Positions 1-55,262 of a stretch of 55,262 bases of DNA are shown here, in pieces. The translations under genes were made by a program, and so were the position numbers. The DNA is taken from NCBI GenBank assembly GCA_964404095.1, contig CAYOIN010000001.1, positions 1 to 55,262 of the forward strand, in the 5' to 3' direction. The stretch comes from an uncultured Gammaproteobacteria bacterium (GTDB lineage: Bacteria; Patescibacteriota; Microgenomatia; UBA1406; GWC2-37-13). The notes beneath the pieces are model-generated. The model was not told the DNA's origin and did no database searches. It saw only the letters and a list, made by a program, of their open reading frames with translations. Position 1 is the stretch's first letter. Each line of letters opens with the position of its first letter.

Positions 1-2344
1 CTCGCTGGCTAATCTCTGCCTCGACGAGCTCTCGGGGTCTCCCGTACTTGAGTCGGGAGAGCTGAATGATCGCCTGCGCAATCTTCAGATTTTGTTGCGC
101 CTTTACCGCCATGACATCGCGTGTAAGATCGACAGAAAATGGAGGCACCGGCTCGTTGTTAACGATCGTCTTCATGTATACGTGGAAGCGCTCAATATTG
201 ATTAAGTCAGACTCGCCAAATACCGGTTGGTACTCGCGCTGGAGATACGATGCATCGGTGACGCCGACACGGTAGGTAATCATCGTACCAACGTTTCCAA
301 AAATTGCGTTCTTTACCTCCTCCTCTACCTGACCGATAAACTGATTTGCAACGGTGAGATTGAGGTGGTATTTTCGCGCCTCCGAAAGAATCGTCGCAAA
401 GTCGGGTGTTGCAAAGTTCTGAAACTCATCAACATAGAGGAAAAAGTCACGCCGTTGTTCCTCCGGCATTTCCTGTCGACTCATTGCCGCAACCAGAATT
501 TTCGGAATTAATGTAAGGCCGAGGAAGTTAGAGTTCTCCTCGCCAAGTCGACCCTTGGAAAGGTTGATGAGGAGGATCTTCCCTTCATCCATGACCGTTC
601 TGAAATCAAAAGCAGACTTCGATTGACCGATGATGTTTCGCATGAGTTTATTCGTAACGAACCGCCCGAACTTTGAGACGATGTAATCGAGCACCTCGGA
701 CTTATGAAAGTCCGATGTTTGCGCGATCTGATCGGTCCAGTAGCGTCGAATAATGGGGTCTTGCACCTTGGGGAGGAGCTCCTGAACATACTTTGCGTCG
801 GTGAGGACGCGGATTACCTCAACGAAGGTTGCTCCCTCCTCGGACATCACCGTTAACATTGCGTTTCGCACTGCATGCTCAAATCGAGGGCCGATGATGC
901 CGGTTCGTTGCGGATCGTAAAGCTTGTACATGAGGTTGATGATTGCGGTGGTAATAAAGTGTTTCTGATCTTCGGTACTCGCCTCAAGAAGATTGAGCCC
1001 CATTGGTCGATCTCCGTCTGCGGGATCGAAGTAGATAACATCCTCGGCTCGCTCGGGAGGGATATATTTGAGAACATCGTCGATAAGATCTCCGTGTGGA
1101 TCGATGACGCAGACGCCTCGCCCCGCCTTAATATCTTGATCGATCATGTGCTGGAGAAGGTACGACTTACCGGTACCGGTCTTTCCGATAATGTAGACGT
1201 GTCGCTGTCGGTCAGGTAAGCCAATATGGACCGGTCTGCGTACGCCACGGTAGTACCCCATTCCGATCTCGGTTCCATTAGCCTGGGGCACCTCGGCCGC
1301 CACCGGAGCGCTCTTTGCCTTTAGCCAGTTAATGTGCGGTGTTTCGATCGTCTTGTTGGGAAAATGAAAGAAGGAAGCGAGCTCATCGCTTGAGAAGATT
1401 GAGATTGTCTTTGCAAACGGAAACTCGAGTACCGGAAAGAACTTGTAGATCACATCCATCATGAACCAACCCTTGAATCGAATCTTGATGCCCTTCAGAC
1501 TGTTCGCATCCCCATTAAACTGGGTGAACGCTGCTTTGATGTTGCGCAGGTGGTGATCGGCGCTCTCCTTTGATGGTGAACAAACGATGATACGGAGCGC
1601 CGTCTCGAAACCTTGCTTGCCGCACTTATCCTCGATCCGCTCGAGAAGCTTTGGATCGTTTTTGAAGGTTGCCTTCTCGGGATTCGCTTCATTTTTCTTG
1701 GTGTGCGCAACATAGGTTTTACCCGCTTTCTTCCACTTACCCTCTGCCGGCTTGATGAGGAGCTGGATCATCGCTCCTTCCCCATCCTCCATCTTCGAGA
1801 GGCCAGAGGTAATCGATGCAATCGAGTCGACCGGCATCTCTTTGTAGGTCTTCAGTGGCATGTAGGGCGCTTCTTTTGCCATAAAGGCGGCGTAGCTTAC
1901 CTTCCCATCTTCGGTAAAGATGTTAGGCTCTTCGACCTGTCGAATATCGGCGGTGGGATAGTAACCGTAGATGGTTTTTTCTACGAGATCGACGATCTTT
2001 TTTGAGACAGAGATGTAAAAACGGATATCAGCCTTCCGACCGATAATCTCAAAGGCGAGTGAGTCTCCTGCCTCCAAAAAGGTCCAGAATCCCGACTTCT
2101 TCAGCGATGCCAGAGCGCTAAACATCTGCTCCGCCGCATCGATTTTGATTTCGTTGTCCTTCGGGAGCTTTACCTCAAGCGTAACCATGTTCAGCGATGC
2201 GTGCTCGCGCTTTTTCATGCGCACATAGACAATCATGAGGTACATCAGCAGCCAGGTAACACCGGCGGCAGAAAGCGCTGCGAGAAGCGCAATAACCACA
2301 CTAATGAGTCCGTCCAACGCAGTAGAGATGATTGCAGGATCCAT
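1..2344 (-). CDS. Type IV secretion coupling protein-like ATPase (VirD4/TraD/TraG-type T4CP); C-terminus runs off the window edge
   Basis: Absent from the ORF track because it has no stop in the window. My minus-strand translation from ATG 2344 stays open to nt 2 (781 codons). N-terminal TM helix ISVVIALLAALSAAGVTWLLMYLMIVYV, Walker A GKTGTGKS (~1165-1188), Walker B LYVDEFQNF (~415-440). The short ORFs listed at 66-2005 are shadows of this gene. Confidence 0.75.
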   Translation of the reverse strand, partial: MDPAIISTALDGLISVVIALLAALSAAGVTWLLMYLMIVYVRMKKREHASLNMVTLEVKLPKDNEIKIDAAEQMFSALASLKKSGFWTFLEAGDSLAFEIIGRKADIRFYISVSKKIVDLVEKTIYGYYPTADIRQVEEPNIFTEDGKVSYAAFMAKEAPYMPLKTYKEMPVDSIASITSGLSKMEDGEGAMIQLLIKPAEGKWKKAGKTYVAHTKKNEANPEKATFKNDPKLLERIEDKCGKQGFETALRIIVCSPSKESADHHLRNIKAAFTQFNGDANSLKGIKIRFKGWFMMDVIYKFFPVLEFPFAKTISIFSSDELASFFHFPNKTIETPHINWLKAKSAPVAAEVPQANGTEIGMGYYRGVRRPVHIGLPDRQRHVYIIGKTGTGKSYLLQHMIDQDIKAGRGVCVIDPHGDLIDDVLKYIPPERAEDVIYFDPADGDRPMGLNLLEASTEDQKHFITTAIINLMYKLYDPQRTGIIGPRFEHAVRNAMLTVMSEEGATFVEVIRVLTDAKYVQELLPKVQDPIIRRYWTDQIAQTSDFHKSEVLDYIVSKFGRFVTNKLMRNIIGQSKSAFDFRTVMDEGKILLINLSKGRLGEENSNFLGLTLIPKILVAAMSRQEMPEEQRRDFFLYVDEFQNFATPDFATILSEARKYHLNLTVANQFIGQVEEEVKNAIFGNVGTMITYRVGVTDASYLQREYQPVFGESDLINIERFHVYMKTIVNNEPVPPFSVDLTRDVMAVKAQQNLKIAQAIIQLSRLKYGRPRELVEAEISQR

Positions 2345-2398
2345 AATTTCATTATACGCGAATCGTGGCTCATGGTATACCAATCTCGGAGGTATAAT

Positions 2399-2806
2399 AT
2401 GATCATGGTTCAGAAATTTTTGTGGGGGCTCGTCCTTTCGATGTTCGGCGCATTTGTGATTGCGAATATTGCGCTTACTCAGACGATCTCACCGCTCTAC
2501 TTTAAACAGGTTGTTGATGAAAAAAACACCATTGTGTCATATCTACGAAGTGTGAAATCGCTTCCTTCATTTCAAAAAGATCTGATCCTCTATAAGAACC
2601 TCTACGGAAAACGGATCGAAGAGGAGGTCTTTTATGATGAACAGATGCGAGAGGCGAAGATTCAGGAGCTCGAAGGTCTCCTGCAGAGAAATCCACAGTC
2701 CCGCGACACGCTCTACAATCTTTACCTCCTCTACTCTCAAAAGGGCAATGAGGAGCGAGCGCTCGACTATCTCCAACGAGCCCGCGAGATCGACCCCGCG
2801 CTATAG
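2399..2806 (+). CDS. Small membrane-anchored TPR-like protein
   Basis: ORF 2201-2806 trimmed to ATG 2399, which is preceded by GGAGG (2388-2392); the longer form would overlap the T4CP start. TM helix FLWGLVLSMFGAFVIANIAL. C-terminal TPR-like LYNLYLLYSQKGNEERALDYLQRAREIDP. Confidence 0.6.
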   Translation: MIMVQKFLWGLVLSMFGAFVIANIALTQTISPLYFKQVVDEKNTIVSYLRSVKSLPSFQKDLILYKNLYGKRIEEEVFYDEQMREAKIQELEGLLQRNPQSRDTLYNLYLLYSQKGNEERALDYLQRAREIDPAL

Positions 2807-2827
2807 TGTTTTCGATATAATATAAGC

Positions 2828-3439
2828 ATGAGGGTTCTCGTTTTTGGCGACAGTATTACATTTGGATACAACGATGCGGCAGGAGGTTGGGCTCAGAAGC
2901 TACGACTAACTCCGGTATTTGAAGAGACCGATCATTCCATCTACCCGCTCGGTATCTCGGGAGACACAACTGAGGGTGTTTTAAAACGCTTTGAGATTGA
3001 GACCCTCGCTCGAAGGTGGCATGGAGAAAAAACATTTACCGTTCTTGCAATTGGAACGAACGATGCACAGTATCTCATCAATGAAAAAAGAAATCGCTAT
3101 ACAACGGACGAATTTAAGCATAACTACCGTTCCCTTCTCGATCTAGCGCTCGAAATGAGCGCTGGAGTTCTCGTGCTCGGACTTCCACCTGTTGACGATG
3201 AGGCTTCAAAGGTTGTTTCTGAAGAAAAAGCATTTTTCCAACGGCGGACAGTCGAGCTTAATGAAATTATCAAACAGTTTGCGACTGAGAAGAACATACC
3301 ATTTGTAGACATTATGAGCCTCTTCCAAAATAATGGCGGGACCGTGCTTCTTGATGATGGACTCCACCCGAATACTCAAGGACATGAGCTCATATATCGC
3401 GAGGTCTGTAAACAACTCCGAGATCTTCTCCATATATAG
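2828..3439 (+). CDS. SGNH/GDSL-family hydrolase
   Basis: MRVLVFGDSITFGY (GDS block I), AIGTNDA block and DDGLHPN block V. 203 aa. Confidence 0.8.
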   Translation: MRVLVFGDSITFGYNDAAGGWAQKLRLTPVFEETDHSIYPLGISGDTTEGVLKRFEIETLARRWHGEKTFTVLAIGTNDAQYLINEKRNRYTTDEFKHNYRSLLDLALEMSAGVLVLGLPPVDDEASKVVSEEKAFFQRRTVELNEIIKQFATEKNIPFVDIMSLFQNNGGTVLLDDGLHPNTQGHELIYREVCKQLRDLLHI

Positions 3440-3516
3440 TGATACTCACGACGGACGTGAAGGGAGTGCTGGTACGCTTTGGAGTCAGTCGCGATGATAT
3501 AATGAGCAGTGGTAAT

Positions 3517-3592
3517 GGGCCTGTGGCGCAATGGCTAGCGCGTCTCTATGGCATAGAGAAGGTTAGGGGTTCGAGTCCCCTCAGGTCCACCA
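3517..3592 (+). tRNA. tRNA-Ala (anticodon GGC), CCA encoded
   Basis: Hand-folded cloverleaf. Acceptor GGGCCTG/CAGGTCC with a G3:U70 pair, D stem GCGC/GCGC, anticodon stem TCTCT/AGAGA with loop A-T-GGC-A-T, T arm AGGGG-TTCGAGT-CCCCT, 3-prime ACCA. Confidence 0.9.
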
Positions 3593-4039
3593 GATTTCTA
3601 TCTTCTTCATTCTTTACGCTCAATAGCTTGGGGAGAGGCGCTAAACTCGCGGTTCCAAATCCCTCTTCGAAGTCCTACTTGAACTGAAAGTGAGTCAACC
3701 TCAAAAAAATCTAGTTTTCTCATGTTTTCAGCCTCGAATTCCCTTCTCTAAATAATTAAGTTTTATTAAGTCCTTTACCGCAGTGGCTTTACGGTCTCGC
3801 TGGGCGACCTCTTTATCTTCACGAGCGATGAGCGCAATGTATCCGAAACTATAGATGCCATCAACGACCGGTAGGAGAGTACGTCGTCACGCCAGCGATC
3901 ACGATGGGTATGAAGAACAAGGTGCTCGATCGCATTTCATTTGGAGCAATTAAAGAGTTGGAAGACCTCTGTGATATGTCCGCCTAGAGTCTTGTTGAGA
4001 TTGCATACCTGTTTGGGGTGTCGGTTATAATATAAATAT

Positions 4040-4987
4040 ATGAGTTGGCGCATAATGACAAGCGGAATGGTTATCCCCGATTCAAAAACTGACAAGCTAT
4101 TTATAGAGGCGACAAAAAACGCTCCAAGCAAGTATGTTGAGGCTCTTGTAGGAAAGCTTGACTATCAATCTGAATCAAGTGTCTTATTCCCTAAGACGCC
4201 CCACATTGACCGTTGCCGTTTGTGTGGGGAAATCTGCAAGCTCACGGAAGAACACATTCCTCCAAAAGCTAGTGGGAACGTAAAAACATATAAAAATATC
4301 TACCTTGATGATTGGCTTGAAAAAAAGTTAGAAGCAGGCAAAGTGACGGGTAGAAGATTCCACCAAGGAGGAATAAGGGGCTACACCTTGTGTGGTAGGT
4401 GTAATTCGCTCACTGGAACGCGCTATGGCGGAGAGTACACCAAGTGGTCGAGAGCTACTTCTCAGGCTCTCTCTTCTCTAACATCGGAGCAGATCAGAGA
4501 CTTTGATAGTGCATCTAAACCGCTGGGCGTTGGAATAGAGTTCGTCAAAGTTAGGCCGGGTGCCTTTGTGAGACAGGTACTTTCTTTCATGTGTAGCTTG
4601 AGCGGAGACTGGGACATTGCAGGCCGACACCCTGAAATTAAAAGGATCGTTTTAGGGAGCGAATGTCTACCTCTGCCAAAAGGCTTGGATATTTCGATGG
4701 CTGTCTATTTAGGCCCAAGTGTAAGGATGATGGGTCCCCAACTGAGAATGAACTATCAAACGGGACATTGGAATTGGTGGATGGAGCTCGCCTACCCTCC
4801 CTTTTCATTTGTTATGAGTATAGCAAGTAGTCGACCCGTTCCCGACATGGGACTCCTCCTTAACGAGCTCGCATTGGTTCCCCCTAATAGCGTTGGGGGT
4901 TACTCGGGCGAATTCGATCTTGGATTCGGATGGTCTCCTTATCCGGGCGATTATCGATCTCGGTCCGCGCTAAAGAGCTCCTCATGA
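4040..4987 (+). CDS. HNH-type (HNH_5-like) nuclease domain protein with an uncharacterised C-terminal domain
   Basis: 315 aa. C59-x2-C62 ... E71-H72-IPPKASGN ... C118-x2-C121-N122 fits the zinc-finger HNH pattern CxxC..EHxxP..GG..CxxCN. The ~190 C-terminal residues have no motif I recognise. Confidence 0.6.
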   Translation: MSWRIMTSGMVIPDSKTDKLFIEATKNAPSKYVEALVGKLDYQSESSVLFPKTPHIDRCRLCGEICKLTEEHIPPKASGNVKTYKNIYLDDWLEKKLEAGKVTGRRFHQGGIRGYTLCGRCNSLTGTRYGGEYTKWSRATSQALSSLTSEQIRDFDSASKPLGVGIEFVKVRPGAFVRQVLSFMCSLSGDWDIAGRHPEIKRIVLGSECLPLPKGLDISMAVYLGPSVRMMGPQLRMNYQTGHWNWWMELAYPPFSFVMSIASSRPVPDMGLLLNELALVPPNSVGGYSGEFDLGFGWSPYPGDYRSRSALKSSS

Positions 4988-5040
4988 TTTCAGTTAACCC
5001 GCAGATAAAGATCCTTATCGTGGGAAGATCATTTTACTTA

Positions 5041-5069
5041 TTGACAATTTTTTCCCCACCATTTAGTAT
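5041..5069 (+). promoter_or_regulatory. Sigma-70-like promoter (TTGACA-17 nt-TAGTAT)
   Basis: TTGACA 5041-5046, a 17-nt spacer, TAGTAT 5064-5069. The predicted TSS is near G5076/5077, with no ORF downstream. Confidence 0.5.
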
Positions 5070-5075
5070 TTAAGT

Positions 5076-5259
5076 GGACACAATCAATCTGGCGTCTTTT
5101 GACTCAGAGGGTGGGAAGCAATCGTAGATTGTGTCCACCCCACTCTCGGAGTTAACAGACGCCTTTTTGATACCCCGTCTATTCGCGTAGCGAATAAGCG
5201 TGCGGGTACAGAGACGTATACGTGAGTATTAACAAACCCGCAAAAAAATGCGGGTTTTT
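5076..5259 (+). ncRNA. Candidate structured small RNA (~185 nt), family unknown
   Basis: Bounded by the promoter at 5041-5069 and the intrinsic terminator at 5234-5259. Contains a 23-bp helix (5091-5115/5139-5163), a competing perfect 12-bp pairing (5074-5085/5127-5138) and a hairpin at 5180-5196. No ORF of 60 aa or more. Confidence 0.45.
5234..5259. terminator. Rho-independent terminator, potentially bidirectional
   Basis: AAACCCGCA-AAAAAA-TGCGGGTTT stem-loop. It is followed by a T-run (5255-5259) and preceded by an A-run. Confidence 0.6.
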
Positions 5260-5530
5260 GTGGTTTTAGGGCACATTTACATATCGATAGCGGTCAGAGA
5301 GCGTAGGAACGGGATTAAGAGATCATAAAAACATAACGATAAGGAGGGGTTATCAATTTTTATGATTGAGAGGTGATGAAGAGTATGCGCGTAATAATTT
5401 GGGTAATTAAAAAACCCGCCGACGACCTATACATCCTTGAAAATGGGGTATGGCGTAAGCGGGCTTAACAAACAGCAAGCGTAGGATAGCACTTCCTACG
5501 CTTTGTGACCGTTAAATAAGATCAAGATAA

Positions 5531-5603
5531 GCGCCTGTAGCTTAGTTGGAAAAAGCAATTCCATGCTAAGGAAAAGATCAGAGTCCGAGTCTCTGCAGGC
5601 GCG
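5531..5603 (+). tRNA. Atypical tRNA-like gene: anticodon GCU (Ser AGY) on a class I (short variable loop) body
   Basis: Acceptor GCGCCTG/CAGGCGC, D arm GCTT-AGTTGGAAA-AAGC, anticodon arm (A)TTCC-ATGCTAA-GGAA(A), 4-nt variable region AGAT, T arm CAGAG-TCCGAGT-CTCTG, discriminator G, no encoded CCA. Flanks CAAGAT (5523-5528) and ATCTTG (5605-5610) extend the acceptor helix. Confidence 0.6.
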
Positions 5604-5886
5604 CATCTTGCTCTTATCAACGTTTAGAGCCTTCCAGCAAGATATTTTGTAAAAGAGCTTGTTCGGGTCAATATTCTAGCACGTAAAAATCCGCCGGTCA
5701 ACTCTTGGGTGTGTGCGTTGTACACATTGGGCATAATTTCATGTTACATAGGTTGTGATTTTGAGTCAAGCCAATTGTTCAAGTAACCCCTTGTGATACA
5801 ATTTGAGGGTAATTGAGAAGGCGCTTACCAAAGCTCAATACATACTCTTGAATCTGGTTCCAACTTTTAGTGGCAGTGTCCACCGG

Positions 5887-6531
5887 CTAAGAATTTTTTG
5901 CTTGGAGCGTTATGAGATTGTTCCATCGTTCGTCGCCCCGCAGCCTCTCTTCGAATGCACGAGCCCTCCGTTCCCAGGGAGTTCTGCGATAAAAATCATT
6001 AGTGACGAAACTTATCATGGCGCTCGCTCCCACCACCTCTGTAATTCCGCTCAGCACAATCAGTCCGCTCGCGGGCACGCTTGTTGCGAGATGAATTATC
6101 GGGAAGGCCACCGCTCCTGGGAGGAGGACGAATCCTTGCATAGCGCGGTCTACAAGTCTTGTTCTCATTCGCGTATTGTCGATTAAATGTTTAAGCTCAT
6201 GCTGCATGACCCCGTCCGGTCGATCTTTCAGAAAGTTTGACGGAGTAATTCCGCTCTGAATTTTCCAAAGCGGGTCACACGCGATAGTCGCAACAGTTCC
6301 ACACGCTAAGCCAAGCACAGAAGGATCGTTTAGTAACCATCGCTGGAGTCGAACTGTCAGTTTCTCTAGTTTTTTTTCAGGCATACCATACTCCAATAAA
6401 AGCCTTGCAACCTTATCAGCATCAACGCTGACGTTGTATGGGACGTCTGCTTCAAGTAGTTCGGGGTGACGCTGAACTTTAATTGTCGTTGTTCGTAGTT
6501 CGGGGCGTTGTGACAACTCAGATCGAGACAT
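5887..6531 (-). CDS. Hypothetical membrane protein with HExxH (HELKH) metalloprotease-like motif
   Basis: 214-aa ORF. HELKH is followed by hydrophobic segments (GFVLLPGAVAFPIIHLATSVPASGLIVLSGITEVVGASAMISFV). I recognise no further family signature. Confidence 0.5.
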   Translation of the reverse strand: MSRSELSQRPELRTTTIKVQRHPELLEADVPYNVSVDADKVARLLLEYGMPEKKLEKLTVRLQRWLLNDPSVLGLACGTVATIACDPLWKIQSGITPSNFLKDRPDGVMQHELKHLIDNTRMRTRLVDRAMQGFVLLPGAVAFPIIHLATSVPASGLIVLSGITEVVGASAMISFVTNDFYRRTPWERRARAFEERLRGDERWNNLITLQAKNS

Positions 6532-6592
6532 AAGTCGTATATTTTAGCATTATTTGCTACAATATAGTTCTTCTAACCTCGGACTGTCACAT

Positions 6593-6666
6593 GGGCCCCT
6601 AGCTCAACTGGTTAGAGCAGTAGCCTTTTAAGCTATTGGTTCTGGGTTCGAGTCCCAGGGGGCTCA
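6593..6666 (+). tRNA. tRNA-Lys (anticodon UUU)
   Basis: Acceptor GGGCCCC/GGGGCTC, D arm GCTC-AACTGGTTA-GAGC, anticodon arm GTAGC-CTTTTAA-GCTAT, T arm CTGGG-TTCGAGT-CCCAG, discriminator A. CCA is not encoded. Confidence 0.9.
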
Positions 6667-6670
6667 CAGC

Positions 6671-8401
6671 TTACTCAATAATTGCTTTCTCGTCATCGGA
6701 GGCGATGACCTTAAACCCTACGTGAGATTGACCCGCGAAGAACAACCCCTCTCCTACTCCTGCCGAGAGTAAGAAATGTCGCTCCCCACCGGTGAGGAAG
6801 AATGTCTTCGTAATTGCGTCTACTGCGGCCGTTGATTGTTTGAGAATGATCTGCAGCGATGAGTTGGTAATAATCGCTTTTCCTTCATTGGTCGCCATAA
6901 AGTCCTCTACGTCCTGCGTAATGGTGGTGAGTCCGAGTTGGTACTTGCGGGATCGCTTCGCGAAGTTGAACAGATACGCTCCTGAGTCGCGATTTTTGAT
7001 AAGATACCATGCCTCATCAACAATAAGTACGCGTTTCTTCTTCGATCGTCGCACGGTATTCCAGATATAGTCGAGCACCATATACATCGCAACCGGTCGA
7101 AGATTCTCCTCGAGATCGCGGATGCCAAAGACCGTAAACTTGTTCTTAATATCAAAGTTCGACTGTTGATTGAAGATCCCTGCAGCCGATCCGCTTACAT
7201 ACTTTTCTAGCCTCCCCGCAAGCTCTTTCCCCTCAGCAGTCTCCATACCTAAGAACACCTTAAACAGATCTTCAAGGAGTGGGGGTTCATTCTTGAAGGT
7301 CGCGTTGTCCTGAGTAATTCCTCGCTGTTGATAGACCGCGACAAGCGCCCGATCAAGAAGCGCGTCCTGCGCTGGAGTGAGATCTCCCATCATGACACGC
7401 ATGAGAGAGTGAAGATCGAGGATCTTATTCTGGAGTTCGTCAGGCTCTGTACTATCGCGTTGTAGCTCAAATGGATTGATCTTGTACTGTGACTTAACCG
7501 AGAACTCCACAAACTCCCCTCCGACCGCGTCTACAAGCTTCTTGTACTCATTTTCAGGGTCCACAATAATCACGTCGACGTCCATCGATAACAGTCGGAG
7601 CGCTTCGAGCTTGACCAAAAAGCTCTTTCCTCCTCCCGACTTCCCAAGAATGACTGCGTTTGCGTTCTCCAGAGTGAATCGGTCAAAGATAATAAGACTG
7701 CTATCGTGTTGATTCACTCCGTACAGAATTCCCTCGTTTCTCGTGAGTGATGCGGTTGAAAATGGGAAGGTCATTGCGAGCGAGGTGCTGTCCATATTGC
7801 GCCACACCCCAAGCTTGTCGTAGAAGAGCGGGAGCGTTGACTTAAATCCCTCCTCCATCTCGAGCGTTGCTGCTCGCGAGACAACCAGCAGCGATGAGAG
7901 CGCCGACTCAACCTGCTTGGTGAGCTGCTCGAGCTGCTCTTTTGAGTTGGCGGGAATGGTAATATAGAGACCGAACTGGAAAAATCGCTCCGCACCCTTT
8001 GCGAGCTCTGCCTGAAGCGCAAGCGCGTCATCGAGGGCGACCTGAACCGTTGGATCAACCACCTTACCGTCTTTGAGATCATTCTCGATTGTGGCCTCCA
8101 TCTCTCCGATCTTACGCTTCAGCTCCTCGAGTACATTCTTTGACTCTGATGGATAGACATACATCGATACATAGAGTGGATGCTCAAAGGTAATGAGTCC
8201 GTACAGCCAGTTTGGTGAAACGTATCGGGGATATCCGGTTACATAGAGTGTCCGATAATACTGATCATCGATCTTGATGTGCTTGAAGTCGACCTCGACA
8301 AATGAAGGAGCGATGATGTCCGCAATTGAGGAGCCCTTCACCTCAAGCGGTGAGGTCGGCGGGCGTGCTTCGTTCTTTTTTTTCTTTGTACCAAAAAACA
8401 T
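6671..8401 (-). CDS. VirB4/TrbE/PrgJ-like type IV secretion ATPase
   Basis: 576 aa. Walker A GKSGGGKS and Walker B VLIVDEAW. The N-terminal region is of VirB4 N-domain type (IKIDDQYYRTLYVTGYPRYVSPNWL). Confidence 0.85.
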   Translation of the reverse strand: MFFGTKKKKNEARPPTSPLEVKGSSIADIIAPSFVEVDFKHIKIDDQYYRTLYVTGYPRYVSPNWLYGLITFEHPLYVSMYVYPSESKNVLEELKRKIGEMEATIENDLKDGKVVDPTVQVALDDALALQAELAKGAERFFQFGLYITIPANSKEQLEQLTKQVESALSSLLVVSRAATLEMEEGFKSTLPLFYDKLGVWRNMDSTSLAMTFPFSTASLTRNEGILYGVNQHDSSLIIFDRFTLENANAVILGKSGGGKSFLVKLEALRLLSMDVDVIIVDPENEYKKLVDAVGGEFVEFSVKSQYKINPFELQRDSTEPDELQNKILDLHSLMRVMMGDLTPAQDALLDRALVAVYQQRGITQDNATFKNEPPLLEDLFKVFLGMETAEGKELAGRLEKYVSGSAAGIFNQQSNFDIKNKFTVFGIRDLEENLRPVAMYMVLDYIWNTVRRSKKKRVLIVDEAWYLIKNRDSGAYLFNFAKRSRKYQLGLTTITQDVEDFMATNEGKAIITNSSLQIILKQSTAAVDAITKTFFLTGGERHFLLSAGVGEGLFFAGQSHVGFKVIASDDEKAIIE

Positions 8402-8409
8402 AGCGTGTA

Positions 8410-9069
8410 TTATTTCGCAACTCCGGTAACAACAGCGCCCGCCATGGTATCGACCGGGGCAAGCTTTTTGTTCGAGGTGTTATGATTAAATAGATTGTAA
8501 TAAAGCTCCGCAAGCTCTTGCTTCATGAGGGGCTTTGCTTTGAGACCGATCTTCATCAGCAATCGGACAACGTTATCACGTTTTGGATAGAGAGCGGCCT
8601 TTGCGCGCGTCACAACATAGTCTTTTTTCAGACCTTTTGTATTGGCTCCGGTAACACCCATCTCGAGAGGACTAAACGGCACAACGAAGAAAAATCGCTT
8701 CTCAAGAACCGTTGTTTTTTTTACGGTGTTTTTAATAAACTCGGTGTAACTGGTGAGCTGTTTTTGGATGAATGGGTCCTTCTGAGACAGGAGCTTTTGC
8801 TGGAGGTAGTTGAGGTACACCGAAATGTCCATCTGTTTCGAAACGATGAGGATCTGTACCGGGAACGAGAGCGAGTTGAGGAGATTGGCATACGACTGAA
8901 TCATCGACTCCTGCTCATCCTGCGAGAGCAGCCAGAAGTTCACCGCGCCGACCTCTACCACCGTCGCGGCAGAAAAGTCCTTGAGGATTACGACATCGTC
9001 TTGGATATCGATAATCTCGGTAAACGACTGTGTGGTGGCTCGGACCGGTGTCTTGTCGGTGTTGCTCAT
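8410..9069 (-). CDS. T4SS-associated protein resembling a VirB4 N-terminal domain, without an ATPase domain
   Basis: 219 aa. FTEIIDIQDDVVILKDFSAATVVEVGAVNFWLLSQDEQESMIQSYANLLNSLSFPVQILIVSK follows the pattern of VirB4/TraC N-termini. Its start overlaps the upstream stop (ATGA at 9066-9069). Confidence 0.55.
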   Translation of the reverse strand: MSNTDKTPVRATTQSFTEIIDIQDDVVILKDFSAATVVEVGAVNFWLLSQDEQESMIQSYANLLNSLSFPVQILIVSKQMDISVYLNYLQQKLLSQKDPFIQKQLTSYTEFIKNTVKKTTVLEKRFFFVVPFSPLEMGVTGANTKGLKKDYVVTRAKAALYPKRDNVVRLLMKIGLKAKPLMKQELAELYYNLFNHNTSNKKLAPVDTMAGAVVTGVAK

Positions 9070-9884
9070 AGTAGTCCTTTCTCCTGTATGGTAATCGGTG
9101 TTGGGTTGGTGTCGCCCAGCGTAATCTGCAAGGGATTAAATAAGTATGATCCTCGGGGATCCTTCGCCTCTAAGGTGTATGGACCGCTTGGTACCGTGGT
9201 AAAGGTGGCAAATACCCCGTTGGGATTTGTTTTGAGTAGTCGCACCGGTGTTCCGGACTCGTTCTTCAGATAAACCAGTACTTCGGGGAGGGCTTTTTGC
9301 TTATTGTTCACCACCGTACCGATAAAAAAGGGCTGCTTGTCCTGCTTCTGCGCTGGGTCTGTTGCTTGAACGGGCGCGGGTTGTGCCATCAACGGTTGTA
9401 CTGGCTCTGCGACAACCTTAGCTGCCTGCGCCGGGGTCACGGCCATCGCGGAAAGGTCGATTGTTTTTGATGCGAGTTCGGTTGCGCCGGCAGCCTTCAT
9501 CTGCAGGTACTGACTCAGCTTAGTTTGCGCATCTTTATGTGCTGCAATCCGATCAGGCGTGTCGGGTTGTGAACTCTGAATGAAGAGTGCGGGATGCCCG
9601 TTGTTTTGATACGCATACTGTGTCGGAGAGGTGAGCCGCTTGTAGAGATTCTGTAGGAATACCTCAAGTGGGCGGTCGTTGACGGGAAGGAAGGCGAGAA
9701 GAACCCCGACCGCAGAAACTGCGGCCGCAGCAACAATGTTTAGAAACGGAACCGGGATCACTTTATAGAGCAAAAACCCGGAGGGGATAAAGATGAGAAG
9801 GTAGATAAACTGATGGAGGGTCATAAACCCAACAAGCTTAAATTCAAAGGTGGTAATTTGGCGTGGAATAGGATGCTGCTCCAT
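9066..9884 (-). CDS. PrgI-family (VirB3-like) T4SS membrane protein with a C-terminal carboxypeptidase-regulatory-like beta-sandwich
   Basis: 272 aa. The N-terminus IPRQITTFEFKLVGFMTLHQFIYLLIF plus a second TM helix is typical of PrgI-family proteins. The C-terminus GTVVNNKQKALPEVLVYLKNESGTPVRLLKTNPNGVFATFTTVPSGPYTLEAKD is CarboxypepD_reg-like. Confidence 0.6.
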   Translation of the reverse strand: MEQHPIPRQITTFEFKLVGFMTLHQFIYLLIFIPSGFLLYKVIPVPFLNIVAAAAVSAVGVLLAFLPVNDRPLEVFLQNLYKRLTSPTQYAYQNNGHPALFIQSSQPDTPDRIAAHKDAQTKLSQYLQMKAAGATELASKTIDLSAMAVTPAQAAKVVAEPVQPLMAQPAPVQATDPAQKQDKQPFFIGTVVNNKQKALPEVLVYLKNESGTPVRLLKTNPNGVFATFTTVPSGPYTLEAKDPRGSYLFNPLQITLGDTNPTPITIQEKGLL

Positions 9885-9991
9885 GTAATTTAGTATACAT
9901 TTTCTGTTACTAGATTACGCACTGCGAATTACGGATTGCGTATTCGTTCGCATGGTATTATTCGCAAGATCCAATGGAGAACGGTCTGGTG

Positions 9992-11068
9992 TTATCGATA
10001 GAGAACCGGCTTCTCTTTCTGTGGAAGTATGAGGCTCAATCTGCGAGCAGACTTGTTCACTCGCTCAATAAATGCCTTGATTTTTTTGCCAACCTCGATG
10101 TCTTCGTTTCCGGTGAGTTTACTTTCATGGATAAGACCCTCGATTCCTGGCTCAAGTCGGACGAAGTATCCATACTTTTCTTTTCGAACCACTTCACCCT
10201 CAACCTCTTTATCTTTTGGATACTTTTCTTCGATCTCATCCCATGGATCGTGTGAAAGTCGCTTAATAGAAAGGTTCAGCTTGAGGTCTGCGTCGTTTTT
10301 CTCAACAACCTTTACATCGATCTCTTCTCCAACCTTTACGGTCTCGGTAATGTTCCCGACCTTCTCCCATGAAATCTCTGAGATGTGAACAAGCCCTTCA
10401 ACGCCGTCGATTTCGCAGAAAATACCAAACTCAGAAACACCAAGAATCTTTGCTTTCTTTGCGTCTCCAACCTTGATCTTTTCAAACTTCTTTCGGAGCT
10501 CTTTTTGGGAGATGTTGAGCGCTGCCGCTTTCTGGGATACGACGAGTCTGTTTTTTTCTTGATCAACCTCAAGCACCTTTGCTTTGATGCGCTGTCCGAC
10601 AAGCTTCTCAGGATGCACGAGGAGGTCTGCGGTGAGCTGAATCTTCGGGATAACGCCTCGAATTCCCATAAACTCAATGAAGACGCCACCCTTTCCATAC
10701 TCTCCACACATTACCTCAATATCTTCTTCCGACTCTTTCTTCTTCAGGAGGACCTCCCACTTTCCCTTTTCAAAGAAGCTTCGCATAGAAACTACTGGGT
10801 TTCCTTCACGAGACTCCTCAGAAATAATGCGGACCTTCACGGTATCTCCTGGTTTGAGATGATCGTGATACATGAAGATCTCCTTAATCTCCTTGTCTCC
10901 GAGTACGGCGTTTGCCTTTGAGCCAACATTAAAGAGCGTACCCTTTTTGGTAATAGAGATGATCTGTGCGTCAATTTCCTGCCCTTTTTTTATGTGTGGA
11001 ATGTTTTGCTTTTGAAGAAGCTGCTCCATTGGGTGGGTTGAGCCTGAAGATGTTGTTTTTTTTGCCAT
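9992..11068 (-). CDS. rpsA: 30S ribosomal protein S1 (four S1 domains)
   Basis: 358 aa with repeated S1 OB-fold modules (GDTVKVRIISE, GQRIKAKVLEVD, FGIFCEIDGVEGLVHISEISWEKV, GYFVRLEPGIEGLIHESKL). Confidence 0.85.
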   Translation of the reverse strand: MAKKTTSSGSTHPMEQLLQKQNIPHIKKGQEIDAQIISITKKGTLFNVGSKANAVLGDKEIKEIFMYHDHLKPGDTVKVRIISEESREGNPVVSMRSFFEKGKWEVLLKKKESEEDIEVMCGEYGKGGVFIEFMGIRGVIPKIQLTADLLVHPEKLVGQRIKAKVLEVDQEKNRLVVSQKAAALNISQKELRKKFEKIKVGDAKKAKILGVSEFGIFCEIDGVEGLVHISEISWEKVGNITETVKVGEEIDVKVVEKNDADLKLNLSIKRLSHDPWDEIEEKYPKDKEVEGEVVRKEKYGYFVRLEPGIEGLIHESKLTGNEDIEVGKKIKAFIERVNKSARRLSLILPQKEKPVLYR

Positions 11069-11218
11069 TTCGTACTAAGTTCCTCCGATTGGTAGTAATA
11101 ATAACAAATAAACCGAAAAAAAACAACTTAATACCTATAACATTAGGTAGTGGGATATATATGATACTAGTTAGACCTATTGAAATCCGCGCATGAGTAT
11201 GATATATTATAGGTCAAT

Positions 11219-12088
11219 ATGGATGGTTATTTCTTCCCAAGCCTCGTAGAGAAGTTTATTCAAAATCTACAGGTTCAAGGCAAGTCGAGCTTCACTATTG
11301 TCGCGTATAAAAAAGACCTCGAGCAATTTATCGGATACCTTTCTTCTCGAGAAATTAGCGACATTCGAGATGTAAAGAAGCCGGAGATTGAAGGATTTAT
11401 CGCCAAGCTTATCACCGAGAACTACACAAAGAAATCAGCCTCACGCAAACTTAACTCAATTCGAACCTTTTTCCGCTATCTAAAAGCTGAAGGAGTTGTT
11501 GAGCAGAATCCATCGCTTGATGTTTCTCACCCAAAGTACACCCAGACGCTCCCTCGCGTCTTTAGTAAGCTTGAGTACCGAGCGATTCGAGATGTAGCGA
11601 AGGAAGATCTTCGGACCTATGCGATTGTTGAGATTCTTCTCCAAACTGGTGTTCGCATTGGTGAGTTAACCAATATTCATATCAATGATGTAAAGGAAGG
11701 TTCGCTGTTGGTCCGTGGGTATGGAAAGAGCGAGGGCCGCGAAGTTCCACTGAGCGCGTCGGCGTATAAGGCGGTTCAGGACTATCTTACGGTTCGTGGA
11801 CCACAAAACTCAGATGATGATCTTTTGTTTGTTACTCGAACCGGGAAAGGACTTCTTATTCGTAATGTGAGACAGATTATTATGCGCTGCTTTAAAGAAG
11901 TGGGAATCGAAAATGCAACAATTAATGATTTCCGTAATACCTTTATCGCACACCAGCTTACCGCCGGCTTCTCAATTGACTACATCGCGAAGATCGTTGG
12001 TCACAAACGACTTTCATCAACAGAACGGTTTCTTACCCTTGTGAAAGAAGCTCCCCAAGCAAAGAAGGAAAAAATCGAAGAGTTGTAA
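11219..12088 (+). CDS. XerC/XerD-like tyrosine-recombinase fold protein with degenerate active site (Tyr->Phe)
   Basis: 289 aa with a SAM-like N-domain and a catalytic-domain fold. R146 (TGVRIGEL), K170, R239 and H262 are present. N236 replaces the His of HxxR, and F271 (TTT 12029-12031) sits exactly 9 residues after H262, where the nucleophilic Tyr should be. Confidence 0.8.
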   Translation: MDGYFFPSLVEKFIQNLQVQGKSSFTIVAYKKDLEQFIGYLSSREISDIRDVKKPEIEGFIAKLITENYTKKSASRKLNSIRTFFRYLKAEGVVEQNPSLDVSHPKYTQTLPRVFSKLEYRAIRDVAKEDLRTYAIVEILLQTGVRIGELTNIHINDVKEGSLLVRGYGKSEGREVPLSASAYKAVQDYLTVRGPQNSDDDLLFVTRTGKGLLIRNVRQIIMRCFKEVGIENATINDFRNTFIAHQLTAGFSIDYIAKIVGHKRLSSTERFLTLVKEAPQAKKEKIEEL

Positions 12089-12111
12089 CTCTTTCCCTTT
12101 CGTCTCTCTCG

Positions 12112-13215
12112 TTACACCTGAATTCTCACCGGCATGATGATGTGAAGAAAGTTCTTTAAGCTGTCGGATCGAAACACTACCGGCGCGTCGGACCTGAGAA
12201 GCTCTATCGTTATTTTTTTGCCCGGTACCGTCTGGAGGAGCTCTAGGAGGAATCGTGCGTTAAAGGCTGCCTGAATTTCCTCTCCTTCGATTTCTGCATC
12301 CTGCGAGGAACTGTTTTCTTCAGCACTGTCGGTTTTTGGCTTTATTGTGAGCGTTCCGTTATCGGCCTTGAAAACAACGATGTTTGATTGTTCTCTCGCA
12401 AAGAGCGACGCAATCTTAATATTTCTCAACAACTCCTCTCTGTCGGTATGTATTGTTTGTTTCTTCTCTATCGGGATAACCTTTTCATATGGCGGAAATG
12501 AACCTTCGATCACACGACTGAAGTAAAGTTTTTGCGCTCCTTTAAACCACACCGTCTGCTCCTTCTCAAGATACCCGAACTCAATCATCCTCTCTTCCTT
12601 CACTCCCTGGAGCACCTCTTCAAGAAAACCTCGAGAAATGAGAACTGAGGGCATATTTTGGGTGTTCTTATCCTTTATTAAGGAGAGTCTAAACCCATCG
12701 GTTGCCACAGTAATTAGATCACCTCCGTTTGAAACAAAGTTGACGCCGGATAGTGCCGGTCGCGACTCGTCTCGTGAGGCGGCAAAGAGAATGAGGGGAA
12801 GGTGTTTTTTAAAGTGCTCGGCATTGAGGGTGAGTGGTTTTTGAGTAATGATCGGTGGTTTAGGAAAATCACCTTCGTCCATAACCGGGAAGGTTCCGTG
12901 GTTCTTCTCTTTCTGTAGGGTGATCTTCTTCTCTTCGACCTTGATTGCAACGTCGCCGGGGGATAACAGGGCGAGGAATTCAGCGATTTTTTTTGGATCA
13001 ACAACCACGCGCACCGATCCCTTGACCGGGAGCTTTGAGGATAGGGTTGTTACAAAGTGGGTGTTTAGGTTTGTAGCAAAGATCTGAACAGACTCCTTCT
13101 CAATTGTGAGAAGTGCACCTTGTAGTGACTGGATGGTAGAAAGGCGTTTGGATGTAAAACGGGATGCGGTTTGTACACCGTCTTGTAGTTGTTCCTTGTC
13201 TAATACTATTTTCAT
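12112..13215 (-). CDS. dnaN: DNA polymerase III beta sliding clamp
   Basis: ORF 12112-13287 trimmed to ATG 13215 (MKIVLDKEQLQDGVQTASRFTSKR...). It has a three-domain clamp length (367 aa) and lies directly downstream of dnaA. Confidence 0.9.
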   Translation of the reverse strand: MKIVLDKEQLQDGVQTASRFTSKRLSTIQSLQGALLTIEKESVQIFATNLNTHFVTTLSSKLPVKGSVRVVVDPKKIAEFLALLSPGDVAIKVEEKKITLQKEKNHGTFPVMDEGDFPKPPIITQKPLTLNAEHFKKHLPLILFAASRDESRPALSGVNFVSNGGDLITVATDGFRLSLIKDKNTQNMPSVLISRGFLEEVLQGVKEERMIEFGYLEKEQTVWFKGAQKLYFSRVIEGSFPPYEKVIPIEKKQTIHTDREELLRNIKIASLFAREQSNIVVFKADNGTLTIKPKTDSAEENSSSQDAEIEGEEIQAAFNARFLLELLQTVPGKKITIELLRSDAPVVFRSDSLKNFLHIIMPVRIQV

Positions 13216-13240
13216 ATATTTACTTCGTAGTAGTAGTACG

Positions 13241-13249
13241 TGGGGATAA
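13241..13249. promoter_or_regulatory. DnaA-box-like site (8/9) in the dnaA-dnaN spacer
   Basis: TGGGGATAA is the reverse complement of TTATCCCCA, versus the consensus TTATCCACA. Confidence 0.4.
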
Positions 13250-13322
13250 GTGTATAAAAAACGGTTTGTATTTTCAAGACAAGACAAAACCCCACTTTTG
13301 GTGCGTAGATAAGTCGTGCATA

Positions 13323-14657
13323 CTATGTGGAGAGATGAAGGGTTTGGATCATCCTATCAATCTCTTTTTTAAAAAACTCATCCTTTATTAATCGCTTATT
13401 AATTTTTTCAACACCATGCATAACCGTTGTGTGGTCCTTCCGTTTCAGGAACGTGGCGATGTCCTGGTGCTTCATATCAAGCTCCCTTCGTAGGAGGAAC
13501 ATAACAATCTGGCGTGGAAGTGCGAGGGCCTCAGCGCGTGTCGGACTCTTCAACTGCGACTGCTTAATATTGTAGTACGAACAGACAACGTTCATTATTT
13601 CATGGGGCGTGATCCGGATCTTTGGGCGGTCCTCAGAAACGGTATGGAAGAACTCCTCTACAACGGTAAGGGTTATCTTCTCTCCCCGACCAAGCGTCCG
13701 AGCGTAGATTGAGAGGAGCGTCCCCTCAAGAGAGCGCGTATCGGTTACCTGCTCCGCGATTATGCGAGCCACCTCAATACTGAGTTCAATGTTCTTTTCC
13801 TGCGCTTTGATCAATAGAATTGCGGTTCTCAGCTCAAAATCGGGCGACTGAACATCAACAGTGAGACCACCCGCGAAACGGGAGCGAAGGCGGTCTTCGA
13901 GGTTCTTAATCTCAAGTGGAGGCCGGTCTGAGGTGAAGATTATCTGACCCCCACCCGAAACCACCGCGTTGAAGGTATGAAAAAACTCTTCCTGAACGGT
14001 GTTCTTCCCGGCGATAAACTGAACGTCATCAATAATGAGAAGATTGAGGTTGCGGTACTTCTTGCGAAACTTCGCGGTGTTCTTCTCCCGGATCGACTCA
14101 ATAAGCTCATTCGTGAACTGATCTCCAGGACTAAACACCACCCGTTTCTGAGGGCTATCCGAGAGGATCTTACACGCAACCGCCTGAGCGATATGTGTTT
14201 TCCCAACCCCAACCCCACCATAAAGGAAAAGTGGGTTGTACGCCTTCGATGGATTGTCCGCAACCGCCTGCGCTGCTGCGTACGCCACCTGATTGGAGCC
14301 CGAGACCGCAAAGTTCTCAAAGGTGAATTTACCGTTTAGTCCGGACTTTCGATAGATGTCTTCTTGGGTTGGTTCAAAGGACAGAAGCGGAGCCTCCTTT
14401 ACCTTCTTTGGCTCATGCGTGGCGATCACAACCTCAACCTTGATCGGCTTTTTCGCGAACATCGCCAACCGCTCCTCAATCTCAAGAAGCCTCTTCTGAA
14501 TAAAGAGATAAAAACCCTGACTATCGGTTGAGAGAACTACCGCATGGTCCGAAACCGAGAGGAGGGTGACCTGCTTTAATATCGAAAAAAGGATTGGATT
14601 TTTCTGCGACCCCTCTATTAAAGAGACGATAAAATGATTCCATTCAGCCTCAGACAT
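13323..14657 (-). CDS. dnaA: Chromosomal replication initiator DnaA
   Basis: ORF 13323-14774 trimmed to ATG 14657 (MSEAEWNHF...). Walker A GGVGVGKTH, Walker B LLIIDDVQF, and a C-terminal DNA-binding domain (DHTTVMHGVEKI). The longer ORF would run through the DnaA boxes. Confidence 0.9.
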   Translation of the reverse strand: MSEAEWNHFIVSLIEGSQKNPILFSILKQVTLLSVSDHAVVLSTDSQGFYLFIQKRLLEIEERLAMFAKKPIKVEVVIATHEPKKVKEAPLLSFEPTQEDIYRKSGLNGKFTFENFAVSGSNQVAYAAAQAVADNPSKAYNPLFLYGGVGVGKTHIAQAVACKILSDSPQKRVVFSPGDQFTNELIESIREKNTAKFRKKYRNLNLLIIDDVQFIAGKNTVQEEFFHTFNAVVSGGGQIIFTSDRPPLEIKNLEDRLRSRFAGGLTVDVQSPDFELRTAILLIKAQEKNIELSIEVARIIAEQVTDTRSLEGTLLSIYARTLGRGEKITLTVVEEFFHTVSEDRPKIRITPHEIMNVVCSYYNIKQSQLKSPTRAEALALPRQIVMFLLRRELDMKHQDIATFLKRKDHTTVMHGVEKINKRLIKDEFFKKEIDRMIQTLHLST

Positions 14658-14663
14658 GGTATA

Positions 14664-14703
14664 TGTGGATAACTTATCCACAAATAATAACCACCTATCC
14701 ACA
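14664..14703. promoter_or_regulatory. oriC/dnaA-promoter DnaA-box cluster
   Basis: TGTGGATAA 14664-14672 (perfect, inverted), TTATCCACA 14674-14682 (perfect), cTATCCACA 14695-14703 (8/9). An AT-rich stretch follows at 14700-14725. Confidence 0.75.
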
Positions 14704-14828
14704 ATTATGCAATATATCAAAGTAGGTAGTCTGTAGCACAGAAGCTCCCTTTGATGGTTTGCTCCGCCAATCAACAGGTGGTGTCATCGTATTCTCTACC
14801 GGAAGCCACCATGTGCTATTATTGGGGT

Positions 14829-15446
14829 ATGAACACCTATGTCCTAGACACCAATCTGTTTTTCAATATGGACGCCAAGCTCGGATTCGGCCACACAACA
14901 AAAGAGGTTATAAGTGGTCTCACCGAGGCAATGCGGCGATCGAGTACGTCGAAGCAGTCAAAATTTGTTATGTCGCCTCGAATTGTCGATGAGGTGATGA
15001 GTTTTTTTGATGCGGGCGATGACCAAGGGTTTAAGAATCTCCTACAGTACGTTGAGGTGCGGTCGCCCGACCTTGGAAAAAATCCAGTGCACCTACAGTT
15101 CGTGTATGAGCTCATCGACGACGTTCGAAAACGAAGCTACCGCGGACTACAGATTGCCGAGGAAGAGCTCGAGGAGATGGCACAGCACATGATGGGAAAG
15201 GAATCGCTTCAGAAGAAGGAGTTTCAGATGGCGGTCGGCCCAAAGATTAAAGGATTGCGCGATCGGTACCGTCAGGCGACTCGAGCGGGATTTCTTGATA
15301 GTCTGGCTGATTTTGATCTCCTGGCATTAGCGAAGGAGGAAGCTGGGTATATTGTAACGACTGACGAAGGGGTGAAGCAATGGGGGCGGAAGTTTGGGGT
15401 AAAGGAGATTCTTCCTGAGGTGTTTGTAAAGCAACTGGCGGCCTAG
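14829..15446 (+). CDS. PIN-like protein resembling RNA-free RNase P (HARP; MJ_0950/UPF0278 family)
   Basis: ORF 14751-15446 trimmed to ATG 14829, which has TGcTATTAT 6 nt upstream. 205 aa. MNTYVLDTNLF (D7) and LRDRYRQATRAGFLDSLADFDLLALAKEEAGYIVTTDEG (D157, D161, D179) match my recollection of the HARP acidic tetrad and its spacing. Confidence 0.6.
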   Translation: MNTYVLDTNLFFNMDAKLGFGHTTKEVISGLTEAMRRSSTSKQSKFVMSPRIVDEVMSFFDAGDDQGFKNLLQYVEVRSPDLGKNPVHLQFVYELIDDVRKRSYRGLQIAEEELEEMAQHMMGKESLQKKEFQMAVGPKIKGLRDRYRQATRAGFLDSLADFDLLALAKEEAGYIVTTDEGVKQWGRKFGVKEILPEVFVKQLAA

Positions 15447-15945
15447 ATTCACCCTCATCATTGGGCACAAGCGCAGAGAACCACTCAACAAGGCGATCGG
15501 TCATGGTTTTTTGCGGATCTTCACGATACATTACATGCTTCGCCAGCTGCTCTGAGACGAGATTTTTTGTCGCTGTATCCGGAATAACAAGGTACATATG
15601 GTGATAGAACGGCGGTACGCTCACCAACACCAAGATATCGTACCCAAAGCGATTGGTATAAAAAAAGTATCCAAGATCATCCCACTCAACCACCACACCG
15701 CCGGTTTCAACCCCAAACTTTGTAATGCGATTTTCGATTTCTGGGGGTGGAGTGACGGTAAACACATAGAAAATAAACAACAGCGCGGCAACCGGCACAA
15801 TCACAATTTTGTCACCAAAGAACAGAAGTATAAGTGAGATGAGTACCGCCAACGCGATGTAGAAGCGAATAACCGCCGAACTGCGTCGAATGTACGGCCT
15901 CAGCGGAGCCTTCCACCGGAACAGTATTTGGGGGTTGTCCTGCAT
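15247..15945 (-). CDS. Hypothetical two-TM membrane protein with a P/Q-rich tail
   Basis: 232-aa ORF with two adjacent TM helices (FYIALAVLISLILLFF, VIVPVAALLFIFYVFTV). The last ~65 codons overlap the 3-prime end of the convergent PIN-like gene. Confidence 0.55.
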   Translation of the reverse strand: MQDNPQILFRWKAPLRPYIRRSSAVIRFYIALAVLISLILLFFGDKIVIVPVAALLFIFYVFTVTPPPEIENRITKFGVETGGVVVEWDDLGYFFYTNRFGYDILVLVSVPPFYHHMYLVIPDTATKNLVSEQLAKHVMYREDPQKTMTDRLVEWFSALVPNDEGESRPPVALQTPQEESPLPQTSAPIASPLRQSLQYTQLPPSLMPGDQNQPDYQEIPLESPDGTDRAIL

Positions 15946-16042
15946 AGGATCAGTGTAGCATAGAGAGATATCGAAATTCTAAACAATACGAACGAAGCGT
16001 GTGATTATTGAATTAACTATCTTATAGTGTTATAATACGAGC

Positions 16043-16414
16043 ATGAGTGGTTTTAATAAGATAACCTCATTTGTTCTCGGGCTCATCGTGGTCTTGGTTT
16101 TTTTGCTTGTGTTCGGATCACGAATTAATCTCAGCGATAAGCTCGTTGCCTTCAGAGATAAGAATGTGACCCCAACCCCTACTCTATCGGTTAGTCCAAC
16201 TCCAAAGAAGGGTTTCTTTGAGTCGTTGTTCAGCACGAAACCAACGGTGACCCCAACCCCCACAGACACCACAACTCCAGCAAGTCAACCAGAAGGTGGC
16301 GCGCAGAGCGTCGCTTCTCAACCGAAGAACATTCCAAATACCGGCCCCGCACTTCTCTTCCCAATCGCGATCGCTGCGTTTGGTTCAGGATTGTATCTTC
16401 GCAAAAAAAACTAA
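16043..16414 (+). CDS. Small Thr/Pro-rich surface protein with a sortase-type C-terminal sorting signal
   Basis: 123 aa. N-terminal TM/signal ITSFVLGLIVVLVFLLVF, a TPTPT-rich linker, and C-terminal IPNTG followed by a hydrophobic helix and RKKN. Confidence 0.6.
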   Translation: MSGFNKITSFVLGLIVVLVFLLVFGSRINLSDKLVAFRDKNVTPTPTLSVSPTPKKGFFESLFSTKPTVTPTPTDTTTPASQPEGGAQSVASQPKNIPNTGPALLFPIAIAAFGSGLYLRKKN

Positions 16415-16463
16415 ATCGGGCCTGATCTTCGACGCCGATTCTTAATCTCAGCTATAATAAAGC

Positions 16464-18143
16464 ATGCGTAAACTGCTTCAGATTTTTCTTTCTGTGTTCT
16501 TTGTGTTTGTTATGGTTTTTGCGGCGCGCGCAGACGAACTGGATGACATTACCTCACAGCTTAATGCTCTTCAAGCAGAGGTGCAAAGTAAAGAAGCGAA
16601 TAAGGCAGATCTCGTGAAGCAGATCGACGGAATCCGAGGGCGCGTTCAGGCGATCGGCGCGGAGGTTGTAAAGAAGGAACAGGCCGTTGCAGAAGGAGAA
16701 AAAAACCTTACCAAACAAAAGAAGTTGCTCAATGAACGTGCGCGATCATACTATAAAAACATAAATAAAAGCGGCTCCGCGCTTATCTATCTTCTCATCG
16801 CAGAGAACCTTTCCGATTCCCTACAGAATTTTTTCTACCAGAAAGTTGTTGTAGATGAGGACCGAAACGCTATTGTAAAGATAGTTCTGTATATCAAAAA
16901 TCTTGAGGATGCGAAACAGTCTCTTGTAAATGAAAAAACTCAGCTCGCTGCAATTAATAAACAGCTCGACGCGCAAACACAGGCACTCGAAGGTGAGATT
17001 GCAGGCGCACGATCAAAGATAGCGCAACTTTCCGCTCAACAGCAATCTCTTATCGCAGCAAAACTCTCTAGTCTTAATATTCCTCGTTCAGCGGGAACAT
17101 CAGCAAGAGGTTGTACGGACGATCGAGGTGTGAATCCGGGCTTTTCACCCAGGCTCGCGTTCTTTTCTTTTGGTGCACCCCATAGAGTCGGTCTTAATCA
17201 ATATGGGGCAAAAGGCAGGGCTGAAGACGGAAAATCAACGGAGGACATTCTTAGAGCGTATTTCAATTTTGATGAACTAAGAGATGACTCAAGCGTTCGA
17301 ATAAGGGTTGATGGGTATGAGGAGTACGAGATCGAGACATACCTAAAAGGAATTCGGGAAATGCCCGCAACATGGCCGGCAGCGGCACTTGAAGCACAGG
17401 CAATTGCGGCTAGGTCATACGCCGTGGCATACACCAACAGAGGTTCAGGTTCAATTTGCGCCAGTGAGAGTTGTCAGGTCTTTAGTCCTCCGAACGACCG
17501 GAACGATGGATGGACACAGGCGGTGGAGAATACGAGAGGTAAGGTTATGTATCAAGGTGGAAATCCAATAAAAGCATGGTTCGCATCCACACATGGTGGC
17601 TATGTATTTTCTTCCGCAGAGGTTTGGGGTGGAGCTACGGGTTACACGAAGCATGCCACAGATACCAAATCTGGCACTGCCGGTGGTTTTGAGGACTTGC
17701 AAAATAATGCTTACGACAAATCATCACCATGGTTCTACTGCGACTGGGGTTCGAGAGGCGAATATTCAAATACCGCGTGGTTGAAGCCGTCCGAAGTTGC
17801 AGATATTTTTAACGTAATCCTACTGGTAAGGGCCGATTCTTCGAACAAGTGTTTTGTCTACCAGCCAGACAAATCCCCCCCATCTCCAGATGGAAATGAG
17901 TGTACAAGTACAGGGAACTGGAGTCCGGACGAGGTTAAATCAAAACTAAGATCAAAAGGAATAACCCCACTCGATACGGTAGATAGTGTTTCAATTAGTG
18001 CGGATTTCGGTTATGGAAAAGTGAATAATGTGTCTGCGGGTGGAGTTAGTGCTTCTGGAGACGAATTTAAAAACTGGTTCAATCTCCGAGCTCCTGCAAA
18101 TATTCAGATCGTCGGTCCGCTCTTCAATGTTGAGACCCAGTAA
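16464..18143 (+). CDS. SpoIID/LytB-domain protein with an N-terminal coiled coil
   Basis: 559 aa with a signal peptide and a long coiled coil (LNALQAEVQSKE...). The SpoIID-type core includes NQYGAKGRA and ALEAQAIAARSYA. Confidence 0.75.
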   Translation: MRKLLQIFLSVFFVFVMVFAARADELDDITSQLNALQAEVQSKEANKADLVKQIDGIRGRVQAIGAEVVKKEQAVAEGEKNLTKQKKLLNERARSYYKNINKSGSALIYLLIAENLSDSLQNFFYQKVVVDEDRNAIVKIVLYIKNLEDAKQSLVNEKTQLAAINKQLDAQTQALEGEIAGARSKIAQLSAQQQSLIAAKLSSLNIPRSAGTSARGCTDDRGVNPGFSPRLAFFSFGAPHRVGLNQYGAKGRAEDGKSTEDILRAYFNFDELRDDSSVRIRVDGYEEYEIETYLKGIREMPATWPAAALEAQAIAARSYAVAYTNRGSGSICASESCQVFSPPNDRNDGWTQAVENTRGKVMYQGGNPIKAWFASTHGGYVFSSAEVWGGATGYTKHATDTKSGTAGGFEDLQNNAYDKSSPWFYCDWGSRGEYSNTAWLKPSEVADIFNVILLVRADSSNKCFVYQPDKSPPSPDGNECTSTGNWSPDEVKSKLRSKGITPLDTVDSVSISADFGYGKVNNVSAGGVSASGDEFKNWFNLRAPANIQIVGPLFNVETQ

Positions 18144-19071
18144 GTTTTTTGAGGAGGGAGAGGGTAAGGAGCGATCCGAGAGAAACAATGAGAAACTGTA
18201 CGCTCCACGGGAACCATATCTGAGCTGCTCGGAGTACGGTAAGGATTAAAAAGTGAATGAAGAAGAGCTCATAAGAGTTTGTTCCAACGTAGGAAATAAA
18301 TCTGCGCGCTGCACTGCCCCCGGGTATATATGGAATAGTCTTTATAAGCACAAGGATCCAGAGCGCTCCATAGGATAGGTAATAAATGTTTGGCGGATAT
18401 TTATTGTCAAAGAAACGCATTGAAGATGATGTTGCGGTGAGGTAAGCGCCAGACGCCAGAAATAAGACCAAGGAAGTAAGAGACGGCACAGCCCATTTTT
18501 TATGCACGGCGATGTACCATGAAAAAAGCATGACGAGCGACCACGGGAGCCACATGATATGTTTGTAGCTTGTAATATGCATCCCGAGAAATATCACGCT
18601 CGAAGCAACTGCGACTGTGCAAAATATCCAAAAGAGCGTCCGGTATTTACTGAAGAGCCAGACGACTACTGGGCCAAGAATAGCCATCTGTAGGAACAGG
18701 AGGACTGCCCAGTTGAAGTCTGGACCACCGGTTAAGGTAATGCTCTGAAGAATATAGAGCGGACTGAGCGATTTTTTTGTGAGGAGATTTTCCACCGGGA
18801 GGTATACGAGGAGAAAGAGGTAGTACGGTGCCAGAAGCCGGAACGCTCGCCTAAGTACAGCTGCGATCGAAAATGTTGTCCGCGAGGAGAGGTGCTTCAT
18901 CGCAAAGACATACCCTGAGCAAAATACGAACACCTGTACCGCAAACTGAGAATAGTTCCAAAGAAACGATGCGAGAGCGCTGGTCCGATACCATGCGGTG
19001 ATATGGATGAGGATCATGGCGATGATCCCGATACCCCGGAGGACATCGATGTCATTATTGCGGTTTTTCAC
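18124..19071 (-). CDS. Acyltransferase family 3-like integral membrane protein
   Basis: 315 aa with about 9-10 TM helices. The N-terminus DIDVLRGIGIIAMILIHI is typical of Acyltransferase_3/DUF1624 proteins. GTG start. Confidence 0.7.
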   Translation of the reverse strand: MKNRNNDIDVLRGIGIIAMILIHITAWYRTSALASFLWNYSQFAVQVFVFCSGYVFAMKHLSSRTTFSIAAVLRRAFRLLAPYYLFLLVYLPVENLLTKKSLSPLYILQSITLTGGPDFNWAVLLFLQMAILGPVVVWLFSKYRTLFWIFCTVAVASSVIFLGMHITSYKHIMWLPWSLVMLFSWYIAVHKKWAVPSLTSLVLFLASGAYLTATSSSMRFFDNKYPPNIYYLSYGALWILVLIKTIPYIPGGSAARRFISYVGTNSYELFFIHFLILTVLRAAQIWFPWSVQFLIVSLGSLLTLSLLKKLTGSQH

Positions 19072-19093
19072 AATTTCTGATAGTATAAACGAT

Positions 19094-19417
19094 ATGGGAG
19101 CAAAAGATATAACTCAGGACGCATTCAAGCAAGAAGTCCTCGAAAAAAAAGGATTGGTTTTTGTTGATTTTCATGCAGAGTGGTGTGGACCGTGTAAGAT
19201 GACCGGCCCCATCATCGACCAGCTCTCGGGCGAAATGAACGATGTTGCATTCGTCAAAGTAGACGTTGACCAAAACGCAAATCTCGCTTCCCAATATTCC
19301 GTATTTTCAATTCCAACCTTCATCATCTTTAAAGATGGTAAGGTTGTCAATCAGTTCGTCGGTGCGATGGGGAAAGAAGGATTTCAGAAAGAAATCGACA
19401 AAGCGAAGTCTTCATAA
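19094..19417 (+). CDS. trxA: Thioredoxin
   Basis: ORF 18998-19417 trimmed to ATG 19094. 107 aa with the WCGPC active site and the VDVDQN...SIPT..F.G pattern. Confidence 0.9.
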   Translation: MGAKDITQDAFKQEVLEKKGLVFVDFHAEWCGPCKMTGPIIDQLSGEMNDVAFVKVDVDQNANLASQYSVFSIPTFIIFKDGKVVNQFVGAMGKEGFQKEIDKAKSS

Positions 19418-19420
19418 CAG

Positions 19421-19807
19421 CTACGCAGACTGTACTCGTTTTACTCCAGCAGACGACCGCTTTAGCACGACGCCCATCTGGCGCAGTTTATAGGTAAGGA
19501 ATTCAGACAGCCATCTCCAGGATGAACCAATCGGTTTTCTCATTCCGGTTACGATCTGCTCATCTGAAATTGGGAATGTTACATTCGGAACAACCGGGCG
19601 ATCATCTGAGGTGGTAACGCCCATCGCTCGCACATCTGGTGGAATCTGCTGAGCATCTCGCCGTTGTATGTACTGAGCGACATCTGGTGAAAGTGATGGC
19701 TCGGACTGAGGAGTTAGGACTTCATTATGGAGTGAGGAAGGGACTATTGGTTGTCCTTCTTTTGTTGGTCCAAGAACTCCGGAAAGAGGTGTATGCGATA
19801 CTGGCAT
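19421..19807 (-). CDS. Hypothetical protein
   Basis: 128-aa ORF, the last gene of the minus-strand nrdR-to-19421 gene string. No recognisable motif. Confidence 0.45.
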   Translation of the reverse strand: MPVSHTPLSGVLGPTKEGQPIVPSSLHNEVLTPQSEPSLSPDVAQYIQRRDAQQIPPDVRAMGVTTSDDRPVVPNVTFPISDEQIVTGMRKPIGSSWRWLSEFLTYKLRQMGVVLKRSSAGVKRVQSA

Positions 19808-19816
19808 ACAATCATC

Positions 19817-21115
19817 TTAGCAGACCTCGTTCCCCTTTTTTGCCCATTCGTCTCGCGTAATCTTACAGGACGGGCACTGATTCCCAATCGGACCGGTCGC
19901 CTCTGCACCGCAGTTTGGGCAGACAAAGTTTTTTGACTCATTACTCTTGAGGAGCTGTTGTAGGACGTTGCCCTGAGTAAGCAGTCGATACAGGGAGCTG
20001 GTTGGCTGTACTACCGAATCGATACCGTTCGCAATGCCGAGCAATGCCTCGATATCGCTTCGATTTACCTCGCTCCCACCGCACGCTCCCATGAGTGATA
20101 TCTTTCCATTTGACTGTACCGAAGAGTGGTTGAGAATCAACTGAAGATAGATCTGGGCAAGGGCATTCTTATCGGTAAGTTTGCGAGGGTCAATGGAGTC
20201 TACCAGACGATCGAATTCGTTCGGTTTCTGCTCGTCGAGGTTGTGAAATGCCTCAACGAGCCGCGCGGTCAGGCCGCGCACCGTTAATGGATCGCGGCGC
20301 TGTTCGGCCTTGCCTCGATATACGACACCGTCCTTCCAGTTCTGCGAAGCGAAATCGAGGATCGAGCCGGAAAATGCTCCTGGACTTTGAATGAGGGTAG
20401 TGATTCGATCGTAGTCCGAAAGTGCGGCATCTGCCTCTGCGAATGCCTCAGGAAGGAACTGTCGTATTGCACTCTCACCTTCGGGGTCTACCTTCACGGC
20501 AACGCCGGTAATTTTCTCTCCATCGAAGTTCATGACGTATAGTTGGCCGTAGATAAACGGCACGTTCCGATAGGGATTGTCCAAGCTCTGATCGAGCGTG
20601 GCAGGACCGGCAGGGCTCAACCAAAAGACCGTGGCTTCCGGATTATGAAATAGAATGTCGGTAGCTTTCTTAAACCCGATCTGCGGAGTGCCATCTCGCT
20701 CTCGTGGGTCAAACTGATGTTCGAATCGATGAATCGGCTGTCGGTCGGGGTGATTAAAAACATTCCCCTCACCATCGAAATAATAATGATATCGATGTGA
20801 AACTGGAATGTCGTCCAGCACCTCACCCTTAAAGCCTTCAAGATTGCGCGCGAGCTCTCTCCTGCGTTGCTCGATGTCGAGCTGGGAGAGCCGGAGTGCT
20901 TCATTGGGGTCGAAGCTCAGCGGACCGATGGTCTCACCGACACGTGCAGCTGCGAAGGTTGTAGGAATGGGGGTTCGTCTGTGTTCGAGTGGCGGTGGCA
21001 TAACGGTTTCCCTGCGTCGGGGAACGGACACTATCTGGAGAGTTTTCCGGCTGGTCCTCCGTAGGAGGGTTATACGGTTGCGGCACAGTCGCTGAGTCTC
21101 ACAGCGTTGCCTCAT
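19817..21115 (-). CDS. Hypothetical protein with a C-terminal zinc ribbon
   Basis: 432-aa ORF; an alternative ATG at 21001 would remove the Arg-rich first 38 aa. C-terminal CPNCG-x13-CPSC. No other motif recognised. Confidence 0.55.
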   Translation of the reverse strand: MRQRCETQRLCRNRITLLRRTSRKTLQIVSVPRRRETVMPPPLEHRRTPIPTTFAAARVGETIGPLSFDPNEALRLSQLDIEQRRRELARNLEGFKGEVLDDIPVSHRYHYYFDGEGNVFNHPDRQPIHRFEHQFDPRERDGTPQIGFKKATDILFHNPEATVFWLSPAGPATLDQSLDNPYRNVPFIYGQLYVMNFDGEKITGVAVKVDPEGESAIRQFLPEAFAEADAALSDYDRITTLIQSPGAFSGSILDFASQNWKDGVVYRGKAEQRRDPLTVRGLTARLVEAFHNLDEQKPNEFDRLVDSIDPRKLTDKNALAQIYLQLILNHSSVQSNGKISLMGACGGSEVNRSDIEALLGIANGIDSVVQPTSSLYRLLTQGNVLQQLLKSNESKNFVCPNCGAEATGPIGNQCPSCKITRDEWAKKGNEVC

Positions 21116-21171
21116 CCAAACAAATTACAAACCCTTATACGATACTCCACACTGTGTGAAAATGCAATCAA

Positions 21172-22671
21172 TTATGGAGTCTTGACGCCGAGCGGAACCA
21201 CACCGGATACGCAGTGAAAACAACCACCCGAGGTTTCGACGGCGTGAGCTATATTCGGGTCGAGTCGTCGAATAACCGAGATGTAGTCATTTCTGTTCTG
21301 AAACCGGACCGATAACGGCTTGCCGGGTGCGAGCCACTCCGCTACGCGCGTTGGGAATCCCTCGGGATCTTCTCGCCCCCCAAGTTTATGAAACAAGAGC
21401 TCCTCATGTTTTGACATATCGATGCCCCAATGGCACGGATCGGTTACCGGAGGCATACCGGACACGAGGGTAATTTCCTTTGCTTCAAGTTCGAAGAGTG
21501 CGCCAATGATTCCCTGCGTAGTAAATCCACGTACGATCGAGTCATCTACCACGACAAGCCGCCGATTGGCGATAGCGGCACGATCAAACCCAAAGCTTCG
21601 AAGCGCAGACTCGACGCGCTGTTCTGGAGTTTCGGGCTTGATAAAGTTACGTCCTCCATAGCGATTCTTACCAATCGCAGGATCATACGGAAGGTTAAGT
21701 TGATTGGCAAGTCCGAGTGCATAATCGTTCCCAGAGTTTGGGACCGGGACCACGAGATCTGCATCGATAGCTCCCCCAACCTCACTCTGCCATCTCTGTG
21801 CAATGGTTACACCAAGCGACTGTCGTACTCTTCGATTTGATCGATCACGCTCATCTCTTGAGTTCGGATCCTGGAAGTACACCGGCTCAAATGAACAGTT
21901 CGCGCTCGGAAGTTGATCGGCACGCGGATCTCGCCAGAGCTCATGAATTCCATCAGGAGTGAGTTCATACAGTCGACCTCGTTCAACCCGCTCGATATAC
22001 CGGGCGCCAGCCTTGTCGAGCGCGATTGTCTCGGACGCAAAGATCGCTCCTACATCGTCAGGAAGGAGTCCTACCACCCCTGGTTTGAAGCCCCATGGAT
22101 CAGAAGCGATATAGATGCGTCCATCGCTGTCGAGGAAGGTGAGCATATATGCCCCATTCAGTGTATGGAGTACTCGAGATACGCGTTTCGATAACGGTAG
22201 ATTTGGATCTTCTTGTGCGATCCGCTCCCCAATTGCGTAGGTGTCGCTGGTAGGTGTTTCGCGCGAGTAACCCTGGGTCGGAATGGTGGGAACGTTCCCG
22301 TTGTGGGCTACCGCGAAGTCTCGGAAAACAAAGGGCTGACGATTGTTCTGCTTATCTGCAGCGCGATCTCCGGAGGTCGCATACCGAGTATGGCCAATAA
22401 TGGCCGATGTAGAACCAACTGTTTGTAGCGCTTCAGTCGGTAGCGCCTGTGGCCTCAAACCATCCCCACGAAGATAGCCGATATCGCCGTCTGCCAGATG
22501 CCAAGCAACTCCAGCTCCCTCCTCACCTCTGTGTTGTAATGCATCGAGTCCGAATACCGTTCGAGTGAATGCATCATGCGAGGGCGTCCGTAGTCGAACA
22601 GCGACCAGTGCGCAGTGCTCACGCAGTTCTCTTTCTTGATACTCTCCCCTTACTGGTATTTCCCTTCTCAC
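21172..22671 (-). CDS. purF: Amidophosphoribosyltransferase (PurF-type, class II glutamine amidotransferase + PRTase)
   Basis: 499 aa. Propeptide then the nucleophile Cys (EHCALVAV), GHTRYATSG, the PRPP loop VVVDDSIVRGFT, and Fe-S type cysteines (NCSF, DPCHWG, CFHC). Confidence 0.8.
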   Translation of the reverse strand: MRREIPVRGEYQERELREHCALVAVRLRTPSHDAFTRTVFGLDALQHRGEEGAGVAWHLADGDIGYLRGDGLRPQALPTEALQTVGSTSAIIGHTRYATSGDRAADKQNNRQPFVFRDFAVAHNGNVPTIPTQGYSRETPTSDTYAIGERIAQEDPNLPLSKRVSRVLHTLNGAYMLTFLDSDGRIYIASDPWGFKPGVVGLLPDDVGAIFASETIALDKAGARYIERVERGRLYELTPDGIHELWRDPRADQLPSANCSFEPVYFQDPNSRDERDRSNRRVRQSLGVTIAQRWQSEVGGAIDADLVVPVPNSGNDYALGLANQLNLPYDPAIGKNRYGGRNFIKPETPEQRVESALRSFGFDRAAIANRRLVVVDDSIVRGFTTQGIIGALFELEAKEITLVSGMPPVTDPCHWGIDMSKHEELLFHKLGGREDPEGFPTRVAEWLAPGKPLSVRFQNRNDYISVIRRLDPNIAHAVETSGGCFHCVSGVVPLGVKTP

Positions 22672-23188
22672 GATTTTTTCTCAGTCGGCCAACTCGTCGC
22701 TCGGTACTTTTCGACTGCATTCTTGCAATAGTGAAGAACAGGTCGGACAGGCGATTGAGATATGCGACTATTATAGTATGAGTTCTGAGAGATACAACCC
22801 TTCTTTCTGCGGTTCGTGTAACTACTCTAAGGATATGAAAAAGTGAGGATCCAATCGTCCCACCTGGGAGAATAAAACTATCTAACGGAGGCAGTTCTGT
22901 TGTGATGTGATCGATCTTTTGTTCAAAATCTTTAGTTCGATCGCCAAGAAACGCTATAGGGATATCTGCTCCGGCGATTTTTGCCATGATTTGATAGAGA
23001 TCGCTCTGTATTTTTTCGAGCTCCTCTACGACCGACCGGTCGGTTATCTGGAGAGCAACATATCCGATCCATGAACTCAGTTCATCTATGCTACCTGAGG
23101 CCTCAATGGCACGGTCCGCCTTTGAGACCCGCTTCCCTCCCCAGACACTCGTCGTCCCCTTATCTCCAGTGCGCGTATATATAGCCAT
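22619..23188 (-). CDS. ATP:cob(I)alamin adenosyltransferase, PduO type
   Basis: MAIYTRTGDKGTTSVWGGKRVSKADRAIEASGSIDELSSWIGY is the hallmark PduO/MMAB N-terminus. 189 aa. The 3-prime end overlaps the purF start by 53 nt. Confidence 0.85.
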   Translation of the reverse strand: MAIYTRTGDKGTTSVWGGKRVSKADRAIEASGSIDELSSWIGYVALQITDRSVVEELEKIQSDLYQIMAKIAGADIPIAFLGDRTKDFEQKIDHITTELPPLDSFILPGGTIGSSLFHILRVVTRTAERRVVSLRTHTIIVAYLNRLSDLFFTIARMQSKSTERRVGRLRKNREKGNTSKGRVSRKRTA

Positions 23189-23228
23189 AATGTTTCTTTT
23201 TCCACCTCAGCGCACGAGCGGCTGCCAA

Positions 23229-25664
23229 CTAGCACGCACTGTAACCACAGCCGTAGCACTTTGAGCATCCTTCCTCATGTGCGAGTAGGGCTTCACCACA
23301 GCTCGGGCAGATGTCAAAGGTGTTCGAGTGCGACTCGGTCTTTGGCGCAACAGCAACCGCAGCCGTTAGGGTCGGCTGAGTAATCTCAGCCACCAACGCT
23401 GCCTCGTCGTTCTTATGCGCTGTGCCGTTCCCATTTGTAACATGGCCGTTAGCCGTGAGGCCAACGTGACCATTCGTCGTCTGATGATCTGCGTACGCGC
23501 CGAGCTTATAATGCATGGCAAGCGCTTTTGCGACAGCATCCGGAAGGCTCTTGATGCGCTCCTTTCCAAATCCCATTGCTCGTGCACCACCGATGCTTGA
23601 AAGCTGATCGATGATCTCCTTAATACGCTCATGTGGAGCGAGATGGGAAGAAAATCGAAGCGCAAGCGAGATGATTCTTCCGAGTCCCTCAGCCATTGCA
23701 TAGACATCGGTTCCGGCCTTTCCCACATTGATGAACACCTCAAGTGGTTCTCCACCACCGTTTGTGTTGATCGTGATGTATGCGGTGCCGACCGGCGTGC
23801 TGATGCGGTATGTTGCACCGTGTACCACCATGGGTCGAGGATGAATCGCTGGTTGCGGCTTCTGCGCTACCTGCTCTTCTTTCTTCTCCTCCTCTTTTCG
23901 GACGAGAACGCCCTGTCGAGAGCCATCTCTCATGTACGCGATACCTTTACAGCCCAGATCATAGGCAAGGGTGTAGAGTCGCTTTACTTCTTCAACGGTC
24001 TGCGTTTTTGGTGCATTTACTGTCTTCGAGATCGATGCGTCAACGTACTGCTGAATGAGTGCCTGTACGCGCACGTGATCCTCAGGTGTGAGATCGTTTG
24101 CCGATACAAACCATTCCGGCTTTTCAATCTTTCCTGCCTTGAAGGCCTCTCCGTGCTTTTGGTACCACTGATCATAAAGGTGATGACGAATGACATCCTC
24201 ACCGAGTCGTGATTTACGCATGAACTCAAACTCAAACACCGGTTCGATTCCGGAGGTGGTGTTTGCAAGAAGCGCGGTTGTTCCGGTAGGAGCCTGCATG
24301 AGGATGACCGAGTTTCGCACGCCATACTTTTTAATTGAGTCCTGCAGATCTTCGGGAAGTTGCTTGATGAAGCGCCCCTTTGAGAATGGCTCAGCTTCCC
24401 ATTTTGGGAACGCTCCCTTTTCCTTTGCGATCTCCATCGACGCCTTGTATGCCTCGTCTCGGATCAGCTTGTACACCTTATCGATAAAGGCGAGACTCTC
24501 CTTCGATCCGTATCGAATATGGAGCTTGATGAGTGTGTCGCCGAGACCCATTGTTCCGAGCCCTATTCTACGCTCTCCATTGAGCTGTGTCTGGCGAATT
24601 CCCTCAAAGATATACGGATCCATCTCGACTACATTGTCCTGAAAGCGAACAGCCTGCGCTACGGTTTCTTTCAGTTCCTTGAAGTCAAAAACGCCTTTCT
24701 TGTCGATGTTTGCTCCTCGTACAAACGCTGCGAGGTTGATCGAACCAAGATTACACACTCCCCATGCTGGAAGACCTTCTTCTCCGCACGGATTGACGCA
24801 GTTGATGCGATTCCAGTAGTAGTTGTTGTGCATTTTGTTGTATCGTTCCATGAACACAACTCCCGGCTCTGCGGACTTCCACGCTGCCTCAGCAATGAGA
24901 TCCCAGATTTTTCTCGCTTTTACAACGCGATGAACCTTCACCTTCTTGCCGAGCTTCTTCCACACCTCGAGGTCACCGTTCCACTTCTCGTCATACTCAG
25001 GATCGGTCACATCGGGAAAGACTAATGGCCAGTCCTCATCGTTCTTCACCGCATCCATGAATGTGTCAGAGATACAGAGCGAGAGATTTGCGCCGTTAAT
25101 CCTATTGAGGTCTTGCTTTACCGTGATAAAGTCCTCGATGTCCGGATGCCAGTCCCAAAGCATTAACATGAGTGCTCCGCGACGAGTACCTCCCTGTTGA
25201 ATGATGTCCTTGGTTGCGAGTGAAAACAGCTCCGCCCAGTTAATCGGTCCCGACGAGAAGCCGTTTACTTTTTTCACACGTGCACCCTTTGGTCGTAGCG
25301 AGGAAAGATTGATTCCAACCCCTCCACCGTGCGCCATAATCTCGACCATATTTTTCAAGGTGTCGAGAATACCGCCTCGAGAGTCTTTTGGTGATGGGAT
25401 GACAAAGCAGTTGTAGAAGCTGACATCATAGCCCGTGCCCGCTCCTGCAAGAATACGTCCACCCGGGACGTACTTAAAGTCCTTCATCGCGACATAGAAC
25501 TCGCGCTCCCATTTTTTTCTTGCCTCTGGTTTCTCGATCTCTGCCGCTGCTTTTGCGATTCGTCGCCACATCTCTTCAGGTTTCTTTTCAATTGGACCAC
25601 CTTTCTTATCTTTTAACGAGTATCGATCGAGGAACGCTTTTTGTGCGATGCCGGTAAGTTTCAT
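23229..25664 (-). CDS. nrdJ: Class II (adenosylcobalamin-dependent) ribonucleotide reductase
   Basis: 811 aa with RNR large-subunit motifs (FYNCFV, NPCGE) and a C-terminal Cys-rich tail CPSCGEALLAHEEGCSKCYGCGYSAC. It is adjacent to nrdR and the adenosyltransferase. Confidence 0.9.
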   Translation of the reverse strand: MKLTGIAQKAFLDRYSLKDKKGGPIEKKPEEMWRRIAKAAAEIEKPEARKKWEREFYVAMKDFKYVPGGRILAGAGTGYDVSFYNCFVIPSPKDSRGGILDTLKNMVEIMAHGGGVGINLSSLRPKGARVKKVNGFSSGPINWAELFSLATKDIIQQGGTRRGALMLMLWDWHPDIEDFITVKQDLNRINGANLSLCISDTFMDAVKNDEDWPLVFPDVTDPEYDEKWNGDLEVWKKLGKKVKVHRVVKARKIWDLIAEAAWKSAEPGVVFMERYNKMHNNYYWNRINCVNPCGEEGLPAWGVCNLGSINLAAFVRGANIDKKGVFDFKELKETVAQAVRFQDNVVEMDPYIFEGIRQTQLNGERRIGLGTMGLGDTLIKLHIRYGSKESLAFIDKVYKLIRDEAYKASMEIAKEKGAFPKWEAEPFSKGRFIKQLPEDLQDSIKKYGVRNSVILMQAPTGTTALLANTTSGIEPVFEFEFMRKSRLGEDVIRHHLYDQWYQKHGEAFKAGKIEKPEWFVSANDLTPEDHVRVQALIQQYVDASISKTVNAPKTQTVEEVKRLYTLAYDLGCKGIAYMRDGSRQGVLVRKEEEKKEEQVAQKPQPAIHPRPMVVHGATYRISTPVGTAYITINTNGGGEPLEVFINVGKAGTDVYAMAEGLGRIISLALRFSSHLAPHERIKEIIDQLSSIGGARAMGFGKERIKSLPDAVAKALAMHYKLGAYADHQTTNGHVGLTANGHVTNGNGTAHKNDEAALVAEITQPTLTAAVAVAPKTESHSNTFDICPSCGEALLAHEEGCSKCYGCGYSAC

Positions 25665-25696
25665 AAGGGCTATGATTATATAAAAATTAGTAATAA

Positions 25697-25749
25697 TGAC
25701 AACAACATTTTTCGGCCCTTACATTTCCGAAAATTGTAATGTTGTCGCA
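25697..25749 (-). promoter_or_regulatory. Long imperfect hairpin between nrdR and nrdJ (terminator/attenuator candidate)
   Basis: On the minus strand, GACAACAUUACAAUUUUCGG-loop-CCGAAAAAUGUUGUUGUC pairs in blocks of 7+3+7 bp and is followed by a U-rich stretch. Confidence 0.35.
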
Positions 25750-25789
25750 TGAATGTATAGGTATATACAGTCATGCGAGCACGTCACAA

Positions 25790-26236
25790 TTAAATAAGCT
25801 TCTTGATCTCTTTATCAAAGTCTTCCACCTCTTCGAATCGACGGAACACCGATGCGAATCGAATGTACGCAACCTTATCGAGCTTCTTGAGGTGTTTTGC
25901 TACGAGGTTTCCCACCGTTTTGCTATCGATTTCGGTTTCGTCCTTCTGTCGCATCTCTGCCTCCACACTCGAAACAATCTCATCTATCTGCTGTGCTGTT
26001 ACGGTTGTTTTACCGGTTGCGCGCAGGATTCCACTTCGGAGCTTCTCTGGATCAAATCGCTCCCGCTTTCCATCCCGCTTGATTACCAACATCGGGATCT
26101 CTTCAATTCGCTCGTATGTGGTAAACCGTTTTTCACACCCAACACAGTTTCTTCGTCGGCGAACAACGTTCCCCTGTTCAGACACGCGCGTCTCGATGAC
26201 CTCGGTGTCTGTTCGTTTACAAAAAGGACACTGCAT
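25790..26236 (-). CDS. nrdR: Transcriptional repressor NrdR
   Basis: ORF trimmed to ATG 26236: MQCPFCKRTDTEVIETRVSEQGNVVRRRRNCVGCEKRFTTYERIE (zinc ribbon) followed by an ATP-cone. Confidence 0.9.
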   Translation of the reverse strand: MQCPFCKRTDTEVIETRVSEQGNVVRRRRNCVGCEKRFTTYERIEEIPMLVIKRDGKRERFDPEKLRSGILRATGKTTVTAQQIDEIVSSVEAEMRQKDETEIDSKTVGNLVAKHLKKLDKVAYIRFASVFRRFEEVEDFDKEIKKLI

Positions 26237-26261
26237 ATATACCCTAATTTTACTACAAAAA

Positions 26262-26277
26262 TCAATATATATGGTGT
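26262..26277. promoter_or_regulatory. Candidate NrdR box upstream of nrdR
   Basis: The reverse complement ACACCATATATATTGA matches about 13/16 of the remembered NrdR-box palindrome ACACTATATATAGTGT. A weaker half-match, CACTATTTGTGTGT, lies ~32 bp away (26295-26308). Confidence 0.35.
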
Positions 26278-26447
26278 CCTGGGTGCTTGTCAAGCACTAT
26301 TTGTGTGTAATTTGGTGTATCAAACTATACATAAACTATATCAGTAGTGTAAATTAGCCTCAATTTTGTGTTTCTCCTGTCCGGGCGACTAAACTGCTTT
26401 GATTTTATTGAACAACATTGTATGTTGATACTGTTGCACCAAGCCCT

Positions 26448-27155
26448 ATGGAAAACGCACATAACTACCTCAGACCGTTTATAGAAATGCTGTTTCCGAA
26501 GGTCTGCGTAGGATGCGGGGCTATCGGGAGCTACATCTGTTCTCGGTGCGTGAAAAAGCTTGTTTTGTATGAAAAACAGCGGTGTTTGTACTGCAACCGA
26601 GCATCCTTGTGCGGGCTCACCCACCCGTCGTGCGCAAAACCACGGGGGGTTGACGGCGTGGTGTCTGCCTTTCACTACTCTCCACTTCTGAAGAAGATCA
26701 TAAAAATAGCAAAGTACCGCCTCGCCAAGGACGCGCTCACCGAGCTCCTACAGATTTCTGCACCGATCCTCGGGTCACTCATTGCACCGGCTCGATCCCC
26801 ATACCGTGCCCGGGTCTTTGTCCCGATACCGCTTCACTGGACACGGCACAATCGGAGAGGCTTCAATCAGTCCGAACTGATCTGTGAAGCAGTATCGGCA
26901 TGGGTTCCGGAGTCTCGAAGAGAGATCGTACTCAAACGAGTCATCGCAACACACGATCAAGCGAGAGTTCTGAGACGGTCGGACCGGGTCGCAAATGTGT
27001 CACACGTATTTCGCACGACGCAGCCACTTCGCGAGCGGCGGGTCTTTTTGGTCGATGACGTGATCACTACCGGTTCAACGCTCAAAGCAGCGGTCCTGGC
27101 CCTGAAGCAGGCTGGTGCTACGCATGTATATGGACTTTCACTTGCAAGAGGGTAG
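26448..27155 (+). CDS. comFC: ComF-family phosphoribosyltransferase-like protein
   Basis: N-terminal zinc-finger cysteines (CVGCG...CSRC...CLYC) and a C-terminal PRTase loop VFLVDDVITTGSTL. ATG 26448 is preferred over TTG 26418. Confidence 0.8.
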   Translation: MENAHNYLRPFIEMLFPKVCVGCGAIGSYICSRCVKKLVLYEKQRCLYCNRASLCGLTHPSCAKPRGVDGVVSAFHYSPLLKKIIKIAKYRLAKDALTELLQISAPILGSLIAPARSPYRARVFVPIPLHWTRHNRRGFNQSELICEAVSAWVPESRREIVLKRVIATHDQARVLRRSDRVANVSHVFRTTQPLRERRVFLVDDVITTGSTLKAAVLALKQAGATHVYGLSLARG

Positions 27156-27173
27156 TGTAATATATGTATATAT

Positions 27174-28160
27174 ATGCGCGAACAGGTGCACAAGATCGAG
27201 GTATCTGCGAAAACAATTGTGTTTGCGGTGGTACTGCTCATTCTACTTCAGGTTATCTGGGTGGTTCGCGAGCTTTTCTACTCCTTTGTGATCGCGTTTA
27301 TCGTAATGAGCGCCTTTAATCCCGCAGTTTCTTGGCTGTCGAGATTTCGTGTTCCCCGTGCGCTTTCTGCAGTATTCTTCTTCGGGCTTTTGATCACGGC
27401 GATTACCTATCTTTTTATGTGGCTTGTTCCTCCGGTGAGTAAAGAGACCGCGGTACTGGCAAAGAACCTCCCAAAGTATCTTTCGACCTTTAGCTTCGGA
27501 CCTCAGCTCCAGCTGAACGAAAACTTTTTTTCACAGTATGTAACCAGCGTAACCGGTGGAACATTCGACTTTTTAAAGAGCACATTTTCAAACGTAATAT
27601 TTTTGATTTCGACGGTCTTTTTTAGCTTCTATTTTCTTCTTGAAGAACGATCTATCAAGGCTTTTTTTGTTCGATTTATGGACAAAAAGAACGCACCGAT
27701 CGCGGCCGTAATTATCGACAAGATGGAGGCAAGAATGCAGGCATGGTTATGGGGACAGCTCATTCTCATGATCAGTATTGGGGTCACAACCTACATCGGA
27801 CTGTTGCTCCTTGGAGTGAAGTACCCACTCCCGCTCGCGGTTCTAGCTGGGCTCCTCGAGGTTGTGCCGATCATCGGTCCGATCATCTCTGCGATACCGG
27901 CATTTTTAGTTACTGCGTCGCAGAGCTGGGTAGGTGGAATGATGGTTATCGGGCTCTACTTTATTATCCAACAGGTTGAGAATCAGGTTCTTGTCCCGGT
28001 TATTATGAGACGAGCGGTCGGACTCAGTCCTATTATTACCCTTGCCGCTCTGATTATCGGAGGAAAGCTTGCGGGGATTATGGGCGTTCTTCTTGCGGTG
28101 CCGATCACGCTTGGCATCGAAACGATACTCACCGAGCTCTCGAACCTTCGAAAAGACTGA
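27174..28160 (+). CDS. AI-2E family (PerM/UPF0118) transporter
   Basis: 328 aa with about 8 TM helices. The conserved C-terminal half (LLEVVPIIGPIISAIPA...QQVENQVLVPVIM) is typical of AI-2E/UPF0118 proteins. Confidence 0.8.
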   Translation: MREQVHKIEVSAKTIVFAVVLLILLQVIWVVRELFYSFVIAFIVMSAFNPAVSWLSRFRVPRALSAVFFFGLLITAITYLFMWLVPPVSKETAVLAKNLPKYLSTFSFGPQLQLNENFFSQYVTSVTGGTFDFLKSTFSNVIFLISTVFFSFYFLLEERSIKAFFVRFMDKKNAPIAAVIIDKMEARMQAWLWGQLILMISIGVTTYIGLLLLGVKYPLPLAVLAGLLEVVPIIGPIISAIPAFLVTASQSWVGGMMVIGLYFIIQQVENQVLVPVIMRRAVGLSPIITLAALIIGGKLAGIMGVLLAVPITLGIETILTELSNLRKD

Positions 28161-28182
28161 GAAATAGCCTCAAAAACTTCTG

Positions 28183-28320
28183 GTGCGGTGAATCTGCGGT
28201 ATATATGCGGGAATTGACTGCGGAGATAATGCGGTTAATCTGCGGTAATAAAATTACGGTTTTTTTGGGCAGGGTCAATGTAACGGTACGCGGGAAAAGC
28301 GCGGTATATATGCGGGAATT
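28183..28320. repeat. Array of ~11-bp-phased (T)GCGG motifs including a perfect 20-bp direct repeat
   Basis: GCGG starts at 28185, 28196, 28207, 28220, 28231, 28242, then 28290, 28301, 28312 (spacing mostly 11 bp). GCGGTATATATGCGGGAATT occurs at 28196-28215 and 28301-28320. Confidence 0.7.
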
Positions 28321-28325
28321 AGTCC

Positions 28326-29243
28326 TTAGTCGTTCGCAGGAACGATCACATCGAAGGTCTGAGGTTTGCCGTAGGCCTTCGGTCCGTAGTCGGTGCAGAA
28401 GTTTTCGATATTCTCCATAAAGTAGGGGTACTTTTTCTTCTGGAGAACTCCACAGAGGTAGTAGGTGAGTGCCTTTACCATTCCGAAGCCCGCGTGGTTA
28501 GGGAGCGGTATGAACCAGCGGTGATCTTTATGCCCAAAGTATGGATTATCATTTCCGATCGAGATCACCAGCTCCTTCTCCCATGGATGTACGAACTTCG
28601 CGTGGCGGGAAAAGCCTTGCGAATTGGCCCGAATCATGAGGTGAGGCCCAAACAGTTCATCGCGCTTAATCTCAATCATTGGCGCAACGGCTGCATAGGT
28701 ATCTGGAAGGACAAAGGCATAGGCCTCATAGTCAGCAAAGTTTTTGGGAAGCTCGAGCGACGAAATAAACGACTTGATATCCTTCGGTTGCTCATTGGTG
28801 GTTGAGAGAATCATTCCGAGATAGGTGGAGGTATTGTAGGTGTACGGTTCGGCGATGCTTTTGTAGGAGTGTACATGGTCGGCGATCTTGGCCGCGGTAG
28901 AGTTCGGCTTACAGGTGAGCAGCGTGGTTGTGAGGCCGAGTGATTTAGCGAGTTCTACCTCCCAGACCGAGTCCTTCTCTCCAGATGATGAGATGATCAC
29001 GGCATCCTTCACCAAACCTTGTTTGACTGCATCGCGGTAAGACTCTGCCAGCGACCGAAAGGAGGTTTCGTCACACAGTATTGCCGATCTTCCTGAAAAA
29101 ATTATCTTTCCGGTGTGGCTTGCGTTTCCACTTCCCACAACGAACGGGAAGGACAGATGAGAAATATCAAGCGTTGGGGGAGGAGTGGTAATGAAGAACT
29201 CAAGAGAGCTCAGTACGATTTCATCAAGCGTAGGAATTGTCAT
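28326..29243 (-). CDS. SIS-domain-like sugar-phosphate isomerase (possible PGI/PMI type)
   Basis: ORF trimmed to ATG 29243, 7 nt after the upstream stop. VVGSGNASHTGKI and VIISSSGEKDSVWEVELAKSLG fit the SIS fold pattern. 305 aa. Confidence 0.55.
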   Translation of the reverse strand: MTIPTLDEIVLSSLEFFITTPPPTLDISHLSFPFVVGSGNASHTGKIIFSGRSAILCDETSFRSLAESYRDAVKQGLVKDAVIISSSGEKDSVWEVELAKSLGLTTTLLTCKPNSTAAKIADHVHSYKSIAEPYTYNTSTYLGMILSTTNEQPKDIKSFISSLELPKNFADYEAYAFVLPDTYAAVAPMIEIKRDELFGPHLMIRANSQGFSRHAKFVHPWEKELVISIGNDNPYFGHKDHRWFIPLPNHAGFGMVKALTYYLCGVLQKKKYPYFMENIENFCTDYGPKAYGKPQTFDVIVPAND

Positions 29244-29250
29244 ACGGGCA

Positions 29251-30369
29251 TTATATAAACGTCTTGAGTACGGTACAAGCGCTTCCAACACTCTCGAGTT
29301 GATAGTCTCCCACTTCCTGTGGAACAAAGCACGAATGCCCGGTCCCAACCGTGACCGATCCATCCGCAGCGGTAACCTTCAGGACACCGCTCCGTACAAA
29401 AAAATGCACAAAGGACTTGGTTGTATGTGCGTGCAGCGGTTCGGCTACGGTAAGTCGTTCGAGAGAGTAGTACGGCGTACTACAGAGCGTATTGCCGGTT
29501 GGGTACGTTACATTTCGATCCGGTGTATTGTGCGCCGGCGTAGTATCGAGGTGTTCAAAGTAGTCGTCGATTTGAATCGGTCGAATACTTCCGTCACTTT
29601 TTATTTTTCCTTGGTCAAAGCAGCGAATGGTAGACACGGGATCCATCGCATCCAGCTGGACCTCATAGAGAACATTTCCAAGAGGATAGCTCTGCCGATC
29701 TTCTTCCCACGAATGATGAATGCCACCCGACGACATGTCGACAACCGCATCTTTCTTTGGGTGGATTGTATTCACATACTGCCAGGGATTTTGCGATGTG
29801 ATGAAGTCCCGCGCTTGAGACACGCCTGCTTCAATCGAAATCGTTCCTGCTACGATCTGCGAACTGAGTTGAGTCATCTTGGCAGAGATTTCTTCACAGC
29901 ACTGTTTATATCGTGAGACGTCGACGTTGGCGACAAGCCCGCAGGTAGCCTTTCCATCTTCGAAATAAAACCAGGTCTCTGGCTTCGGTTTCCAACGACC
30001 CGTAACGGTTCCCGGTGGCACATGAAGCTGAAAGCTATTTCCAAGTGCTTGGGTAAACTTGATCAGAATCGGTACTTGCTGTGCGGTGATTGCCGACAGT
30101 CCATCATACTGCGTACCCGGTTGGAGGGGAAATGAGTCAGTCTCGTCTTTATCTGCGTAACCAACCTCCGGAATAAATTTCTCATCCTCGGTCGTTGTCA
30201 GATCGAGGCGAAATTTTGATTGTCCAAACAGTTCATAACTCTGTCCTATTTTTACTCCGGCAAGCTCTGGTTTTGTGTCCCAACGTTTTGTCTGAAGGAT
30301 GTAGTCTCCACCCCAGGTTGGTTGTTTTATCAACTTCGGAATAACAAGATATGGCCGCTTCGGAAACAT
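29251..30369 (-). CDS. Type I phosphomannose isomerase-like cupin protein
   Basis: 372 aa. The N-terminus KQPTWGGDYI and the motif NSFQLHVPPG resemble class I mannose-6-phosphate isomerases. Confidence 0.6.
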   Translation of the reverse strand: MFPKRPYLVIPKLIKQPTWGGDYILQTKRWDTKPELAGVKIGQSYELFGQSKFRLDLTTTEDEKFIPEVGYADKDETDSFPLQPGTQYDGLSAITAQQVPILIKFTQALGNSFQLHVPPGTVTGRWKPKPETWFYFEDGKATCGLVANVDVSRYKQCCEEISAKMTQLSSQIVAGTISIEAGVSQARDFITSQNPWQYVNTIHPKKDAVVDMSSGGIHHSWEEDRQSYPLGNVLYEVQLDAMDPVSTIRCFDQGKIKSDGSIRPIQIDDYFEHLDTTPAHNTPDRNVTYPTGNTLCSTPYYSLERLTVAEPLHAHTTKSFVHFFVRSGVLKVTAADGSVTVGTGHSCFVPQEVGDYQLESVGSACTVLKTFI

Positions 30370-30395
30370 AGTGTTTATATAGTATAATTCAGACT

Positions 30396-31319
30396 GTGAA
30401 CAGTAACAATAAAGTCGTACTGTATTCGAAGTCGCTCCGAGTTAATCAGTGGTTGAAGAACTTCGTTGTCTTTACGCCGATTGTTTTTTCAGGCCAGCTG
30501 TTTAATGCTCCTGTTTTGCTTTCCTCGATTGCCGCATTCTTTATTTTCTGTCTCCTTTCGTCAACCTCATATGTCTTCAATGATATTGTCGATTTTCAGA
30601 GCGATAAGAAACATCCGGTCAAACGTTTTCGGCCAATTGCCTCAGGAAAAATATCAATTCAAGAGGCAACCTTTACCGCCTTCATTTTGGCGGTGGTATC
30701 ACTCATTTTTTCACTCATGTTTTCGGTGCAGTTTTTTCTTCTCGCGGTTCTGTTTGCGGCACTCCACGCAGTGTACACGCTCTTCTTAAAAAAGCACTCC
30801 ATTATTGATATTTTTACGATTTCATTTTCCTTTATGATTCGTGCGTTTGCTGGCGTGCTTGCAACCGGTTTCCCGATTCCGATCTGGCTCATGTTCACCA
30901 TTTTCTTTGGATCGCTATTTGTCGCAACGGTGAAGCGAGACGCAGAGCTGTACGTACATGGTCGTGAAGCGCGCGCCGCACTCGGAGCATATCGAGAGCA
31001 TCTGTTAAGTTTTCTTACAACAACCTTCGCCACATCGACAATTCTTGCGTATTCTTTCTATACCTATTTCGAGCGGATCACCGGAGAGAACGCTCGATTT
31101 ACCGAGTTTTTCAACCAGATTATTCCACAGTTTGAAGCGCGAAAATGGATGATGGTCACTATTCCGTTTGTTGTGTATGGGATCGCGCGATATGCCCAGT
31201 TGCTGTACGATAAATCAGAAGGCGAGCGACCCGAAGAAATCATCACCAAAGATAAGCCGCTTATCACGACCATGGGCCTCTGGGGTCTCACGGTAATTCT
31301 TCTCCTCTACATCCTCTAA
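30396..31319 (+). CDS. UbiA-family prenyltransferase (decaprenyl-phosphate phosphoribosyltransferase-like)
   Basis: 307 aa, GTG start, about 8-9 TM helices, and the NDIVDFQSDKKHPVKRFRPIASGKIS motif (NDxxDxxxD). Confidence 0.8.
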   Translation: MNSNNKVVLYSKSLRVNQWLKNFVVFTPIVFSGQLFNAPVLLSSIAAFFIFCLLSSTSYVFNDIVDFQSDKKHPVKRFRPIASGKISIQEATFTAFILAVVSLIFSLMFSVQFFLLAVLFAALHAVYTLFLKKHSIIDIFTISFSFMIRAFAGVLATGFPIPIWLMFTIFFGSLFVATVKRDAELYVHGREARAALGAYREHLLSFLTTTFATSTILAYSFYTYFERITGENARFTEFFNQIIPQFEARKWMMVTIPFVVYGIARYAQLLYDKSEGERPEEIITKDKPLITTMGLWGLTVILLLYIL

Positions 31320-31402
31320 TACCATTTTCTTTAGCGATGGAGCTGTTCTCCCCAATGATTTAGAGTTGCAATGGAAAAATAAAGAGTGTAAAAATAGGGG
31401 CG

Positions 31403-32419
31403 ATGAAAACGACAGAAAAAACTCACGATAAGCTCAGTCCTAAGAATGAAGCGGTAAATCTTGCAATCGAACAGATTCAAAAACAGTTCGGTCGCGGATC
31501 GATTATGCGCCTGGGTGAAAAACCCGCCCCTGCCGTAGAAGATATTATTAAGACCGGCATTCTTCCACTCGATGTCGCACTTGGTGTTGGCGGAATTCCT
31601 AAGGGCCGCATCATCGAGATTTTCGGCCCGGAAGCATCCGGAAAGACCACGGTCTGTCTCTCGGTAATTGCGGAGGTGCAAAAAAAGGGCGGCATCGCAG
31701 CCTTTGTTGATGTAGAGCACGCGCTCGATCCGGTATGGGCGGAAACACTCGGTGTTAAGGTAGATGACCTTTTGGTTTCGCAACCGGACACCGGAGAACA
31801 AGCGCTCGAAATTGTCGAGGCATTAATTCGATCAGGTGGCGTGGATCTTGTCATTGTTGACTCGATCGCCGCACTTGTGCCACGAGCGGAGATCGAGGGA
31901 GAGATGGGAGATGCTCAGATGGGACTGCAGGCAAGACTCATGTCCCAGGCCCTCCGAAAACTTACCGGCGTTGTATCAAAATCCAAAACCACAGTTCTGT
32001 TCACCAATCAGCTCCGCCTGAAGATCGGCATTATGTTCGGAAATCCAGAAACAACTCCCGGAGGTCTTGCTACGAAGTTCTATGCTTCGGTGCGTATGGA
32101 TGTTCGCAAGATCGAAACGTTGAAAAAAAACAATATGGTTGTCGGATCTCGTCATCGAGTGAAGATTGTGAAAAACAAACTTGCTCCACCATTTAAGGAA
32201 GCAGAGTTCGTTATCAACTCAGAGGGAATCGATCGCGACGAGGCAATTATTGAGGCGGCGATCGGAGCCGGTGTCATCACGAAGAGTGGCGCATTCTTAA
32301 AGTTGGGTGAGCGAGTGCTTGCGCAGGGGAAGGAACAGTTAAAGGAGACCTTTGCACAGGACGAAAAACTCCACAAGCACATTATCGAGGAGCTTGAAAA
32401 GAAACTGCTTAAAAAGTAA
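31403..32419 (+). CDS. recA: Recombinase RecA
   Basis: 338 aa. GPEASGKTT Walker [10 protein letters not shown] Walker B, and the L2 region GNPETTPGG. Confidence 0.95.
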
Positions 32420-32464
32420 CGGGAACGGACGACCACCAGGGATATTCATTCGTTACAATATCGT

Positions 32465-32929
32465 ATGCAAAAACTGCTCAATGCAGCATATTTCTATCTT
32501 CGATTTCGTCCTCGTTCTGAGTCTGAGATGCGTCAGTACCTCGAAAAGAAACGGGTGAAGTATGGGATTGCTGAGGACTGTGTCGGCGATGCAGTCGCGG
32601 AGCTGAAGCGACAGTCGCTCGTGAATGATCAATCGTTTATCTCCTGGTTTATCGAGATCCGCGGCAGTTCAAAGAAGAAATCAACTCGCATGCTGCGATA
32701 TGAACTACAGCGCTATGGAGTATCCACAGATGACATCGATCAGTACTTCTCGGCACATGAGGTAGACGAGCTTCAGCAGGCGATCCGCGCTCTCGCTGCA
32801 CGGTGGCGGTCAATTCGATCGCTTGACCCAAAAAAACGCTTTGAACGAGCCGCGACCTATCTCCAGAGAAAGGGCTTCTCGTATGCCCAGATTAAAACAG
32901 CGATTGCAGAGTGCGAGCAAAAAAGGTAA
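32465..32929 (+). CDS. recX: RecA regulator RecX
   Basis: 154 aa of helical repeats, YLRFRPRSESEMRQYLEKK, located immediately downstream of recA. Confidence 0.85.
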   Translation: MQKLLNAAYFYLRFRPRSESEMRQYLEKKRVKYGIAEDCVGDAVAELKRQSLVNDQSFISWFIEIRGSSKKKSTRMLRYELQRYGVSTDDIDQYFSAHEVDELQQAIRALAARWRSIRSLDPKKRFERAATYLQRKGFSYAQIKTAIAECEQKR

Positions 32930-33092
32930 AATAGCGGTATTAATAAGTTATTCATTATTATTCATTTCAGAAGATTGTATTCATGAGAGCTGACTACATT
33001 ACCAATGCATTCCTGGCCGTCATACGCCTGAGCGAACTGCACCGATCGTAATGTAACCCACCTCCCCAATCTTCTTCTTATTATTTTTATCT

Positions 33093-34595
33093 ATGAACAC
33101 CGCAGCACTTGAGGTACTCCTTCGTAAATTGTTAGAAAATCTTGAAAAACAGAATGCAAAGCAGCCAGAACCTGCAGCACAGCCCGCTCCGGTAGAGAAG
33201 AAGCCGGTTCAACCAGCAGCGCCCACCCCCGACGTTCAGGCGATGGTCCAGAAGGCTCGTGATGAAGCATACCGCATTAAGGAACAGGCACAGCAGGAAG
33301 CACGCAAGCTCACGCAAGAAGCAATGGAGCTTGAAAAACAGTTGAATCGCCGAGAGCAACAGGTCGGCCAGAGAGAGCGCGATCTCGACAAGGAAAAGCA
33401 GGTCGCCGACAAGGCCCGAAAAGACGCAGAGGCAGCCAAAGAAGCACTCCTGTTAAAGGTAGAAAAAGTTGCCGCCATGTCGAAGGATGAGGCTAAGCAG
33501 GTGCTTCTCACTGGTTGGGAGGAAAAATTAAAGGGCGACATTGCCAAGCGAGTGAAGGCAGCTGAAGAAGAGATTAAGACGACGGTTGAACAAAAAGCGA
33601 AAGAGATGCTCGTCGACTCGATGAAGCACGGTGCAACGGACTATGTTGCAGAGTACACCCTCTCAACCTTTACTCTTCCAAATGATGAGGTGAAGGGCCG
33701 AATTATCGGTAAAGATGGGCGAAATATTCGCGCATTCGAGCTAGCAACTGGCGTCGACGTCGATCTTGAAGAAGAAGGCGTCATCAAGCTCTCATCGTTT
33801 GATGCGGTGAAGCGTGAGGTTGCCCGAATCTCGCTCGAGCGACTCATCCGAGATGGTCGCATTCAGCCACAGCGCATTGAAGAGATTATTAATCAGGTAA
33901 AGCGTGAGATTGAACGTGTTATGTTTCAGGCGGGCGAAGAGCTTGCACATAAGGTTGGCGTGTACAATCTTCCGAATGAGGTAACACAGGCACTTGGACG
34001 ATTTAAGTACCGATACTCATACGGACAGAACATGATTCTTCACACGCTCGAGGAGACCAAGATCGGTATCGCACTTGCACAGGAGCTCAAGGCCGATGTC
34101 AACGTAGCAAAACTCGGCTGTCTCCTGCATGATATCGGAAAGGTCATCGACTCCAAAGAAGGTGGGAACCACATCACCCTCGGCGTAGAGTTTTTGAAGA
34201 AGCATCGTTTCCCTCAGGCAGTCATCGACTGTGTCGAGTCGCATCACGAGGATGTACCGTTTAAGTCTGTCGAAGGCGTTATCGTCTACATCGCAGATGC
34301 CGTTTCCGGTGGTAGACCAGGTGCGCGACACGAGGACTTTGAAGAGTATCTCAAGCGCATTAAGACCATTGAGGACGCAGCCCGCACACAGAAAGGCGTG
34401 CGAGACGCATACGCGCTTCAAGCCGGTCGAGAGCTGCGTGTCATCGTAAAGCCAGACGAGGTCTCAGACGACGAGATGTCGATCATGGCTCAAAAAATAC
34501 GTGAAGAACTTGAGAAGAAGTTCGACGTATTCCCCGGCCAGATCAAGGTCACGATTATTCGTGAATCTCGAGCCGAGGCAGTGACAAAGATCTAA
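33093..34595 (+). CDS. rny: Ribonuclease Y
   Basis: 500 aa. N-terminal coiled coil, a KH domain (GRIIGKDGRNIRAFE) and an HD domain (LLHDIGK). Confidence 0.9.
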   Translation: MNTAALEVLLRKLLENLEKQNAKQPEPAAQPAPVEKKPVQPAAPTPDVQAMVQKARDEAYRIKEQAQQEARKLTQEAMELEKQLNRREQQVGQRERDLDKEKQVADKARKDAEAAKEALLLKVEKVAAMSKDEAKQVLLTGWEEKLKGDIAKRVKAAEEEIKTTVEQKAKEMLVDSMKHGATDYVAEYTLSTFTLPNDEVKGRIIGKDGRNIRAFELATGVDVDLEEEGVIKLSSFDAVKREVARISLERLIRDGRIQPQRIEEIINQVKREIERVMFQAGEELAHKVGVYNLPNEVTQALGRFKYRYSYGQNMILHTLEETKIGIALAQELKADVNVAKLGCLLHDIGKVIDSKEGGNHITLGVEFLKKHRFPQAVIDCVESHHEDVPFKSVEGVIVYIADAVSGGRPGARHEDFEEYLKRIKTIEDAARTQKGVRDAYALQAGRELRVIVKPDEVSDDEMSIMAQKIREELEKKFDVFPGQIKVTIIRESRAEAVTKI

Positions 34596-34626
34596 CAAAC
34601 GCAGGAGTTTTTGAGGTCTATTTTCT

Positions 34627-34645
34627 CCCAAATTTGGGATTTTAT
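34627..34645 (+). terminator. Weak terminator candidate after rny
   Basis: The palindrome CCCAAATTTGGG (34627-34638) is followed by ATTTTATT. Confidence 0.35.
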
Positions 34646-34663
34646 TCTTCCTTTTGCTATGCT

Positions 34664-34690
34664 CTAAATCAAAACAAGCATTTGATTTAG
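34664..34690. repeat. Perfect 10-bp inverted repeat
   Basis: CTAAATCAAA-ACAAGCA-TTTGATTTAG with no U-run after it. Either a hairpin or a protein-binding palindrome. Confidence 0.6.
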
Positions 34691-34856
34691 ATTGATCTAC
34701 TCCGATCAATTAAATATAGATTGACACAACAATAAAAAAATACTATTCTGTTCGTGATTTCTTGTTGTGACAATTAAAAGTTTATGAAGAGTTATAAATA
34801 GGCTATTGCACCGGCCTATTTTTTGTATCACGGTGTAAGAAGGGAGGTGATTGTAC

Positions 34857-35129
34857 ATGACAAAAGCAGACTTAGTAGCACAGGTAGCTAAAAAGGCAGG
34901 CTTGACCTCAAAAGCAGCAAAGGATGCAGTAAACACTGTTTTCTCATCAATCACCGCTGCAATGAAAAGAGGAGAAAAAGTAGTGGTTACTGGTTTCGGC
35001 ACATTTATGGTGCGACGACGCGCTTCTCGTAAGGGTCGCAATCCACAAACCGGAGCTGAAATTCAGATCCCATCAACCAAGACGCCAGGATTTACCGCTG
35101 GTAAATCATTGAAGCGAATGGTGAAGTAA
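34857..35129 (+). CDS. hup: Nucleoid protein HU
   Basis: 90 aa. MTKADLVAQVAKKAGLTSKAAKDAVNTVF...GFGTF..R.R.AR.GRNPQTG..I.I. GGAGG (34843-34847) lies 9 nt upstream of ATG 34857. Confidence 0.9.
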   Translation: MTKADLVAQVAKKAGLTSKAAKDAVNTVFSSITAAMKRGEKVVVTGFGTFMVRRRASRKGRNPQTGAEIQIPSTKTPGFTAGKSLKRMVK

Positions 35130-35151
35130 TCCGCCACCGGCGAGATTAGAG

Positions 35152-35188
35152 AACAACCCCGCGGTCGTGTTGCGGGGTTGTTTTATTC
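35152..35188 (+). terminator. Rho-independent terminator of hup
   Basis: AACAACCCCGC-loop-GCGGGGTTGTT followed by TTTATT. Confidence 0.75.
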
Positions 35189-35212
35189 TGTAGTGGTCGA
35201 GTATAATTATGT

Positions 35213-35761
35213 ATGATTGCACGATTCCTACACCCTATTCTGCTCATTCTCTTTCTCATCGTTATTCCACCATTTTTTTATCTTCTCAACTATTCTCAGA
35301 CCATCCCAACGAACTACGGAAAGGAAGAAAGCTACGAACTTCCCCATCCCGGAATTGCACCCGACAATGTGCTCTATCCCATCAAGGAAATCCGCGATAC
35401 ATTGCTGATTTTCTTTAGTCAGGACAATATTACGCGCGCTCAGTACAATCTCCTGCTCTCGGATAAAAAAATAAAGGCGGGAGAGTTTCTTGTTGAAGAG
35501 AGAAAGTACCAGCTTGCAGGCGAGACCTTCCTTGAAGCAGAGAAGGACTACGAAGAAGCACTCAAGAGCGTTAAGTCGGCCATCGATCTGGGAGAACAGG
35601 CCAACGTTGAGTTCATCGGAAAGCTTACACGAAGCAACCTAAAACACGCCTCTGTAATGCAGATGGCGAAACTCAAGTTCCCTACAGCGCTCCAGTCTGA
35701 GCTGCAGGCTGCAGTTCAGTTAAATCACGATAACAGTGTGTTACTGCTTGGTCTCCAGTAG
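35213..35761 (+). CDS. Membrane-anchored helical protein (DUF5667-like)
   Basis: 182 aa. N-terminal TM helix, then PDNVLYPIKEIRDTLLIFF and long helices, as in DUF5667-type proteins. Confidence 0.5.
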   Translation: MIARFLHPILLILFLIVIPPFFYLLNYSQTIPTNYGKEESYELPHPGIAPDNVLYPIKEIRDTLLIFFSQDNITRAQYNLLLSDKKIKAGEFLVEERKYQLAGETFLEAEKDYEEALKSVKSAIDLGEQANVEFIGKLTRSNLKHASVMQMAKLKFPTALQSELQAAVQLNHDNSVLLLGLQ

Positions 35762-36958
35762 ACCGAATACCGTTGCCATCACAACTGAGTTTTGGATTAA
35801 GGTTAGCCAGTAATGATCAAATAATCCGGTAAAGCAGACAACAAAGACGCACGCAACAACCGGATAGTTTCTACGATTATTCTTCAGGACAGGAACCGCG
35901 CGCCAGAGGAGGTACAGCGAGGCAATCAGTCCGATCTCGCTTAGCAGGAGCAGAAAAATATTGTGTACCGGTTGCCCAAAGGAACCTATGGTAAGCGTTG
36001 GAAAAAACTGCTGTGCAATGATGTAATTTCCAAGTCCTACGCCTTCGATGAGATGCTGTTGTATCAGAAGAACGGCATTGTTCATCAGCTGCATTCTCAC
36101 CGCTGCGGAGAATGGGTCACCAATCGCACGAAAAACAATGGCGACAGGGAGAATAAGCGCAAGAAGCTTCGCACCAATACAGACGAGGCAACGTTCCCGC
36201 TGGAAGACCTGTTGGACGAGGATGTATTTGAGGGTGACAAATGCAAAGCCAAGCAATGCAATTTTCGAGAACGAAAGAAAGATGAGGAGTGGTGCCACTG
36301 CCAGTGCAAGAGTTCGAGTACGGGTGTGATTTGACTGAAAGAGAAAGAACGCATAGAGGAGGAGATAGAATCCGCCGAGTGAGTTTGGGTGGGAAAAGGT
36401 TCCGTACGAGCGGAGGAGTTCAACTCCTGTTAAGCTTGCCTTTGCGATACCGATTGTCGAAAGTGAGAAGGCACGCTCCCCGAAATAATACATGATCCCG
36501 TTGAGCGATGACTTCGAGACAAACTGATAGAGAGAGAGTCCAAGCTCAAACACCATCGATATAACAAGTCCGCGCAGGACCAGCGCGCTCGCGTTGCGTT
36601 GCGATCGAATGATCGAGAAAACCACGACTAATTCAAGGAGGCGAACATACTGATAGAGAGCAACTTCCCGTGAGTAGCTGAACCATAGCGTGACTGAGAC
36701 GAGAAATAAGAATAGCTGGAGATATACATTCTGGAGTGTTTTGCGTAGTTGAGCTCGGTGATATACGGCAAGCATGACGATAAGGAGGTCAATGGCGTAG
36801 ACCGTCGGAGCGAGATAGTCGATCCGAATACCGGAGAGATAGGAGAACGGGAGAAAGAAATGTTTGCCAAACTGGGTAGGGAGCAGCAGTCCAAACAGGA
36901 ACAGCAGGAGTCCATCCAGAGATGCTGGTTTGTGGAGCCAGGATAGAATAGTGCGCAT
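35741..36958 (-). CDS. O-antigen ligase (Wzy_C)-like membrane protein
   Basis: 405 aa with about 10-12 TM helices and GTFSHPNSLGGFYLLL, the signature loop of O-antigen ligase-like proteins. Confidence 0.75.
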   Translation of the reverse strand: MRTILSWLHKPASLDGLLLFLFGLLLPTQFGKHFFLPFSYLSGIRIDYLAPTVYAIDLLIVMLAVYHRAQLRKTLQNVYLQLFLFLVSVTLWFSYSREVALYQYVRLLELVVVFSIIRSQRNASALVLRGLVISMVFELGLSLYQFVSKSSLNGIMYYFGERAFSLSTIGIAKASLTGVELLRSYGTFSHPNSLGGFYLLLYAFFLFQSNHTRTRTLALAVAPLLIFLSFSKIALLGFAFVTLKYILVQQVFQRERCLVCIGAKLLALILPVAIVFRAIGDPFSAAVRMQLMNNAVLLIQQHLIEGVGLGNYIIAQQFFPTLTIGSFGQPVHNIFLLLLSEIGLIASLYLLWRAVPVLKNNRRNYPVVACVFVVCFTGLFDHYWLTLIQNSVVMATVFGLLETKQ

Positions 36959-36961
36959 AGG

Positions 36962-37771
36962 TTATCGATGGGTAATCCGAAAAGTCTCCCAGGCCGAATG
37001 TGCTGATGCAAATCCCGCAATCACTGTCCGTCGTTTTTCTGCGCGAAGGTAAGGAGCTCGCGTCGAAAGAAACATTGCAGAAATGATGCGATGCCGTTTT
37101 CTCAAAAATGCATGAGTTGAGGGGTAGAGATTCCGAGAATAGTTGACCAGCAGCGGAATACTAAAGGTAAGAATCTGCCCGACAAGGTGTGCACCACGGC
37201 GAATCGGCAGCCGCCGTTTTATGCTATTTTCATACACCCGAATACCGGTGTCGAGATAGTCGACATGCTCAATCAAGTGAAAAAATTGATGGAGGTGTGG
37301 TTTTTTATTGTGACATGCATTGAGATACGATGTCCAGATCTTTTTCTTGAGCGGCGCTTTCAGTGCAAGGAGTGCAAGAACCTGACGAAATACCTTTTTC
37401 TCTCTGTGATCATGCTCTGCACCTTTGAGCGGAGCGGGTATGTCGCCAACACTTTGCTCATCCAAAATGGCTTCGCCGAAATCATGGACGAGCGCTGCAA
37501 TGAGGAGCATTTCCTGATCGGCCCGCGAAAATCTACGAGGGTGTATTCGAGCTTCGTGCTGGAGGAGTTGTTGTGTAATGGCGTAAACCTGCTTCAGATG
37601 AGAGAGCGTAACACCACTTGGTCCAAGTACTTTTCGCCAATAGGAGCGACTTTCAGTTGAATGCCGAAACGGTTGGTATCGAGTTGTTTCGCGTAATGAT
37701 CTCGCAGCCTTTGTGTGCAGGAGTGCGTGGTAGATTTCTTGTGCTGGAATGATTGATTGGCGCGACAGCAT
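36962..37771 (-). CDS. HD-domain phosphohydrolase-like protein
   Basis: 269 aa. LIAALVHDFGEAILDEQSVGDIP resembles the HD..E..GD pattern of YfbR-type nucleotidases. Confidence 0.55.
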   Translation of the reverse strand: MLSRQSIIPAQEIYHALLHTKAARSLRETTRYQPFRHSTESRSYWRKVLGPSGVTLSHLKQVYAITQQLLQHEARIHPRRFSRADQEMLLIAALVHDFGEAILDEQSVGDIPAPLKGAEHDHREKKVFRQVLALLALKAPLKKKIWTSYLNACHNKKPHLHQFFHLIEHVDYLDTGIRVYENSIKRRLPIRRGAHLVGQILTFSIPLLVNYSRNLYPSTHAFLRKRHRIISAMFLSTRAPYLRAEKRRTVIAGFASAHSAWETFRITHR

Positions 37772-37937
37772 GCTCGGATTATACGGGGTTCGATTCTCGA
37801 GATCAATCCAAGCGGTGAGAAGGTAAACGATCGGTCAAGAGCTAGAGTCACACTCAAAGGCGGTAGAGTTCTGAAATATTCGACACTAAACAAATCAAAG
37901 ATCGATAGCTTTGCTCAGGCGCTTGGTAGCGGCGGGA

Positions 37938-38636
37938 TTACAACTGTCTAAGTGATTTCGTATAGACCGGAGCAACCCAGGAAAATGAGCCATCCTGCCG
38001 TACCCGCATCGTGTGTATACGTTCGAAGGGTGGTACAAACTCAATACCCGTGTTGTTCCAGAGCTCTGATTCGGACCGCGATACCTCCTTTAAATATTCA
38101 CTCAGTTCTCCTCTTGCAAAGGTCAATGCATGACGAGCCGCATCGTCGCCGATGATCGGTGGTAATTCGCCGTCGGTATACTCTTCGAGGTAAAAATGCT
38201 CAGTTGCAAAGAGCGGTTGGGGGAGAAAGATATGTTGTCGTCTCAGCCGAGATCCCAGATCGAGGTCGATTGCTTGTTTTTGTTTCATGTGTTGCGTGTA
38301 GGGTGCCTGCGGTGTGTCATGTTTTTGGGCTGGAATTTTTGCAATATATCGCTCTTCACCGATGGTAACAAGGAAAAGTCGAGAATACTCACCAACCTGG
38401 TACGGTTCAAGGCTCATTCCGTCACGGACGGTTGACCTGAGTCGATAGTCTCCATCGAGAAGAGAGATCATATCGGTTACGGTTCGATGAATCTGCTGTG
38501 GGCTGCGGGAGCATCGTGCAAGGAGGTTGACTCCTAGTTCTGAAACGAGAAATTCACCGAGCTGAAGATTGCCGAAACGGTCCGGTGCAAGTTGTGGATC
38601 GTGGTCATAGAGCGCTGGATGTTCGATGTCGGTCAT
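37938..38636 (-). CDS. Hypothetical protein
   Basis: 232-aa ORF. It has a weak kinase N-lobe-like pattern (ERYIAKI ... YLEEYTDG) but no catalytic-loop motif. Confidence 0.45.
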   Translation of the reverse strand: MTDIEHPALYDHDPQLAPDRFGNLQLGEFLVSELGVNLLARCSRSPQQIHRTVTDMISLLDGDYRLRSTVRDGMSLEPYQVGEYSRLFLVTIGEERYIAKIPAQKHDTPQAPYTQHMKQKQAIDLDLGSRLRRQHIFLPQPLFATEHFYLEEYTDGELPPIIGDDAARHALTFARGELSEYLKEVSRSESELWNNTGIEFVPPFERIHTMRVRQDGSFSWVAPVYTKSLRQL

Positions 38637-38680
38637 ATAGGCCTTATGATCCCATAGGATACATGAGAAAGTTCGTTGTT

Positions 38681-39069
38681 TGGTGGAGATGGGGGGAGTT
38701 GAACCCCCGTCTGAAGAAACACGAGTACAAAGGTTTAGTTAGAGATAGCGTATTTTCTCTTCATGTTGCGGTGAGGCAATACACAAACTCTTTCGCAACG
38801 ATCAGTTATGGGTTTTCAACTTCATCACCAACTGAAAACGTGATGTCGTCATACCTTGATTGGTTTACCCCACGTATGCATTAAATCAAGGAAAATGCAC
38901 GGTGAGAATTCAACAGCACTTAGGCTGCATAGGCGAATGCGTATGCATTGCGATAAGCGGCTGCTTCCATTGCTTCCATTTCGTCAGCAGTTAGTATTTC
39001 CCGAGTGTCGTTCCGGTACGCCCTAACCTTTTGTAAAAGTGCAGTTCCTCGTCGATTCTATACATCCCC
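38681..39069 (-). ncRNA. ssrA: tmRNA (SsrA), one-piece
   Basis: 5-prime GGGGAUGUAUAGAAUCGACGAGG and 3-prime GACGGGGGUUCAACUCCCCCCAUCUCCACCA, with a G3:U70 acceptor. The predicted tag ORF is at 38920-38988 (ADEMEAMEAAAYRNAYAFAYAA-stop; the resume codon is inferred). It starts 4 nt after the smpB stop. Confidence 0.9.
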
Positions 39070-39072
39070 TGT

Positions 39073-39522
39073 TCATCGCTTCATCCATTCTTTTGCTTCT
39101 CGGTTATCGTGTCGTTCGATCTTTTTCTTCTTCTCGAGCTTTCGTTTTTCAATGTCTTTTCGTCCCCTTACAAGAGCGATTTCTATTTTGATTAACGCAC
39201 CCTTATTATAACACGAAACAGGGGCAATAGTAAGTCCGGACGCTCCGTGTAGCTTCGTTTGCAGGCGTATCAGTTCATCCTTTCGGATGAGGAGTTTTCG
39301 TGTTCGCTTTGGTTCCTGGGTGGCTCGAGGCGCATACTGATACGGATAGATATCTGCATTCACAAGAAAGAGCTCTCCCTGCAGGAGCTTCACATGCGCA
39401 CTATCAATATTCATCTTTTCTTCGCGTATAGACTTTACCTCGGGACCGGTGAGTACGACACCTGCCTCATAGGTTTCGAGGACCTCAAAGTCACGCTGCA
39501 ACTTTCGATTCACGATTTTCAT
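39073..39522 (-). CDS. smpB: SsrA-binding protein SmpB
   Basis: 149 aa. NRKLQRDFEVLETYEAGVVLTGPEVKSIR ... RTRKLL fits the SmpB pattern, and the gene is adjacent to ssrA. Confidence 0.9.
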   Translation of the reverse strand: MKIVNRKLQRDFEVLETYEAGVVLTGPEVKSIREEKMNIDSAHVKLLQGELFLVNADIYPYQYAPRATQEPKRTRKLLIRKDELIRLQTKLHGASGLTIAPVSCYNKGALIKIEIALVRGRKDIEKRKLEKKKKIERHDNREAKEWMKR

Positions 39523-39569
39523 ATTCCTATTGTAACAACTGAAGCCGTCGATTGGAGGATAGGAGCGAG

Positions 39570-40148
39570 TTACTGCCGTACGAGTTTTAGAACCGCGATC
39601 TGATTTGGTGTGAGGAAGACCGTTCGTTTCACCGGCTGATCAGACACAATAACTTCCTGATCTTTTACAAAAATGCCATCGAGATTTTCAATCGAAAGGA
39701 GATAGGTACCATTCGGTAGATTAACGATGGTGAGCGGAACCAGCTCCTTATTCGCATTCTTTGGATCGTTGTTCGCGAGGATGACGGCGTATCCCGTATC
39801 GGTCTTGGTTGCCACCGCACGGACGAAGTCGCCTTCGCCATACACCTGAACTCGGTCGCCCGAGATCATTGCCGCGAGTGTTTGTGCCCGTCGATTCGCG
39901 TGGGTCGTCCGCTTGCTAACAACCGATGACACGACCGTGTACGAATCCTTTGCCGATGTAAGCCCTTTCTCTTTCCAGGGAGCGGAGGATACGCTTACCA
40001 CCTTTGATGTATCGATACGAATGTTTGCTTTTGCGAAAGACTTAATGAAGAAGTACTGAAGGAAAAAGAAGATCGCGAGAGGAAAGAAGATACCAATAGA
40101 AATGAAGCTTACCACAAGGCGCCTACGTAGTGTCTCGTCAAGATCCAT
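39570..40148 (-). CDS. Hypothetical membrane-anchored protein with a C-terminal beta-sandwich-like region
   Basis: 192-aa ORF with an N-terminal TM helix (VVSFISIGIFFPLAIFFFLQYFFI). No motif recognised. Confidence 0.45.
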   Translation of the reverse strand: MDLDETLRRRLVVSFISIGIFFPLAIFFFLQYFFIKSFAKANIRIDTSKVVSVSSAPWKEKGLTSAKDSYTVVSSVVSKRTTHANRRAQTLAAMISGDRVQVYGEGDFVRAVATKTDTGYAVILANNDPKNANKELVPLTIVNLPNGTYLLSIENLDGIFVKDQEVIVSDQPVKRTVFLTPNQIAVLKLVRQ

Positions 40149-40260
40149 GATCAGATATTACGGGAATATCGAATTCTTTTCAATGTCTCCAACAGAGAAG
40201 AAAATTATCTGCGTTGATGTTAAATCTACATGGATCCTCTATACTCTTATCTGCGAAGGT

Positions 40261-40764
40261 ATGAATGCGAATCATGGTGCACGTTTTGGTATTGCTGTCC
40301 TCTTCTTCATAGCTGTAGTCATATTCGTTGCCAAACAAGGCCAACTGTTTTCAGCCCGAACAGGAGCTGAAGAATCAACGAAGCGAGAGGAGTCGACGAG
40401 CGAAGCGCATATACTTGCGAACGGTCAATCGCGATATCTTGAATTCAGTCGCGAAGAATATCAACGGGCAATTTCCGCAGGAAAGATTATCTACCTCGAG
40501 TTTTATGCAAACTGGTGCCCGATCTGTCGAGCGCAAGAGCAGGAACTAATTCAGGGATTCAGCATGCTCACCAGATCGGATGTGGTGGGATTCCGGGTGA
40601 ACTACAAGGACGACCAGACCGATGATCTAGAAAAAGAGCTAGCAGAAAAGTACAAGATTCCATACCAGCACCATAAGATTGTCTTGAAAGATGGGAACGT
40701 GGTAATAGACACAGCAGAAACCTGGGATGCGCAAACCCTCGTCGAGCAGTTGTCAAAACTATAA
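40261..40764 (+). CDS. Membrane-anchored thioredoxin-like (TlpA-like) protein
   Basis: ORF trimmed to ATG 40261. TM anchor FGIAVLFFIAVVIFV and a thioredoxin-fold motif, YANWCPICRAQ. Confidence 0.7.
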   Translation: MNANHGARFGIAVLFFIAVVIFVAKQGQLFSARTGAEESTKREESTSEAHILANGQSRYLEFSREEYQRAISAGKIIYLEFYANWCPICRAQEQELIQGFSMLTRSDVVGFRVNYKDDQTDDLEKELAEKYKIPYQHHKIVLKDGNVVIDTAETWDAQTLVEQLSKL

Positions 40765-40766
40765 CC

Positions 40767-42449
40767 ATGTTAGTTCTATTACTTTTTGCATTTCTATCAG
40801 GTCTGGTGACAATAGCGGCTCCGTGTATCTGGCCACTCCTACCGATCATTTTATCCTCGAGCGCACAAGGGGGTCATCGAAAACCGCTCGGGATCACGGT
40901 CGGAATCATCTTAAGTTTTGCGGTTTTTACGCTTACACTCTCCTACATCGTATCCATTGTTCCGCTGGATCTCGATGTTCTGAGGCTGTTCGCGGTTGGC
41001 ATTATTGCGTTTTTTGGCTTTACGCTCGTTGTTCCTCAACTGAATCAAGCCGTTGAGGGAATGGTGAGTCGATTGAGCGGAAAACTGGGAGGTATTACGA
41101 GCAGGCAAGGAACTGGTTTCACAAGCGGCTTCATTACCGGGCTTGCACTTGGGGTCGTGTGGACTCCATGCGCGGGTCCGATCCTCGCAACGATTGCGGC
41201 GCTTGCCGCTACACAGGCCGTTACCCCTCAAATTATTATCGTAACGATCGTTTACGTCATAGGTGTGGGAATTCCATTATTCCTTTTTGCATTGCTTGGA
41301 AACAAATTGTTTACCAAAACCAGAATGATATCCAGGTACAGCGGTAGAATCCAACAAGCATTTGGCGTACTCATGATCGTGATGGCGTTCCTCATCCTCA
41401 CTAATCAAGATAAGGTTCTGCAAGCTCGTCTGCTCGATGTATTTCCACAGTACTCAACGTTTTTAGTTAAGCTTGAGGGCAACGATGTTGTGAAGTCTGA
41501 GCTTGCGAAACTTCGAGGAAACAGTGATTCATTATCCCGAATCACAGAGGGGCAGCCCAGCAATTCGGTGAGCGACACACTTCCGAAACTTGGAAAAGCT
41601 CCTGAATTTGTTGGTATATCAAACTGGCTCGGCTCGGAACCACTCACCATGAAGTCATTGAAGGGGAAGGTGGTACTCGTTGATTTCTGGACCTATACCT
41701 GTATCAACTGCATACGAACTCTACCGTTTGTCACGAACTGGCATAAGACATATAACAACCAAGGATTTGTTGTCGTCGGTGTCCATACTCCAGAGTTTGA
41801 GTTCGAAAAGAAGATCGAGAATGTGCAGACCGCAATGAAGCAGTTTGGAATTCCATATCCCGTCGCGCAGGACAACGATTATTCTACCTGGAATGCTTAC
41901 AACAATCATTACTGGCCTGCAAAATATCTTATCGATGCAGACGGCATCATACGATACACCCATTTTGGGGAAGGGGAATATGAGCGCACCGAGGAGGCGA
42001 TACGTAAACTATTAGCTGAGGCGGGAAACAAGGTTTCTGATAGTAAGACAAAGATCGAGGACGCTACTCCCAAAGGCGCGAGAACGCCTGAGACATACCT
42101 CGGAACACTTCGTAGGGTGCCAAATTCGTATATGCAGCTGAGTGATAACTGGAAGACGACCGATGAGTATGTTGAATCAGCTGCGGGTTCAACGATCGAT
42201 CTCCAGTTCAATGCCGATAGAGTGTTTCTCGTGATAACCTCAGATAGCCCAGGCAATATTGATGTGCTCCTCAATGGCTTTCCCGTGGAGACACGGTATT
42301 CCGGTGCAGATGTGAACAACGGAATTGTTCAGACCAACTCCGCTCGGCTGTATGAGCTGATAAATCTCAGAGGACAAAGCAAAGGAGGGAAGTTGCAGCT
42401 CAACTTCCAGACTCCAGGAATCCGAGTTTTTGCGTTTACCTTCGGCTAG
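40767..42449 (+). CDS. DipZ-like protein: CcdA/DsbD transmembrane domain fused to a thioredoxin-like domain
   Basis: 560 aa. The CcdA-type N-terminus has TM cysteines (APCIWPLLP, TPCAGPIL), followed by FWTYTCINCIRTLP (CxxC redoxin) and a C-terminal beta-rich domain. Confidence 0.8.
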   Translation: MLVLLLFAFLSGLVTIAAPCIWPLLPIILSSSAQGGHRKPLGITVGIILSFAVFTLTLSYIVSIVPLDLDVLRLFAVGIIAFFGFTLVVPQLNQAVEGMVSRLSGKLGGITSRQGTGFTSGFITGLALGVVWTPCAGPILATIAALAATQAVTPQIIIVTIVYVIGVGIPLFLFALLGNKLFTKTRMISRYSGRIQQAFGVLMIVMAFLILTNQDKVLQARLLDVFPQYSTFLVKLEGNDVVKSELAKLRGNSDSLSRITEGQPSNSVSDTLPKLGKAPEFVGISNWLGSEPLTMKSLKGKVVLVDFWTYTCINCIRTLPFVTNWHKTYNNQGFVVVGVHTPEFEFEKKIENVQTAMKQFGIPYPVAQDNDYSTWNAYNNHYWPAKYLIDADGIIRYTHFGEGEYERTEEAIRKLLAEAGNKVSDSKTKIEDATPKGARTPETYLGTLRRVPNSYMQLSDNWKTTDEYVESAAGSTIDLQFNADRVFLVITSDSPGNIDVLLNGFPVETRYSGADVNNGIVQTNSARLYELINLRGQSKGGKLQLNFQTPGIRVFAFTFG

Positions 42450-42524
42450 CAGGAACGGTTAGAATCGCTCTATTTGTAGCATATAAGCGACTGACACAAT
42501 GCCGTTATCGGTGTACCGTAAGGA

Positions 42525-44039
42525 ATGATCGTAACAGTTTTCTCTGGTGTGACGATCGGCCTCGAAGGTGTACTCATACAGGTTGAGGTGGATGTTGCTG
42601 GTCGGGGTTTTCCGCAGTTTACCATCGTCGGGCTGCCATCGAAGGCGGTCGATGAGGCACGAGAACGAGTGAGGACCGCGATTCACAATACCTCATTTGA
42701 TATGCCGGACTCACGACTCACGGTTAATCTTGCACCGGCTGATATTCCAAAAGATACCTCTGGGTTTGATCTTCCGATTGCGGTCGGCATTCTCGCCGCC
42801 TGCGGTAATGTTGAGCAGCCAGCAATGCACCGCGCTCTCTTTATCGGAGAGCTATCACTCGAAGGTTATGTGCGACCGGTTCCCGGAGTTATCGCACTCG
42901 CAACTATGGCACGAAACCACAAGATCACCCAGTTGTACGTAGCGATCGATAATGTACAGGAAGCGCTTCTCATTCCCGGGATCACGGTCTATGGCGTCCA
43001 TAATCTTGGAGAGCTCGTACTTCACCTGAACGGCGTTACGCCAATACTGCCGTCACAACCGCTACCCTGGAATTCATCAAAAAAACAGCATGAATTCGAC
43101 TTCGCAGAGGTGAAGGGACAGTACGCTGCAAAGCGAGCTCTTGAGATTGCGGCATGTGGTTTTCACAACGTGCACATGAAAGGACCACCCGGAGCAGGAA
43201 AGACGCTCCTGTCACGCGCCTTTATCTCAATTCTTCCCGAGCTCAGTCGAGATGAGGTTCTCGAGGTGACGTCGATCTACTCAGTCGCAGGGCTCATTCG
43301 TCAACAAGCGTTGATAACCGAGCGTCCATTCCGATCACCCCACCACACAACCTCCCGCATCGGTCTCGTCGGTGGAGGAACGAACCCCAAACCAGGCGAG
43401 ATCTCACTCGCGCATCGCGGCGTATTATTTCTCGATGAGTTTCCGGAGTTTCCCCGCTCGACCATCGAGTCTCTCCGCCAACCACTTGAGGACGGTGTTG
43501 TTACCATTTCACGAGCACTTGGGAGCGTTACATATCCTTCTCGGTTTCTGTTGATTGCTGCGTCGAATCCATGCCCCTGTGGGTTTCTTGGGCACCCGAA
43601 GAAGCGGTGTAGTTGCATGCCCGGAGCAATCATGAAGTACCGAAAGCGGCTCTCTGGGCCGATTCTTGATCGGATCGATCTCCACATCGATGTACCTCCG
43701 GTAACCGAAGAGCAGCTCCTTGGCGCAGAGTCAGCAGAGCAGAGTAGCACAGTACTCAAACGGATCACTGCGGCAATTCGAGTGCAGCGTGCTCGTCTGA
43801 AAAAGGCCACCGCGCAGACAAACGGAGAGATGAAACCCAGAGAGATTAAGGAATACTGCCGTATGAGTGAGGATGGAGTAGCGATTCTCAGAGAGGCGAT
43901 TCAAAAGTTTTCGCTGTCTGCCCGTACCTACTTTAAGATCATCAAGGTGAGCCAGACGATCGCCGATCTTGAGGGGGCGCTCATGATTCAGCGCGAGCAT
44001 ATTGCCGAGGCGCTTCAGTATCGACCGCGAGAGGATTAG
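42525..44039 (+). CDS. comM: YifB/ComM-family Mg-chelatase-like AAA+ ATPase
   Basis: 504 aa. Lon-protease-like N-domain, Walker A GPPGAGKT, Walker B VLFLDEFPEF, a Cys cluster (CPCG...C.C) and a C-terminal ChlI-like domain. Confidence 0.9.
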   Translation: MIVTVFSGVTIGLEGVLIQVEVDVAGRGFPQFTIVGLPSKAVDEARERVRTAIHNTSFDMPDSRLTVNLAPADIPKDTSGFDLPIAVGILAACGNVEQPAMHRALFIGELSLEGYVRPVPGVIALATMARNHKITQLYVAIDNVQEALLIPGITVYGVHNLGELVLHLNGVTPILPSQPLPWNSSKKQHEFDFAEVKGQYAAKRALEIAACGFHNVHMKGPPGAGKTLLSRAFISILPELSRDEVLEVTSIYSVAGLIRQQALITERPFRSPHHTTSRIGLVGGGTNPKPGEISLAHRGVLFLDEFPEFPRSTIESLRQPLEDGVVTISRALGSVTYPSRFLLIAASNPCPCGFLGHPKKRCSCMPGAIMKYRKRLSGPILDRIDLHIDVPPVTEEQLLGAESAEQSSTVLKRITAAIRVQRARLKKATAQTNGEMKPREIKEYCRMSEDGVAILREAIQKFSLSARTYFKIIKVSQTIADLEGALMIQREHIAEALQYRPRED

Positions 44040-44054
44040 ATTTCTGTATTGAGC

Positions 44055-44083
44055 TTGACAGCGAATCTGAATTGAACTACGAT
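44055..44083 (+). promoter_or_regulatory. Sigma-70-like promoter of the pilin-like gene pair
   Basis: TTGACA 44055-44060, a 17-nt spacer, TACGAT 44078-44083; ATG at 44094. Confidence 0.5.
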
Positions 44084-44093
44084 TTACTTACCT

Positions 44094-44498
44094 ATGAGAA
44101 AACTAAATGCTCTATCCCTAACCGCCGTTACATACCTTACCGCATACGGTGCTGTATTTGCAGCGCCTGCAGCAAATGAAGTGACGGTCGATCAAAATGC
44201 GCTTGGATTTTCGATTCCATCAATTGGAGATCTGCTCACCTTCATCATTCGAGCATTCTTCGTTGTTGCAGGTATCATGGCGCTTCTCTATCTCTTACTC
44301 GGAGCATTGGCATGGATCACCTCAGGTGGTGACAAGGGTGGAGTAGAAAAAGCACGAGATAAGATTCAAGCAGCAATCGTTGGTGTTCTCATGATCGTGA
44401 TTGTTCTTGCGATCGTCTGGACACTTGAGAATGTCGTATTCCAACAGAAGATCTGTTTCGGAATTTCGTGCCCGCTCACATTACCAAGTCTTTTGTAA
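44094..44498 (+). CDS. T4SS pilin-like (TrbC/VirB2-like) small membrane protein
   Basis: 134 aa. Signal peptide (...YGAVFA/APA), then TM - SGGDKGGVEKARDKIQ loop - TM, the hairpin layout of VirB2-type pilins. Confidence 0.55.
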   Translation: MRKLNALSLTAVTYLTAYGAVFAAPAANEVTVDQNALGFSIPSIGDLLTFIIRAFFVVAGIMALLYLLLGALAWITSGGDKGGVEKARDKIQAAIVGVLMIVIVLAIVWTLENVVFQQKICFGISCPLTLPSLL

Positions 44499-44501
44499 TA
44501 C

Positions 44502-44849
44502 ATGATTGGACTTGCGGCTCCCGTCTACGCCCAGGGCGTACGGGACTGGGGATCATGCGTTGTTAACGGCATTCCTACCTTACAGTGCTTTGAGGTAATT
44601 TTTGGGAACATTGTTTTTATGTTCTCGACCTTGATTGTATTTTCACTTCTCGTGATGATCATTACCGGAGCATTTCAGTACCTTACCTCCTTTGGAGATC
44701 CAGGAAAAATTAAGAAGGCTCAGGCAACTCTCCGTTTCGCCATTGTGGGGTTTATCCTCTTTGTTTCGTCGTTCCTCATTCTGAAAATTATCGACGTTCT
44801 CTTCCTTGGGAATCACGGAATCCTGTTTGAACTCAACCTCGGGTCCTAA
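44502..44849 (+). CDS. T4SS pilin-like small membrane protein (paralog)
   Basis: 115 aa with the same layout: TM - SFGDPGKIKKAQATLR loop - TM. It starts 3 nt after the previous stop. Confidence 0.55.
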   Translation: MIGLAAPVYAQGVRDWGSCVVNGIPTLQCFEVIFGNIVFMFSTLIVFSLLVMIITGAFQYLTSFGDPGKIKKAQATLRFAIVGFILFVSSFLILKIIDVLFLGNHGILFELNLGS

Positions 44850-44858
44850 GCGATTCTT

Positions 44859-45008
44859 CTATGGAGTGGGCGTGACAAAGATCACCTTTACGCCGCTTTG
44901 CTCCGGTACGGGTGAAAGGACTTTATGCGAGTCCTGAAAGAAGGTGTACGCAACAAAGACGAGGAGTCCCAACCCAACTGCCACTAGAAGTAAGCCAAAC
45001 AGTCTCAT
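44859..45008 (-). CDS. Small (49 aa) membrane protein, translationally coupled to the upstream glycosyltransferase
   Basis: Below the ORF-track size cutoff. MRLFGLLLVAVGLGLLVFVAYTFFQDSHKVLSPVPEQSGVKVIFVTPTP. Its ATG (45006-45008) overlaps the GT2 stop TGA (45005-45007) as ATGA. Confidence 0.4.
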   Translation of the reverse strand: MRLFGLLLVAVGLGLLVFVAYTFFQDSHKVLSPVPEQSGVKVIFVTPTP

Positions 45009-45943
45009 AGATTCATTGTTTCTTTCACAATATAGCGAGGCCGCTGTTGTACCTGCGTGAAGATTTTGCCGATATACTCACCGATGATCCCAATGGTTAA
45101 CAGCTGTATCCCTCCCAAGAACATGATGCCGACAAACAATCCAGTCCATCCCGTGACCCAGTCGTGAGGAAAGAACGGGGGTCTCAGGAACTTTCCAATC
45201 AGCGCATAGATGATGCCAAGAAAGCCGAGCAATGCAGACCAGAATCCGAGCAGTGTCGCAGCTCGTAATGGTCTAATCGAAAATGAGGTAACGCCATCGA
45301 GCGCGAGGTTCATCATCTTCGAAAGCGTGTAGTGGGTGGATCCTTTCAGTCGTTTTTCTCGTTTAAATCGGATAGAGGTTGCCGGAAATCCTCCCCATGC
45401 AACAAGACCTCGATAAAACCGTGACTGTTCTGGAAGGCTATTGAGAAAATCTACAACCGCTCTGTCGAGGAGACGAAAATCACCGACATCATGGGGGATC
45501 TGAGTATCGGAGAGGATATTAATGAATCGATAGAAGAGTGACGCAGTCCACTGCTTCATCTTCGACTCTCCCTCGCGTTCATTTCGTTGTGCATACACAA
45601 TCTTCGAGCCCTGCTTCCATGCGGTAATCATGTCCGGCAGGAGTTCGGGTGTGTCCTGGAGATCTGCATCCAGGGTGATAACGGCGTCTCCGGTTGCGTG
45701 ATGATATCCACACGCAAGCGCCATTTGATGACCAAAATTACGCTGAAGCGCAATGTACTTTACCGCTTTGTTCTTTGTGTTTTTTTTGATCATTTCAGCG
45801 GTCTGGTCAGTAGAACCATCATCGATAAAAATAATTTCGTGTCGGTATGGTTCCAGTACAGAGGTGAGTCGATCAAGAAGGGGTTGGATGTTCTGTTCCT
45901 CGTTGTAGACCGGAACGACAACCGAAATAAGGAAGTCTTTCAT
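45005..45943 (-). CDS. Family 2 glycosyltransferase (polyprenyl-phosphate glycosyltransferase, GtrB/ArnC/DPM1-like)
   Basis: ISVVVPVYNEEQNI, the DGSTD and DADLQD motifs, and two C-terminal TM helices. ATG 45943 is preferred (TACAAT 6 nt upstream); ATG 45949 is also possible. Confidence 0.8.
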   Translation of the reverse strand: MKDFLISVVVPVYNEEQNIQPLLDRLTSVLEPYRHEIIFIDDGSTDQTAEMIKKNTKNKAVKYIALQRNFGHQMALACGYHHATGDAVITLDADLQDTPELLPDMITAWKQGSKIVYAQRNEREGESKMKQWTASLFYRFINILSDTQIPHDVGDFRLLDRAVVDFLNSLPEQSRFYRGLVAWGGFPATSIRFKREKRLKGSTHYTLSKMMNLALDGVTSFSIRPLRAATLLGFWSALLGFLGIIYALIGKFLRPPFFPHDWVTGWTGLFVGIMFLGGIQLLTIGIIGEYIGKIFTQVQQRPRYIVKETMNL

Positions 45944-45972
45944 GAACATATTGTAGCAAACTCAAGCGCGTG

Positions 45973-46043
45973 TTACGGGGCCGGGAGTTGAACCACGGCC
46001 TAGGAGATTATGAGCCTCCTGTGCAACCGTACACTACCCCGTA
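45973..46043 (-). tRNA. tRNA with CAU anticodon (elongator Met or Ile2 type), irregular T stem
   Basis: Minus strand: TACGGGG-TA-GTGT-ACGGTT-GCAC-A-GGAGG-CTCATAA-TCTCC-TAGG-CCG(T)GG-TTCAACT-CCCGG-CCCCGTA-A. It has a U1-A72 pair, a 6-nt D loop and a bulged T in the T stem. CCA is not encoded. Confidence 0.6.
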
Positions 46044-46063
46044 TGAATGCCTTATTATATCAC

Positions 46064-46402
46064 TTACTGGCCGAAAAAAGTATCCCACCACTGGCGATAG
46101 TTTGGGCGTGGAGTGGGGGTAGGGGTTGTCGGAACTTTGGTTGGCTCAGGCACCATAATTGCTATCTCATCTTCCTTGGTGAGATTGAGTCGATTACGAA
46201 TTGTTTTTTCCAGTTCGTTTGGATCCTTTGACTTGAGGATGCGGGTCTTGAGCTCGAGGTTGCGCTTCGCCGCGGTTTCATAATCTGTTTTATAACTCTC
46301 ATAAAACTGTGTCGATCGTTGATAATCAAAGAGATTTTTTGTCAATGAAAAAAGGAGAAAGAGAATGATAATTCCAATGAGGATTCGACGAAGCTTGTTC
46401 AT
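46064..46402 (-). CDS. FtsB/DivIC-like septum formation initiator
   Basis: 112 aa. N-terminal TM helix (ILIGIIILFLLFSL), a coiled coil, and the DPNELEKTIRNRLNLTKEDE motif typical of the DivIC/FtsB family. Confidence 0.6.
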   Translation of the reverse strand: MNKLRRILIGIIILFLLFSLTKNLFDYQRSTQFYESYKTDYETAAKRNLELKTRILKSKDPNELEKTIRNRLNLTKEDEIAIMVPEPTKVPTTPTPTPRPNYRQWWDTFFGQ

Positions 46403-46449
46403 ACCTCAATTATAGTATTCCGCTCGAGAGGAACGGGTGCCACCTTCTG

Positions 46450-46890
46450 TTACGCAAGACGAGGTTGGAGGATCTTCATGATGCGTGTTCCGTCGGCCTT
46501 GGTGCGGAGCTCCTTCATACACAGGCCGATAATCGCCTTTTTGTTTTTTTCAAAGAGTTCTTGATTCTCCGAGATCAACCGTTCGATCTCTGCGCCGAGC
46601 TGTTCGTCACTGAGCTCTGCGGGGAGATAGGGGGTTAGGATTTCAATCTGTCGGGAGTTTTGATCGATGAGATCTTGGCGATTTCCCTTTTGGGCCGCAT
46701 CTTTTGACTCATTCAGTTCGCGAACAACCTTCTTGAGGACCTGCACCGTCTCCTCATCAGTCAGTTCTGATTTTTTTTCGATTTCTTGATTCTTTACCTT
46801 CGCAATTACGAAGCGCAACACCTCGAGAACCTCTTTGTTTCCTGACTTCAATGCAGCCAGCTGGTCTTCTTGCAATTTCTGTCTGAGCAT
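46450..46890 (-). CDS. GatB/YqeY-domain protein
   Basis: ORF trimmed to ATG 46890 (TGgTATAAT 6 nt upstream). MLRQKLQEDQLAALKSGNKEVLEVLRFVIAKVKNQEIEK fits the YqeY pattern. Confidence 0.8.
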   Translation of the reverse strand: MLRQKLQEDQLAALKSGNKEVLEVLRFVIAKVKNQEIEKKSELTDEETVQVLKKVVRELNESKDAAQKGNRQDLIDQNSRQIEILTPYLPAELSDEQLGAEIERLISENQELFEKNKKAIIGLCMKELRTKADGTRIMKILQPRLA

Positions 46891-46907
46891 ATCATAATTA
46901 TACCACC

Positions 46908-47324
46908 ATGAAGGGTCTTCGGAGAAATGTGAAACGGCTGGACATCGCAAGCCTCCTCAGCCAGTATCAGCAAGCTGTCGTCCTCAATAAACCAACGCTC
47001 GCAATTATGCTCGACGAAATCAAGATGATGAACTTCAAGATACGACCACTCTCCGGTGATGTATCACTGATCAGAGCAATGGACTCGAAGTTGATCGAGA
47101 TGGTCTGGAATCTTGGGAAGTTGGACCAGCTCTATCGTGAAAAACATCAGTTGCTGAAGCTCAGAGATCGGGAGTTATTCCTGAAATTTTTTGAGTCGAT
47201 GCACGAAAAATTTCAGAAGGAGCTCGGTCTGGTTCAGCTTACAGTACCTGAAGAAGTTGAGTCATCTCATGCGCTTGAGATGGAGGTCTTTCGCGATACT
47301 CCACGAAGAAAAAAATCTAATTGA
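46908..47324 (+). CDS. Hypothetical protein
   Basis: 138-aa ORF in otherwise unoccupied sequence, predicted helical. No motif recognised. Confidence 0.4.
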   Translation: MKGLRRNVKRLDIASLLSQYQQAVVLNKPTLAIMLDEIKMMNFKIRPLSGDVSLIRAMDSKLIEMVWNLGKLDQLYREKHQLLKLRDRELFLKFFESMHEKFQKELGLVQLTVPEEVESSHALEMEVFRDTPRRKKSN

Positions 47325-47339
47325 TCGCGGATATATCAT

Positions 47340-47915
47340 ATGCGTGCACCGGTAGTTATTGATTTGGAAACAAAAAAAACCTTTCGCGAAGTGCGCGATA
47401 ATCGGGATCTTGGGATCTCGGTACTTGGGCTCTATAGCTATGAAAAGGGGGAGCTCCTCATGTTTGAAGAGCAAGAGCTCAACAACGCTTTCCCACTTTT
47501 GGAGCGGGCTAGCATCGTGATCGGATTTAATATTGTGAGCTTCGATCTGCCGGTGCTCCAGGCATACTATCCCGGAAAGGTTACGCAGTTTAAGACATTC
47601 GACATCATCGACGATGTCAAAGAGCGCATTGGCCGCAGGCTTTCATTGAACGATCTGGTGTGGGGAACGCTCGGGAAACAAAAGAGTGGTCACGGACTCC
47701 AGGCGATTGAGTTCTATCGACAAGGCAAAATGGATGAACTGAAACGGTACTGTGGCGATGATGTGACCTTGACCAAGGAGCTGTTCGACTATGGTGTGCA
47801 GCACCATGAAATCAAGTACTTCAACGAGCGAGGAAAGGTCTCGATTCAGGTGGATTGGGGCAAGCATCTCCGCGAGCAGGGCGACGAGTCTGCTCCACTT
47901 ACGCTCCCGTTCTAA
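47340..47915 (+). CDS. RNase H-like superfamily 3-prime-5-prime exonuclease-like protein
   Basis: 191 aa. VIDLETKK (Exo I-like DxE), GFNIVSFDLPVL (Exo II-like) and YCGDDVTLTKELF (Exo III-like). Confidence 0.55.
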   Translation: MRAPVVIDLETKKTFREVRDNRDLGISVLGLYSYEKGELLMFEEQELNNAFPLLERASIVIGFNIVSFDLPVLQAYYPGKVTQFKTFDIIDDVKERIGRRLSLNDLVWGTLGKQKSGHGLQAIEFYRQGKMDELKRYCGDDVTLTKELFDYGVQHHEIKYFNERGKVSIQVDWGKHLREQGDESAPLTLPF

Positions 47916-49802
47916 CTACTCCCACTCAGTTGTTCCCGGTGGCTTTGCCGTGAGATCGTACATGACGCGAGCAATATTGGGGACCTCATTCATAATTCGA
48001 TCGACCATTTCTTGCAGTGCTTCGATTGGCATATACTCTGACCCAGGGATAGCAGGAACACCGGTCATAAAGTCGTTGGTAATAAAGGTGCGAATCACGA
48101 TCGATCGCTTTCCGGTCTCGCCAAAATCAACCGGCGTAAGTATGACCGGAACCTGACTCAATTTCTGTATGAGTCCATACTTCAGGAGCGTTTGATTCAC
48201 AATATCGTCGGCATCCTGGAGATGGGCAACTGCCTCTTTCTCGGGGCGGGTAATGGTCGTTGTAGTAAGTGTATTTTTGGAGAGCTTGTTTCCGAAAACA
48301 TAGACAACTCGATTCACTCCATGTGCGGTTTTTGGGATTTCACCCGCAAGTTTGAAAAGCGTATCCCAATCAGATTCGCCACTGAGCGCAACTACATTTT
48401 TATAACTTCGCTCATCACCCTGAACCCCCACCGTTTTTACCGGAAGAAGCGTAGTTTGAATCTCTGGAGTACAGAATTTTTTTAACTGATTTACCATAGG
48501 AATATGTGGTATTTGATATACCGATTCTGCACCAATAATCCGAATCGCAAGTCCTGGTCCCGGGAAGGGTTGTCTCCAGACAAGCTCCTCAGGTAGACCG
48601 AGCTGGGTGCCCAGTTCACGAACTTCATCTTTATGGAGCTCCTGCAACGGTTCAGTAAGTCTACCCGCAGAGCGAAACTCGCGCGCGAGTGGTGAGTCAT
48701 TGTGATGAGTTTTTATACCATCGGCTTTACTGCTCGCAGCTTTTGAGGCGCTCTCGATGAGATCCGGACGCAAGGTGCCTTGCGCAAAAAATACATCATG
48801 AGGGTTGAAGCCACGATCGATCATGAGTTGTCGAGCCTTGGTAAGAAACACATCGCCGATTGCTTTTCGTTTCACCTCCGGGTCGATCGAACCACCAACC
48901 GCTCGGTAAAAATCTTCGGATGCATCAATAACCTCAAGGGTAAGTCCAATATCCTCAAGTGCTGTTTTTACTTTTTCACTTTCGTCTTTTCGCATATACC
49001 CATTGTCAAAATGGAATGCATGTACCTGGTCTGCGGGAAGTGCTTTCCCAAGAAGAGCGGCAAGAACCGAAGAGTCGACTCCACCGCTCACAAGGAGCGC
49101 GACCGGGCTTGAACCAACCTGTTCTTTAATCATCGCTATCGCTGCTTCTTCGCGATCTTCGATCGTGAAGTCTCCCTCAAACCCAGCGACTCCGTATAAA
49201 AAGTTATGGATCATCTCCTTTCCATGAGTGGTGAGGTCAACCTCAGGATGAAACTGAACGCCATAAAACTTCCGATCAGTATCTTCGATACCAGCGATGA
49301 TTTCACCCGATCGCGCAGTAACGCGAAACCCTTCCGGTGGTTTTGTGACACTTACCCCATGGGTGAGGAGAACCGGCTGTTGTGGATCGAGCGAGCGCAT
49401 AAGTGGCGAGTCTGTATCAATTGTGATGGTTTCCTGTCCATCTTCTCGGGTTGGGAGTCGCTCGAGTCTGCCACCGAGCGCCTGAGTCATCAGCTGCATA
49501 CCAAGGCAGATTCCGAGAACGGGAGTAGTTGTATTGTCGGTAAAGAGTCTTGGATCACAGAGTTGTGTCTTGCCAGCAGTCAGATCATCCGGCCCACCCG
49601 GAATAATGACGGCACCGAAGTGTTGCAACTTTTCCCACGAGGTGTCGATCGGTACGATCACTGTCTCCACCGATTGTTCTCGAACTCGGCGGTCGACAAC
49701 CTTTCCATACTGAGCTCCGGTGTCGAGAATCGCACAGACACGACGATGTGGATGAAGAGTTTCGGGATTAGTCTGCCGGTGGTTTTCAACGGGGCCAGCC
49801 AT
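47916..49802 (-). CDS. guaA: GMP synthase (glutamine-hydrolysing), long eukaryote-like form
   Basis: 628 aa. GATase1 (LGICLGMQL, GVQFHPE), the ATP-PPase P-loop SGGVDSSV, and a long C-terminal region ending MYDLTAKPPGTTEWE. Confidence 0.9.
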   Translation of the reverse strand: MAGPVENHRQTNPETLHPHRRVCAILDTGAQYGKVVDRRVREQSVETVIVPIDTSWEKLQHFGAVIIPGGPDDLTAGKTQLCDPRLFTDNTTTPVLGICLGMQLMTQALGGRLERLPTREDGQETITIDTDSPLMRSLDPQQPVLLTHGVSVTKPPEGFRVTARSGEIIAGIEDTDRKFYGVQFHPEVDLTTHGKEMIHNFLYGVAGFEGDFTIEDREEAAIAMIKEQVGSSPVALLVSGGVDSSVLAALLGKALPADQVHAFHFDNGYMRKDESEKVKTALEDIGLTLEVIDASEDFYRAVGGSIDPEVKRKAIGDVFLTKARQLMIDRGFNPHDVFFAQGTLRPDLIESASKAASSKADGIKTHHNDSPLAREFRSAGRLTEPLQELHKDEVRELGTQLGLPEELVWRQPFPGPGLAIRIIGAESVYQIPHIPMVNQLKKFCTPEIQTTLLPVKTVGVQGDERSYKNVVALSGESDWDTLFKLAGEIPKTAHGVNRVVYVFGNKLSKNTLTTTTITRPEKEAVAHLQDADDIVNQTLLKYGLIQKLSQVPVILTPVDFGETGKRSIVIRTFITNDFMTGVPAIPGSEYMPIEALQEMVDRIMNEVPNIARVMYDLTAKPPGTTEWE

Positions 49803-49832
49803 GGGACATTATATCACCCCTCGAGGAACTCA

Positions 49833-50603
49833 TCACCGTTTTGGAACCCATGGAATGAGCACGCTCGTTCTTCGTTTGTACTCCTCAAAGTCGGGTCGAC
49901 CGGCATACTTTTTTTCCAACAGCGGAACACCGGAAACGAACAGAATGAGGAGAGTAATCGCGACTGGACTGAGAAGAAGCGATGGTTGCAGCATATTCAC
50001 ACCAATGATTGAGAGCCCCCACCACATCGAAATCTCACCAAAATAGTTTGGGTGGCGACTGTATCTCCAGAGCCCTGATTGGAGAATCTTACCCTTGTTT
50101 GCTGGATCGCGCTTGAACTCTGCGAGCTGTCGGTCCGCGATGGACTCACAGAGGAGTCCGCCAATCCAGACCAGGGTTCCTACGATTGACCATACCGTGA
50201 GTTGAGGAAGTTGTGCAAGAATGATCGAGATCGAAGAGTACGCAATTACAAACATCAACATCCCCTGAAGGAGGTAGATCTGCAGGAAACTGCGAAGCAG
50301 AAAAAACCGCCACTGTGCCCGCCATTCCTGATATCGGCGATCTTCCTGTGTGCGACGAATTCGTGAAAAGATATGTAGTGCGAGTCGACTTCCCCAGATC
50401 GAGACAAGTACTGCAATCAGCACTGAAACAGGAGAACTACCCGACCGCGCAACCGCAGTCCACATCAACAGAGGGAAGCCGAGTCCCCACGCAAGATCTG
50501 CTACGTCATTCCGACGAACCAGCAGCGAAATAATGAACCACGCAATATAGTACCCAACTAAGAGGAGCGCAAGAATGAAGAGTTCAGTTACTTTGAGATC
50601 CAC
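49833..50603 (-). CDS. DUF1295 / steroid 5-alpha-reductase-like membrane protein
   Basis: [14 protein letters not shown] motif and multiple TM helices. The start is uncertain: GTG 50603 is preferred since it overlaps the upstream gene by only 16 nt; ATG 50657 or the ORF-track start 50777 are alternatives. Confidence 0.65.
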
Positions 50604-50989
50604 TGCGCGATAAAAAATGTAATGGTTGAGACGAGCATTGAAAGCGTCGTTCCCCATGCGAGATCCACGATCGTGATGAAGAGTGGCCACTGTTTCACAA
50701 CCGCAAGATTGGTTAAGTCGTAGGTCGCATAGGTGACGAGGCCGAAGAAGGCACCCGCACCGAGCGCATACTGCCATGACTGCAGTTTCATCGCGGGTTG
50801 AATCACAAAGAACACGAGCCCTGCGATAAAGAGGAGATAGAAAATAACCGCAGCTGTCCAGTTCACATCCTTGGTCATGAGATATCCGAGTTGTTGGCGG
50901 TAGAGATCCTTTGAGATGAGACCGAGCCAGACACCATCAAGCCCACAAAAAACGAGAAAGGCAATGCCATAGAGTTGGAGTGTATTCAT
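50588..50989 (-). CDS. DUF2177-like small membrane protein
   Basis: 133 aa with 4 TM helices. The N-terminus [32 protein letters not shown] matches my recollection of the DUF2177 pattern. Confidence 0.6.
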
Positions 50990-51018
50990 AGATACAGTAT
51001 ACCGAAAATGGAGAGTTG

Positions 51019-51504
51019 TTACTGTAGACCGAAGGCGCGCAAGCTTGTTGTCAGTGCGTTATTGATCTGCTGTGCTGCATGCGGGGTGTTAAAGTGGTGT
51101 TGATCGCCAGAAGGTCGATAGTCGAGTTGGCCGGTGAAAACTGTCTGCGCAGCCCCATTAGGTAGTTGTTCGATTCGCTCCTCGCGACGTGCACGGAAGG
51201 TGCAGGCACGTGGACCCCGAGGATCGTCATTGTTCCAACCTGCAAAGTACGAAGCCTCCCGACACTCCCAGAGATGAGAGTGAGGATTATAGGTGTAGAT
51301 AAGCTCGCCAACTCGTTTCCCTTCTCGATCTGAAAAGCGTTCAATCTTTGTTCCTTGATCTTGCGTAATGCCGCTTATCACCCGATGAGTATTGTTTAAG
51401 AGCGTCTCAACTTTTGGGATAAATAAGCCCGCATATTCGTGCAGCTCTGCGTCGGGGAGTGGTTGGACTCGAGGTTGTTCCGGAGAAAATTCTACCATTG
51501 CCAT
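51019..51504 (-). CDS. Hypothetical protein
   Basis: ORF 51019-51519 (GTG) trimmed to ATG 51504, which has TATACT 5 nt upstream. 161 aa, no motif recognised. Confidence 0.45.
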   Translation of the reverse strand: MAMVEFSPEQPRVQPLPDAELHEYAGLFIPKVETLLNNTHRVISGITQDQGTKIERFSDREGKRVGELIYTYNPHSHLWECREASYFAGWNNDDPRGPRACTFRARREERIEQLPNGAAQTVFTGQLDYRPSGDQHHFNTPHAAQQINNALTTSLRAFGLQ

Positions 51505-51558
51505 GAATGAGTATAGCACACGACCATCCTACTGGAACAGTCCAATATAACCATACAA

Positions 51559-51587
51559 TTGACATCTCCGTATCAGAGAACTAAGAT
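51559..51587 (+). promoter_or_regulatory. Sigma-70-like promoter of the riboswitch-metK unit
   Basis: TTGACA 51559-51564, a 17-nt spacer, TAAGAT 51582-51587; the aptamer starts ~8 nt downstream. Confidence 0.5.
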
Positions 51588-51594
51588 AAGGATG

Positions 51595-51694
51595 TTCTTT
51601 TATCAAGAGTGCGGAGAGAGATTTGGCTCGATGATCCGCCGGCAACCTGACTGCGCTCGCAGAGAAGGTGCTCCAACCAAAGTCGATGGGAGAG
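51595..51694 (+). promoter_or_regulatory. SAM-I (S-box) riboswitch aptamer
   Basis: UUAUCAAGAG-UGCGGAGAGAGAUUUGGCUCGAUGAUCCGCCGGCAACC...AAGGUGCUCCAACC...GAUGGGAGAG. P1 is 51595-51604 paired with 51685-51694 (with G-U pairs). It has the GAUGA k-turn motif, the GCAACC and GGUGCU blocks, and sits upstream of metK. Confidence 0.8.
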
Positions 51695-51752
51695 TCTTAG
51701 ATATTCATCGAACCGATTGATAACAGACGCATTATTCATTTCATATTTTTGT

Positions 51753-52721
51753 ATGAACAAACAATACTCTGTTGCCGAGTCGGTAACATTCATGCATCCT
51801 GATAAAATTTGCGATCAGATCTCGGATCTCATCCTCGACGCCTATCTCGCTGTCGATCCGCTCGCACGCGTTGCGGTCGAGACGGTTGGTGGTCATGGAT
51901 CGATTGTGTTGGTTGGCGAGGTTACCGCACAGGGAACGATTGATCCAGTCTCGATTGTGAAGCAGTACTACCGCTCGATTCACCACACCGACATTTCGGT
52001 CGTTTCCCACATTACCAACCAGTCGCCAGAGATCGCACATGGAGTGCGTGGTGGAGGCGCGGGTGATCAGGGGGTTATGATTGGATACGCCTGTCGTGAA
52101 AACGACCAGTTTATTCCGCATGAGCTGTATCTTTCGCGATCGCTCCTTCAGGGCGTAGAAACCGATGGAAAATCTCAGGTCTCGATCGAGCACGGGAAGG
52201 TCTCATCAGTTGTCCTGTCGGTGCAGGGTGCAACGAGGAGCGAGCTCCTGCATCGAGTGCGAACTGCCGGTATCTCTCTTTCGTCCAAGCGGATCTATCT
52301 GAACAATACCGGCTCGTTTACCGTCGGCGGGTTTGATGCCGATGCAGGATGCACCGGTAGAAAAATTGTGGTCGATGCCTACGGTCCACGAGTTCCGGTT
52401 GGTGGTGGTGCTTTTTCAGGGAAGGATCCCACCAAGGTTGATCGATCTGCTGCCTACATGGCTCGATGGATCGCACTTCGACTCCTCCAGACCGAGGGGG
52501 CGCAAGATGTTCTCGTCAGGCTTGCGTTTGTCATTGGCGGTGTATCACCACTGCTGCAGACCGCAACGATCGATGGAGTAGAGCGGAAGATTCGCTTCGA
52601 CTGTCGGCCGGAGGCGATCATCGAGCGCTTTTCTCTTCGACGTCCAATCTATCTCGACACCGCTCGCAACGGACACATCGGAAGAGTTGGTGAGCTCCCG
52701 TGGGAGCGAGATGTTAGTTGA
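51753..52721 (+). CDS. metK: S-adenosylmethionine synthetase (short form)
   Basis: ORF trimmed to ATG 51753. MHPDKICDQISD, GAGDQG, GRKIVVDAYG and GGGAFSGKDPTKVDRSAAY are present. Only 322 aa, compared with ~385 in typical bacteria. Confidence 0.85.
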   Translation: MNKQYSVAESVTFMHPDKICDQISDLILDAYLAVDPLARVAVETVGGHGSIVLVGEVTAQGTIDPVSIVKQYYRSIHHTDISVVSHITNQSPEIAHGVRGGGAGDQGVMIGYACRENDQFIPHELYLSRSLLQGVETDGKSQVSIEHGKVSSVVLSVQGATRSELLHRVRTAGISLSSKRIYLNNTGSFTVGGFDADAGCTGRKIVVDAYGPRVPVGGGAFSGKDPTKVDRSAAYMARWIALRLLQTEGAQDVLVRLAFVIGGVSPLLQTATIDGVERKIRFDCRPEAIIERFSLRRPIYLDTARNGHIGRVGELPWERDVS

Positions 52722-53184
52722 GGACCGCGATTGCAGCGTTCAGGAGTGTTGCGAAGGTTACCCAGAGCAGATACGGAATCAGCAGAAGCCCCGCAGCCTT
52801 CTGCACGCGGTAGAACTGTTTGATGGTTAAGAAAATCGAGAGCCAAAGTACGATCACATTGATAAATGCGAGCGTTGGGCTCTTGAGTCCAAAGAACGAG
52901 ATCGACCAGAGGGTATTAAGAATAAGCTGAATCCAGAACCAGATCGAGACGCCCTTTCTCTGTCGCCAGACGAGATAGAGGGAGATGCCCATGAGGGTAT
53001 AGAGCGTTGTCCAGACCGGTCCAAAGACCCAGTTGGGCGGACTAAAGAATGGCTTATTGAGAAATGCGTACCACTCCGTGATCGCGCTCACCGTAAAGAT
53101 CGAACCGACGATACCGGCAAGCTGACAGAGGAGAACAGCACCGATAAGATGGAGAGCAGAAAAATCTTGTGCTTTCCGAGCCAT
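52714..53184 (-). CDS. tspO: TspO/MBR family tryptophan-rich sensory protein
   Basis: 156 aa with 5 TM helices. WYAFLNKPFFSPPNWVFGPVWTTLYTLMGISLYLVW. Confidence 0.85.
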   Translation of the reverse strand: MARKAQDFSALHLIGAVLLCQLAGIVGSIFTVSAITEWYAFLNKPFFSPPNWVFGPVWTTLYTLMGISLYLVWRQRKGVSIWFWIQLILNTLWSISFFGLKSPTLAFINVIVLWLSIFLTIKQFYRVQKAAGLLLIPYLLWVTFATLLNAAIAVLN

Positions 53185-53232
53185 AAAAATAGTATACGAT
53201 ATTCGCTATTTAGAATTACAATACTTGTCATC

Positions 53233-54906
53233 ATGTCGTCATTTCACGAGCGAGAACATGAGCGTCGAGGTCGAGTTCCGTCTTCACCACGAATCGAAGA
53301 TGCCCGGCAGCCCGCTTTTATCAACAGAATACGAGAGGCACTTCAACCGAGCGAGTCGATCTACCACCAGGAAGGACTACAGCTCATTAATACGCGCCTG
53401 TGGTTGCAGGATATCTTCGGCGACCAGGATCCAAACGATCCAAACCGTAAGACCATCGCGGATGTCCCGAAGGAGGTTTGGGAGAAGTTATATCGTCAGA
53501 GCGACTATATCTGGTTTATGGGGGTCTACACTCCCAGTGCGCACAGCCAACAACACTGTGCCCAGTACTCGCATGAGTACCGCTACGCAATCCCAACGCT
53601 TCGTGCCGAAGAGGTGCAGGCATCGCCGTTTGCAGTTCCGGACTATTCGCCAAATCCGCTCATCGCGCGAGACTGGGAGGAATGGGATTTGGTACGAGAC
53701 GAGCTTCACCGTAACGGGAAAAAGGTCATACTCGACTTTGTCCCCAATCACACCGCGGTCGACCACCACTGGGTGACGGAGCATCCTGAGTACTATGTGC
53801 AAGCACCTGAATGGCGGTATCGAGAGAGTCCCGGACTCTATGTGCCGGTCGAAGGAGAGGACGGCGTGGTGCGATATCTTGCACACGGCAAGGACCCGCA
53901 CTTTCCAGAATGGGCAGACACGCTTCAGCTCAACTATGCTCGACCGGATCTGCAGCGCGAGATGAAGACGGTGCTCAAAAATCTCGCTCGGCATGCCGAC
54001 GGGGTGCGGTGCGATATGGCGATGCTCGTCAATCCCGATACCTTTCAGCGAACCTGGGGATACCTCATGAGCGCTGAGGAGCGAGCGTTTCTCCACCAAC
54101 ATCCGTTCTGGGAAGAGGCGATCCCAGAGCTGAAGCAGGATGCGCGGGAGCGTGGTCAGGAGTTTTCATTTATCGCAGAAGCCTACTGGGACAAAGAATA
54201 TCTTGGACAGCAGTTTGACTACATCTATGCAAAGGATTTCTATGATCACCTGCAAGCAATCGTCAATGGGCAGGCATCACCACTGCGTGCCGATGGCGGG
54301 AACAATCTTCGCGACCACATTCGTCACATGATGATGGCATATGAAAGCTGGGGGCGACATTACAAAGACGTGCTCTTTACCGAGAACCATGATGAGCGTC
54401 GAGCGATCGAGATTTTTGGTGTTGGTCCCTCCAAAGCAGCTGCGGTGCTTGCCGGTTTGATCCCAAACTCGTTATTTCTCCTCAACCAAGGACAGGCGCG
54501 TGGCAATCGTATTCGACCACCGATGCAGATTGGTCGATTTCCGGAGGAGCCGGGGATCGATCAGATCCGTGAGTTCTATGACCGGCTCATCACGCTCAAG
54601 CGGTCGAAGTTTTTTCAGAAAGGAGACTGGAGTCTCGCCGAACTGCAGGATGATAGTCCATCGATCGTATCGATGAAGGTGCGGTACCGACATCAGGGAA
54701 GAACAATTGAAGGATATGTGTGTGTGAACTTCGGACAGACGACCGGTAGTTGCAAGCTTCCGGCGATTCGACCGGAGAGTAGTGCGGTTGTTTATGATCT
54801 CACCAACAACCAAACAATCTTTAATCCCGATCAGGAGCGAGAGGGAGGAATGTACCTTGAGCTACTCCCATGGCAGACCGAAATCATTTTTGTAGAGAGT
54901 GTGTAA
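53233..54906 (+). CDS. GH13 alpha-amylase-family glycoside hydrolase
   Basis: ORF trimmed to ATG 53233. GH13 regions I-IV: DFVPNHTAVDH, GVRCDMAM, FIAEAYW, FTENHDE. Confidence 0.8.
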   Translation: MSSFHEREHERRGRVPSSPRIEDARQPAFINRIREALQPSESIYHQEGLQLINTRLWLQDIFGDQDPNDPNRKTIADVPKEVWEKLYRQSDYIWFMGVYTPSAHSQQHCAQYSHEYRYAIPTLRAEEVQASPFAVPDYSPNPLIARDWEEWDLVRDELHRNGKKVILDFVPNHTAVDHHWVTEHPEYYVQAPEWRYRESPGLYVPVEGEDGVVRYLAHGKDPHFPEWADTLQLNYARPDLQREMKTVLKNLARHADGVRCDMAMLVNPDTFQRTWGYLMSAEERAFLHQHPFWEEAIPELKQDARERGQEFSFIAEAYWDKEYLGQQFDYIYAKDFYDHLQAIVNGQASPLRADGGNNLRDHIRHMMMAYESWGRHYKDVLFTENHDERRAIEIFGVGPSKAAAVLAGLIPNSLFLLNQGQARGNRIRPPMQIGRFPEEPGIDQIREFYDRLITLKRSKFFQKGDWSLAELQDDSPSIVSMKVRYRHQGRTIEGYVCVNFGQTTGSCKLPAIRPESSAVVYDLTNNQTIFNPDQEREGGMYLELLPWQTEIIFVESV

Positions 54907-54925
54907 CTTCTGTATACTGAAGGAT

Positions 54926-55262
54926 ATGGAACATCCAACTACACCTCTACAAACTGTTATGAACCTTCAGGGCAAGACCGCAATCGTGACCGGCGGAGCG
55001 CTTGGCATCGGATTTGGGATTGCATACCGACTTGCCGAAGCGGGTGCCAATGTTGTCATCGCAAATCGCACCGAGGATGAAGGAAAAAAGGCAGCCGACG
55101 ATCTTGTTGCGAAAGGTTGGAAGGCGATCGCCGTAAAGACTGATGTATCGGTCGAGAGCGATGTACTCGCACTTATGGAGAAAGCAGTTGCGCAGTTTGG
55201 ATCGGTTGATATTCTGGTGAACAATGCCGGAATCTTCCCCAACATTCCGGTGATGAAGATGA
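54926..55262 (+). CDS. Short-chain dehydrogenase/reductase (SDR), 3-prime truncated by the window edge
   Basis: Not in the ORF track (no stop in the window). ATG 54926: MEHPTTPLQTVMNLQGKTAIVTGGALGIGFGIA...ILVNNAGI (TGxxxGIG and NNAG motifs). Confidence 0.8.
   Translation, partial: MEHPTTPLQTVMNLQGKTAIVTGGALGIGFGIAYRLAEAGANVVIANRTEDEGKKAADDLVAKGWKAIAVKTDVSVESDVLALMEKAVAQFGSVDILVNNAGIFPNIPVMKM

Follow-up and report, generated by a model that had tools for sequence, protein, structure and literature searches.

How did a tRNA gene come to combine a serine anticodon with a short variable loop, and which amino acid would its product deliver if it were made? The question is raised by a gene at positions 5531-5603 (plus strand, 73 nt) of the window, that is, the whole 55,262-nt stretch of DNA analyzed here, which represents contig C1 of an 815-kb assembly consisting of 35 contigs and 93% complete. 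The answer depends on whether the gene encodes a sound tRNA, from which isoacceptor its body descends, how it reached its present location, and whether it is likely to be expressed.

The candidate is a real tRNA gene, and its cloverleaf is not degraded. Four tRNAs were identified in the window by ARAGORN, which annotated this one as tRNA-Ser(gct) of 74 nt (5531-5604, plus strand), and Rfam RF00005 matched 5531-5603 over its full length (1-71) with a score of 58.9 bits (gathering score, 29 bits) and an E value of 3e-10 in the window. This score ranks 24th among those of the 43 tRNAs of the genome, which range from 43 to 74 bits. In our reading of the sequence, the acceptor, D, anticodon, and T stems comprise 7, 4, 5, and 5 bp, with 20 of the 21 pairs intact and with G1-C72, C2-G71, and G3-C70 in the acceptor stem; U8, A14, G18G19, A21, U33, A37, A58, and G53-C61 are all retained. 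The D loop reads AGUUGGAAA, and the anticodon G34C35U36 corresponds to the codons AGC and AGU. The two programs and our reading agree on the near-canonical 73-nt class I cloverleaf with a GCU anticodon that was described in an earlier note on this DNA, and the oddities listed there are borne out by the letters: the T loop UCCGAGU has C55 along with A58, an A27/A43 mismatch leaves a 4-bp anticodon stem, the variable loop consists of only 4 nt (AGAU), the discriminator is G73, and CCA is not encoded, with CAT following instead. G15/U48 is a further feature of the molecule. A UCC T loop is found in no other of the 43 tRNAs of the genome. The minimum-free-energy fold is 6.0 kcal/mol more stable than the cloverleaf, which places the candidate 39th among the 43 tRNAs; as four native tRNAs are equal or worse in this respect, the measure is uninformative. 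C55, A27/A43, and G15/U48 are equally compatible with decay.

In bacteria, the long class II variable arm is the main SerRS determinant, and the anticodon is not read by this enzyme. The candidate has no such arm and, for this reason, is not a tRNA-Ser: among the characters of this isotype, the AGY anticodon and G73 fit, but the class II arm is missing, so the view that a class I body with this anticodon cannot be an ordinary bacterial tRNA-Ser was correct. The 43 tRNA genes of the genome include four class II tRNA-Ser genes of 88 to 93 nt with long arms, among them a normal tRNA-Ser(GCU) of 93 nt (C7:5290-5382). Given the presence of this normal tRNA-Ser(GCU), the short GCU tRNA is an extra one, additional to the normal set.

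The same tRNA-Ser(GCU) speaks against recoding of AGY codons, an idea put forward in the earlier note, and so do the codons themselves. AGY accounts for 17 per 1,000 codons. When VirB4 and T4CP of the window were aligned with five orthologues of the same genus, from genomes without the island described below, AGY codons corresponded to Ser in 46 of 60 cases and to Arg in none; the others were aligned with Asn, Gly, Lys, Thr, Ala, or Gln. In an HNH-like protein encoded near the candidate, the AGY codons at conserved Ser positions are also AGY in a 46%-identical homologue. With a normal tRNA-Ser(GCU) present and AGY aligned mostly to Ser and never to Arg, we reject recoding.

The ancestry of the body was traced with a covariance model built from the candidate sequence alone. 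Within its own genome, the candidate, which scores 108.5 bits against itself, has no near paralogue detectable with this model, the nearest scores being those of Arg(GCG) (59.8 bits), Asp (59.5 bits), and Arg(CCU) (58.4 bits), with the Gly tRNAs at 48.9 to 51 bits. A search of ~300 genomes (150 of the same order and 150 of the same class) yielded 35 matches of 63 to 74 bits, and the best 15 of the 35 (66 to 74 bits), which were inspected, are all tRNA-Arg(UCU); the other 20 score between 63 and 66 bits. Identity to the 15 inspected tRNAs is 69 to 77%, or 66 to 77% with the anticodon loop masked. When 87 class I tRNAs were ranked by masked identity, Arg(UCU) occupied each of the first 11 places, and Gly(GCC) was 58% identical; because loci entered this sample by virtue of being best matches, it is biased. 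The acceptor stem is the same as that of one of these Arg(UCU) tRNAs (genome G146), and the anticodon stem together with the 3' half of the loop has the Arg(UCU) sequence of related genomes. The T stem is wholly unlike that of the nearest Arg(UCU), yet completely paired. Six changes fall on sites that are invariant in the 15 Arg(UCU) tRNAs, namely, U20a to A, G22 to A, C32 to A, U34 to G, U43 to A, and U55 to C. No GCU orthologue was found with the model in the ~300 related genomes. BLAST of the candidate with its flanks against 60 relatives produced short chance matches only, and blastn against phage and plasmid collections produced no match; exact 20-mers of the anticodon arm are absent from viral contigs and gave five chance matches, none of them to a tRNA, in genome and metagenome contigs.

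The nucleotides on which arginine identity depends are retained as well. The bacterial tRNA-Arg identity set consists of A20, C35, U/G36, and A/G73 (PMC9976931), as defined by ArgRS rules from E. coli, T. thermophilus, and similar organisms rather than from CPR, and the candidate has A20, C35, U36, and G73. Elsewhere in the genome, G18G19 followed by A20 (GGA) occurs only in the five Arg tRNAs and in Pro(CGG). Each base of GCU is found in native Arg isoacceptors (G34 in GCG, C35 in all, and U36 in UCU and CCU), but the triplet as a whole falls outside the NCG or YCU anticodons of tRNA-Arg. The genome encodes an ArgRS (C3:23415-24707) with the Arg_tRNA_synt_N domain, which reads the D loop. Since the best inspected relatives are all Arg(UCU) and the identity set is kept, the candidate is, on the strength of these comparisons, a tRNA of the Arg(UCU) type with U34 changed to G, which converts UCU to GCU.

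The earlier note had instead likened the body to tRNA-Gly(GCC) and postulated a C36-to-U change. The identity set of tRNA-Gly comprises U73, C35, C36, G1-C72, C2-G71, and G3-C70; the three acceptor pairs and C35 fit the candidate, whereas G73 and U36 do not. The Gly tRNAs of the genome are 58 to 59% identical to the candidate, less than Arg, Asp, and Lys. A Gly(GCC) body with C36 changed to U was rejected: with Gly at 49 to 51 bits and at most 58 to 59% identity, and with U73 and C36 absent, Arg(UCU), at 63 to 74 bits, is the closer type by both covariance score and masked identity.

The candidate lies on an insertion. On the left, a tRNA-Ala(GGC) gene (3517-3592, plus strand) served as the integration site; its 3' end, CAGGTCCACCA, constitutes the left direct repeat (3582-3592, plus strand) and marks the insertion junction. 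It is followed by a 2.29-kb insertion, module A (3593-5885), that carries the HNH-like gene, features resembling non-coding RNA, and the candidate tRNA. At its right end (5874-5885, plus strand), the tRNA-Ala 3' end is repeated in degenerate form (CAGTGTCCACCG), which provides the right direct repeat. A second accessory block, module B (5886-6551), contains a 214-aa HExxH ORF (5887-6531, minus strand), and a tRNA-Lys(UUU) gene (6593-6666, plus strand) forms the right flank. Altogether, 2,959 nt (3593-6551) lie between the two flanking tRNA genes. In two sister genomes, the tRNA-Ala(GGC) and tRNA-Lys(UUU) genes are only 54 nt (G004) and 45 nt (G005) apart, and module B is likewise absent; in two others (G002 and G003), the gap contains ~870 nt of unrelated filler, and the tRNA-Ala 3' end occurs twice. 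The protein encoded by the VirB4 neighbour is 96 to 98% identical in G004 and G002. Public metagenomes contain the stretch in runs of eight studies, and in one run of another study, 4022-5608 shows no difference from the window. Natural variants were found there as well: a contig from run X13 joins 3592 to 5886, so that module A is absent and the HExxH gene is kept, with the joint between the direct repeats, and a contig from X19 joins 3591 to 6551, so that the whole island is absent. The direct repeats and the variants bear the signature of a hotspot for integration into the 3' end of a tRNA gene. The island is single-copy in the genome, and the inverted repeat flanking the candidate occurs nowhere else there. 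Module A, in which no integrase was found, looks like the remnant of a small integrative element, with the candidate tRNA as its cargo. The assignment of the candidate to an accessory segment is, thus, confirmed by synteny with sister genomes and by metagenomic contigs lacking 3593-5885.

The gene accompanying the candidate on module A (4040-4987, plus strand; 315 aa) encodes an HNH_5-like protein of an unnamed family that comprises ~110 clusters and is represented in 4 of 401 genomes of the phylum. Compared with the genome, the gene is enriched 2.7-fold in AGY and 3.3-fold in AGR codons, and this richness in AGN codons fits an element of foreign origin that would once have benefited from a tRNA-Arg(UCU). 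The candidate had been described as sitting beside a nuclease gene. The island does hold this HNH-like gene, but its end is 543 nt upstream of the candidate, and no tRNA was found near homologues in six other contexts (genomes G041, G061, G326, and G573 and two viral contigs). For both island proteins, searches with PADLOC and NCBIfam gave no match, and PHROGs returned only a weak HNH match (E 0.055). A near-identical 310-aa form of the HNH-like protein (P0001) is encoded on a 3,111-nt Logan contig. The island also holds other structured, non-coding stretches.

The ends of the candidate are predicted to be enclosed in a helix. The 5' arm, ATAAGA-T-CAAGAT (5516-5528, plus strand), is separated from G1 by AA, and the 3' arm, ATCTTG-C-TCTTAT (5605-5617, plus strand), begins one base after G73; the two pair over 6 bp, one mismatch, and another 6 bp, with an energy of -10.9 kcal/mol. 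Of the leader-trailer duplexes scored for 42 tRNAs of the genome, none is stronger, although that of tRNA-Ser(GCU) on C7 is only slightly weaker (-10.2 kcal/mol). The 6-nt complementarity noticed earlier (5523-5528/5605-5610) is, therefore, real, but its extent was understated, the helix amounting to 12 bp over 5516-5528/5605-5617.

The upstream region of the candidate sets it apart from most tRNA genes of the genome. A TATAAT box 3 to 25 nt upstream is perfect in 23 of the 43 genes and has at most one mismatch in 34, and most of the genes without a near-TATAAT box are downstream members of tRNA clusters; the best match of the candidate has two mismatches. Together with the lack of conservation, the missing -10 box, C55, the 4-bp anticodon stem, and the 12-bp helix suggest that little product is probably made, or that it is made only under certain conditions. 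Just upstream of the candidate lies a 10-bp hairpin with a T-rich tail (5477-5503) that is scored as a terminator on the minus strand only, and because of this terminator-like hairpin, transcription of the minus strand, starting at the convergent HExxH gene or at 5701-5673, may cross the candidate in antisense orientation before ending at 5477-5503. The site at 5701-5673 is promoter-like. None of the 22 runs is listed as an RNA source of the candidate; two runs labeled as possible RNA cover the flanking tRNA genes only and are probably DNA.

We searched viral contigs for this combination of body and anticodon with a pattern consisting of an Arg-type D loop, a UGCUAA loop, and class I spacing to a UUC T loop. 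The GCU pattern was found on 26 viral contigs (16 distinct sequences), the corresponding ACU pattern on 26 (17 distinct sequences), and the UCU pattern in at least 119 viral matches. Applied to 400 genomes of the phylum, the GCU pattern matched this genome only, and literature searches turned up no account of tRNA(GCU) genes of the Arg type. Complements of at least 11 nt to the anticodon arm lie within 700 nt in 4 of the 16 GCU, 2 of the 17 ACU, and none of the 116 listed UCU loci (P = 8e-5). In the four GCU loci, these complements are 11 to 13 nt long. Judging from these complements, a putative antisense partner RNA is a feature of a minority of the viral Arg-type tRNA(GCU) loci. Within 700 nt of the candidate, exact complements extend to 6 nt at most; when up to 3 mismatches in 15 nt were allowed across the window, no complement was found except for a chance-level site at 9943, and duplex energies of the island, on both strands, with either the anticodon arm or the whole tRNA were within those of shuffled sequences.

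What the candidate has in common with the viral loci is the flanking helix. Leader-trailer duplexes of -8 kcal/mol or stronger are present in 6 of 13 viral GCU loci (one tandem artefact having been removed) vs 3 of 113 listed viral UCU loci (P = 2.5e-5), in a comparison that was defined after the helix of the candidate had been seen; such duplexes also occur in 1 of 15 viral ACU and 1 of 15 CPR Arg(UCU) loci. In the covariance model of the candidate, the viral GCU tRNAs score at most 61.7 bits, the viral UCU tRNAs 63.1 bits among those listed, and the chromosomal Arg(UCU) tRNAs of CPR 63 to 74 bits. As the viral GCU tRNAs are no nearer to the candidate than the viral UCU tRNAs are, these scores point to an independent origin of its GCU anticodon. 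The comparison, thus, suggests that Arg-type tRNA(GCU) genes recur on mobile DNA as a class, of which the candidate would be a stand-alone, independently arisen member.

We consider about even the chances of an account in which the candidate is an Arg(UCU)-derived tRNA with a UCU-to-GCU change, carried as cargo of an integrative-element remnant at tRNA-Ala(GGC), that would mis-decode serine codons as arginine if matured, with low output. The element remnant would have inserted at the 3' end of tRNA-Ala(GGC), bringing the tRNA with it; if transcribed, trimmed, and provided with CCA, the product would be charged with arginine by the host ArgRS. Arginylation is predicted because this enzyme has an N-terminal domain that reads the D loop and the candidate has A20, C35, U36, and G73. 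Through G34, the charged product would compete with the normal tRNA-Ser(GCU) for AGC and AGU, resulting in Ser-to-Arg mis-decoding. In this genome, with the ends locked in the 12-bp helix and the -10 box absent, output would be low or conditional. Because no GCU orthologue turned up in ~300 genomes with the model or in 400 with the pattern, selection on this particular copy is unsupported.

The strongest rival, possible although we would not bet on it, holds that the gene is a dead relic, an element-borne tRNA-Arg(UCU) that is redundant with Arg(UCU) and Arg(CCU) of the host and decays neutrally in an island that is itself decaying and has no integrase, with the RNA unmade or unmatured. The six changes at sites invariant in Arg(UCU), a C55 unique among the 43 tRNAs, and the absence of the near-consensus -10 box seen at 34 of the 43 genes are all in line with decay, as are the lack of orthologues for this singleton in the phylum sample and the dispensability of module A in a natural variant; moreover, an arginylated reader of AGY should be harmful and would, therefore, be tolerated most easily if inactive. 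Against this, the tRNA score is mid-range and only one pair of 21 is broken, at 27-43, a position that is unpaired, leaving a 4-bp anticodon stem, in 5.6% of bacterial tRNAs (PMC13092985). Two native tRNAs also have A32, and C55 is seen in two relatives, in their chromosomal tRNA-Thr(UGU); a search for TruB succeeded in 14 of 14 control genomes but came up empty in four genomes of this genus, so that U55 may be less constrained here. The candidate sequence is also identical in contigs of an independent study, and the same anticodon shift and flanking helix recur on unrelated mobile DNA.

This recurrence could be taken further, to a working class of stand-alone mobile-element tRNAs that would be arginylated, would read AGC and AGU, and would have arisen repeatedly as deliberate Ser-to-Arg mis-decoders serving in addiction, exclusion, or takeover, with maturation gated by the leader-trailer helix or, in other copies, by an antisense partner RNA; we regard such a device as unlikely. 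Less probable still is a tRNA-shaped RNA without a role in translation, be it a decoy or inhibitor of a tRNA-targeting enzyme, a processing or insulator element, or a recombination target. The 12-bp helix, of a kind enriched in the viral GCU class, would extend the acceptor stem, the anticodon loop (A32, G34) and the T loop (C55) are altered, and the island has a nuclease-like gene and structured non-coding stretches, but no linked partner protein or RNA was found, the HNH family is without a tRNA in the six other contexts, the island proteins drew nothing from PADLOC and only the weak HNH match from PHROGs, complementarity in the neighbourhood is not above chance, and all the ArgRS identity nucleotides are kept, which would be needless for a pure decoy. 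We attach hardly any probability to a Gly(GCC)-type tRNA with C36 changed to U or to a Ser-accepting short-arm tRNA (through AGY recoding or an unusual SerRS), which could appeal to the acceptor pairs and C35 common to tRNA-Gly and to the G73 common to tRNA-Ser, but would have to contend with the low Gly scores and identities, the missing U73 and C36, four native Ser tRNAs that are all class II, and AGY codons never aligned to Arg.

On the preferred reading, an Arg(UCU)-derived tRNA with a shifted anticodon, the locus bears on a broader theme. Natural tRNAs in which charging identity and anticodon disagree are rare and provide raw material for genetic-code change and regulated mistranslation. 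Here, the shift from Arg(UCU) to GCU would have arisen inside CPR from the local tRNA-Arg type, on a strain-variable insertion, and the copies on viral contigs, taken with the candidate, suggest that this shift recurs on mobile DNA and was not a one-off accident. If such tRNAs are charged with arginine, they would offer mobile elements an RNA-only route to perturb the host proteome; if they remain uncharged, a gene annotated as tRNA-Ser can mislead tRNA inventories and arguments from codon usage in reduced genomes.

Compared with known systems, the candidate is closest to tRNA-Arg(UCU) of the argU type (for instance, G146:C25:4933-5006 and G183:C1:259407-259480), with which it shares the class I fold, a near-identical or identical acceptor stem, 69 to 77% identity, G18G19A20, the stem AUUCC/GGAA, U33, C35, U36, A37, A38, and A/G73. 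Unlike these tRNAs, it has G34 (corresponding to AGY rather than AGR), A32, A43, C55, A20a, and a 4-nt variable loop, is without a TATAAT box of its own, and is located on an insertion, within a 12-bp leader-trailer helix. The viral Arg-type tRNA(GCU) genes resemble it in the Arg body, the GCU anticodon, the short variable loop, the residence on mobile DNA, and, in 6 of 13 loci, the leader-trailer helix; the candidate differs in having no partner RNA of the kind suggested by 4 of the 16 viral loci, a source in Arg(UCU) of the CPR type, C55, and A32.

Other natural tRNAs provide more distant parallels. The metazoan mitochondrial tRNA-Ser(GCU) has no D arm and is served by a co-evolved mitochondrial SerRS; it is likewise a GCU tRNA without a long variable arm, but the candidate has a full cloverleaf and predicted arginine identity, and its host has a normal tRNA-Ser(GCU). 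The nev-tRNAs of nematodes have Ser- or Leu-type class II bodies with other anticodons. Allo-tRNAs (Mukai et al. 2017) are reportedly built in the same manner. Both groups display a mismatch between body and anticodon, as does the candidate, but in the opposite direction. The tRNAProX of Streptomyces and Kitasatospora and its ProRSx are said to form a system of dual-identity tRNAs for which charging and mistranslation have been demonstrated. Here, too, a natural bacterial tRNA shows disagreement between aminoacylation identity and anticodon, with mistranslation of sense codons as the predicted outcome; tRNAProX has a dedicated synthetase paralogue, whereas the candidate has none. Overall, these comparisons place the candidate with the anticodon-shifted or dual-identity tRNAs and with the element-borne tRNA-Arg genes, among which it would represent a new case, found in CPR, lacking a partner, and apparently arisen independently.

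The spacer between tRNA-Ala(GGC) and tRNA-Lys(UUU) is an integration hotspot of this genus. In two sister genomes, G002 (locus L041:2940-3100) and G003 (locus L042:2640-2750), the 3' end of tRNA-Ala(GGC) occurs a second time, about 100 nt past the gene, and in both this extra copy is followed by unrelated filler of about 750 nt. Variants of the island itself were found in public metagenomes: a contig from run X13 (joint 3592/5886) is devoid of positions 3593-5885 and retains the HExxH gene, and another from run X19 (joint 3591/6551) is missing the entire 2,959-nt island.

The HNH_5-like protein encoded in the island (4040-4987) is a member of a family that has no name and comprises about 110 clusters, in which C59, C62, E71, H72, N80, C118, C121 and N122 are invariant and the C-terminal half, about 190 aa, is conserved without containing a known domain. 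The family is distributed sporadically in CPR and was also found on one 60-kb viral contig.

An ORF-free stretch (5041-5259) lies between the HNH-like gene and the odd tRNA. It is bracketed by a site that resembles a promoter (TTGACA-17-TAGTAT) and by a hairpin of the intrinsic-terminator type (5234-5257)-like form; no complementarity to the odd tRNA beyond chance was detected within the stretch. Further downstream, region 5362-5468 contains a strong Shine-Dalgarno sequence (AAGGAGG) followed by a 4-codon ORF that overlaps a hydrophobic 30-codon ORF (5376-5468) with AGU as its third codon, an arrangement described as attenuator-like in the earlier note. A perfect 9-bp hairpin (5478-5502) is located 3' of the 30-codon ORF, just upstream of the odd tRNA.

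Across all contigs of the genome, a perfect TATAAT box precedes the mature 5' end by 7-23 nt in 23 of the 43 tRNA genes. This implies that leaders are very short and that each tRNA or small cluster has a single promoter. A tRNA-Ile with the anticodon UAU is encoded at C4:38748-38821, and a search of the genome found just two CAU tRNAs; AUA may therefore be decoded here without a lysidine tRNA.

Four genomes belonging to this genus (G000, G003, G004 and G005), one of which is 100% complete and another a single contig, gave no match to TruB_N (PF01509); the domain is present in all 14 control genomes and in two genomes of a sister genus. Despite the lack of a match, U54-U55-C56 is kept in 42 of the 43 tRNAs of G000. 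Separately, chromosomal tRNA-Thr(UGU) of two relatives, G131 and G089 (L028:2074-2146 and L029:2074-2146, respectively), has the T loop UCCGAAU, with C55, and both genomes encode TruB.

One tRNA-like sequence, common to 12 viral contigs (L058, L061, L063, L064, L066, L068, L070, L072, L076, L079, L080 and L082), has a D arm of the Arg type together with a T arm and a GCU anticodon arm, but no acceptor stem that could pair; ARAGORN made no call on it. Arg-type class I tRNAs with the anticodon ACU were identified on 26 viral contigs (17 distinct sequences; L084-L109), two of which (L094 and L103) contain a nearby 12-15-nt complement to the anticodon arm. Among viral contigs, the ACU and GCU versions of the Arg-type tRNA are equally frequent.

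Follow-up and report, generated by a model that had tools for sequence, protein, structure and literature searches.

A HARP-family protein-only RNase P homologue encoded next to dnaA in a Microgenomates/Roizmanbacteria lineage of CPR bacteria

[quoted passage not shown] The gene lies divergent from dnaA (13323 to 14657, minus strand; 444 residues beginning MSEAEWNH, with an orthologue annotated Bac_DnaA/Bac_DnaA_C in the related loci L001-L004), and dnaN is found downstream of dnaA (12112 to 13215, minus strand; assigned from the ORF list and synteny). Between the two divergent genes is a promoter spacer of 171 nt (14658 to 14828) with three DnaA boxes clustered at 14664 to 14703, comprising the window's only two perfect TTATCCACA boxes and one box with a single mismatch, all within 40 nt of each other. 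This cluster was conserved in L005, a relative with 91% identity, and a simple scan of the spacer gave no sigma-70-like site for the plus strand. The coordinates of the gene, its N-terminus MNTYVLDTNLF, its C-terminal block and its divergent orientation relative to dnaA had all been given correctly in the first-pass annotation.

An alternative in-frame ATG at 14811 would give a product of 211 residues, and this start was chosen by a public gene caller. The 211-residue version occurred only on Logan contigs below 2.4 kb in length, and a search for the exact 205-residue product gave no record. The N-termini of homologues nearly all read M-x-x-[YF]-[VI]-L-D-T-N, matching the start at 14829, and in L005 in-frame stops precede the corresponding ATG by no more than 12 nt; position 14829 therefore appears to be the conserved start and is preferred over 14811. 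Comparison of the gene with its two closest relatives gave a dN/dS of 0.04-0.05 at a dS of ~1.1, which points to strong purifying selection and, together with a Pfam PIN_5 match of E=6e-38 across residues 4-203, excludes a chance ORF. A minus-strand ORF at 15247-15945 was considered as a functional partner and rejected, its overlap with the 3' end of the HARP gene representing antisense read-through and the apparent conservation of the overlapping part being a shadow of the HARP gene itself.

Both family models that had been named beforehand, in the first-pass assignment of the product to the HARP family, were exceeded at their curated cut-offs. The protein scored 130.7 bits against Pfam PIN_5 (PF08745; cut-off 27), with the alignment covering profile positions 2-200 of 205, and 131.8 bits against NCBIfam TIGR03875 (curated cut-off 95.3). 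When all PDB sequences were searched, the only significant matches were seven entries described as 'RNA-free ribonuclease P' (E of 1.4e-22 to 1.5e-17), six of which were identified as coming from Planctomycetes bacterium GWF2_40_8, Aquifex aeolicus, Hydrogenobacter thermophilus, Thermococcus celer and Halorhodospira halophila. The family is a small one, with 145 matches at E<=1e-3 and 15 at E<=1e-30 among 1.84 billion representatives clustered at 50% identity.

The catalytic residues of Aquifex HARP had been given in that annotation with the right numbers, and in both the PDB pairwise and the MAFFT alignments D7, D157, D161 and D179 of our protein share columns with Aquifex D7, D138, D142 and D160. 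The codon for the first of these acidic residues, Asp7, is at 14847 to 14849 (plus strand), and the residue is invariant in 33 aligned clade sequences. The second and third lie in the 'DSxxD' active-site motif D157-S158-L-A-D161 (15297 to 15311, plus strand; equivalent to Aquifex D138/S139/D142), with the D157 codon at 15297-15299 and the D161 codon at 15309-15311, and D157, S158 and D161 are all invariant. The fourth, Asp179 (15363 to 15365, plus strand), sits inside an invariant D-E-G. Also invariant across the 33 sequences are R100, R102, R144, R146, R148 and R152 (numbering of our protein), and when Aquifex and Planctomycetes HARPs are included with the clade, the catalytic tetrad, R100, R144, R148, R152, Y147 and S158 remain unchanged.

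An AlphaFold2 monomer model built from the 33-sequence alignment (mean pLDDT 87.5, pTM 0.78) has a PIN-like core, a long two-helix hairpin (H89-121 and H129-151) and a C-terminal helix (H196-204). The structural comparison proposed at the outset agreed with the family call: in a Foldseek search of the PDB, HARP chains made up all of the top 34 matches, the best being 8kda_E (E=2.6e-15, TM 0.84/0.91), and the model superposes on chains from HARP:pre-tRNA cryo-EM complexes with these same TM values. Structures of VapC-type PIN proteins matched only at E>1e-3, with a TM of ~0.4. The PIN-like N-terminus with its acidic residues would also be expected of an ordinary VapC-type PIN toxin, but the length of 205 residues, against ~130-150 for a VapC-type PIN domain, with a HARP-specific two-helix insertion, the full-length matches to HARP models and a neighbourhood of dnaA and a membrane protein with no adjacent antitoxin-sized gene all argue against this, as the dN/dS of 0.05 does against a spurious ORF; the family-model and fold results refute both readings, and we give them virtually no weight. 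ORF 14829-15446 is thus a genuine and intact member of the HARP family.

The hairpin, which corresponds to the protruding (PrH or spike-helix) element of known HARPs, spans residues 89-151 (15093 to 15281, plus strand) and carries R100, R144, R148 and R152. The roles of the Aquifex hairpin and cleavage-site residues are known from HARP:pre-tRNA complexes (PMC12217051), and these four arginines, all of them invariant, align with Aquifex R94, R125, R129 and R133. Four of the five basic elbow or cleavage-site residues (R94, R102, R125, R129 and R133 of Aquifex) are accordingly kept, and the counterpart of R102 is not. In Aquifex, R102 is an elbow-binding residue called highly conserved, mutation of which to Ala severely impairs pre-tRNA binding (PMC12217051); its counterpart here is Q108, at a position that varies within the clade, and the counterpart of Aquifex R109 is E115. 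At the tip of the hairpin there is a clade-specific extension of ~13 residues (approximately residues 118-131, AQHMMGKESLQKKE; 15180 to 15221, plus strand), seen as a gap opposite the PDB sequences. It is conserved in the clade as MMGKExLxKKEFQM, with the flanking FQM forming part of the motif, and is missing from the Aquifex and Planctomycetes HARPs. These departures may affect elbow binding or the 'molecular ruler' by which the enzyme measures distance. A C-terminal helix is required for the oligomerisation of Aq_880 (PMC9945441), and the predicted helix at residues 196-204 of our protein would occupy the equivalent place.

The host, an uncultured and ultra-small bacterium with a genome of ~1 Mb, belongs to the Microgenomates/Roizmanbacteria of the CPR. 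The closest named database proteins, at up to 92% identity, are labelled as belonging to the Microgenomates group or to Candidatus Roizmanbacteria, with 'RNA ligase partner protein' given as their annotation. A scan using one genome per GTDB species found that at least 165 species-level genomes encode a relative of this HARP. Among the best 80 of these 165, every taxon-bearing label was Roizmanbacteria, Microgenomates or Patescibacteria, and about half of the 80 carried the label 'uncultured Gammaproteobacteria', which was taken as a placeholder on MAGs from a binning pipeline. The few sources named for the relatives were groundwater or lake water, which are non-extreme habitats. The nearest complete genome, CP064967.1 (928,688 bp), encodes a HARP with 66% identity, and the gene is vertically conserved in the clade.

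Gene order around the locus was shared with CP064967.1, where type IV secretion genes, S1, xer, dnaN, dnaA, HARP, SpoIID, acyltransferase, thioredoxin and ribonucleotide reductase genes follow one another in the same sequence. The divergent arrangement, with dnaA and dnaN reading away from HARP, was seen in ~20 loci, the window among them. Inversion of the dnaA-dnaN block in 24 related species gives a co-directional dnaA, dnaN, HARP order with dnaN directly before HARP, and in ~12 of these 24 loci the HARP ATG lies 1 nt past the dnaN stop, which implies co-transcription and co-expression at a housekeeping level. A further 27 loci had no dnaA within 10 kb, and in a sampled locus of this kind the upstream neighbours were NrdR and an ORF of ribonucleotide reductase size. 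The usual occupant of the position beside dnaA is rpmH-rnpA, and the first-pass annotation had placed the HARP gene in that slot, with replacement implied. As stated, this was unsupported: given the 24 inverted loci and the 27 without dnaA within 10 kb, the location of HARP is better described as clade synteny with the dnaA-dnaN block than as a fixed slot.

Within 5 kb of HARP, in the loci examined, the neighbours were dnaA, dnaN, xer, S1, NrdR/ribonucleotide reductase, SpoIID, acyltransferase, thioredoxin and transporter genes, together with a few short unscanned ORFs. An Rnl3-type RNA ligase gene (PF18330/TIGR01209) was absent within ~5 kb of HARP in these loci, and when nearly all ORFs of the window and the sampled neighbours in relatives were scanned with Pfam, no RNA-ligase family came up. 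The NCBI entries named 'RNA ligase partner protein' (TIGR03875) on Microgenomates and Roizmanbacteria MAGs are the same protein family as ours, and since that name derives from adjacency to a ligase in archaea, it is inapplicable here. Public records of MAGs from the clade thus already bear the TIGR03875 name, and the family itself is known; it is the context that the literature searched does not describe, and the clade has some features of its own (a longer hairpin, a changed R102 equivalent and no nearby ligase). The literature searched gave no link of Roizmanbacteria, Microgenomates or Patescibacteria to protein-only RNase P, and there were no Patescibacteria among the entries listed in the supplementary table of the 2025 HARP survey (PMC12153264).

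The components of RNA-based RNase P were searched for in the window and in related loci. As the first-pass annotation had claimed, the window held no RNase P RNA by Rfam, whether at the gathering score or with the limit relaxed to E<=10, and neither rnpA nor rpmH emerged from six-frame motif search, from phmmer or from Pfam on nearly all ORFs of at least 82 residues. The window makes up ~5% of a genome of ~1 Mb, so this absence in itself says little. Even with filters off, phmmer searches of six-frame ORFs from the window and 86 loci (1.39 Mb), with the L34 and RnpA sequences of E. coli and B. subtilis as queries, returned no RnpA or L34 beyond noise; the flanks searched were of 20 kb and amounted to ~1.3 Mb from ~80 related species, but these flanks are syntenic and so sample few independent genome regions. 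By Rfam, 18 related loci (~0.34 Mb together with the window) contained tRNA, tmRNA and cobalamin riboswitches only and no RNase P RNA, and a motif-pair screen for conserved regions I and V of RNase P RNA, which was the sole screen for loci outside those 18, found none. Two gaps in the window were considered as sites of a diverged rnpB and rejected, 34596-35212 because it holds an HU gene and 4988-5530 because it consists of a hairpin and terminator without RNase P motifs.

The nucleotide at position -1 of tRNA genes was compared with that in organisms of known RNase P type. In Aquifex 38 of 44 tRNA genes (~86%) have A at -1, as against 15 of 49 (31%) in the dual-enzyme bacterium Thermodesulfatator indicus. 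Two of the four window tRNAs and 12 of 24 tRNAs in the clade sample had A at this position, closer to the T. indicus value, although with only 24 tRNAs, mostly orthologous tRNA-Ala and tRNA-Lys genes, the comparison for co-evolution of N(-1)=A is underpowered.

Among characterised HARPs, Aquifex aeolicus Aq_880 and the Hydrogenobacter thermophilus protein (PDB 7F3E, 8KD9, 8KDA, 8SSF) are ~30-36% identical to ours over the full length. They share with it the four catalytic Asp residues, the equivalents of R94, R125, R129 and R133, and the PIN core, two-helix hairpin and C-terminal helix (TM 0.81-0.84 by query, 0.87-0.91 by target). They differ in that the hairpin tip is ~13 residues longer here and Gln or a variable residue stands in place of R102, and in that their hosts are hyperthermophiles, unlike the CPR bacterium with its genome of ~1 Mb. 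These hosts lack both rnpA and rnpB and have tRNA genes rich in A(-1), with no -1/73 G-C pair in tRNA genes of the Aquificaceae HARP-only type. The best sequence match among solved structures was the HARP of Planctomycetes bacterium GWF2_40_8 (PDB 7E8K/7E8O; E=1.4e-22), which likewise comes from an uncultured bacterium known from metagenome assembly alone. It binds the tRNA elbow via its hairpin (PMC9051087) and was reported to be dimeric in vitro, but it has a shorter hairpin than our protein and keeps the R102 equivalent.

The genomic situation here is likely to be that of bacteria with both HARP and an RNA-based RNase P, such as Thermodesulfatator indicus, Halorhodospira halophila, Thioalkalivibrio and Methylacidiphilum, whose HARPs belong to the same family (7OG5 matched at E=1.5e-17). 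Those bacteria are extremophiles in which HARP is patchily distributed and the gene for an Rnl3 RNA ligase usually lies no more than 5 kb away (PMC12153264), whereas the HARP described here is clade-wide and linked to dnaA-dnaN, and no ligase gene turned up in the window or in the neighbouring genes that were looked at. Genome mining in 2025 by Seshadri and Gopalan recorded 178 bacterial genomes with HARP, in a few mostly extremophile orders, and found the Rnl3 ligase as well in 89% of HARP-positive genomes, with co-localisation in 80% of the bacterial cases (PMC12153264).

By homology with solved HARP:pre-tRNA complexes (PMC12217051, PMC9051087), we propose that protomers dimerise via the two-helix hairpin and that dimers would build into higher oligomers, aided by the C-terminal helix; the activity of known HARPs requires assembly from tetramer to dodecamer, and their removal of the pre-tRNA 5' leader is Mg2+-dependent. 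Arginines R144 and R148 in the hairpin of a 'recognition' dimer may grip the T-loop/elbow of the pre-tRNA, while an adjacent 'catalytic' dimer would bring the phosphodiester between -1 and +1 into a two-metal site of PIN type, made up of D7, D157, D161 and D179, with R100 and R152 predicted near the cleavage site. The expected result in the cell is removal of the 5' leader from pre-tRNA by an enzyme presumably expressed from the origin-proximal dnaA-dnaN neighbourhood. This HARP would most likely serve as a second or back-up activity beside an RNA-based RNase P whose genes lie beyond the window, and not as its replacement. A selectively maintained HARP enzyme of Microgenomates/Roizmanbacteria that cleaves 5' leaders, most likely alongside RNA-based RNase P, is our favoured reading, to which we assign a probability of roughly 0.6.

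Two other readings were weighed against this one. The protein may keep the HARP fold and nuclease activity and yet have another main substrate in vivo, acting in 3'-trailer trimming, on structured RNAs, or in conditional RNA repair or turnover. Aquifex HARP does also cleave 3' trailers (PMC12217051), archaeal HARP knock-outs are without a phenotype (PMC12153264), and of five HARPs from bacteria with both enzymes four were weak or inactive on pre-tRNA in vitro (PMC9945441); the lost R102 equivalent and the extended hairpin of the clade would fit such a shift. The weak in vitro activity of those four, the lost R102 equivalent and the longer hairpin also count against the favoured reading. Against it, the catalytic residues and the main tRNA-contact residues (the R125/R129/R133 equivalents) are invariant, the ligase partner proposed for such roles is not nearby, and the closest solved relative, from Planctomycetes, was among four HARPs purified to test cleavage at the pre-tRNA 5' end, an activity that was reported under a heading calling it conserved (PMC9051087). 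We regard a different main substrate as unlikely, though it deserves to be kept in view.

It is more doubtful still that HARP carries out most or all of the tRNA 5' maturation in Roizmanbacteria-type Microgenomates, rnpA having disappeared and rnpB having disappeared or decayed as in the Aquificaceae and HARP having taken over beside dnaA; we consider this improbable. That the 55-kb window yielded no rnpA, rpmH or rnpB, and the ~1.3 Mb of flanks no rnpA or rpmH, would fit this reading, subject to the small number of independent regions that syntenic flanks represent. In other Patescibacteria the vicinity of dnaA and virB4 commonly includes RnpA and RpmH (PMC12102498), and the same T4SS-dnaN-dnaA neighbourhood here is without them. 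The retention of the gene under strong purifying selection in at least 165 species with genomes of ~1 Mb, and its operon-like coupling to dnaN in many loci, also speak for this reading. In the survey by Daniels et al., most bacteria with HARP had RnpA too and some 'unclassified bacteria' had HARP alone (PMC6380272), but the HARP-only calls of 2019 were made from draft genomes in which the RnpA protein alone was sought. RNase P RNAs of CPR bacteria are often reduced, some being detectable only below Rfam thresholds and some lacking P12, but Lui et al. (2021) detected RNase P RNA in every one of 35 circular CPR genomes, 11 of them from Microgenomatia (PMC8172020), and no Aquifex-like A(-1) bias is evident in the small tRNA sample. 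In most organisms with both enzymes HARP is weak or dispensable (PMC9945441, PMC12153264), and this, with the archaeal knock-outs, likewise argues against replacement. Because the window covers ~5% of the genome and every published circular Microgenomatia genome contains RNase P RNA, replacement is less likely than co-existence with RNA-based RNase P, which we place well ahead.

Current surveys describe bacterial HARP as rare, found in extremophiles and nearly always accompanied by the Rnl3 ligase (PMC12153264). The clade described here extends the known occurrence of protein-only RNase P to an overlooked, species-rich CPR lineage, and weakens the generalisations of an 'extreme environment' and a 'ligase partner'. 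If both enzymes are present, the finding would be an ordinary extension of a known family. If HARP did prove to be the main or only RNase P, a second bacterial lineage, independent of the first and much larger, would have moved from RNA-based to protein-only RNase P, in non-extreme habitats and with the gene built into the dnaA-dnaN locus at the usual site of rpmH-rnpA. With its small genomes, and with reduced RNase P RNAs in some relatives, the clade may offer a natural test of whether HARP shares in, or takes over, tRNA 5' processing.

The spacer between dnaA and the gene encoding HARP, the protein-only RNase P homolog, was found to carry three clustered DnaA boxes (14664-14703), two of which match TTATCCACA perfectly, as no other site in the whole window does, and the cluster was kept in the 91%-identical relative L005. 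The cluster is probably either an element of oriC or the region through which dnaA is autoregulated; GC skew gave no clear switch at 2-kb resolution. At its other end, the HARP gene shares its 3' 200 nt with a convergent ORF for a 232-aa membrane protein (15247-15945, - strand) that had no match in Pfam. The overlapping tail of this ORF is low-complexity antisense read-through, and its conservation across the loci of related genomes was rejected as only apparent, being a shadow of the HARP C-terminus. Gene callers disagreed among the relatives in this region.

On the other side of dnaA, type IV secretion genes for a VirB4-like ATPase, a TraC-like and a PrgI-like protein (6671-9884, - strand) adjoin S1-xer-dnaN-dnaA, a placement that agrees with the origin-proximal type IV secretion system already described in Patescibacteria; a gene resembling a type IV secretion pilin (44502-44849, + strand) lies 30 kb distant from these. 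Elsewhere in the window, Rfam and Pfam identified tmRNA (38681-39069) directly adjoining smpB (39073-39522), both on the - strand. An HU-family DNA-binding protein gene (MTKADLVAQVAKKAGL..., 34858-35130, + strand) was overlooked by the longest-ORF heuristic, which chose an antisense 111-aa ORF instead.

Among regulatory RNAs, a SAM riboswitch (51597-51726, + strand) was observed upstream of a metK-like gene with a shortened product of 334 aa. A sub-threshold AdoCbl-II riboswitch match (21044-21131, - strand; Rfam 27 bits against a gathering score of 36.5) sits upstream of a 432-aa ORF lacking a Pfam match, with a cobalamin adenosyltransferase and an RNR-sized ORF nearby. In the relatives, the equivalent position seems to be occupied by cobalamin riboswitches that are clear matches (RF00174, 34-64 bits; for example L025 1558-1712, L017 4721-4877 and L029 5427-5572). 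A 540-nt gap without genes (4988-5530, + strand), of chief interest at 5070-5260, contains a long hairpin (GTGGACACAATC...GATTGTGTCCAC) and, 3' of it, a terminator-like aaacccgc-aaaaaaa-gcgggttttt. Rfam returned no family for this gap, the sole match being a 20-bit Leu_leader that we regard as noise, and the gap may encode an unannotated small RNA.

Directly after this gap, ARAGORN placed a tRNA-Ser(GCU) (5531-5604, + strand; 58.9 bits with the Rfam tRNA model), the predicted features of which are atypical for a bacterial tRNA-Ser: it is 74 nt, without a long variable arm, with an anticodon stem of 4 bp and G as discriminator. A 72-nt tRNA-Met(CAU) (45972-46043, - strand) scored low in Rfam, at only 43 bits, and has a D stem of 3 bp, a mismatch in the T stem and U1-A72 as its first pair. 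The 3'-CCA was encoded in the tRNA-Ala(GGC) gene of the window (3517-3592) and in the tRNA-Ala of the relative L022, and in none of the remaining tRNA genes sampled from the window and the relatives. This pattern is relevant to HARP, by which CCA-bearing precursors are cleaved more slowly (PMC12153264).
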